DNA from: Magallana gigas
Taxonomy: Eukaryota
Reading direction: 5' to 3'
DNA length: 64,000 nt
NCBI RefSeq assembly: GCF_963853765.1
Contig: NC_088854.1
Coordinates: 33,852,001-33,916,000 of the forward strand
The position numbers and the translations under genes are program-made. The notes under the pieces were generated by a model, which worked only from the letters and a program-made list of their open reading frames with translations, was not told the origin of the DNA and did no database searches. Shown piece by piece: positions 1-64,000 of the stretch (positions within the stretch are counted from its first letter, which is position 1; each line of letters starts with the position of its first letter).

Positions 1-463
1 ACCAATTCGCACCTGCATTTTACATCTCGTTGTTTGCAAACTGTTTTGAGAATAGGGACTGCACGTTAATGCGCGGGATTCAGTGTTGCTTTTGTGCTAT
101 CCGCTCGTGTAGTCTCACATAAGAACTTTAAAATTAAAGGTCTGGAGAAGTTCCAGTTCATTGTAAACTTTTTACCTTTGATTTGCTAAGCTCTTTGAAA
201 CGTAATTGAATACGACTGCGAGCAATTTAAAAATATTGAAATATATATGTTATTTCACGCCTCCATCTTGAGTATTGTGTGGGTAGTTGAATTTTTCAAA
301 GAACGGGAACTGATGGGAAAATCAAGAATCTTAAAAACACGTGTCAAATTACGAGGCATATACAATGGTTTTTGTGAACTGCAATTGAAAAACGAAATCT
401 GAATGTTAAACTTTAGGATTTAAAAAGCTAATTAATCATACTTTAAAAATACACAATACATAT

Positions 464-799
464 CAGGCACGTAGCATCGTATTTGAAAGTGCGGGGCCCA
501 GACTCATCCAAAAAATCTTGAAAAAAAAGGGAATTAGGACTTTCCCCAAAATCTTCAAAATCCTAATCCAGGGGGGGGGGGGGGGGGGGCATTCAATATT
601 CAATTTCAATCCTGATTTCCTTACTTTCATATTACTTTTTTACATGCTTCCAAAAAAGTGTGGGGGGGGGAGGCAACTCCATGATAATTCATCTTGGATT
701 CATTTTTTATATGTAAATTTTAAAAAAATTAGTTGCTGCGAGAAAAAGTGGGGGGAGGGGGGGCAAGCCCCCCCCCTCCCCCCTGTTGCTACGTGCCTG
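464..799. mobile_element. Non-autonomous DNA transposon (MITE) with 13-bp terminal inverted repeats
   Basis: CAGGCACGTAGCA at 464 and TGCTACGTGCCTG ending at 799. CATAT lies on both flanks (candidate TSD). Internal poly-G/poly-C tracts. Related fragments at ~4010-4135 and 57109-57355. Confidence 0.8.
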
Positions 800-3370
800 C
801 ATATAACCCGTGAGTTATTTCATAACATATTATTTGTCTCAAGCAGTACTAAGTATATCAAACAGATTTTGTAGATATTATATCACCAGCATGTTGCATA
901 GTAATTTATTCACACCGACACTGAATTGGAGAAATGACCTTCAACTTTATCTTTTACCATAAATCAACTTTATCTTTGACCTTTTATCCTTTGACATTTA
1001 CCTTTTATCTCAAGGTCGCAAAGCATGACGTCAATCTTTTTTTTCCCTCTTCTTAAAATCATAGTTGAAATAGTATTGGAAATATGTAAAAAGAGGACAG
1101 AACCAAAAATACGGACATATCGACGGGTATGCAGACCAAAAAACGTACTTATCTCCGATTTACAAGGAATCAAACGATTTATATATATATATTTTTTAAT
1201 TTATGAATTCTTCCCCTCTTGTAAATACGAGTGACGACAACATAATTCTTAATCCGTTAATCTGCATTATCTTGTACAGCACAAATAGCAGATTTGCTGC
1301 AGTCTGATCAAACATGAGTTTTGTGCTGTGAATTTTAATTACTTAAGAGATTAAAAAAAAAACTTGGTTAATCGCTGAACTCCGTCGAGAGTCGTTAAAG
1401 CAGAGAAGTATACACGCACACTGATTGATTTTCCCTGTGCAGTCGAGGTTAACTAATTGGATTCTGTTCTCAAGTGAAATTACACGACAACGCACGTTGC
1501 GAAATTATGAAGCCAAAGGAGGCATATTGTGTGTACAATCACAACTGTCTCTTTTTTCAAAATGGGCTTTCGGTCGCATAAAATAAAGATCTTAAAAATC
1601 CGATAAGAGCGTTGCATGATTAACGATATTAGGCTCGAAGTAGAAGTGGGGGGGGGGGGGTTAGATAGAACAATTGTAGGTGTCGGTCCACACGTTCTCA
1701 TAGCCTTGTCAATATGTCAATAAAAGAGCCGCATTTGAAAAATAAATAAATAAGAGCAGGAAGAATTTGTTTTGTAATTTGTTTCCGTTTTATATTTTCG
1801 ATTAAAATCACCAGAAAAACGAATCCAACATTCTGGGATTTTTTTTTGTAAGCATGTCATAAAAAACTTACATGACTTTACAAATATTGAGTTTGTTTTT
1901 ATTCAAAATAATAAAATCATTAAATGCACACCACTTCAGCTTTTACTCTGAAATGAATCAACTTATAGAGCCATAACGCTATAAATTAAAGATATTTACG
2001 ACACAAAGACGGGTTTTCTTTATAAACAAATGTATCAAGTTTTTGTTTAGTTGCTATCTATAAACGTGATAACAGAAATAGTTCAGACATTTAGTATCAT
2101 ATTTCTTTTTAGTTCATCTTTTTAATTAATACTAATTTTTAAAAAAAAATCCAAACACTAAGAAACATTTTTTATTATCTAAACAAGATAAAAAATATTT
2201 CCTATACATGTTTACACAGTAATAATAAAATACCTGTACATGTACATGTAATCATCGGTAACTGAGCATATAACCCAAAAATAGCTCTGTCGTTACATGT
2301 AATATGAAGGACAAACAAATGACTCAAATTTCTTTATCAGTAAATAAAAGTCATTTACGAAAAATCACAAAAAAATGACACAAAACTGAGATTTAAAGTA
2401 GTAATACACATATAAATGCTTGATAAGAAGGCATAATAGAACTTCATGTGCTAGTTCAATACTTATAAAAATACTTGTTGAAAAATTCAGGGACAAGAAA
2501 AAAGATTCTGTGGCATAGATCCTTCATTCAAGAGGCAGAGTAAAATGGGATTTAGAACCTCCTAGTGGTACTGTACTTAACCCCCCCCCCCCCCCCCACC
2601 CACCTCTTCCACAAAACACTGTAATGTATGTAATAGCACTTAGTTTCTGTTTTTATATCATAAATGCAAGATTTGCAAAAAATGCAATTCTAGTAAACAT
2701 TTTATTAACATTGTCTATAATTGTAAATGAATAAATGGAAAACCAAGTCCCCAAAATTGAATAGTTTTGGAGAAGCAACTACAGTCATCTTGGATTCCAG
2801 GGGTCATCAAAGCTAATTGATTAGCATTTTTGGTGTAAATCTTCAAAGTTGATTTCTATATGATTTTTTTAATGATACACATGCATTGCTAAATATAAAC
2901 TCATTGCTTTGTAAATAATTGTATTTGTACATGTATGCATGTACTATAATATACCAAATACAGTTAAATGCACAATAATGTACACTGCATATGCATTTTT
3001 ATACACTGTTCATACACATACGATTGTATGTGTTAATATAATCATATGTAGAATATCACAAAAAAAAATTTAAAAAAAATCTTCAGTGAACACATGTTTT
3101 ATAAAACAAATTAATTTTTTCAATGATCTGTGACCAAAAAAAAAAAGTTTTTTTTTTAAATATACATTGTATATGAATCAATAAAAGAAAAGGATAATAT
3201 CAATTGTGTAAGAAAATAAAGACACTTTTAGCCCAAACCCCTAATAAATATAACTAGTATATGTTTATCTATATATAGATACATGTATATTGTACTGCTA
3301 GTTTTGGTCCCTGGAATAATTGACTATTGCGTTTAGCCCAACTGGTTACGTTTTGTTTCTCTGGAGTCTG

Positions 3371-6300
3371 TTATGCATTTCCATTTGAAAGAGATTTAAT
3401 GTCCTGAAATGAACAGAAAATTCTTTAGTTAAATTATGTGAAGTAATTTTATAAGATGGTCGGTTTTTTTTTAATCATAACACTTGTTCTTGTAATTTTT
3501 CAGAGTTACACATATCTGCAGATCTGTAATCTATGGAAAAAATTTGGATTGGCTAGTTTGTCCACCAATTTTAATGTAAAAAAACCCCACATATCTGCAG
3601 CAGTAGGTAAACAATGCTCATACTCATGCATATACCAGCAAAATTCTTTTGTAAATTTTTATTTAAAACAAACTCAGTCATTACACATTTACTGATATAG
3701 CAAACTGATTTTGAGTCCCTTAGAGCTAAACAATAACTAAATTTACATGTTTTACAATAAAACTTTTTTATATTGTTAGGTTAGCAATATCAATAAACCC
3801 TATCATTTGAATTAATATATTTCCATACAATTTTTTAAATCAAAATATCTGATTACTGTAGCTTTCCAAAAGAAGGTATCTTTTAAATTATTTAATGCCT
3901 CACAAAACACAAATGGTAGTTAAGTAGAAGAAGAACTGTATAATGAATGAGCTTTGCATAGATTTTGAGAATGATAGATTAGATTAACGAAAAACAGATA
4001 TCATTTTCCGGGAGGGGGTCCAAATTGAAAGTCGGAGGGGGGGGGGGCTACAGAAATCTTGAAAAGTAAAATAAAAGAAGAAAAAAAGAAAGAAGCCTAA
4101 TTCCCAAAATCATGAAATTCCTAATCTGTGTGGGGGTAACTTAGTGCGGCTGATCTTATAAGTAATATGGACATAGAAATCTTATGAAGTAATTGACATC
4201 TGATTTGTCACAGATGCACAGATATTGTAATATATGAGTAGTCAAAGAAATGATAATTGAAATCACCTGATATTTGGAAGAGAAATTCAATGTGAATATT
4301 GCCTGAGAAAAGCACTGTCAGCTATTAATTAATGTAGGTAATTGTTCAGTGTAACTTCAATGAGAAATCAGGATTCAATGCATAAATGTAAACTGCATTA
4401 ATAAATTTCTATTTGAGCATTAATTTCTGATTTACTTTACATGTACTTACATCAATCACTATGCTTCTTAGTTGAGAGTACGCCGTATCTACATCATCAT
4501 TAACAATGATATGGTCATAGGAACCTGGCTGCTCAGCTGATAAAACAAATTACAGTTTCCATTGATTTCATATTGCATATTGATCTGTTGTTCATACAGT
4601 AGCTGCTTTGACAGGTACATGTATAGTTACTCACTGCTTGTTGAATGTCTCATTTGTAAGAAACTGAAAGCTAATTGAAGTTTATGAAGCAATTTTTCAG
4701 GAAATATCAAAACACTGAGGAAAAAAAACCCTACCATATTCCAGTGCTTCTTGTGCCGTGTCTAAACGTTTCTGTAAAGATTCTTTGGTTTCGGTACCTC
4801 TACCCTCCAATCGTTTTCTCTGAGAAAAAAAAAAAATGAGGAAAAATGTCATTGTCAACCATTCGACACTTTAGGCCAAAATAAAACAAAATTTATATGA
4901 ATAGATAAAGAACAGATGAATCAGTTTTGCTTTCCCTTTACTGCAAAAAAAAAAGTCCAAGCTATTAAAGCAACTTACCAGATCCTCTAATGAAGGAGGC
5001 TTCACAAACACATACTTAGCATTCAGGTCAGTTTGCTTGATGTTTTTGACTCCATTAATTTCTACATCTAACACGCAAAGTCTACCAGAGTTTTGAATCA
5101 ATTCTACAGCCATCTTACTGTAAACAGAAAGAAAAAAATTAGGATGAAATCTTGCTTTTATAACCATATCTATGAACTAACCAACTGCATTTAATTGGTT
5201 CTTATACTAGTACATGTATTTATATAACAAATATTAAAATCTATTAAGAATTTTCACCTTGTTCCATATCTGTTGCCGGAGAACTGTGCATGTTCTAAAA
5301 ATAACCCATCCTTGATCATTTTTTCAAAATCTTCCATTGACACAAAAAAGTAATCTGCAACATTTGGGAAAAAAGGAATAAAAATATAAGAGCAAAATCG
5401 GTTCCATTAACTTTGAACAAATTAAAAATGTATCATAATTATACTCCACACTGGGCCCTTTCTAAATATGGTAGTGTGGTCTATAAGTCAAGTAAAAGCC
5501 TAAATGTATTTTCAGACTCTGCTGCTTAGGTCAAATGGGGAATTACTCAATTTTTTAACATAAAATTTGAGCTATTCCCCTTTGAAATAAAAACATGCCT
5601 GCCATGGTCACATCTACACTATAGTATTAATTTTTTGGGGCCCAAGATACTGAGGAAATATTTTTTGGCCTAATTTGTTCTTTTTTTTCAAGAGATAGAT
5701 AATTTATTCAATATCTGTCACAAACAAATCCCTGAGATTTACTAGTAAATCAGACTACAAAACCAAGGCATCTATTGGTCAGACTAGTGGCTAGTATTCT
5801 CATCTTCTCACCTTTTTCATTTTGTTCTCCTTTTCTGGGCTTTCTTGTTGTATCTATACAACCAAATACAAATCGAAAGAGATATAAAAAAAATATTGGT
5901 AAAATTAAATTAAAAATTCATTTCAAAGTTTTCATCCATATACAAAAAAAAAAAGAGATACAACTGGTACAAATGTTAAAATTGATCTATAAACATGAAT
6001 AAGACACTGAAACTGCAATTGTCTTCTTAATTATTTGGAATGCCAGCTGCTTGCATGATTACAGGTACATGTATTGGTACACAATTTGATTTCAATGATT
6101 GATAAGTCCTAAAGCTTTTATATTCATGTGTGGATTACCTTACAAATCCATCTATTTCATTTGTCAGCATTTAATTAACCACCAAAAAATTATTTAAAGT
6201 AAAATTGAAACCATTCTTACCAATCTTAGTTTTTCAAATGATGGCTTTTGTTTCAATCCTTTAAAATAGACTTAAGTGGTAAATCTTGTAAACTTTATAG

Positions 6301-8585
6301 GGTCATCAATCTTACGTGAGACGCTGAAGGCGAAACAGTTGGGGAACTCTTGGAACAGCCTGGTCAAAAGGGTACTCTTGCCACTTCCTGAGGGGCCACT
6401 GATCACAATCGGTTGGGGAGCCATTGATGAGAGGTGTCTCCAAAATCCTGAAAGCAAAACAGACACACAGCTGACATAAAAACATCATTTGAGCAGAGAG
6501 TCAATCACGTTAAACAAGTACCACAGTACAAAGCAAAAATTGATGAATTCAAAGCAAGTAAAAGAAAGGTCTTGCTGTACAAAATGTACTTCAAACAATT
6601 CAGTGCAAGATGTTTTAGCTCTGTTACTATGCCAAACACCAACTTGCTGTCAAACATACAGCAGTGTAACTAAGGCATGGCAAGATCTGAAGCTACGGTT
6701 GGGACAGTTAGACATATGGAAAGAACATCCAAATCTTGATAATGAAAGCAACACTGTCATCCTGGTACATGACATTGATCTTATCCTTGTCTCACTCTCT
6801 CTTGTCTTCTCATCCTCACTCTGTAGATGTGTACTACACCAATACACACTTAACATGCACTTTGATTAACCAGCATGCAAGCACTATTTACATGGCAATG
6901 TACACTTTACCTGAGTGCACTTTATGCAGCAACAATCTCTGCACTACATTATATAACAATACAACCAGTATAGTGTAATGGTATCATACATGTATTAATT
7001 TGTATGTGGGGAAACTTTTGCAAATTTTATGAAGTAGATTTTATTTTTTGAAATTTATCTAAATATGTTTATTAACACTTTATTTCATTATGAATAACAA
7101 TTCTTGTGAATTTTTTTTTCCACTAAAATGAGTTTTCATGCTTTAATTACTGTATATCGGGTAATTTTTACTGCTGTGATTTTTAACGAATTTGTCTTAA
7201 AATAGGGCGATTTGAATTTTTATGCGTAATTTTTTTACGAATTGGACATGTCCGTAAAAATTATAATCATCTGTGGTAAAAGGGGGGAAATTTCACCGTG
7301 ACTTTGTTAAGTTAACACACATGGTTTTCCTGTTAACGAGTCCTTAATTATTGTGACTGTGTTTATTCATTTACCTTTATTTCATATGTGAAATACACTT
7401 TACTTATTCCTATTAATCTGGGAATCATCATTGATGTACACCATGTGCTCGTCTCAGTTCGAATTACCGGGGAAAAAAGAAAGACAACTCCATTTAAAAA
7501 TTCAATAGCAGAACGATCGGAATCGGTGTACGGTATTTCGTATATTTTCCTCTTTTCAGTGTTCTTGGTGGAGAATTAGTTGTGGCAACCGATTTATTTA
7601 AAGCAGTTATAACTTCTTTGGAATCATTTCACTATGCGATCCATTTGGATTTGGCATTGTAGATACTGGTTTAAAATAGCTTCATATCCCCGCCACAGTT
7701 ATTGACTGACTGATTAAAATCTAGCTACTAACATTCATGACATCATATGTAGTTTTAAAAAATACTCAAGACTGAATAGAAAGATCTGAACCGTTATTAC
7801 CACGTGACCGAAAACGCTCAAATATACCTACATATACAGCCGTCAGGGACTGAGCTGAAGGTCATGAACATTACTCTCATACGTAGAAATGAAAATTTAC
7901 GTGCGGTATTTTTTACTGCTGTGAAAATTTACGCGTTTAATTTTTACGGATTTATAAAACTCGTAAAAATTAGTAAAAACTAGCAGCACGTAAAAAATAC
8001 CTTTTATACGGTATTACTTAAATACAGTAGAGTAAATTGTTTCATGTATTAAAAAAAAGTAATTAAACTGTAATCTGTGTTTTTTGTTTTTATTTACAAA
8101 TGAAAATGTTTGACATTAATATGTGATGCTGTGACCCAATCATTCCAGGCTTTTCAAATAATACTTGGTGTATTCTACTCTAGAGCTGATCAAAGTCACC
8201 ACTGTTAGGATCTTTAGGATGATTATCTTCATGCACACTCCTTTTTGCAGGATCGGTAAACCTGTTCAACCCAAACAAGTGAGCCGCAAATTTGATTGGT
8301 AAAATTATTGAAATAGGTTAAGTATCATACAGGTGGTCAACTACAAAATGGACCCGGGGGGTCAAAACACCAAACGGTGGGATGTGTCCAACCTCTTCAA
8401 GTGGAATTGTGAAATTTTAATTAATGATTAAATGATTAATGTAAATGATTACTGTAAAAGTTGTGACAGAAACGAGAAAGAAATAGATAGCCTCAAACAA
8501 CTCAGCATGTCACCTGAAAGTACTTACCTTTCCAAGGCTGTGGACAAAATCTACCCAAAATCCTAGGAAACGTGTGTGTTATCAT
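3371..8585 (-). CDS. GUK1: Guanylate kinase, 8 coding exons, 223 aa including an N-terminal extension
   Basis: Exons (minus) 8528-8585, 6316-6447, 5812-5853, 5258-5354, 4979-5117, 4735-4819, 4451-4536, 3371-3403. All GT-AG and phase-consistent, 672 nt. Motifs: P-loop [79 protein letters not shown]. Confidence 0.95.
7149..8013. mobile_element. Probable non-autonomous DNA transposon in GUK1 intron 1
   Basis: Imperfect inverted ends (TACTGTATATCGGGTAATTTTTACTGCTG versus the reverse complement TACCGTATAAAAGGTATTTTTTACGTGCTG). Subterminal repeats of TTTTTACTGCTGTG. TA-bounded. Confidence 0.55.
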
Positions 8586-8855
8586 CGATAGTGACGACGA
8601 CAATGCCGTAAAGTTTTACAATCATCGTCAAATTGCATTTCACCGCTTTGAGTATGACTTGCATTTAATAAAACATTTAACTGATGACGAGAATGGAGAC
8701 ATACTGTAAAAACCAAAAAAATACGTACCGTAATTTTCCGAATTCCGATGAAATTAATTTTTTTCTCATAAAAAAAATCCCCCTGTATGCAGTGCGGATT
8801 TTTTCTCGGATGTGATAAATTTGGTTTTATAGGGCTAGCACTATATATAATCTCT

Positions 8856-8869
8856 GTTGCCATAGAAAC
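8856..8869. promoter_or_regulatory. RFX X-box (GTTGCCATAGAAAC) upstream of GUK1
   Basis: Matches the RFX consensus GTTNCCATRGNAAC; ~270 bp upstream of the GUK1 start codon. Confidence 0.5.
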
Positions 8870-11800
8870 TAATTAAGAGCCAGGTAATCTTGCTAGACTG
8901 AAGATAATCAATAAATATTTAGAAAATCTTATATACACTGACTGTGTGAAGGATTAGACAGAAGATCAATATGTTGCCCAGTTAATATTTATCTGTTGTA
9001 TTGCTCAATGGTCCTCAATAAATTCAAATTACATGTATACAGTTTAATTTTATGTTGGCTAAGTATTTACTACAGAAAACATCAAACTATTTGATTTTAG
9101 ATGTGCTCAGATTACGCTGATCGATTAATTTTGGGCCCCGAGTCCGTCGAATTTTACATTAAGCTTTTTAGAACCAAATCATAAAAGAATTTATGGGTGC
9201 AAAACAGATATCATAAAGCTCAGACAACACAGAGCAATTATTAACAACAGCAGCTAGCTAGGCAATGTACTTGCAACATTCAGAATGTGGATGCATGAAT
9301 ATTTCTATAGTTTAGGTTATGATTGGAAGGAGCCTTAAGAAAATGTTCATGGAAATGGTGCAACTTATTTTGGAATAACCCGAGATTTTTCAATTTAAAA
9401 AAAAATATATATATATTTTTTTTCTCTCACTTCTTTTTTCAATCAAAACTAGCTATCGGTACATATGAAATTTAATGACTTAAAATTTTTATAGCTAAAA
9501 GATTTGATTGTAGGCGGTTAAAGAACTTAAAAAAACATAAACAGAATTTGTTTCCACAGAATTTTATTTAACAGCAATAAATAGAAATAACAATATAACT
9601 GCATTGGCTTCAATTTGACACACTTGGACTTGGAAACTTTATACAGTCAAACAATGGCGATTACTTGTTCTATTTGACATATATCATATTCCAAATCAAC
9701 AAAACATCACAGAATTCTCAAAACAATTAATTGTTTACAAAAAAATGTACATAGCTATGGACCTCCAGCAAAAACCAGCAATTCTATTTTTAAAAGAACT
9801 GCAGTCCTACTGCAACTTCAATGTTTAAAAATAAAGATAAATTTAAGACTCAAGAATATAGAGCCTGTTTTAGTCACTTAAGAAAGATATTTGGAAAAGA
9901 ATACATTCATCTTCACTAACCAATGGTTTACAATCCACTCTGCTCCTCTTGTGTAGAGATGTGAGTGGTTCATTAATTCTTGGCTAGCGAAGATGCATAT
10001 GTATAAAGTTACCTAAGTGACCAAAACAAGCTAAGGACTCTCAGACATTAGAATTTTACATGAGGAGAGGGAGGGTACATAACAAATACAGCCACAAGAA
10101 GCATCATTTCATCACAGAGAAAGGAGATTCTTGCAGATTAATCTCAGGGTGAGAAGATTGCTAGTAATACTGCACACACATTAACGGTACATTCTTCTTT
10201 CAATATAACCATTATTTTATCAAACAAGTAAAATTCAATATTCATTATCTTCACAGGTATTCATCATATATCATACTGGCAAGAACTTAATGATCAAACC
10301 TTGATTACATGAACTTTGTTGGTTAAGGAAAAACATGGAGTACACAATACCGGTACTTCCAATAGAAATACAGACAGACAGATAGGCAAAAATTCAACCT
10401 ACAGTGAACATTTAACATACATCTATATATATAATTTTTAATAGACACTTTAAATAAGACTTAAATAATCATGGCATGACATTCTTGGAATGCTTTTAAA
10501 AAAAATAATTTAGTGATTACTGGTACACTTGTACTAATAACCATAAATGAACAATCTGCATTTCGATTCAATTAAAGTACATGTAAATTTTCAAGAACTG
10601 GAGATATCCATATTTATAGTACATGTATATTTCACATTACCAGTAATCTGCTTGTACAGAGCAGTTCTCCTAACCCTAAAAAATACAAATGTAATACACA
10701 GATTTCTAAGCAAGCAACATTTAAAGAAGAGGAAACAATTGCAATTTAAACCTGTTTTAAATCAACAGGTCTTATTTCTCATCAAATATTACAACAAAAC
10801 TTCCTAGAAATAACACAAAACCATGAAAACAAAGGTGTAGCACTATTGTAAGAAATGAAAAAACCATCAAAATTGGTCAAAGAATAAAATAAGTTTAAAA
10901 TAGAGCACATTGTCATGATCATACAAACCATATCAGATATAATTCAATCAGCGTTTAACATGGGACTAGAAACTGTAGAATTAAGCACTGGTTGATACAT
11001 AATTCAATATATAGCATGTTTGCAATTGATAAAAGGAACATCAGTGGTAATATCAATCAATAAGTTAGTAATGATAATCAATGTTTATGACACTTTGGCA
11101 AAGGGATGTCAACATTACTTAAAAAAACTTAAGACTATTCATATAAAATCTCACAACATTGAAAAAACCCCTTTTCTATACTACCTAATACAAGTACCAG
11201 TTCATGTATATTCAAACCACTGAAATATTTAATCAAATTTTTAACACCCCCACCCTCTCCTACCAACCATAGCACCACCCCAAAAAACATTACCACCTAT
11301 AATTATGAAGAATTATCATTGCTATACAGACTCTACAGATAAAACAATGGTGTATGTAAATGTAAATAATATCAGAGATAAAATGCCCCTCTTTTATTGC
11401 ATTGATCATGTAATGTTTCTTTGAAAGGAATAAAATTTTTCAGGAGAAAAGTCTAACTGTTCAAAAATTTACATTAAATAAATATTAAATAGTCAATTCA
11501 TCGGTTATATAATACATAGTCTATAAAATCACCGGTCATCTTTTAACAATGTGATTCTTATATTCATAAATCATATATTTTGCCTTTTCTTTAAATAAAA
11601 AAAAAAAAAACCGAAAAAATTGACCTCAACATAATTATACTAGTAGTAAATTACAAAAGTGATAATTATTGCAATATTAAATTGACATACACATTATACA
11701 TGTAGCACCATTATGTGACATCTATTATCTATTAAAAGCTCATAACAAGTACATTTGTACATGTTCTATGGCCACATACATCTATCAATTTGATCGAAAC

Positions 11801-11934
11801 TTTCAGAAATATTGTTTCCCAGTCAAAAAAAAAACAACAACAAAATAAATTGAATCTGTGGAATAAAATATGCAGTAACATTTTTTGGAATCTAGTTGTC
11901 CTAATGCCCATGCATATAAAAACATGGAAGCCAA

Positions 11935-14900
11935 TCACCAAAAAGAAGCAGATTTATCTCCCTTGCGTGGTGAAAAATCCTCACTTGAAGCCCGCTTGTG
12001 GGATTTCCTTTTAGCATGTCCACTCTGTGCAGCAATGCTTTTGTCTGGAGGGCGCCCACTGTGCTGAACACCGGGGGGTCGGGGACAAGAGACAGTGGGG
12101 AGAAAGGTCTCAACAACAGGATACACATACACACAGTGTCCATTTGGACTCCCTTTGTTGGAGGTTGCAGTCTCCAGCGAGGACGATTTTCTGACTGATT
12201 TACCATTACAACTGGATACCAATGTCTTGCTGGACTTTAAAGCTTGGTCAGAACTGGGGAGGGCAATAGGACAACTGGCCCTCTTTTGGACCTCTCTATT
12301 TGAAGACTGTTTATCTCTCCAAAAGTATGACAACAGTCCCCGAACATTTTTCTCGGGCTTTGAATTGTTGGACGCCTGCTCTTTTGGCTTGTTGCTGGTA
12401 AATAACAATCCTGCCTCACTGTGGTTCTCTGTGCTGACAGAGTTCAACCCTTTTGGCAAATTTTGGATTTCTGTGGATTTGGAAAATTGTATTTTGTTCC
12501 TTTTTTTCTTCTTTTTTCTTTGAATATCTCTTTGCTACCAACAAAAGAAATCAATGTTTAGACACAATTCATATGTAAACAATATATAAAATTGCCCACT
12601 ATTTTCAATGAAATTTAAAAACTATTTTGGCTTAAAAGTTGTGCAGACAATCAGCATTTATGAAACCCAATAGTAATTCAAGTTTAGGGCTTGATTAATG
12701 ACTTTATGAATCACAGAGAAGCTGCAACCTTTAATCAAAATTTAAAGCTTTAAACTTTATCATTAAATTATAAACCAATGTTTGCTCTCCATTATTCACT
12801 TTAATTGCACTTTTTGACACTACATGATGAATACTAACTTGATCTGTAGATGACTGACTTATAGAACTTGTGGAACTGGCAACTGAAACTGGGTTAGCTG
12901 TTCAAGAAATTGAGGATGCATATGGTAAAACATAAATGCTAAATACATGTATAAACAAATGTTTATTTACTACATGTGTATCATGCTTTGATATTGTAAA
13001 AGCACATTAAATGCTGTTAGCATATGTTTATGCAAATAAATAACCAATATTAACAACCATCAGCTGATTATAAACAGCTAAAACATGTGAATTCAACTAC
13101 TAAGAATATCAATTAGGTATACAGTGTATGTACACAGGTATACATAGGTATACAGTATATGTATATGTATTCATAATCAAATGTTGCAAGGTAAACCATG
13201 TAACAATTACAGTATCATTGTAAAATTGTGCATGTGTATAGCCTACATGCATAGCTGTGAAACAAATATATGAATTTTCTATACATAAAAAAAATTCTAA
13301 TTGACAATTATAATACGCATCCTCGTACCTAATGATGTATCACTGCTGTGCTTCTGTAGACTGGTCCCCACGGTCAGCATTTTGTTCTGTTTGCGGCTGG
13401 CCCCCTCTGTGTAGGAATTTCTCCGAGGGGAGTGGGACACATCCATGGTGACCGGCACTCTCTCTATCAGACGTCGGACTTCTGGGGGCATGTCGGTCAC
13501 AGAAGTTTTACCTCTACGACGACAAAGGAGAAGAACACAGACAAGGACGAAAACTTCGACGGACGTGAAATAAAGCTGTCGGTCAATGACCTGAAAAAAC
13601 GAAAAGCACATCATTAATAAGATTCTGTCAAACTTGAAATTATTGTTCCCTAGACCTTTTCAAGAGACAGATTAAAATACAAAACTTGCAATGTCTTTTA
13701 TTTTTCCCCTTGTCTTTTATTTTTCCCCTTCTCAGCATCTCATCTTAAAAACAATATGTCAGTGTGTTTCAGCATTTAATAACTTTTCATGTTAGACTAT
13801 GGATACATCAAGCGTTTCAACATTACCTGTTTGTTGAGGTTAAACATCTCGTCATGGAGCTTGTACACAAGGTCGGTTAGATTGTCTAGCCGATGCTCCA
13901 AGACATTTATCTGCTCCTGTTGGTGATGATCCTAAATCAGAAATGAATACATGTATAAAGATTTTTCTCTCTCTGATTTTTCCTCACTGAAAAGTCAATC
14001 TTTTCTCTCAGTGTGCTTTGCAAAATGAAAAGATGTTCATACCCTGCGCTCTGCATCCTTCAAGTCTTTTGTTACATTTTCAAATTTAGCACTTAGGAGC
14101 TTTTGCATTTCTTCTGACTGTCTCTTAAACTTTTGTGTCATTTCATCCAGGAACCTACAATGAAAATGATCAGTTAAATGAGTACTGTAAGTAAAGTAAT
14201 CTACCATCACTTAATGATAATTGAAACTTCTCAAGTACAGTGTACATTTACAAGGACATTATTTTCAAAATTTCAATGAGAAGAGCGTCATAAAAAATTA
14301 CCTGCTACTTAGAGAGACATTGGTTTCCAGAGCTTTAATTCTGTTGGTCAGTCTCATAATGGCAGTTTCTCTCTTCTGGAGGGGCATGATGGGAACTTTT
14401 GCTAGTCTGAGGTTTTTCTGTGGGGTATATTCAATTTCGTCTTCTGAGAGGGCAAAACTGGACTCGGGCTTTGTGTCCGACTGAGTCTCGGGTGTATCTG
14501 ATACATCTGGAGCTGTCTGAGAATCTCTGGCCCCGCCCACTGTCTGTTCGTCATCCTCTTCATTGATCTGTCCATTCTGTGCAGTATTTTCCACAGAACT
14601 CTCCATCTGAACTGAATTACTGGTGCTGATGGAGGCTAAATTAACTTCAGGTAGGTGCATTTTCTGTTCAGTTCTCTACAAAGTTAGAAAAAAACCTTTA
14701 AAGTTTCAAGAGCAAGATGTACTGTAAACAAACTTTTATTAGCGATGACTTATTTCATGATTTAACAGAGATAAGCTGGTTTGCGGCGACTACTTTTCCC
14801 AATCAAGCCTTATTCACACTTAAAATGTCATTGCATCACACAGAAAAGACATAGTTCACTGCGACAAATATTCGCAATGAAAAGGCTTTCGCGAACCTCG

Positions 14901-29730: not shown

Positions 29731-31199
29731 ATCTTTCTTTCTTTTTTTAAATACAAATTCTTTTTACTGTGATAATTAAGGTTGCTGTGGTCATATTACT
29801 ATTTGATTTTCGTAAAAAAAAGTCAAAGAAACGCGTCGAAAGAAAGGTAGCCTAGCTACGACGAAGTAAATATTATTTTACATTCTTTCTTGGGATGACT
29901 CGATACCAAGTCAAATAACCATGCAACTGATGTTTGACATAAATGATTCCATTTAATAAACATATAAAGCTTGATGAATATATGACAATAATACTGTATC
30001 ATATCTGGTACACCAAGCACAGTGCATCGAAACTCACTTCGCCATCATTTAATCTAATCCTAATCTGGTGGAAGTTGGGGGGGGGGGGGATTAGTACCTA
30101 TATAAATCCTATTTATTATATTAATGTTGTTATTTTAACCTATTATTTCATCATGCCCCCCTCCCGATAAAAAAATGAAACCAAGGTGGGGTGGACAGGT
30201 CCTTCAAATTTAAATTTTCAATATGTAAATTTAAGAAAAATGCCCCCTCCTGCTAAATATAAAGTTCTAATGTTCAAATTTTTATAAAAATCATTATATT
30301 TATACAAAAAAACATTGTTTTTTTTTAAATTGAATTATGAAAATCTATTTTTAAATACAATTTGATTAAAATCAGATCCTCGATGCTCCCGAATAATTAA
30401 GTATTGCTTCATTGGAACACACATGTATCGTTTACAGATTGCGACAGTATCGATGGTCTGATTTTAATCAGATCATGTCTATTTCAGAACATATAACATT
30501 TATAAAAAAAAAAATTAAAAATTCAAATAATATGACTTTGGAAAAAAGGCGTTTATAATACCTATATTTGGGATTTTTTATCAAAAAGACACACATAAAA
30601 AAAAACCGTTCCTGACAGAGTCGCCACTATGTTTTCAAAGTTCGCGCGAGTCAAATGATATAGGTCCCAACACCCCTAATATACACCCAAAACGTTCTGC
30701 TTCAAATTCCTGTTAATTCTTGGCTACAGATATTTAAACTTCCCGAATCGACATCTGCTGTGGACAACATTAGACTCTTTGGATCTTTTTCAGGAATATT
30801 GCACTGGTTTTCAAACAAAGACAAAACACAACCTGGAAACACAAAGATGTAAGTTTAACCAATCTTTTTTTTTATGTTACATGTATCCTTTTACACCCCC
30901 TACATATAAAGATACTTTCGTTTTGTTTGAATATTGTTATATTGCCAAGTTTTATTTTTATCACTATTTCATTGTGTATATACTATTAGTATTTACTACC
31001 TGCAGTTTATCAATATGTTACATGTATATATGAGAACTTGCAATTTTGTTGGTAAATACACAATACTTTGAACATAAACTTGTATCGATTAATGTTATTA
31101 ATGATCGTTAAATATCATTATCATATTATATATGATCGTTTGATATTGTTATCATGTCCTCTATTTTACAGAAAATAAACATTTTTTAAAAATCCAAAC

Positions 31200-31738
31200 A
31201 TGCCTGATGACCAGAGAATTCGAAGACTACACAATGATCTCAAGGCGAGGCTGGCGATAGACTATCTCCACCCTACAGTTAATGGGGGCACTGACCGTCA
31301 AAGGTTTCTGATGAACTGTAGAGACTATCTGACAACCCCCAGAGAACAGGCCATTGAAAATGTGGTCTATGTGCTGGACATCTTCGAGAAAAAGGGAATC
31401 ATGTCTCCGGGAGAATATGGTAATTTGAAAGAAGTCGTTCGAAATTTGAACGTGGAGATCTTAGAACTGATCAGGGAAGCAGAGGACGGGATAAGACGAA
31501 TAAGGGAAGGGGACGGCGCACAAAATACCGAGAGCAGAGAGAATGCCTCATGTAAGATATCAAAGCTCGGCGATCCATACATGCAACTTATTTTTTGATT
31601 TTGATAATTTTGGTAGATTCAATAAAGTGAATTACGGTACAGAGTTTTTAAATCTTTTTTTCAGATGGTGGCTACATTTGTAACGCAAGAAACATCACAG
31701 TCAATGGGGGACACGTTACCTTTGGACCCATAGGATAA
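31200..31738 (+). CDS. 141-aa death-effector-domain-like protein with a C-terminal RHIM/cRHIM-like motif
   Basis: Coding exons 31200-31551 and 31665-31738 (phase 1, GTAAG...TTTTTTTCAG). A non-coding exon ends at 30848 (GTAAGT) and splices to an acceptor at 31171. DED-like pattern FLMNCRDYL...VLDIFEKKGIMSPGEYGNLKEVVRNLNVEILELIREAE. Tail YGGYICNARNITVNGGHVTFGPIG*. No caspase domain. Confidence 0.8.
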
Positions 31739-34700
31739 GCTCTCCGTTGATCTTGGAGTTTCAATACCCGTTTTAGCATCAAATTTTATCTTAGAGACCA
31801 CTAATAAACCTCAAAACATTTTGATGCATGTAATCATTAGATATTTTTAGAATTCTTTAAAGTTCATACATTCAAAATATTTGCGATTGTTTTACTTCAA
31901 AATATATAATTGATATTCGCAATTGATTTATTGCATTAATGCCATTTGCAAATTGTACCAAATGTCTTATTTTTCTCGCTTGGATGTGTATTTTTTGTTA
32001 GTGATAGACCACACGGTTGTGGGGATACATATTTGTGCTTGTGTATAGTTATATAGGACCCACCTCGTCATTGTTTTCGTCTGTGATTTCCTTCCCTTCC
32101 ACGTGTGTCCATCCTTTCATTAATATCTATGCGCACTTACATTTTGTAAGGAAGTAGATTCGGGACCTTGGAATACTCCAATAATGTAGTGGTCGATGGA
32201 AGTGTACCCATATAAGAGTTAACCCACTGTCTTAAAGAATGCTTTACACATGCAGTAGTTTCATTTTTCATTTTTTATTGTATTGTCAAAGTTTACTATT
32301 TTGACTGAATATATAATATTAATTGTTGTGTAACGTGTACTTTATATCTTTGTATCATGTTTTATTAAGTTTACTGACATCTATCAAATCAGTGTATATC
32401 TTTTAATTACAAAGATGTTTGCAAACAATATCATTTTGTGAAAACTTGTGTAGAAAGAGCCATGTGCTTAACTGTTTCACAACCTCCTCCGAGTTCGACT
32501 TACCAATCGTGTTTTGTTGGGTTTCTGTATACGATTAGACGATATTAATTAAAAGTGAATGTTCATTAATGATGTCATAAATAAGACGATATATGAAACT
32601 ATTATCTACAGACAATAAAGTCTAACCCTTGTCGCTTAGTAGAAATGACACTTTTCTGCATGGTTACATGTATGTGTGACTGCAAACCCCTCCTAGCGAT
32701 ACCTCCATACCATGTGCCCATCAACTGGATGGCCGCCAGGATCAAATCACAATATACACAGAAAAACGTTAATACCTAACTTTAATTACACAACATGTAG
32801 ATCGTTAAATTAATTGTCTAACCACAAGCCTTCAGACTGGCATATGGAGAAAGTACCTTTTATAAGTCGGTCTTATTCAAGTGACCTCAAAAGCCTGTGT
32901 TTACTATATACATGTAGTACCTAGTTACCAGGTGCTAATTTCTTTCAAATCTCGTTGCAGTTACTATAGTATCCAGTCACTACATAATAGCTAACTACAT
33001 GTTTACTTGCGACTAACATCCATTATACTTTATTGATTGTACACAATTTAACGAAGTTTTACAATTTATTAAAGACAAGACACTCTTAATACAGTCAAAC
33101 TTAAAATGGTTTAAAGTAAAAAGTCAAATATTGAAATAAACACTTAGAAAAGTTAATTTATGTTGAATAAGGTTTTGGCTAAAACTAGATATAATATACA
33201 TGTAAATAACAGTTATTAAGAATGTGATAAACTTCAATAGTAAACAAAATGTTTATATTTGTGCCTCTATTGGACCTTTATACAAAGCAAAATATTTAAT
33301 GAACAATCAATGAAAATTTCAAGTGATAACTAGAAGTACTTAACGAAAGGAATGAGCTACAAGTACATGTACATCACAGAGAGTCACTACAACAGCACTA
33401 AATGGGTGAGAGCTATTGCTTCAAGACGTTCCTCCACAACAAACAATTCCGGTCCTATGTATGGTGTTTTTCTCCCCGTGGTTATCTCCACTTTGATACG
33501 TACATCTTACGTGGGTTCCCCTCTGTTCCAAGGTTCCATAATATACAACCCATCGTCCTCGTGCTCCCCTATCCCCCTCTTAGCTTCCAACCATTTATTT
33601 CATCGTCTGAAATAGGTGGTGGCACGTGACTAATTATCCGGCCGCGGCGATTCCAGTAAATTATCCCCCAACTCATACTAGTACAAACAGACAGACAACG
33701 TGATCATACACACATATCTTTAAAGTCGTATCCAGCTGGCCAATATTCACTTCTTTGAGACGAGCGAGCGGGTTTGTGCGAATCTTCATGCAGGTTTTCT
33801 GGTTAGCCTACACAGAAATATACACACAGGATGTTCGTTAAAAATGCCGCATCATAATTTCTAAGAAATTTCAGTGATAATTATTGTAACAATGTAAAGG
33901 AATAAATCTTAAGCTTAAATAAAAATATTAGAATCTATCACATTAATACTTTTAGGCAACGTACCTTATTACTACATTTCTATGAAAGAGCGAAGGCCTT
34001 CAAATCCAGTGCGGAACAGGAAGGGGTTGGGCATGGGAACACATTGGAGGAAATGGCAGCGCATCTTGTACATGTGCATATACATGTATAAATATATGGA
34101 ACCTTGGAACAGGGAAAATTTCAGGTGACCCTGAGCTTTACATTAGTCATTGTGTCGATGTATAGGGGAAGCTTGGCGCCGGTGTCTGGTTTGTAGTAGA
34201 AGCCTCCACACTGGTTGCTGATGGGAGGGGCTAGACCTTGACCGACCATCATGTGACCTCCACCCCAACCTAACCTCCACCCCAGCGACATTTACATGCT
34301 GTAATCGCTATTTTTTCAATAACAAATTGGCTATTTGACGGCTGTACATGTACATACAAATTTACCATATTTATCCGAATTTATTCCATCCGTTCTTAGA
34401 TGGCAAATTGACGCACTATCGGACGAATTAAAAAATTGCTATTGTACAAAAAGTAAGAAATAGAATTTAGATACTAAATTAAAATTGTGCACAAATTATA
34501 ATTCAAATTTACGAATATAAATCAAGTTTCCTTTACAAACGTTTCTTAAAAAATAGAAGAAAGTATAATTATTTATGTGACAATCTTCTAAATTATAAAA
34601 TATATTGAATTTCAAATGGAATGTAGAATGTACTTACATGTACTTTAAAAAAAAAATTCTGTACAATACTTTTGGATTTAATTCATTGAAATTAATTTAA

Positions 34701-34752
34701 AAAGTTACTGAAAGGGGGGGGGGGGGGTTGTATAACAACGATCTGAATAAAT

Positions 34753-35944
34753 CTACAATGGAGTCGATGAGGTCGGTGCAAGGTCTGAGCCTCGCCCCCC
34801 GTCAACGCAGCTTGACAGTTTGGGGGAGGGGAGAGATTCGCCGGAGGGGGTAGGAGATAGAGACTCCCGGGACACACATCTGTGGAGGGGGTTCCCCTCC
34901 TCCTCCTCCTCCTCCTGTCTCCACGTCTCTGTGATGAACCTCTGAAATTAAAAAGATAGAGGAAACTTTGAGTCTCATTTTAAAAGATTTTGATATAGGC
35001 GTTCGCGGATCCAGATTTTATCCCCACAATGAAGGTTGGAGGGCTCTCGGACCTATTCTCTTTTGAGAAGTGGACAGGCATAGCCTACATCTCCATGTAG
35101 GCTATGCCTGTCCACCTCTCAAAAGAGAATAGGTCCGAGGGATAATTATACTAGCCATAAATACTTTAAGCCCATTTTTGGTAACTTAAATCTGTGAATC
35201 TAATAACTACCCCATCTATATTGCCAATGTGTTATTTTAACAGATATATAACGGGATTGGGTATGGGTTGAACTCATTCAGAGAATTGCTAATATTGCAA
35301 TAGATGCATGCTTTAAGAAACAATGTCGTACATTTCTGATTGAAATCAACAATCGAGTTGACAGTGATGTCAACAAGGTACATGCACTATCAATGGAACT
35401 TTTCTTCCTTTTTTGAGTTACATACAGAAGATAAGACTTTCCTAACTGACAAATAAGGTTGCATTAGTTAGAAATGATACAGAATACGTGAGATACTACG
35501 CCTATACACATAACTTTACCCATATAAATGTTCGTTTTACTTACCATTACTGCAGGCCCCTTGGTCAGCAAAGCTATGGTGCTTGCTGACAGCACAACGG
35601 TGGGCTGGAACAAAGAAGAACAAATCATTGATTAAAACTGGTGTACTAGTATTACTAAGGTTGCATGCGGTACTTTCAATAATGTAAATATACAAATACA
35701 AAGAATACTCAAATAGCAAAGCTCAAGCGCGGATCTAGCGGAGGTTGAGGAGGGGCCTCGGAAACACCACACTCTCTGCTAAAAAATTATCCCTTTGATC
35801 CCTCCCTTATTTTTTTTTTCAATCTGCAAATGTAGCTAAATAAACCAAAGAAGAAAATTAGACGAGGCACTGGTTGCTTACCAAAAACCCCATGCCACAA
35901 GTCTGGCCGAGCTCTGTCATCATCTGACATGCAATGTCAGCCAT
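34753..35944 (-). CDS. Uncharacterised 103-aa protein, 3 coding exons, central hydrophobic segment and Glu run
   Basis: Exons 35882-35944, 35545-35604, 34753-34941, all phase 0 with strong GTAAG donors and pyrimidine-AG acceptors. A 5' UTR exon has its donor at 36052. Protein MADIACQMMTELGQTCGMGFLPTVVLSASTIALLTKGPAVMRFITETWRQEEEEEEGNPLHRCVSRESLSPTPSGESLPSPKLSSCVDGGRGSDLAPTSSTPL. Confidence 0.7.
35046..35139. repeat. Near-perfect hairpin (44-bp arms, 6-nt loop, 1 mismatch) in an intron
   Basis: CTCGGACCTATTCTCTTTTGAGAAGTGGACAGGCATAGCCTACA-tctcca-TGTAGGCTATGCCTGTCCACCTCTCAAAAGAGAATAGGTCCGAG. Confidence 0.92.
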
Positions 35945-36158
35945 CTTCTCTCTGAAATTCAAAACAATAAATAATTTATGCTCTGATATCTGTTAATTTT
36001 TCTTTTATATAAGAAAAATTGTTTTCAAAAATATTTTTAAGCATCGACTTACCTGGTAAAGAGAGGGAAAGGTTTATTAAAACCGAACATATCCAAAACT
36101 TATTCTCTAGCGGCAGCGCAAACAAACAAAACTTAAGTTATTACTAGCTTAGTAATTG

Positions 36159-36191
36159 TGACGTCACAACCCGTCATGCATTGTGACGTCA
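36159..36191. promoter_or_regulatory. Two palindromic CRE sites (TGACGTCA) just upstream of the 103-aa gene
   Basis: TGACGTCA at 36159-36166 and 36184-36191. A third copy at 36555-36562 lies inside the adjacent element. Confidence 0.45.
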
Positions 36192-36226
36192 TTGGATTGA
36201 CCCCAGTAGGATAGCCTGACATTATA

Positions 36227-36662
36227 GCATTGAATCATGATTTTTTGAAGTATACACTCTCATAACTGCCGCGGTGTGTGCATACAAATTGAGTAACGCG
36301 CGTTAGCGCGTTATGAAAATTTGTATGCACACACCGCGGCAGTTATGAGAGTGTATACTTCAAAAAATCATGATTTAATGCTTATATTTACATTTTTTTA
36401 ACTTCTTGCCTTGTCTGCAAATGTGAATTATACCTTAAAATTCCGATCTTATCCTAAGGGTAAGTTAACATTAATGGAAGAGCCACAGTAACAGCCACAA
36501 GCGTGAACTTTGATTTTCGCTTGTGACGTTGCAGTTTACAGCGTTCAACGTTTGTGACGTCATAATAAAACTCGTCAATTTGACCTTTGACTACTTGTTG
36601 CATTTAGAGGCATTTAAACATCACGGAATTTAATGGAAAAACACAGTAGAATGTAAATATAG
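36227..36662. mobile_element. Palindromic MITE-like element with a 155-bp hairpin (36227-36381) plus an adjoining repeat
   Basis: GCATTGAATCATGATTTTTTGAAGTATACACTCTCATAACTGCCGCGGTGTGTGCATACAAATT pairs with AATTTGTATGCACACACCGCGGCAGTTATGAGAGTGTATACTTCAAAAAATCATGATTTAATGC. It is followed by CTTATATTTACATT...AATGTAAATATAGG inverted ends. Confidence 0.8.
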
Positions 36663-36789
36663 GTCAATAAATTTTGTGTTTGAAATATTCTCTTATCTGC
36701 TAATAACTCCTCATTCTTCTTTTTTTCAGAAAAAGCATAATTCAGTTTGATTTACATGCATTCCAAAATTTCACCCAATCTGTGTGTGA

Positions 36790-37043
36790 CGGAGAGTTGG
36801 TTATGGAATTATAGCCAATTGGGTTAATCGCAACTCGTTCCAAAAATATCGATGAATCTTACCACGGGTCTATGACAACTCATCGAAAGACAACTCATCG
36901 AAAAAAATTCATCGATGAGTTGTCGTCATCCACGAGATGTCTTTCGTTGACATGTCACGTCGGTGAGTTTTATTTTCGATTAGTTGACTTTCGATGAGTT
37001 GTCGCATTCGGCGAGTTGTCTTTCGATGAGATGTCCGGCACCG
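36790..37043. mobile_element. Foldback-type repeat built from 15-bp GACAACTCATCGAAA units
   Basis: GACAACTCATCGAAA occurs twice from 36874, inverted against several TTTCGATGAGTTGTC variants up to 37035. Confidence 0.7.
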
Positions 37044-38269
37044 CTCTGAAGCTCCGATTCCTCAATTACACAATGTACCATACCCGTTTTGATTTTTGCA
37101 TCCACGCCTGTTTTTATGCTCATAAATATTAAGGTAGATCGTGTCACAGGGGCCAATCTTTATTTATATGGTTACATTGAAATTAATGTTAAAACGGGCT
37201 CGGCCCCTGTGGATCGTGTGTTTTATATGTGTAGCGTCGCTGGTATGGGATTCAATTAGCGCCCCATCTATTTGGTATGGCATCTTTCCCCATTTTGCTT
37301 TGCAATTAATCTTATAAGAATAAATGATGCAAAATACCGTCCTATGATAATGCATGTAAGCGATGAAAGAATGCGTTCGTTGTTTTGTTTTTGATAAACG
37401 GCAAAATAATTTATGAAGGATATCAGTCTCGGGTGGCCATTCGTCTTATATGTACATCCCTTATGACTACTTTGTCTTCGGAGATTTGTCAACACATTAA
37501 TTATTATGCATGAAGACTAATACAGGTCTTGAGGTACAATTCACTAGTACTTTGTGCCTATTTACATGATTACGATGTCCAGGTTACACATGACTGCATG
37601 ATGCGAGTCTTCAGGATTTTTATAAGTGCATGACAGAGCAGAAATTTCTGTTGCCAAATAAAACAAATTATATAATTAGGCTATTATATGTAAGTAAGTA
37701 AGTAAATGAATTATTATAGTGACGTGTTTTATGAACAAATAAAGATACATGTATATGATATAATGCCTTAATGAATAAACACCCGGCCCATCGGACCTAT
37801 ATGTCACCTTATAAACATGAATATACAAATAATTGTCCCCCGTGACAGCAAATAGTTGCTTCCTACAGAAGAAAAATTTATTTGTCGATTTGCATGTTTT
37901 CTTCATGATAAAATGAGTTATCGGACTTCGAATGTAATGTTTGCGACTCGAATTACGTCAAAGTTTCGAGTTTAAAAACTATGAAAATCAAATGCCGCTG
38001 GCTAATAGTTTTGATGGCTACAAATTCACCATGGGCAGATAGAACGAAAGCTATTCCATGGTTAGATGGGATACACTGTATCATGTTTATTCGACGAAAT
38101 TTCAAATAGAAAATATTCTCAGAGGTATAATAATATATACATTGTGACAATGGTTTTCTCGGGGGGGTTACCCCCCGCCCCCCCCCCAAATAAAAAAAAA
38201 AACAACAAAAAACAGGCACTATATATTGTGACATGTTTTGATTTCAATCAATGCATCAATGAATTTTGT

Positions 38270-38545
38270 GGATGGAAAAGAATAGTCTTACACATACTAT
38301 GGCAAAATGATAGCGTTTAAATTGAATTGCATTCTTTTTCAAAGTGTTTGTTGGAGACGCATGACCTAATAGTCTGCATAACTGCAGAGACTTTCTGTTA
38401 ATACACAGAACAGGCCATAGGAAATGTGGCCAAGGTGCTTTTAGCAAAAATGATATTTGAGAGAAGTCGTTAGAGATTTGAACGTTGAGATCTTAGAACG
38501 AATCAGGGTATTAGAGAACGGGATAAAACAAATTAGATATTTGAG
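38270..38545 (+). pseudogene. Decayed paralog of the DED exon of the 31.2-kb gene
   Basis: Aligns by eye to 31205-31505 (AACTGCAGAGACTTTCTG / AACTGTAGAGACTATCTG; GAGAAGTCGTTAGAGATTTGAACGTTGAGATCTTAGAAC / AAGAAGTCGTTCGAAATTTGAACGTGGAGATCTTAGAAC). It has an in-frame TGA, a 2-nt deletion and a ~30-nt deletion. Confidence 0.85.
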
Positions 38546-38847
38546 ACTTGCAAATAAATAAAGAACACGCCTAATTTTGACAAGCAGTTGTCATGTCATA
38601 TTTGGGAGTTGATTTTAATCAACTCTCCTATGCAGTTACTCTGGCAAACCGAAAGTGAAACAGTGTTTGGACCTAAGCACAAATCATCACCGCTGACAAG
38701 ACTTAGTTCTTGAAAATAATAGAAAAATTCAAAGTAATGTATGCTGAAGCATTGTTTTTCAAGGAAACTTTGAAAATAGTAAGATTTTATGTAATACGCA
38801 CAACTAAGATATTTTTATAGTCTCATGTATTCCTACGCCAGAGTTTA

Positions 38848-38967
38848 ATATAGCCTCGTTCAACCAAACGCTCGGCTGTCTCCGTAAATCTCCGACAAGC
38901 AGAAAGGTTCTCTTGCTTGTCGGAGATTAACGGAGACAGCCGAGCGTCTGGTTGAACGAGACTATAT
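38848..38967. mobile_element. Palindromic MITE (~115 bp) with TA flanks
   Basis: TAGCCTCGTTCAACCAAACGCTCGGCTGTCTCCGTAAATCTCCGACAAGCA pairs with TGCTTGTCGGAGATTAACGGAGACAGCCGAGCGTCTGGTTGAACGAGACTA. Confidence 0.9.
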
Positions 38968-39254
38968 TTCGATATCAATAGTGCTTGGATCCATAAAAAT
39001 TTTTGAATTGCTTCGATTACTAATACATAGTTTGAAATCTATCTTTAAATATTACACAACATGATTCATATGGGGTTTCTCGAAATTCTTGTAGGAAAAT
39101 TCTAAAATTCATATAATAAAAAAGTGCGTAATTCAAATACAGACTAGAAACTAATTGCCATGCAAGATAAGTTTATATAAAATAAATGATAATCGATAAA
39201 ATCAACTCCCGTCACACTACCCGGTAAATTCATGATTTACAACATGGTAGTTAT

Positions 39255-39499
39255 ATGAAAACGCAAAGGAAAAGAGTGCAAGAGGGCTACAAAGTCATTA
39301 AAGGACGGACGGTCAGCAGACTCAAGAAAAGGTCTGCTGGTAAGATTTCTTTAAACTTGGTAACAAAAAGGTGGACGTACAATTTTCAAAGGTTAAAATC
39401 ATGTGCGTTTATAACTTTGCTTTAGCTTGTAGCTGCACAATAAATGCAGAAAACGTCATAGTAAACGGAGGAGCTGTGACATTTGGAAGCATAGGGTGA
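39255..39499 (+). CDS. Putative 52-aa peptide carrying only the RHIM-like motif (intact last exon of the paralog)
   Basis: Exons 39255-39339 (GTAAG donor, phase 1) and 39426-39499 (74 nt, same length and phase as 31665-31738) give MKTQRKRVQEGYKVIKGRTVSRLKKRSAACSCTINAENVIVNGGAVTFGSIG*. The start codon and expression are unproven. Confidence 0.45.
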
Positions 39500-40884
39500 A
39501 CTCATCGATGGCTTTAAGGTGTCTGGTGTTCATACTTTTGGAATTATTCTTAATGATACTGAAAAGTTTTGTAACAATCATTGCTAATGAATTAAGATAT
39601 CAACAAACCAATTGTTTGATTTGATGTCTTGGTCATTAACGACTATATCTTCTAATGAAACCCTATAAACTGTCATGTTGTGAATTTTGAATTTACCGGC
39701 AGTAAATACAAAATTCACAACATGACAACTCCTTTTAAACCATCGATGATATTTTTGCTTTTTGCTCATTATTGATGGGAAACGTGCTGTGTTTTTGGTT
39801 ATGTTTGTGAGGTTTTTTTTATTTACGACACCTTGCTTGAGATTATATTAATTTCCGTATTTTTTTCCTACTTTGGTCCTTCCAGTGTCTGTTGTTGTTG
39901 TTGGGTTTTTTTTAATTCGCTGTCTCGCGTACTTTATTATTATCTGTTTACAATTACTTACATGTATTAGGTTTGTTACTGACTAACTGACTACGGAAAT
40001 ATATCGGGTTGACAAATCTCATAGACGGCTCAGAGTAACTAACATAATGAGTGTTTTGTTTTCCAAAAGACTTAGTATCAAATGAGACATTTTTTTTTTC
40101 TCACAAGAAGCTATGATCTTCGAAAATTCTCGTAAAATTGGCGTTACATCTCGTTCAGTTTAACACGATCAAAGTCTTCAAAATTCTCGTTCCCAGCTTT
40201 CAAATAGTCTTCGCTGCGCCCTTGTTTAATTGCAATGGTTTTTTTTGTATATTTAATTTTGAACGTTATTTTGCTATTCTTTGCAGAGGTTTGAGCAAAT
40301 ATCGACGCTGCCGTTTATTTTATTATGCTATAGACACAACAAAGTGACGTCGATTCAGAGGGCAACTACTGAACTTACAAAATGCGGTTTCTGTATAAAA
40401 TATTATGAAACGTCGGCCATATTGCCGAATATAAGTTCTCACCCGACGGACATAGAGATATATCCGGTGTAATGAAGAATAATGACCCCCGTAAAATAAT
40501 GACCGGGGTCATTTTTCTACGTAGAATAATGACCCCTTTGCCTGAAGAATAAATGTCATTTTCATAAAAATGAGCACACTCCACATGAAGAAAAGTGACC
40601 CCTGTAGAATAATGACCCCCTTATAGATTAAAGTTTTTCAGTATATTTTTTTATTATTTGTGAAATAGTCTTTACAGTATTGTAATTTTTACTGCTGCAG
40701 TTTACAGAAAGTAACAGAAATTAAAATTCATATTCAAATAAACTTAAAGTAAATGAAGGGGTATATCTTAGAAAATAAAAAAATCCTTCCGTTATAACAA
40801 GATATTGACGTATTGCATCGGGGTATGGTTGTCATCTTAACAATTACATTTACATATATCTATGGTGTTCCGATAGGACCACTT

Positions 40885-41075
40885 CGACCTTAGGGCAAAG
40901 ATGCGAAGTTGCAAAGGCGATAGTACGAAGGCGAAGGAGCAAAAGGGCGAAGATGCGACGACGAAGCGCGAAGATGTGATGCCTAAAGTGCGAAGGAGCG
41001 ATACTACTATCGCTCCTTCCCAACTTTGCACTCTGGCTTTCGCATCTTCGCACTTTCGCATTCGCCTTTTTTTAT
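40885..41075. repeat. Self-complementary GCGAAG-unit repeat; an inverted second copy lies at 44540-44672
   Basis: Short GCGAAG/CTTCGC units arranged as a hairpin around GATACTACTATC. The second copy is its reverse complement. Confidence 0.75.
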
Positions 41076-41689
41076 TGCATTCAGCAAGTCTCGGTCGATT
41101 ACATAGAATTTAATACAGGCACCGTACTACTCGTCAAGGTTTTCCGATTAATCCATGCTATTATTGGTACGCATGCGCTAGGCCATCGTGCTTACTATGA
41201 ATGTTTATAAATATTTTAATGTGTACATGTAACATATATGTTTACCAGTGCTGGCTATGCCTAATCATTATCTACTCCACACAAAATTTAATGTCCGCCA
41301 TATACATGTATAATGTGTACATAAGCACTTCCAGACGTCTGTCACTTACCAGCCGTCTGTTCATCGTGGACTAAACACAGTAACATTCTTATTTCATTAT
41401 GCGACACTCCTTGCTCATGCATGGATCTGGAGGGGGAGAGGAGATCTGCCCCCCCCCCCCCCGGAAAATTCAATATTAATAATTTCACGCAGTAAAAGGG
41501 GAGAGGGAGTCCTGACCCCATCCCCCCGGATAATTTTATTTTATTAATTTTATAACAAAAAAAAATGCCTCGGAACCCTTTAAACGATGGAGAGCTCCGC
41601 AATTATAAAACATAGGTAATCACAGATTACAAAGCTCACCGAGACGAGGCATCACCTTTATAAGGCATCACCTTTATAAGACCACCTTT

Positions 41690-43270
41690 ATCATATTATA
41701 TGAAAACCATCCTTTATGATCTTGGATATTCATGGATTCTGTTTTGAAACAATATCGTATATTATCTGTTAAAAATTGTATGATAATCATATGTTCATAT
41801 GTTAATCAATACAATAATATAAAATTAAAATTGCATCCTATCATAATTACAATATATATCATATAATACCATAAAATACCGTAAAAAAAATTGTGAGATA
41901 TGATATTGTAACGTATGATATGACATTGTATTGTGTTATACATTATTATATTTGATCAAACAATACAATATCATAAAACATAATACAATATAGTATTATA
42001 TGAAACAATATCATACTGCAATAATACATCATAACATTGAAACATATGATGTTACATTGTATAATTAAGCATTGAATCATTATTGTTCCATGCTTATATT
42101 TACGTTTTTTAAACATGTATTTCCTTCCCGCAAATATGATTTTTTTAAAAGGCTCTGTTTTATTCAATGAGTATTGCGAAATTAACGGAATTGCCACTTG
42201 AACAGCCGAAATATCCTGACAAAAATAGTGCACATCGTTTTATATTCTAATAACACAATTTTATTTTTCTTTCTGTAATTTAATGAAATTACTCTTGATA
42301 TACTAAGAAATTAATCAATTGAATTCATTTAACTGTCAAAATATATTTACATCAATGAGATATTTATCAGCGTAAGTATAATATCAGGTCGTTATCTGGT
42401 TTGAAGTCGCGAGAAGAGTCAGTTCTTGTTCTTCGAGATATACTGAAGGAATACTGAATGTATTCATACGCACCAGATTTGGTGATTGGGTCTTCTGTAT
42501 TATGCGTAAATATCACTCAAATCAACCAATGCAATTTAATAGAGGGAACGAAAGTGAATGTAAATAGTATAATATGATATTGTATTGTATGATACTGTAT
42601 CGTATTTGATACATAATATGATATTGTATTATATAATAAAATATAATTTAATACAACATTGTATCATATCAAATGATACAATATCATGGGATAAAGTAAA
42701 ATATTTATAGTAATTAATAATAAATTAGTAAAAATTCAATCATACTATACACATTGTATCATATGATACAATAATATATATCAAAATATCATAAAATACA
42801 ATTTCATGTGATATGATAATATATAATATAAACCAATATTACATTATACAATATCGTATGATACGATATTTTATAATATTACAATATAATATATAAAATT
42901 TCATGTTTTATAATTCTATATTACAGAAACCAATATCATATTATACAATACTGTATGATACAATATAATAGAATATACAATATTTTATCATAGGATGCAA
43001 TATTAAATATTGCAATATCATATGTAATAGCATCATTGGATTAAATAATCAATAAATAATACAATATAATATAATATTATACAATATTGTATCATAATAT
43101 TTAATACTATAGATAACAATATCATGATACAATATCATATCATAAAATATTTAAAAAAAATGATACAATATTTTATCGTATCATATAACGTTTTACAGTA
43201 TGACATATGGTATTATATTGTATCCTATTAAACAAGTGTGTTTCATATCATACAATACTATATCATAGGA
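41690..43270. repeat. Two AT-rich degenerate pentamer arrays (41690-42070 and 42570-43270), partly inverted to each other
   Basis: ATACA/ATATC/ATATG units. TTGCATCCTATCATA in the left array matches the reverse complement of TATCATAGGATGCAA in the right array. Confidence 0.7.
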
Positions 43271-43299
43271 ATTATGTTACATCATTTAACAACAACAAC

Positions 43300-44539
43300 A
43301 TATATCTATCAAGCAGGTTTGAGTGAGGTAGGAGATTTTTTTTACCATCCTTGATAATGGAGATCAGGCTCTGCATCTGTAGCAACCTCTGCGTTTCATT
43401 TATAATATAGTTAAATCAACTATGCAAGCTATCATCTATAAAACATGTGACCTGTTCCAAAATACTAAACCTCATCAAGAATCATAAACCTATGGCTCAG
43501 ATTCAGCATAAGGTATCATCATCAGAGAGCACTGCAATTAAAACTTTTACCTCGTCCAGCATCTCCAACCTTTGACTCTGATTCAGCATCCATGCCTGTC
43601 AGGTGAATCTGTATCATAAGACACACCATCCATTCAGTTTAGGTGAAGTTAGGACCTGCAATAACTAAGATATATATTTTGAGCATCCTTGATAATGGAG
43701 ATCAAGCTCTGCATCTGAAGTTACCTCTGCGATTCATTCATATTACAGTTTAATCAGCTACGATGTTTGAAATAGTACTGTTATCTATTATACATGTTAC
43801 CTGTTCCAAAAAACTTAACATTATCCAGCATCCGAAACCTATGGCTCAGACTCAGCATTCAAGCCTGTCATGTGCATCAGTATCATAAGACGCACCATCC
43901 ATGGAAGTCTGGTGAAGTTAGGACAAGTAATAACTAAGATATCATCATCAGTGGGCACCTGTTTCAACAACTTTAACCAGTTCTTAAAATCTTAACCTCC
44001 TCCAGCATCCGAAACCTGTGGCTCAGGTTCAGCATTTAAGCCTGTCAGGTGCATCAGTATTATAAGACGCACCGTCCATACAAGTTTAATGAAGTTAGGA
44101 CCAGTAGTTACTAAGATATTATCATTAAAAGGCACCTGCAACAAAAACTTTAACCAGCTCCAAAAACATTAAACTCCTCCAGCATCCGAAACCTCTAGCT
44201 CAGATTCAGCACTCAAGCCTGTCTGGTGCGTCAGTATTATAAGACACACCACCCATGCAAGTTTGGTGAAGTACGGACCAGCAGTAACTTAGATATTGCT
44301 ATTAAAGGCACCTGCAACAAAAACTTTAACCTGCTCCAAAAACCTTAACCTCCTTCAGCATCTGAAAGTTAGGAACCAGATTCAGTAGGTCCAGATCCAT
44401 CATCCATGTAACTTTGGTAAAGAGAGGACAAGTAATAGCTTAGATACAGGAGCTGCAACTAAAACTTTAACCAGCTCCAGACGCCGACGCCGGGGGCATA
44501 GCATATGCTCCCATTGACTTCGTCTCGGTGAGCTAAAAA
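43300..44539 (+). mobile_element. Helentron/HINE-type non-autonomous element carrying a ~177-bp tandem repeat
   Basis: CCAGCATCCGAAACC recurs at 43825, 44002 and 44179, with a variant at 44355 (period 176-177). A 338-bp duplication lies at 43346/43684. The terminus is GGGGGCATAGCATATGCTCCC...CGGTGAGCTAAAAA (short palindrome plus A-tail), the layout known for oyster Helentron-associated satellites. Confidence 0.75.
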
Positions 44540-45946
44540 GGCGAAAGCGCGAAGATTCGAAGGCGAGAGTGCGAAGTTGCAAAGGCGAAGAAGCGGTAAT
44601 AGTATCACTTCTTCGCCTTCGCAACTTAGCACTTTCGTCTTCGCATCTTCGCGCTTCGCCGTCGCATCTTCTATATTCTTCATATTGTTCATGAAATATA
44701 CTTGCATTGAGGATTTCCACAATACAAACTGCTGGGTATACACGAGCATCACCCAGAATTAATGATGAAACCAAAATTATGAAACGTTTACTCAACTGTT
44801 AGGCATTATAACCAAGCTGAAGTTAGTAGGCACTGACAGCAGCCATTACGCCAGTAGAGGTTAACGGCCAATAAGGAAAATCGTCAAAGTACTGAGAGTA
44901 CTCGTACAGAAAATATATTTTACTTTATCCTCGGCATACTTTAGTAAGTTTAGTTAATATCAAGATGATTAATGCATCAATAATTTGTATGAGCATTGGT
45001 AACTTTGGATACAATAAAGATCGTTTGATCAAAATCAAGCAGGATATAAACCCCTAACATGGGCCCTAACCTCTTATCAACGCTTTTAGAAACGATCTTT
45101 TCTTATTATAATCGATCAGTGTTTATTATCTATTAAGATTTTCTATAGTCAGGTACTCTTCACAAATTTGCTCTAAAAGAATAAAGTCTATTCATGATCA
45201 CAAATACAACATTACAACAAATGTTTAGAATATTGATGTTCATGTATTACGTAGAAGAAAACAAAACTAACGCAGAATGATTTTTTTAAAAATCACTTTC
45301 CCCAAGAAATGTATATTAGAAATATTCATATTCCTACGTTACCTGCCCCCTTAGTCTTTTTCCATAAAGATATATACATGTATCATTCTTCGATTGACAA
45401 TTCATTCACCAATGAATATTGCTTATATTATTACAACAATTATTCTTTCATGATTATTGTTCGTTAATTATCACACAATATCCTCATTGTGTATGAATTT
45501 TTCTTTATAGGTGTCATTTCCCGCCGTATGTCGACGAGAGAAGTAACTTAACTGTTAACAATCAATTTGTGGCAATGTAAGAGTGTTTTGCGTGTGCTTG
45601 CTACAGATAAGAAAAACTATATACAGCGATTTATTTACAAGTTAGGTGTTTATAACTTCAAAATCAGTTGAACAGAGTGAAAAATTAAGTAATTTCAAAG
45701 TCATATCTTGGATACGGGATAACCAATGTCTATTCACGTTTACGGGGGGGGGGGGGGTCATTTGTTATGGGGGTCATTTTTCTTCATGTTTAACATGAAG
45801 AAAAATAACCCCTGGGTCTTTTTTCTTCAGAAAAATCCTATTATTCTTCAGCTAGGGGGGTCATTATTCTACGGGGGTCATTATTCTTCATTACACCGGC
45901 AGTCACGTGTTATGTGGCATTTCAGCTCAAAGGAAAGCAAAACCTG

Positions 45947-46302
45947 GGCTGCGTTCAAGTTCGTAGCAGCTAGGCTGTAAATATATAGGTCTATTGAACG
46001 GACCACTAGGTTAGTCGCTAGGTATCTGATTTGAAGTTAGAAATAGTCTATTAAAGACTAATTGCATCAACGTTCTTTGTTAATTTCAAGCGTAAATATA
46101 CATTTTAAAATTCATTTTAACTTATAGGATGAACAAAATATCCCTAAATAAATAGATTTCATCTTTGTTACAAAGTAGTTAATAAGGTAGCCATATAAAA
46201 TAATTAAGCTACGAATGTCTACGTAGTGGCTAGGTTAGCTTACCGTTCAACAACGTAGCTGCTACGTAGCCTCACGCAGCAGCTACGATCTTGAACGCAG
46301 CC
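45947..46302. mobile_element. MITE with GGCTGCGTTCAAG terminal inverted repeats (PIF/Harbinger-like ends)
   Basis: GGCTGCGTTCAAGTTCGTAGCAGCT at 45947 and AGCAGCTACGATCTTGAACGCAGCC ending at 46302. Confidence 0.75.
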
Positions 46303-46485
46303 AACTGTGTACATTTATTTCCAAACTTTTGAGGCCAAGAATTTCTGGCACTTTGCAAAACCAGTAAGCTTTTTTTAAATATATTTTTTCCCTTTATTTA
46401 CAAGTAATTCTTAAATAAACATAACAACTAAAAAACTTGTGTAAACTAAAAATGAAAAATAACAAACAGAAGAATTAATAAAAAA

Positions 46486-46490
<5 letters not shown>

Positions 46491-46559
<69 letters not shown>
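46491..46559. repeat. (CT)n microsatellite
   Basis: Pure dinucleotide run. Confidence 0.98.
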
Positions 46560-46562
<3 letters not shown>

Positions 46563-46800
46563 TGTACATAACATTACTGTATCATTTACATATTAACAAT
46601 GGTCTTTGAGAGACATAAACAACTTTGCTCTTACGTTTACTGAGTATGCTTTAGTTCCTACATTTCTATGCCCAAGTCCTTACATTAATATTCTTCACAT
46701 ATTTATGTATCTGAGTCAGTCTATGCATTCGAATGTGTATTGTATATGTTGTATGCAATAAAATATGCTCAATTCAGTTTAGCAATAGTCCCTATATTTC

Positions 46801-46910
46801 TATGCCTCAGTCCCTGCATCTCTATGCCTCAGTCCCTACATATTTATGCCTCAGTCTCTACATCTCTATGCCTCAGTTGCTACATTCCTATGCTTCAGTC
46901 CCTACATTTG
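46801..46910. repeat. 22-bp minisatellite, 5 copies
   Basis: TATGCCTCAGTCCCTACATCTC variants start at 46801, 46823, 46845, 46867 and 46889. Two degenerate copies lie near 46647. Confidence 0.9.
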
Positions 46911-47864
46911 AATGCGTCAATCCATTGCGTTGTACGACATAGATCGTCTTTGGAACACAAAGATTCTATAAGTAACAAGGCACAAATTTAGATAGGTATA
47001 TTATGCATACTGACAAAACAATCCCAAAGAGAATTTTGGTCAAACAAAAAATCTTCTCAGGGCAAATATATGAAGCCCTTTTTTTAACAAAGTCTCATTG
47101 TTGTCTTAAAATACATAACTGATTGTTGCTCGTGAAAAGTACATCAGTTCTAAATATATCAAAAAGATCTTCATGAGAGCATATCGTTGGATCGTTGGAG
47201 AAAAAAAAGACGTTTGTATCATAAACAATACAAGTTTGTCAAACTGACAAATCAATTGGTTTAATGAATATGATATTGTTTTAAGGAACTGTTTGCATTT
47301 GCATTGGATAGAGAAGACGAGTGATTTGATGACAATATGAACTCTCGCTCTCTTGATTTGTCATAAATTATTAATGTTTTGCAATGATGGTCATTAATAT
47401 TTCATGATGACACTTTTGGGTAATGAATTCCATGTTTCTTGGTTTTTAGAAGTGAAGAACATGTCAAGTGACATAATTAAAGCTTAATTAATTAATTAAA
47501 TTTCTTTCATTCTTGATGTCTTTTTATTAATTGCATGTCTAGACCAGAAGCCTTGAATTTACAAGTACGTGTTGTTTACTGAAAGACTTCCCGTTGTGTA
47601 AATTGGAACATAAATATCATATATATAGCAATAAACTTTTCGATTGTTCCACCCACAAAATCAAATGGATGTTAACAGAAAATTTTAAAGGTCTTTCATC
47701 AAAACAAAGAAATTCTTACTGAAAATGTCTTGTAGAGTTTTCACTCAAATATATCGTTTTGTGTATTTACTTTTTGAAGAATGATTTGTTTATTCGCCTA
47801 CCTGTAACTACAATACACATTATAAGCTATGGTAAATTACAAACACACTATATAGAACACTTAC

Positions 47865-50453
47865 TCCGCTGAGATCGGACGAAGCCTTTACCCGTACACG
47901 TCATTCTGTGACACAGGAACCGCAGTCCGAAGGAATCCTTGAAGTCGGACGGAAACACACACTTCCCGTTAATTTTGCACCCTGTAAGCATGTAAAAAAG
48001 TTCAATGGAGAAAATTCCCCACTTTACCTAACTACCACTGTACTCTTTTCAGATCAAATTCCTAATACCGTATACATGTACTAGTTTCCACGGTGAGGGA
48101 TTTTTACGCGTGGTACAAAGTTTGTGTAATTTCGAAAATAGATCATAACGAAAATAATCGAATACTAGCATACGGTATACTGGTAATATTCACGATTTAA
48201 ATGCGATGTTTGGAATTTTTCTAAATGGTGGTCAGTTAGTTTTAAAGAATTTGTCAAAGTGTCAGGGTGACCAACATTAGTCTGTCCAAAGGGAGAAGGG
48301 ACCGATTTCTTTTTATAGTCTGGGAAATTGGATAAACATAATGTAATGTGGTACTTCACTTTTTATTGATAACGCACTGCATTGTTAAGCCAGGTTTTCG
48401 TACCCCACAAAATTTTACCGTAAAATTTGTCAAGGTAATTTCTGGTTTGTATGAAGTCAATTAGCTCTTTTTTTTAAGATATTGATTGGTAAATGTTACC
48501 AATATATATACATATTTTATTCTTCATTTTATGTCACCACAATCTATATATATACATGTAAGCCGTATTTATAATTTCGTCATTTACATACATATTGATT
48601 GATTGACAGGACGGGAATTGAAGACAGCTAAGGTCATGACTTTGAAATTCTCCTGTTAGGTTTTAATTTCTTAATGAATACGAAAGTCAACTTTCGTTAT
48701 TATTGTGTTTTAGTAAAGTCCTCATTAAACTTTTTCTAATTACAATAATTAAACAAGATGTTTGATTCACACGTGATCGGGGTGCTAATTTCGTTCATGT
48801 TTCAGTAACAAATTACTGCGTCTTTCAAAAGATAGCCATTTCACTATTTCAATTTCCTTGCAGTAATTTTATTTCGGATATTTTCACTTTTCTTCCCAAA
48901 AATTTGCTTAAAATGGTTTTCAAGGTAAAATATTCTTTATAATGGTGTTGTTGTAATCTAGTGTGAATAAACATGAACGTCATAGGTACAAGCACTGTTT
49001 TAATACAAACTGCATGTACTAATGACAATCGTGATACTAATACTGCAAAACTTTTTGTCAGGAAAAGGTGATAAGGTTAATAAATCTTGTTGGAACTACA
49101 AAATCACTTAATAGTACTTCTATATAAATTGAATTCTGAATAAAATCTGCACCGTTTTCCTCATTATCATTTCCTTGGTTAAAAATTAACATTATCTTGC
49201 AGATTTTCTGGAATTAACTATTACAGATTTAAATGCTTCGTCCAGATGTAGAACAGTAATTATCCGTTAATGATATAATAATTAATACACTAAGCCTGAT
49301 TTTTACACTACACGCTGCATATATATGGCACGATCACAGGTGATGGTGGGTTTTGTTTTCCGGTAAAGTTTACGTTACATAATCTGTATTCAAATTATTT
49401 ATGCTTAACATTTCTATTGCGACATACTTAGATACTATACAGTAACCACAAAGATTTCCGAAAACAGAAAGTATATGCCAAGGATAAATTAAGAGTTTGC
49501 GTTTACAATCCAACGAGGTTTTTTTTATTAGTTTGTTTGTTTTTTCTCTTTTTATTTTTTTTTGGGGGGGGGGGGGGTATTCACTGTTAACTAATTTTTT
49601 ATTGTAAAACCAACTTATCTCACCCCTAGTGTGCTTCATACTGTAGCCCTGGTGGTCAACAAAACAGGTGGACTTGATACACGTGGACTGGTCAACATTG
49701 GACTCCCCAGGAAGACATCGAAACGTAGAGGACATTATGGTGGCACAGTCTACAAGAGAAAACCAAAAATAAAAAATAAACTGCACGAAATGGAATCATT
49801 TGTTTAAACTTAAAATGTGTTACATGCAGTTCATTTATTTTTTCATTGGATATGTTACCAGTCCCCCCCCCCACCTCCTTAATTTTAATGTGCAGCGAGC
49901 ATGATGCAGAAACGTGTTGTGTGAATGTGACAACTGTCTTATGCAGGAAGACTGACCTTCGTTTGATTTCTGAAACTTGTTTCCGTAACATTTCAGTGTT
50001 TGGCAAGACCCTGGCAGGGCCACGGATTCTCCGTCCGGAATTGCACGCCCCTCGTATACACAACCTGCAAGTTACGTAATCAGCAAAAATCAAACTCTAC
50101 AAAGGATTTCTGCGCAAAGACTCTTGTATCGATAAAGGAAACAGGTTTAACAACTGATCGCTAGATTTCGCTTGAGGAAATTATATAAGCACAATTTGGA
50201 AACATTTGATTTTATCTTTTTTTGCTTTAATTTGCAGTTGCTGTAACTCATATAAGATGCAAAAGACATTAACAACATAAATACAGACATTATACAGAGC
50301 ACCGTAATCTTTCTAAAGTCTAGCTTACAATCGGAACTTACCGGTATTGGTCTTTGGCTGGAATAAGTTCCGGAACACAGTGTAGGAAGTGACCTCGGTC
50401 AAACTCCACAGGCCCCCCAACAAATATGTGATCAGAACGCCGTAAAGGTTCAT
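47865..50453 (-). CDS. Secreted Cys-rich protein with three VWC-like exon modules (~155-165 aa, final exon uncertain)
   Basis: Exons 50342-50453 (signal peptide MNLYGVLITYLLGGLWSLTEVTS), 49957-50064 (GCVYEGRAIPDGESVALPGSCQTLKCYGNKF), 49624-49749 (DCATIMSSTFRCLPGESNVDQSTCIKSTCFVDHQGY), 47865-47981 (GCKINGKCVFPSDFKDSFGLRFLCHRMTCTGKGF). All phase 1 with canonical splice sites. An upstream exon has its donor near 50744, with a TATA-like TATTTAAAT near 50820. Confidence 0.75.
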
Positions 50454-51498
50454 TGTCTCCAACAGCAAAGGATCTAGTAGAAAATGCGTTGACAGTTATA
50501 GTTATTAAGTGTGTAATTTAAATGTAATTAACAAAATATTCATCAAAAGAAGACATTAATAATTTTTTATTACAAATCACATCGCTCTCAGACATATCCG
50601 AAACAAACCATTTTAATGCGTACTTTAAAACTGGACTTACTAATCAGGTCAATTTTTTTTTTTACTGATAATTAAATGTGAATTTAGCAATTTATAAAGA
50701 CTTTTGAAACTCTTTGCAGCAATTAGCTTAAAATGTTGTCTTACCTGGCGCAGGTTTGGATGAGCACGTCCGAACGTTTAACATGCAATGTTAGAGCTAT
50801 CAAAGGAGTTCTCTGGATTTAAATATAGCCAGCAATGACATCACGCAAGATAACGTTTTGACGCACCTGACAACTTGACAACAATCAGCGGGGCTTGGTA
50901 AACTGGGTTTCTGCTAAACCCAGACAGTTTTGGTTAAGTTAACCCTTGGAACATGCTAATGATATGATTATATAATGCTTTTAAACTGGTGTTCATTCGA
51001 TGATAAAATTTTATCTACACTGCACATCACAAAATGCATAGGTAATGTGACAAATTGCAGTAATAGTGAAATGATGTTTGCAGACACTTTTTGGACTTTG
51101 CAAAAATTTTAACAGGCGTTTATTGTGTAAATATGACAGATGATCCACAAGATAAAAGACGAATTAGTGGCATGAAAATTTCATGCATTGACTATGTCAT
51201 TAATTAGGAAGTGCGTGAACAATTCTGCCTAGCTTTAACTGATCCTTTGTTGAAACCAAAACCCTAGGCGTTGACATAATGAAGACATGTTGCACCAGCA
51301 TGATGGTTATTGGCGTATATTTTCATACTCTTCATCGTATAGAGCAAATGAAAATGCGATAGATAATTTTAAAAAATAATTAGAATTTTCCATTTTTGCA
51401 AATGTTAAAATGTCATCGCATTTCTCTCATTGTTTTTTGGTTTTGTTTGTAGAATATGCATTGTGTGAACTTTTGCTTAGTCTTGATTTTTTTAAGGC

Positions 51499-51502
<4 letters not shown>

Positions 51503-51560
<58 letters not shown>
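51503..51560. repeat. (GA)n microsatellite
   Basis: Pure dinucleotide run; a similar run lies at 53065-53116. Confidence 0.97.
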
Positions 51561-51562
<2 letters not shown>

Positions 51563-53061
51563 GCAACGCATGTAATAAAATGATGGTGTTTTTATACAAT
51601 GCGTTTAGATATAAATTAAATATCTAAACGAACATCTGGTGATCTTGCAGAACACAATCATGATATTTTTTTACAGCTTAATCACGAAACCTATAAAAAT
51701 TTGAATTTGATAAATGTGTGGACATTTCTATTATTGATAGTCCATTAATAAAAAAAAAAATTCTTTTATAAACTTATAAATCTGTAAAGATGTGGTTAAA
51801 GTACAAAATTTACCAACGGTGGCATAAAAGAAATCAATTTTGAAACTGTCATAGTAAATCACTGCCTGTTTTAACAGGTCTACATTAATACTGTATAATT
51901 TCGCCATTAATTGGGATTGTGTGCGAGAAATCCTGGTAGATATTACGTGTGGCCGGTGTAAAAAGGTGAGTAAGTAACACCCTAACAGTCAATTACAATG
52001 GATCTAGATGCGATATACAGGAAAACAATAAAAAGAACTACCAAGAACTTCGGAGTGAATCATTTATTTGCATATTCAGGAATCAATATTACTGTCTATA
52101 TTATTCCGAATATCTTAATATTAATAAGTTTTAAATATTTGCTTCCTTAATAATTGCTATAATTACATACATGGACTTTGATTATTGTTTTTTGAATTCG
52201 GGGGGGGGGGGGGGGGGGGGGTCAGGGAAATTTCGAATTTTCTGGTATTGATAATCTTTTTGAATGTTGTTGTGGCGTTTGTATTTTAACTAGAAATCTC
52301 TACATTCTTATAATTCTAGAGAGTTCATGTTCGCGAAGTTTAATTGATTTACTGCATCAAACCTTTGCCCTTCTGTGCATTACTCCGACTCCAAACACCA
52401 AATCTAAAGTAAAAAACAAATTGATAATTTGTAATTCTTTTTAAGAGCAATGCGTTTTAACATTAAAAACGATTTCTAATCTTGGAACTCATTTTTTGAC
52501 CTGATTTGCATACGCACCGGAATTCTGCATCATTATGATAATGGTGCCCGCCCTTTCTATTTGTAGACACGCCGTTTTCAGAGTTAGAGTAGGATTTACA
52601 TACAAGTCTTAATCTTTTTTATTATTATCTTAATTTTAGGCCAGGCTGGCTGTAAAAGCCACCATGACTGATGGTTATGTCACATGTAGTAAATGAATTG
52701 AAGTGAGAGAAAAGCATTCGCTATGTCTTGTTTTTGTTTTCAAAAACCTTATACTTCGCCTTAACCATTCCTGCTTAAATCATCATTTACATACTCAAGG
52801 TTCAAGGTTAATGTTACCTATATTTCCATGTATACATATTACAAAACTCTTATAGAAAGGGGCGTGCTATAACTTTTGAGTTGAAATCATTATAGGGGTA
52901 AAGAAAAATATTTAATAAGTTTAAAGAGAAATCTTCATATCTACAAAAATACACACATCAGAATACAAAAAAAGTAATAATGGGAGAACAGGCGCAGATA
53001 CAGGGGGTTTCACTGAAGGAACTGCCACTATCCCCTTCTCCGGATTTGAAAAAATACTTCA

Positions 53062-53119
<58 letters not shown>

Positions 53120-53862
53120 GTGTTATACGGTATTATACAGTTAGTTCTTACTAACTTATGAAAGAGGTCTGTGTTTCACAAAGGGTTTCCAGTGTCTATT
53201 TCTTATTACTTTATGAATATATATACAATGCTTATCCATAGAGAGTCAAGACCTCCTTGGACTGATTAACGTTGTGTACACACAAATTCTGTGAAAAAAA
53301 TCAGTACCATTAAATTTTTCATGCAATTTCCTACTGATATCGCCACTTTACTTGCCTCAGACTTTCCTCGAAACACGCCTACCGACCTGGGAAAATGAAG
53401 TACATGTACTAATAGGATTAATCAGTCCAAAACTAGCGCAATTTTTTGTGCGCCGTAAATTGCTGGTGGTTTTTTTTTAGTATGGGAGGCACTGTAGCTC
53501 CCAGGTCGTCCATCCGATTTTTTTCAGACCGGGAGCTACAGACCTGCAGCTAGATGAAGTTTTGAGTATGTTGGAGTAACTAATGTTTCGGACCACAGAA
53601 ATTAGGCGCGTAAGCACCGGTCCTAGCTATGAGTGACATTGCTGGAACCATGCACAGACACATCAATTACGGATGCTCGACCCCAACTCCCTGGTTTTTT
53701 TTTTCTACTATGGCCCAAAGCGGGGGTATATATATTGGATATGTGTCGATTCATTGTCTATCTCATCCATATTTCGATTGTAATACAATCAATTTACATT
53801 TTTGGCCTCCTTTATACCAATATAATATTTTTGTAAACAGAAAAAAGAAGACTCTGTAATAG

Positions 53863-53945
53863 TGTCTTTTACTAATTAACAATTTTTAATTGTCAATGAG
53901 TCCGTGACTCATTGACAATTAAAAATTGTTAATTAGTAAAAGACA
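53863..53945. repeat. Perfect inverted repeat, 40-bp arms, 3-nt loop
   Basis: TGTCTTTTACTAATTAACAATTTTTAATTGTCAATGAGTC-cgt-GACTCATTGACAATTAAAAATTGTTAATTAGTAAAAGACA. Confidence 0.95.
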
Positions 53946-54571
53946 ATAGTATGCATAAACATCACAGAAGGTTACAAAATATCTTTATACAGCAAATAGT
54001 TGAAGCATAAACATAACAAGTACCTGACATTGTCATGTTTAAATTTTCAACTCTTTTCATTGCTTTGACAGTATCAAAGCATTTTCGCCTGCCAAGGGTC
54101 CGATTCACTTTTAACGATCTCCCAAGGGGTAGATGAGATTAAACGAAACGCACCCTTGGCTAGCAAAGTTGCTTTCGAAGGTAGTCAAGACGAAACCGAG
54201 ACACAATCGCTTGATCGACTTTTTCTGGTGTTTTTTTTCTCAATTATTCGAGTTGCTGTTCCTTTTCTGTGAAGATTACAAAGAATGTTCACAATCAAAC
54301 AAAAAGTATTAAAGAAATCTTTTGCAAAAAAATGTGGCAATATATTAATACTAAATTTTGTTTCATTCGAAACTACATGGTGCTGCTACAATGCAAATCT
54401 ACAAGTATGTTCACCCATATCAAAAATATATTACTATATGATAATTTTATATTGCTATCAACCGTATGTACGATATATTATGATACACGTGCTCGTCCTT
54501 TGGCTGATAATTCTTCACAACACTCCTCTTTCAAAATACAAACGTAACATACCATTTTCATTGTACATAGC

Positions 54572-55712
54572 GAATGGGCTCATTTTCGTAGCTAAAAAAA
54601 TTCGCGGATAAACGCGTAACTTTCACTACATTACATGAAACTTTCACGAAACAACGCGTGTCTCTCGGTATCAAAAACACAATAACATTTCCCAAATACA
54701 CGCGTACCGAAGAAAACGCGTACTTTCGATATGTAAAGCGTTAGTTTCGCAAATAAACGCGTATCTATTGCGAATAAACGAGAAACATTCGCGAATAAAA
54801 GCATAACGTTTGCGGATAAACCCGAAACTTTCACAAATAAACGCGCACTTTGCATACGGAACGGGGAACAATATATAACGAATATTTTCGATATGTAACG
54901 CGTTATATTCGCAAATGAACGCGTAACTATTGCGTATAAACCAGAAACAATCGCGAATAAAATCGAATCAAAGCATAACATTTACAGTTAAACCCGAAAC
55001 TTTCTCAAATAAACGCGTACCTTCGCAAATAAACGCGCAAACTTTGCACTTTGCATACGAAACGGGGAACAATATATAACGAAGAATTTTTGATATTCTA
55101 TTTCTTTTTTTTAATTGGCTTACAATTAATAAACACCAAATATAAGGTTTGATTCACGTTATATTGTAAAATGTTCTATGATCATGTCATTAAGGATAGA
55201 TAAATTAAATTATTGATATTTAAGCATATTTCCCAAATTAAAGATATCTATATATTAGTACACATCCACAAGTCGGCGAAAATATCGAAAATATTGCTAC
55301 TATGAATTCATTGGCTTGATATAATTATCTTTTTGAAGTTTTATCAAATTTTATTTATATCAGTTTAAAAAGATAGAAGGTTCTATCGTTTTGGTAGCGT
55401 TAACGAATCTAAATACTCAGTATATAAATCAACGGAAAACGGAAATTATGACTTTTGTATTATTTTCGCATTCGTTTTCATTCAACGTTCCTGATAATGG
55501 TTCCTGTTTAAATTAACAATATTTATAATATTGTTTTACCGATAGTTTTGCGTTCATTCGCGATAGTATCGTATTTTTTGCCCCCCCCCCCCCCCCAAAA
55601 AAAAAATCCATCATATCGCGATAGTTTTGCGTTCACTTGCGAAAGTTACGCGTTAAAATTTGAAAGTCATGTGTTTACATGTATTTGATTACCTAAGAAA
55701 ATGAGCTCAGTG
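54572..55712. mobile_element. Foldback-like element with AAACGCGTAACTTTCGC-type subrepeats
   Basis: Left end TGGGCTCATTTTCGTAG is inverted to the right end CTAAGAAAATGAGCTCA. Many AAACGCG units lie in 54610-55040 and are inverted at 55540-55655. An internal duplication covers ~54810-54890 and ~54990-55095. Confidence 0.65.
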
Positions 55713-57108
55713 GGTTTTCGCATCATTGCGTGTTTAGCGCACAGGATTTAAAAAAAAATGCATGAGCTCACAATATTTGCAGATATTAATTATAATGAGA
55801 TAAAAATAAGGAAATAATCAAACAAACTATGGGCTACTAGTAAATAGGCATGTACGTCATAGAATGTCAATTTTTGTCAGAATGGATATAAATTTAGTGT
55901 TATAAGCAAAAGTATAAATCATGTTTATTGTTCTAATAAATAATTCATCAAAAGAAAACATTACTATGATTTGATGGCACATACTTCAATCGTTTGTTAG
56001 TTGTACAAAAGATACGATGAATTATTTAAAGCTCTGATGTAAGTTATAAATAATAAAGTTTTAATTGTTAAGTTAGGTAAATAAACATGGAAAGTACACG
56101 TAAATATGTATATTTTATATGAGTTTATCTTACATCAAAAATCCCTGAATCATTTTCGATATTGATCCTGCTGTGTCCGGATATTAAAAAAATTGTATAC
56201 AGTACAATTTATTCACCTCTAGGAAAACAAAATGAACATAAATAAACAATTCAATTCTTGAATGATGCATGTGTAATTTACGATTTCAACATGGATTGAA
56301 CATTATCAACAAAGCATCGGCTTCGAACAATATAAAATATAATAGAGGGTTCGTAAGAAAACATACTAATTTTTTTCAAGTCATTTAATAAAATCACAAA
56401 AAATCATAAATCCAATTAACTAAAAATAATTACTAGTATCATATCGATATTCATATAGTTATATCATGTTATATCAACATAAATCCTTGACTTGTCTATC
56501 GGGAAATACAATCATGTATTAGATTAAGTTTTGAAATTCATAGAATTTAATACAATCCACATAACTTTTTAAATAGTTATAAATAGATAAAGACAATTTT
56601 AAATTCTCAGAATTTTACAGCTTTCTATATCTATAACAAGTACGAATTTCGAGGGTTTTTTTTTTTTTTTGCAAAGTTTTCAAAGACAAGACAACGTTGG
56701 CGCTTCGAGAAAAAACAGTTGCTTCAATTCTTATATTTACCTCACTACTTATTTTAATAAATTATCATTTTATGCAGTTTCATAAGAAAGTCTAGACAGT
56801 AGTATCACTGTGTGTGGTTTGAGTGGAAAAAAATATCAAAAGGCAACCATTATTTAATTTATTCTTTGTATCATTTTCTTCCTACAGGGGTACTATGTTT
56901 GTTTTTAAACCATTTTAAGCTAGCTAGGTCACTCTATTGCCATTTTTCTTAATGATCATGCTTGATTGGTTTTCGAGTATTCAAAGATATGCAAATTACA
57001 ATTAACATGTACATTCTATAACCTACCGCGTATTGTTTATAGTGTTTTTGCAATAATTTTTTGGTTTGTTTTACTCGCTTACTTCGCGCAATTTTGTTTC
57101 TCTACTTT

Positions 57109-57355
57109 CAGGCGCGTAGCATTGTTTTGGAAGTTGAGTTGGGATTTATCCGAAAAACAGAAGAAAGAAAAAAATGAATCCCAAATCTTCAAAATCCTAC
57201 TCCGTGGTGGTTGTGGTTTATTTATTTCATCAATTTGTTAGGGCTCCCAGAAAAGTGGGAGGGGGGCTCCTTCATATAAATTCCATTTCTATATAAAAAT
57301 GCTAGAAAATAGTTTGCATTAAAGTAGAGGGGCCAGTCCCCCCCCCCCCCCCCAT
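57109..57355. mobile_element. Truncated copy of the 464-799 MITE family, just upstream of the C2CD2L-like gene
   Basis: CAGGCGCGTAGCATTG start, shared CCCAAATCTTCAAAATCCTA block and poly-C tract. Right TIR not seen. Confidence 0.65.
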
Positions 57356-57642
57356 GTCATTTTTTAAAGGAAATTCCCGATGCGTCTATTTTAAAATACT
57401 GTGACGTAAGTTCAAAATAAAAAAAAATCGATTCGAGGAGATTCCCCGAGTATTTGCAGCAGAGCTGAATGCGTAGACAAAAGACGCGCTGAAATTATTC
57501 GGGATAACTTCTACAGCAGAATATGGGAGTGAAGTTCAATTACAAGACATATCATTTTACAAGAAGTCGGTTCTGATTGGTTCCTATGGCTGATATCACA
57601 TTGAAGCTGATCTGGTATCGGCTAGGGGAGAGTTTCGACAAA

Positions 57643-58726
57643 ATGGCGAATGCGGGCCAGGGAATTACGGCTTGGTTGTTTTCAGACTGGGACGATAATT
57701 TGTTGGATGTTTTGCTTTTCGGATGGATTGGATGGGCAGTATTAGTCGTTATAATTGTCAATGCAGTGTTGACATTTTTCGGGCCCCTGAAACCCCGTGA
57801 TAGTTGGGACCAGAGCACAAGAGGGGTTCCAGGGACGATTGTAGTAGAGAAAACCGGAGCGGAATCCTGTCAGTGGTTGAACTCTGCTTTAAATTGGTTT
57901 TATTTACATTATGACAAATTTCCAGAGTTCGTGGACGCCTGGGTGTTGGGTTTGAACGAACAGACAACAAAACTTGGGGTAAGCATGCTAAATTCATGAA
58001 TGAAAGAAGGAAAACCGTCTTGCATTTTTCATGGGGACTGTCTCAAAATTCGAAATACATCTGTCAAGTACCGATAGTAAAAAAAATTATTAAAGTATTG
58101 TGATTTTACCATTCATGTTGGCGTATTGATTTTCTGCTATAAATGTTTTCCAGCATCTGCTCGTTTAATTAGAGATAAGGGTAGGTGTTAATAAATGTAA
58201 TACTAGTAACTGTAGGCCAATGCAGGTGTAGTATCTGCATATCATACATATTCTTTAGAGAAAATTGGCAGTTGTAGCCTTCATCCATAGTGTTAGATGA
58301 AGGTTATCCCTGCCCACTGCTCCAGAGTCCGAGAAAATATCTAACATAAAATTAAACTACAACACGTCATGTCAATGCAATCTCTGTATTTGTAAGTGCT
58401 ACAATCGTTGTATTTATGAATACCAACAACAGTTAACATATATAGTTAAAATTTACTGATAAGCATTTCAATTGAATTAATAAATTCTAGTTGATATAAC
58501 AATTCAGACTATGCAGTGTACTATAGCAATAAGAAGAGTATTCATATTTAGATGATTTTGTAATAAAATACATCAATTTGGTAAAGAAAAATTATAATAA
58601 TTTTGATTGTAGCTGACCAATAGGTAATTTACCTCTATGATTAGATGTGTAAGATTTGATCTTGTAAAAAATTGAAGTTTCCATATTTTTTATTTAGAGT
58701 TCAGGGATCTATTATAATACATCTTT

Positions 58727-58787
<61 letters not shown>

Positions 58788-61700
58788 GAGAGAGAGAGAG
58801 AGAAAGGAAGAAGCCCATTCCCTGGTATTTATTTATTGTGTGGCAGCAGGTACATTCCAAACCTGCTGTTGAAAATTAAATCACATTTCATCCTCTCTGA
58901 CAGAATAATTACACAAAGTTTCCATGGAAACAGTGATGTAGGATGCATTTGTTTGTAATTGTTTTGTTTGAGGGATTTTTAGGGTAAATTTCTCTTATCC
59001 CTTTCATGCCAGATTTTTATGACATAAGGCAAGAATAGGTTGATCATCCTGTTAATTAGAGAGGAATTTGTTAATGATTTAGAAAAAATATGTGCATGCA
59101 GTATTATTCTTGTGACTTTTGAAGATGTTCAGTTGCACAGATTCTGGCCCTTATAATGTTTAATAATTTTGATGCCATGTTTATACGTTCAATATGTTAT
59201 ATTTTTGTTTTCTAATGTAACCACAAAAATAAAAAACGCAGAATATGATTTTATACCTGTAAGTGTAAAAAATATAGAGCTTAAGAAAATACCCTTTATG
59301 CAATAGCCAGTTTAAGTTTTATACTGGTATTAGTCAGAGGAGATTAGCTATATTAACCTGTAAATTAACTTCTGTTTTGTGCAAGCTCATCAACAGTGGC
59401 TTAGAGAAAGAAGACTTTTGTTTAAAAATACACTGTAGTGCAATACACTAGCAAAGATTATCTTAGTTCAGTTACGACATGCATCTGCATGATGAAGATG
59501 ACTCAAGACATATATATCTGTAGGATATGAAATAAGGACGTTTCATCTGGTTTTTCTCTTTAGTAATGCATGAGAAGATAATGACTGTTCAGTTCATAAA
59601 TCAATTCTTTGAAAATTATATCTAAGACTAAAGCTGCCAGTTATAAAAAAAAAACCAACTTCATAAATGGGTATTATACATATAGATATAAAAAATATAT
59701 TTTGTCAGAGTAGTGCCAGCAAATTGCATATTTCTGTTAGCTGTCTTGCCTGTAAGTTTCGATCTACTAGTATATTTGCTAAGTCATCTATCAAATAAAA
59801 ATGTAGTCAAATTTTTAAAATTTTTTACCCCTCTATTGCTGTAGTTTGTTTCTGTAACAAACAAGCAAATAGACTGATAATGACGATTGATTCTTATTAC
59901 ATGTAAATAATGTGATTGTACATATATGTATATAGATCAAATGAATCAGATTAAAAATGATTTGCCAAGGACATGGAACATTTATTTTCAATGTAAATGG
60001 ACTATATTAATAAAAATTTGCAAAAAATCAAAATTGCATAATATATCATGTATAACTAAGTACATGTGTTTATGAATCAATGATCATACTGCCCGTACTG
60101 TAGTACGCGGCATGATCCAAACTATAACCTTTGATCTGAGGTTGACCCCATGTTGTGAGGATATTCATTAATAATGAATAGATAGTACTGTTTGCCAGCT
60201 AGTATAAACATCAGTACCAGAAGACTGAATATGATATATATGTACCGGTATATAAGTTCCTCATTGTCTGCTCATCAAGGTATATAAGTTCTTCATTGTC
60301 TGCTCATCAAACGTCTGCCAGGGAGATCTTGGCCCATTATTGAGGAGCAAGCTGTACCAAATGCACAACTGTGCAAATTCCTTGGGGAGATAGAGAATTC
60401 AGAGTGTTTAGATAGATGAGGAGGTGTTTCTTCTATTAAAAGGAACTGCACATGGTTCTGATGCAACCCAAAGGGTATCTGGGTTTTGGGGTTATTTATT
60501 GATCAAAGAATTTTGGTTGGAAGCCATGGTTTGAGCCTTTAATACAATTACATTAATGAATCTATACAATGTATATGGACTAAATATTGTACACTAGCTC
60601 ATATTGCATCTTTTATTTTCATGTAGAAAAAACATCTCTGCATCTTATTGCCCTTTTAACTTAAAGAAGAGCAATCAATACAGCAAAGGATTTTTTTTAC
60701 ATTAATTACTAAAGAAAATGATACCTATGGTTTATACCTAATGGTCTGATCTTGCTGGTACTCAGATAAAATTTATTAAGGCAAAATTACCTTCATATCC
60801 ATTAGCGAAAACAGAACAGTTGGTTTGAAGTGGTAAGAGATGAGATAGTGATAGCCTATTATCATTAAAAGTATCATATATACCAGCTTTATGTGCAAAT
60901 CTTTAGCCATTTACACATTTTGGCTTGGTCTAATCTTATATCAGTTTCTTTACTCTAGCTATACATTAAAATAGTGCACAGTATTTTAGAGCTGTTCAAT
61001 TTTTTACTCTGAAAGTCTGCATCAGTATACTGTATTGCAGGCTTTGTTTTTGTGCATTGAAATGTTTTGTCAACTCACATAAGAAAATGATACTATCACC
61101 AAAATACAGTAGAATTTAAAGAGTCAATCAGTAGCTAACCGTTTCAAATTGGCCCTGTTTGAAATTCTCCCACTTACAATGGAGGAGAATGGAGTGAAAA
61201 CAGAAGAAAAGGAATGAAAATTTTACTGTTTATGAAATTATAACATATTGTTTTACTTGCCCGAGCACTTTCAGTACTTTGATTTTCCTTTCAGGGACCA
61301 GTACAGTTGAGGTTTGAGAGAGTCAAGTCCGGCAGTCTGCCACCTAAGTTCAGTGAGGTGACTTTCCAAGCTGGCCCCGAGGACAAATATGTGAGTATAT
61401 TTTAGGCTTGTTTAAACAGAGGATCACAAACTCAGGGGTGTGTGCATCTCTGCTGACCACAGCATGTATATATAGTCTGTAAGCCTACGCAAATCAGTGT
61501 ACTCAAATTTAATAGGCATCTCTTAAATCAACACAAAAGGAGCTAAAATACAATTTGCACTAGATAAATTATTTATACAGTGTCTGACAGTGACCAAAGG
61601 TTCCTTAGGAACATTGGCTTCCTTAAAATAGCACTGTGTAACCCACCTGTTAAGATTAAGGAGAAATTGTTGTTTAAAAAAATAAGCAAACCAGTATTTT

Positions 61701-63074
61701 CAATTTTCGGTGTTACATCATAGATTGAAGTACACAAACCTTAATCTAATGAAATAAAAGATATCTACGGCACATAATGGATTATATTTACCCACTGGGG
61801 TTGTCTTTTAAACTGACAATGAAAGACGAATCAATAAACAGCAAATTCAAAAAACCTAAAGACTCACTGTATAATAATTATAAAATCACTTGTTTGAAAC
61901 TTTAAATATTAATTACATGTATTATGAAAGTGAGATATTTTAAAATATATATATAGCTTTATCCTCTGACCAAAATAATGCATGACTAAGAGAAGTACAT
62001 GTAATTGACAAGTCATAATTTGGAAATGTATATATATGTATTACATGTATGGATTCATGCTTTTGACCATTTACTAATTCACCATTTTTGTACATGGTTA
62101 TCTTTTGTTAAAGTATACATATATACCTTAAACCTGTTACTTATGGTCATTAAGATCTATCATTTGAGTACAACTGTATCGAAAACCTACATGTACGTAA
62201 TGTATATACCTGGTACATGTATAGACTTATTTAAGGTCAGATGATTTTATAACAACTAGCATTTATACACATCATACCAAAAAAAATGTGTTATATGGGA
62301 GAGTTATTGAACAAAACATCTGTGTCATGGATCCAATGGCCAGTGGCTCAGCTTCATCATTAAGCTCTGTCTAATCCCCCAGGAATCCCCTATCTGTCAG
62401 CAGATGTGTGACATGTTTTGTAATCTGTACACATTGTAGAAGCCTTATGCTGTCAATTTTCTTGGCTTTTGCCATTCTGACAGACATGATCAGATTTAAA
62501 TTGCCACTTCTCCACTGTCAAATGAGTTTCTCCGTACAAAGTAGACAAAAAAAAACCCAGCTTGTTGTTGTTGAAACAGTTATTGAAATGTGTCACAAAT
62601 TGTAGAAATTGTTCCATCAATTTTTAATATTTTGCATGGATTTTGCACAATTTGCCCTTATGTGTTTGTAAGTGAATAAAGGCATTTCTTTTCTACTGGG
62701 TACTTTTTAAATTATATTAATTTTTACTGTACAATATAAATGATGTTAATTTTCCGTGGTTGTCCGCAAAGAGTCGCCAAAGTTCTCTTTCTTACTTAAA
62801 TGTTGGAGAACCTTCAAGTACAATGTATTTCATAGCTGGAACACACAGTGCAATGGTTACATTATGATTAAAGAAATGACAAGTCATTGAATCTTTTATA
62901 GGACAGTCAGGTGGAAGGAGTGTTGTCCTGTACTGTTATGTGGTTTGTTTGTAGGTTGTCAAGTGCAAGGTGGACTCCAAAGACCTGTCATTTGCCATTT
63001 TTGCTTCCCAGCAGACTTCAGAAGGCGTTAAGCTCACCAACTTGACCACGAGCATACTCAAGCTGAAAGGCTCG
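57643..63074 (+). CDS. C2CD2L: C2CD2L/TMEM24-like phospholipid transfer protein (N-terminal TM plus SMP domain), first three exons; continues beyond the window
   Basis: Exons 57643-57978, 61295-61390, 62955-63074 (all phase 0). TM segment LLFGWIGWAVLVVIIVNAVL, SMP entry ESCQWLNSALNWFYLH...WVLGLNEQ, then VQLRFERVKSGSLPPKFSEV. An in-frame ATG at 57586 is an alternative start. C2CD2 versus C2CD2L cannot be separated here. Confidence 0.78.
58731..58803. repeat. Interrupted (GA)n microsatellite
   Basis: GA run with a few G insertions, in intron 1. Confidence 0.95.
58918..58931. promoter_or_regulatory. Perfect palindromic X-box GTTTCCATGGAAAC in intron 1
   Basis: Exact RFX-type palindrome; function not shown. 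Confidence 0.35.
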
Positions 63075-64000
63075 GTGAGTGAAGGGCCAGGGACAAATTT
63101 CTATCAATCGTGTTCTGCTGATGTTGTTGTTCTATCTATATGAGCTGTATTTTTTAGAATTTTATTTTGCTGTAAAAACCTGCTAGTATGATAAGTCTGC
63201 ATATAACTTAAACTTTTATGATAAATAAGGTTGGAAAAAATCATTAATTTTCGTCAGAGAAATGATATCTCTTCTAAGGAACATATAGCAAATCAATTTT
63301 TGTACAGGACGACAATGAATAATTCAGTTTTGCTCCAATTAAGGCTCCTTAACGGCCTTTTTTCACAAAAATTTGGCGAAAAGAAATTTAAAAACCATGA
63401 TAGTATTGTCATTTTAGTAGAAAATAGCATTTTCGTTAAAAAAAAAATTTCATCATGAAAATTGCAGCTCATATTGCTTTAAAATTCTTTGTCCCTTAAT
63501 TACATTGTATATCCTAGCCAAGTTCTAACGAAGTAAAGGAGTTCTTTTGATGATTGAAACTACAATAGTGTTTTACCCCATGGTAGATATTAAGACAAAT
63601 AAGCAAGTGAACGTCACAATCTATCTGGGCTACAAAAGATCAATTTTGTTCTCAAAGAAAAGTTCTCTATCAATGCAAACAAAGAGGTACAAAGATTTAA
63701 TTCTTACAACAATGCAAGCCTCAGATCTCATCTTGTCAGAGCTGTGTATCTTGTTAACTATAAACAAAGTGCTCCAAGTAGTGCTCATATATATATATCA
63801 TCTCCTGTTTTTATAATTACACAGCTTTTGAAATTACATAATTTGTTGGGAGCTTTTCACTTGCTCGAGAAAATAGAGGAAGATAACGCTTATTTTTTTT
63901 CAGTGTAGGATTATTAGACTTGGCTTTCAGTGAATAAATGAACTTGAACAGCCAATTTCAGATTGGATCAATTTAGATGTATGGTAAACGTTGAAATGCA

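What the first reader, a model, noticed from the sequence alone, without database searches (positions are those of the whole stretch)
31200..31738. DED-only adaptor ending in a RHIM/cRHIM-like amyloid motif
Seen: a 141-aa two-exon protein consisting of a DED-like helical domain (no RxDL motif; NVEI occupies that position), a short polar linker, and a separate 74-nt exon encoding YGGYICNARNITVNGGHVTFGPIG*. Established: RHIMs (RIPK1/3, core I/VQI/VG) and the cryptic RHIMs of insect PGRP-LC/LE and Imd form signalling amyloids; from memory their cores are VTFG, VHIG and LHFG, preceded by N-rich beta strands. DEDs recruit FADD and caspase-8. Inference: this could be a minimal adaptor coupling an amyloid scaffold directly to a DED-caspase filament in bivalve immunity or cell death. 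I do not recognise this architecture from characterised proteins.
Basis: partly seen in the sequence, partly recalled or inferred. Interest (0 to 1): 0.85.

Follow-up and report, generated by a model that had tools for sequence, protein, structure and literature searches.

The report
Oyster DED protein with conserved tail
This is a real, expressed oyster gene for a small protein made of one death-effector domain plus a short glycine/asparagine-rich tail conserved across oysters; the tail only loosely resembles the amyloid-forming RHIM motif and failed every formal test of that idea that I could run.

Summary
ATG 31200, donor after 31551, acceptor before 31665 and stop at 31736-31738 give a 141-aa protein. 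Both splice joints, plus an extra 5'UTR exon, appear in transcript contigs of two runs.

Residues 1-102 are a death-effector domain (DED). The model is confident and aligns to caspase-8 DED2 at Z 12.8, and the family profile hits caspase-8 DED2 at E 5.7e-9.

The 24-aa tail sits on its own exon behind a phase-1 intron. It aligns without gaps with tails in Crassostrea, Saccostrea and Ostrea, while the linker does not align. So it is under constraint.

The RHIM/cRHIM reading rests on pattern only.
- Pfam RHIM gives no hit at E<=10, while a canonical oyster RHIM passes.
- The tail profile does not score that RHIM and finds no RHIM chain in the PDB.
- The core glycine is alanine in 4 of 10 tails.
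- The only other copy in the 564-Mb genome is a degraded tandem duplicate 8 kb downstream.
- Models leave the tail without secondary structure.

Best reading: a DED-only regulator or adaptor of FADD/DED-caspase assemblies, similar in layout to PEA-15, with a conserved second interaction motif of unknown mode. An amyloid function is possible (about 0.2) but untested.

The parts
30745..30848 (+). Non-coding 5'UTR exon. The start is approximate: the contigs begin at 30745 (X1) and 30761 (X11).
   Evidence: Contig pieces and the joint 30848>31172, GT..AG, in two runs.
30849..31171 (+). Intron 1 (323 nt, GT..AG).
   Evidence: Joint 'skips 323' in X1 and X11.
31172..31551 (+). Exon 2: 28 nt of 5'UTR, ATG at 31200, then codons 1-117 plus the first base of codon 118.
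31200..31505 (+). Death-effector domain, residues 1-102 (six helices).
   Evidence: AF2 pLDDT is above 90 for residues 1-102. VIA-align gives Z 12.8, rmsd 1.6 A over 85 residues to caspase-8 DED2, and the top 20 hits are all DEDs. The family profile hits caspase-8 DED2 at E 5.7e-9. Pfam DED for this protein alone is only E 0.03.
31506..31551 (+). Polar linker, residues 103-117. It varies in length and sequence among orthologues.
   Evidence: Identity 0.06-0.25 with many gaps; pLDDT about 44.
31552..31664 (+). Intron 2 (113 nt, phase 1, GT..AG). Position and phase are conserved in Saccostrea echinata and in locus L013.
31665..31738 (+). Coding part of the last exon: the Gly/Asn-rich tail, residues 118-141, plus stop TAA.
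   Evidence: Gapless alignment with 9 other ostreid tails.
31739..32126 (+). 3'UTR (minimum extent; the X1 contig runs to at least 32600).
   Evidence: Contig pieces, plus four polyA RNA-seq reads of X20 at 31806-32175.
38374..38537 (+). Relic of the DED exon of a tandem duplicate. The N-terminal third is missing, about 47 nt are deleted, and the frame shifts.
   Evidence: blastn 77-84% identity in two pieces; tblastn fragments lie in different frames; sequence.
38847..38968 (.). Hairpin (MITE-like) element with 55-nt arms, 95% complementary. It lies between the relic DED and the relic tail exon.
39426..39499 (+). Tail exon of the degraded duplicate. It has the same length (74 nt), phase and acceptor position as the live one, and the stop codon falls at the same place. 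It encodes ...CSCTINAENVIVNGGAVTFGSIG*.
   Evidence: Tail profile 38.7 bits, E 5.6e-7; 65% nt identity to 31665-31738 without indels.

Best explanation
The locus is an expressed oyster gene encoding a 141-aa cytosolic protein with three parts: one death-effector domain, a variable polar linker, and a conserved 24-aa Gly/Asn-rich, beta-prone tail on its own exon. It belongs to an Ostreidae-restricted, tandemly duplicating subfamily found in Magallana/Crassostrea, Saccostrea and Ostrea. That subfamily sits within a large expansion of single-DED proteins whose named members are all oysters; the wider membership is inferred to be bivalve, because the profile library carries no species names. The most likely mechanism is inferred. 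The DED inserts into, or caps, the DED-DED assemblies formed by oyster FADD and DED-caspases. The protein would then tune caspase activation, as the DED-only proteins PEA-15, cFLIP-short and viral FLIPs do. The tail would be a second, short interaction module that acquires structure only on binding or self-association, and its partner is unknown. Shown here: the gene structure, splicing, DED fold, family membership and tail conservation. Inferred: binding to FADD/DED-caspases and any role of the tail.
For: Gene and splicing. DED: the family profile hits caspase-8 DED2 at E 5.7e-9 and cFLIP DED2 at 3e-6. The AF2 six-helix bundle has pLDDT above 90. Foldseek top hits are PEA-15, caspase-8, cFLIP and FADD DEDs. 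VIA-align gives Z 12.8-9.1 for 20 DED entries, against 8.8 for PYD, 8.6 for DD and 6.5 for CARD. The same profile family includes DED+caspase proteins (P0029: Peptidase_C14 1.8e-38), a DED+death-domain FADD-like protein (P0102) and a DED above the Pfam cut-off (P0021, 39.6 bits). Molluscs are known to have FADD and DED caspases (PMC11463336). At least 19 loci of the family lie in this genome. Tail constraint: 10 tails from Crassostrea, Saccostrea, Ostrea and a metagenome contig align without gaps. G16 is invariant and T5, I11, [VI]18 and [FI]20 are near-invariant. The linker is not alignable. The phase-1 intron before the tail is conserved. The tail has low-to-moderate pLDDT and no secondary structure in the monomer models of the oyster and Ostrea proteins. 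That layout, a DED followed by a flexible tail, matches PEA-15.
Against: No binding was shown. The Pfam DED score of this protein alone is far below the cut-off (15 vs 35.9 bits). The RxDL motif is absent (R-N-L-N-V). In the profile alignment the residues at the caspase-8 F122/L123 filament-patch position are M38/N39, so competence for filament formation is uncertain. Nothing indicates whether the protein would promote or inhibit caspase activation. Tail conservation (0.17-0.38 identity between genera) is weaker than that of the DED.
Confidence: 0.55

Rival explanations
1. The tail is a RHIM/cRHIM-type amyloid-forming motif. By co-polymerising with another amyloid motif (for instance the oyster RHIM+death-domain protein on contig 3) or with itself, it brings DEDs together and nucleates a DED-caspase filament.
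For: Pattern only. Hydrophobic residues alternate (positions 2/4/6/8, 11/13, 18/20 and 28 of the tail alignment) and are separated by G/N-rich turns. There is a V-x-Phi-G/A tetrad with the same N-to-V spacing as in N-x-x-x-[IV]-Q-[IV]-G. The long forms carry N-x-x-N-x-x-I-x-Q after the tetrad. The tail is conserved and disordered in monomer models. Oysters do possess a canonical RHIM next to a death domain. Bivalve CARD+RHIM proteins and a C. gigas RHIM-containing protein are in the literature (PMC12452177; the reference list of bioRxiv 10.64898/2026.02.19.706818). Literature cRHIM cores are as loose as VxxG, with LHFG in fly IMD (PMC10268257).
Against: There is no Pfam RHIM hit at E<=10 for any tail, while the canonical oyster RHIM passes. 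The tail HMM gives the oyster RHIM no reportable score, whereas shuffles of it reach 8.1 bits. No RHIM chain appears among the PDB hits; the best hit is the thiolase NVNGG-IAIGH loop at E 2.9. The tetrad Gly is Ala in 4 of 10 tails, and Gln is never present. In Crassostrea only 3 residues follow the tetrad, so the strand that follows the RHIM core is missing. No other locus in 564 Mb carries the motif except the degraded tandem copy. The G-x-[VI]-x-Phi-G pattern also occurs inside the helical DED of about 45 family members, so the tetrad is not diagnostic.
Confidence: 0.2
2. The tail is a short linear docking or regulatory peptide rather than a self-assembling one. It either folds back on its own DED (auto-inhibition) or binds a globular partner by beta-strand addition, as the PEA-15 tail binds ERK2.
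For: PEA-15 is among the best structural matches and has the same DED-plus-flexible-tail layout. The Ostrea orthologue's tail reaches pLDDT 63-78 without secondary structure, as expected for an extended segment with some modelled contacts. No second copy of the motif exists elsewhere in the genome, which fits a hetero-partner better than a homotypic code.
Against: No partner is known. The tail has no similarity to the PEA-15 tail. The G/N-rich alternating pattern is unusual for kinase-docking motifs.
Confidence: 0.15
3. The tail has no function of its own. It is a tolerated C-terminal extension of a fast-evolving, frequently duplicated and pseudogenised DED decoy gene.
For: The family turns over quickly: there is a degraded tandem copy in the window and three or more tandem copies in Saccostrea. 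The Crassostrea lineage lost the last 9-10 residues of the ancestral tail. Tail identity between genera is modest.
Against: The alignment is gapless and length-conserved across three oyster subfamilies and two old paralogues, next to a linker that is freely indel-prone. One glycine is invariant and several positions are near-invariant. The exon and intron phase are conserved.
Confidence: 0.1

Closest known systems
PEA-15 (vertebrate 130-aa DED protein)
   Same: A single DED followed by a short flexible C-terminal tail, with no enzymatic domain and a similar size. It is among the best structural matches (Foldseek rank 1; Z 11.6).
   Different: There is no sequence similarity in the tail. The PEA-15 tail is a phospho-regulated ERK-binding peptide, whereas this tail is G/N-rich with alternating hydrophobics. 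PEA-15 keeps the RxDL motif (from memory), and this protein does not.
Caspase-8 DED2, cFLIP-short and viral FLIPs (MC159, KSHV vFLIP)
   Same: These are the best sequence-profile and structure matches (E 5.7e-9; Z 12.8-9.1). Like caspase-8 DED2 (I-N-K-S-L-L in the alignment), the RxDL position is degenerate. FLIPs are DED-only regulators of DED filaments.
   Different: They have tandem DEDs, while this protein has a single DED plus a tail. The residues at the F122/L123 position are M38/N39 here.
RIPK1 C-terminus and insect IMD (RHIM or cRHIM plus a death domain), and the oyster RHIM+DD gene at G000:C3:52.44 Mb
   Same: A death-fold domain is combined with a short beta-prone motif in a disordered region.
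   Different: Those carry a motif that matches Pfam RHIM (the oyster one scores 22-23.5 bits) or one shown experimentally to form amyloid, and the death-fold is a DD. This tail fails the RHIM model and is attached to a DED.
Bivalve CARD+RHIM proteins (and iridovirus BiIV1_006R)
   Same: A bivalve death-fold domain with an annotated RHIM (PMC12452177).
   Different: They have a CARD rather than a DED, and a canonical RHIM according to that paper's annotation. I did not examine them here.

Membership tests
Death-effector domain (Pfam PF01335, death-fold superfamily) | Six-helix death fold that is closer to DEDs than to DD, CARD or PYD | tested here: met
   AF2 gives six helices with pLDDT above 90. 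The top 20 VIA-align entries are all DEDs (Z 12.8-9.1). PYD scores 8.8, DD 8.6 and CARD 6.5.
Death-effector domain (Pfam PF01335, death-fold superfamily) | Score at or above the Pfam gathering cut-off (35.9 bits) | tested here: not met
   This protein scores 15 bits, E 0.03. Orthologues score 17-32.5 bits. Family member P0021 scores 39.6 bits. The family profile hits caspase-8 DED2 at E 5.7e-9, so homology holds although the single-sequence score fails.
Death-effector domain (Pfam PF01335, death-fold superfamily) | RxDL motif / charge triad at the start of helix 6 | tested here: not met
   The sequence is R81-N-L-N84-V-E-I-L. It aligns with the I-N-K-S-L-L stretch of caspase-8 DED2, which also lacks a clean RxDL.
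Death-effector domain (Pfam PF01335, death-fold superfamily) | Hydrophobic 'FL' patch on helix 2 used in DED filaments | tested here: inconclusive
   By the profile alignment, the F122/L123 position of caspase-8 corresponds to M38/N39. One residue is hydrophobic and one is polar.
RHIM (Pfam PF12721) | Match to the RHIM model at or above 20 bits | tested here: not met
   No hit at E<=10 for the full proteins or for the isolated tails of Magallana, Saccostrea and L013. Positive control: the oyster canonical RHIM scores 22-23.5 bits.
RHIM (Pfam PF12721) | Core tetrad [IV]-Q-[IVLC]-G | tested here: not met
   The core is VTFG here, and VAFG, VAFA or ISIA in the orthologues. Gln is never present, and Gly is Ala in 4 of 10 tails.
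RHIM (Pfam PF12721) | Beta-prone flanks on both sides of the tetrad | tested here: inconclusive
   The upstream flank is present. Downstream, only P-I-G follows in Crassostrea, whereas Saccostrea and Ostrea have 11-13 more residues including a conserved I-x-Q.
RHIM (Pfam PF12721) | A partner protein carrying a cognate motif | tested here: not met
   A six-frame profile search of the whole genome finds only the gene itself and its degraded tandem copy; L011 and L012 are at chance level. The tail HMM does not score the canonical oyster RHIM. Sensitivity is limited for a 24-38-residue motif.
RHIM (Pfam PF12721) | Formation of cross-beta amyloid | not testable with these tools
   Needs ThT, EM or SDD-AGE. 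Monomer models show no structure in the tail.
Cryptic RHIM (insect/crustacean cRHIM, VxxG) | VxxG core whose 4th-position Gly is absolutely conserved (PMC10268257) | tested here: inconclusive
   The M. gigas tail has V-T-F-G, but the orthologous position is Ala in 4 of 10 tails. The pattern is so loose that it also occurs in the helical DED of about 45 family members, so meeting it carries little information.

The most novel reading that the evidence does not exclude
The ostreid tail (consensus about Y-T-F-N-x-x-N-I-x-[AV]-x-G-G-x-[VI]-x-[FI]-[GA]-N-x-G-N-x-x-I-x-Q) is a new, lineage-specific family of metazoan amyloid signalling motif, distinct in sequence from RHIM. By templated stacking it would concentrate DEDs and directly seed or cap a DED-caspase filament, joining amyloid and death-fold polymerisation in one 141-aa adaptor.
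Probability: 0.15. Interest if true: 0.85.

Novelty: new variant of a known kind. Interest (0 to 1): 0.5.

Why it matters
DED-only proteins set the threshold of caspase-8-type cell death, and oysters rely on apoptosis and innate signalling against OsHV-1 and Vibrio. This work defines an expressed, oyster-specific DED protein subfamily, annotated only as 'uncharacterized'. It carries a conserved extra motif and belongs to an expansion of at least 19 DED loci in this genome.

If the tail proved to be a self-templating motif, it would be the first direct fusion of an amyloid-type switch to a DED. That would give a compact system for studying how the two kinds of signalling polymer are coupled. 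If it is a simple docking peptide, the protein is an invertebrate analogue of PEA-15. Either way the tests are cheap: peptides, ThT, and co-IP with CgFADD.

Tried and rejected
1. Complex prediction on four copies of residues 105-141 gave 'no answer' (score 0.02, controls not run). It is evidence neither for nor against self-association.
2. ESM Atlas look-alike search with the long Saccostrea tail gave no usable hit.
3. The search for homologous proteins restricted to the 40-residue tail region of P0011 returned only the query out of 6 candidates. It did not even return the 75%-similar S. cucullata orthologue, so the search is insensitive and uninformative.
4. The tail profile against PDB sequences gave only the thiolase loop at E 2.9. 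The control shows the test is weak: the canonical oyster RHIM finds RIPK3 only at E 1.7.
5. Two marginal genomic hits of the tail profile (L011, L012; E 0.18 and 1.1) match only the first half, lie in unrelated open frames, and were rejected as chance.
6. Pfam on ten other long ORFs of the window found nothing.
7. The search of earlier findings by place and by words returned nothing.
8. LHFG (fly IMD) and VHIG (shrimp and mosquito IMD) are confirmed from PMC10268257 and PMC9531809.
9. Raw polyA RNA-seq runs X19 and X20 were sampled at about 1 in 100 and gave 0 and 4 reads. That is too few to measure expression.
10. P0002, P0003, P0005 and P0006 are 'intron-retained' forms. I consider them ORF calls on genomic contigs, not isoforms, because P0002 also reads through the upstream intron.

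Full report
**Observation.**
The window sequence shows an ATG at 31200 opening a frame that runs to a GT donor at 31552. An AG acceptor at 31663-31664 is followed by 74 coding bases ending in TAA at 31736-31738. Translation gives 117 codons plus one base.

Contigs of two RNA-like public runs (X1 and X11, mean word depth 77 and 43) skip exactly 31552-31664 and also 30849-31171. Both gaps are GT..AG. The last exon is therefore spliced in. The gene also has an additional non-coding first exon (about 30745/30761-30848) and a 3'UTR reaching at least 32126.

A 98%-identical 141-aa protein (P0001) represents 45 sequences on 55 assembled contigs. Its cluster contains XP_052673211.1, 'uncharacterized protein LOC128155508' of Crassostrea angulata. 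The genome is 564 Mb in 29 contigs, and the window is G000:C2:33852001-33916000. The relatives identify it as a Magallana/Crassostrea oyster.

**The N-terminal domain is a DED.**
On its own the protein scores only 15 bits against Pfam DED (E 0.03, cut-off 35.9). Three lines of evidence nevertheless support the assignment.
- **Relatives.** A profile search of 1.84 billion representatives found 103 relatives. Most are 100-180-aa single-domain proteins. Others are fused to a caspase domain (P0029, Peptidase_C14 1.8e-38), an AIG1 GTPase (P0044) or a death domain (P0102, FADD-like). One member exceeds the Pfam DED cut-off (P0021, 39.6 bits).
- **Sequence profile.** A profile of 84 members hits human caspase-8 DED2 at E 5.7e-9 and cFLIP DED2 at 3e-6 among PDB sequences.
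- **Structure.** AlphaFold2 with that alignment gives six helices with pLDDT above 90 for residues 1-102. Foldseek's best PDB and Swiss-Prot matches are PEA-15, caspase-8, cFLIP, FADD DED and caspase-10. On re-alignment the top 20 entries are all DEDs (Z 12.8, rmsd 1.6 A over 85 residues for caspase-8 DED2), ahead of PYD (8.8), DD (8.6) and CARD (6.5).

The RxDL motif is indeed missing (R81-N-L-N84-V-E-I-L). In the profile alignment this stretch lies opposite I-N-K-S-L-L of caspase-8 DED2, which is equally degenerate. The caspase-8 F122/L123 position corresponds to M38/N39. Fold and family are therefore settled, but filament competence is open. This genome holds at least 19 loci of the family, several in clusters on contig 1.

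**The tail is a conserved module.**
- **Where it occurs.** Orthologues with a homologous C-terminal exon exist in another Crassostrea (P0004, P0007) and in Saccostrea echinata and S. cucullata, each with two old paralogues (P0011/P0012 and P0111/P0112; the S. echinata pair bear consecutive NCBI locus numbers). They also exist in Ostrea edulis (P0145, XP_048775674.2) and in a metagenome contig whose gene model had missed the exon (L013, tail codons 928-1026).
- **Exon structure.** In S. echinata three or more copies lie in tandem, and the phase-1 intron sits at the same place.
- **Alignment.** Ten tails align without a single gap over 23-24 positions. G16 is invariant, and T5, I11, G15, [VI]18 and [FI]20 are near-invariant. 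Position 21 is G in six tails and A in four. The non-Crassostrea forms continue for 9-11 more residues with a conserved N-x-x-I-x-Q.
- **Contrast with the linker.** The linker between DED and tail varies from 15 to 38 residues and is barely alignable. Identity is 0.06-0.25 in the linker, 0.17-0.38 in the tail and 0.45-0.55 in the DED.
- **Pattern.** Hydrophobic residues alternate in short runs separated by G/N-rich turns. Monomer models give the tail no secondary structure (pLDDT 44-57 in the oyster, 63-78 in Ostrea).

**Is the tail a RHIM or cRHIM?**
By eye it fits the general shape. The spacing N-x-x-x-V-x-Phi-G matches N-x-x-x-[IV]-Q-[IV]-G, and the long forms have N-rich turns and a further strand. 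Every formal test I could run was negative or uninformative.
- Pfam RHIM gives nothing at E<=10 for whole proteins or isolated tails.
- The oyster has a canonical RHIM (S-I-H-I-H-S-S-K-N-V-Q-I-G-D-N-N-V-M-V-I, 22-23.5 bits). It lies at G000:C3:52440514, immediately upstream of a death-domain exon (PF00531, 22.7 bits). This is an IMD- or RIPK1-tail-like gene.
- An HMM of the ten tails gives that RHIM no reportable score, while shuffled versions of it reach 8.1 bits.
- Against all PDB sequences the tail profile finds only the thiolase N-V-N-G-G-A-I-A-I-G-H loop at E 2.9. The control is weak too, since the true oyster RHIM finds RIPK3 only at E 1.7.
- The literature defines cRHIMs merely as VxxG with an absolutely conserved Gly (PMC10268257; PMC13506858; PMC9387487). 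Here that Gly is Ala in four of ten tails.
- The pattern G-x-[VI]-x-Phi-G also occurs inside the helical DED of about 45 family members, so the tetrad itself has no diagnostic value.
- Six-frame searches of the whole genome with the tail, and then with the tail profile, find only the gene itself and one other place.

**The second copy.**
That other place is in the window, at 39426-39499. It is a 74-nt exon with the same length, phase and acceptor as the live one, and its stop codon falls at the same position. It encodes ...C-S-C-T-I-N-A-E-N-V-I-V-N-G-G-A-V-T-F-G-S-I-G (38.7 bits, E 5.6e-7; 65% nt identity).

About 900 bp upstream lies a relic of the DED exon (38374-38537). It lacks the N-terminal third, carries a roughly 47-nt deletion of the L-E-x-K-G...G-x-Y core, and is frame-shifted. 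A 122-nt hairpin element (38847-38968) lies between the two. This is a decaying tandem duplicate, not an independent partner.

**Mechanism.**
What is shown is an expressed, spliced, DED-plus-tail protein of an oyster-specific subfamily. What I infer is that the DED engages the FADD/DED-caspase machinery that molluscs are known to possess (PMC11463336). The protein would then act as a small modulator or adaptor, in the way the DED-only proteins PEA-15, cFLIP-short and viral FLIPs do.

The tail is a constrained second module that is unstructured in isolation. Its mode could be self-association, docking on a partner, or folding back on the DED, and this is undetermined. I put the amyloid reading at about 0.2. 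The pattern and the existence of death-fold+RHIM genes in bivalves (PMC12452177; the C. gigas RHIM-containing protein cited in bioRxiv 10.64898/2026.02.19.706818) keep it alive. The failed profile tests, the G-to-A substitutions, the Crassostrea truncation right after the tetrad and the absence of any cognate motif weigh against it.

**Novelty.**
The DED is a member of a known family. The combination of a single DED with this conserved tail is not described in the papers I could search, and the relatives are labelled 'uncharacterized' in NCBI. I rate it a new variant of a known kind (DED-only regulators). It is of moderate interest, and it would rise to high interest only if the peptide assays listed under next steps show templated assembly.

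Noticed in passing
window 38374-39499: A degraded tandem duplicate of the gene: a frame-shifted, N-terminally truncated DED relic (38374-38537) and an apparently intact 74-nt tail exon (39426-39499). The tail exon is more diverged (65% nt identity) than the DED relic (77-84%).
   Followed up: partly
window 38847-38968: A 122-nt perfect-hairpin element (55-nt arms, 95% complementary, 12-nt loop), MITE-like, inserted between the relic DED and the relic tail exon.
   Followed up: partly
G000:C3:52440514-52441546 (L003, L014, L015): The oyster's canonical RHIM (core N-V-Q-I-G-D-N-N, Pfam 22-23.5 bits) lies on an exon directly upstream of death-domain exons (PF00531, 22.7 bits). This is a RHIM+DD gene resembling insect IMD or the RIPK1 C-terminus. 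Its upstream exons were not worked out.
   Followed up: partly
G000, 19 places listed (clusters on C1 at 22.3-22.5, 31.8-31.95, 33.5-33.8 and 59.95-59.99 Mb): At least 19 single-exon DED-like loci of the same family in this genome, several in tandem clusters. This is an expansion of DED-only genes, and their C-terminal exons were not examined.
   Followed up: no
P0032 (105 aa, unnamed sequence): A distant family member whose open frame ends ...E-I-N-D-I-Q-I-G-V-S-L-S-N, so a canonical I-Q-I-G tetrad follows the DED directly. The last residues look like read-through of a GTAAGT donor, so the true C-terminus is unknown.
   Followed up: no
L016:1-1600 (Saccostrea echinata JAVQLB010000025.1): Further tandem copies upstream of LOC133192635: a tail exon at 25-108 and a B-type copy at 1027-1583 that is 76-81% identical to P0012.
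   Followed up: partly
window 15255-16259 (- strand): The longest ORF of the window (334 aa) has no Pfam match at E<=0.01. It was not investigated further.
   Followed up: no
P0044 (407 aa): A family member that fuses the DED-like domain to an AIG1/GIMAP-type GTPase (AIG1 1e-57), an unusual death-fold architecture.
   Followed up: no
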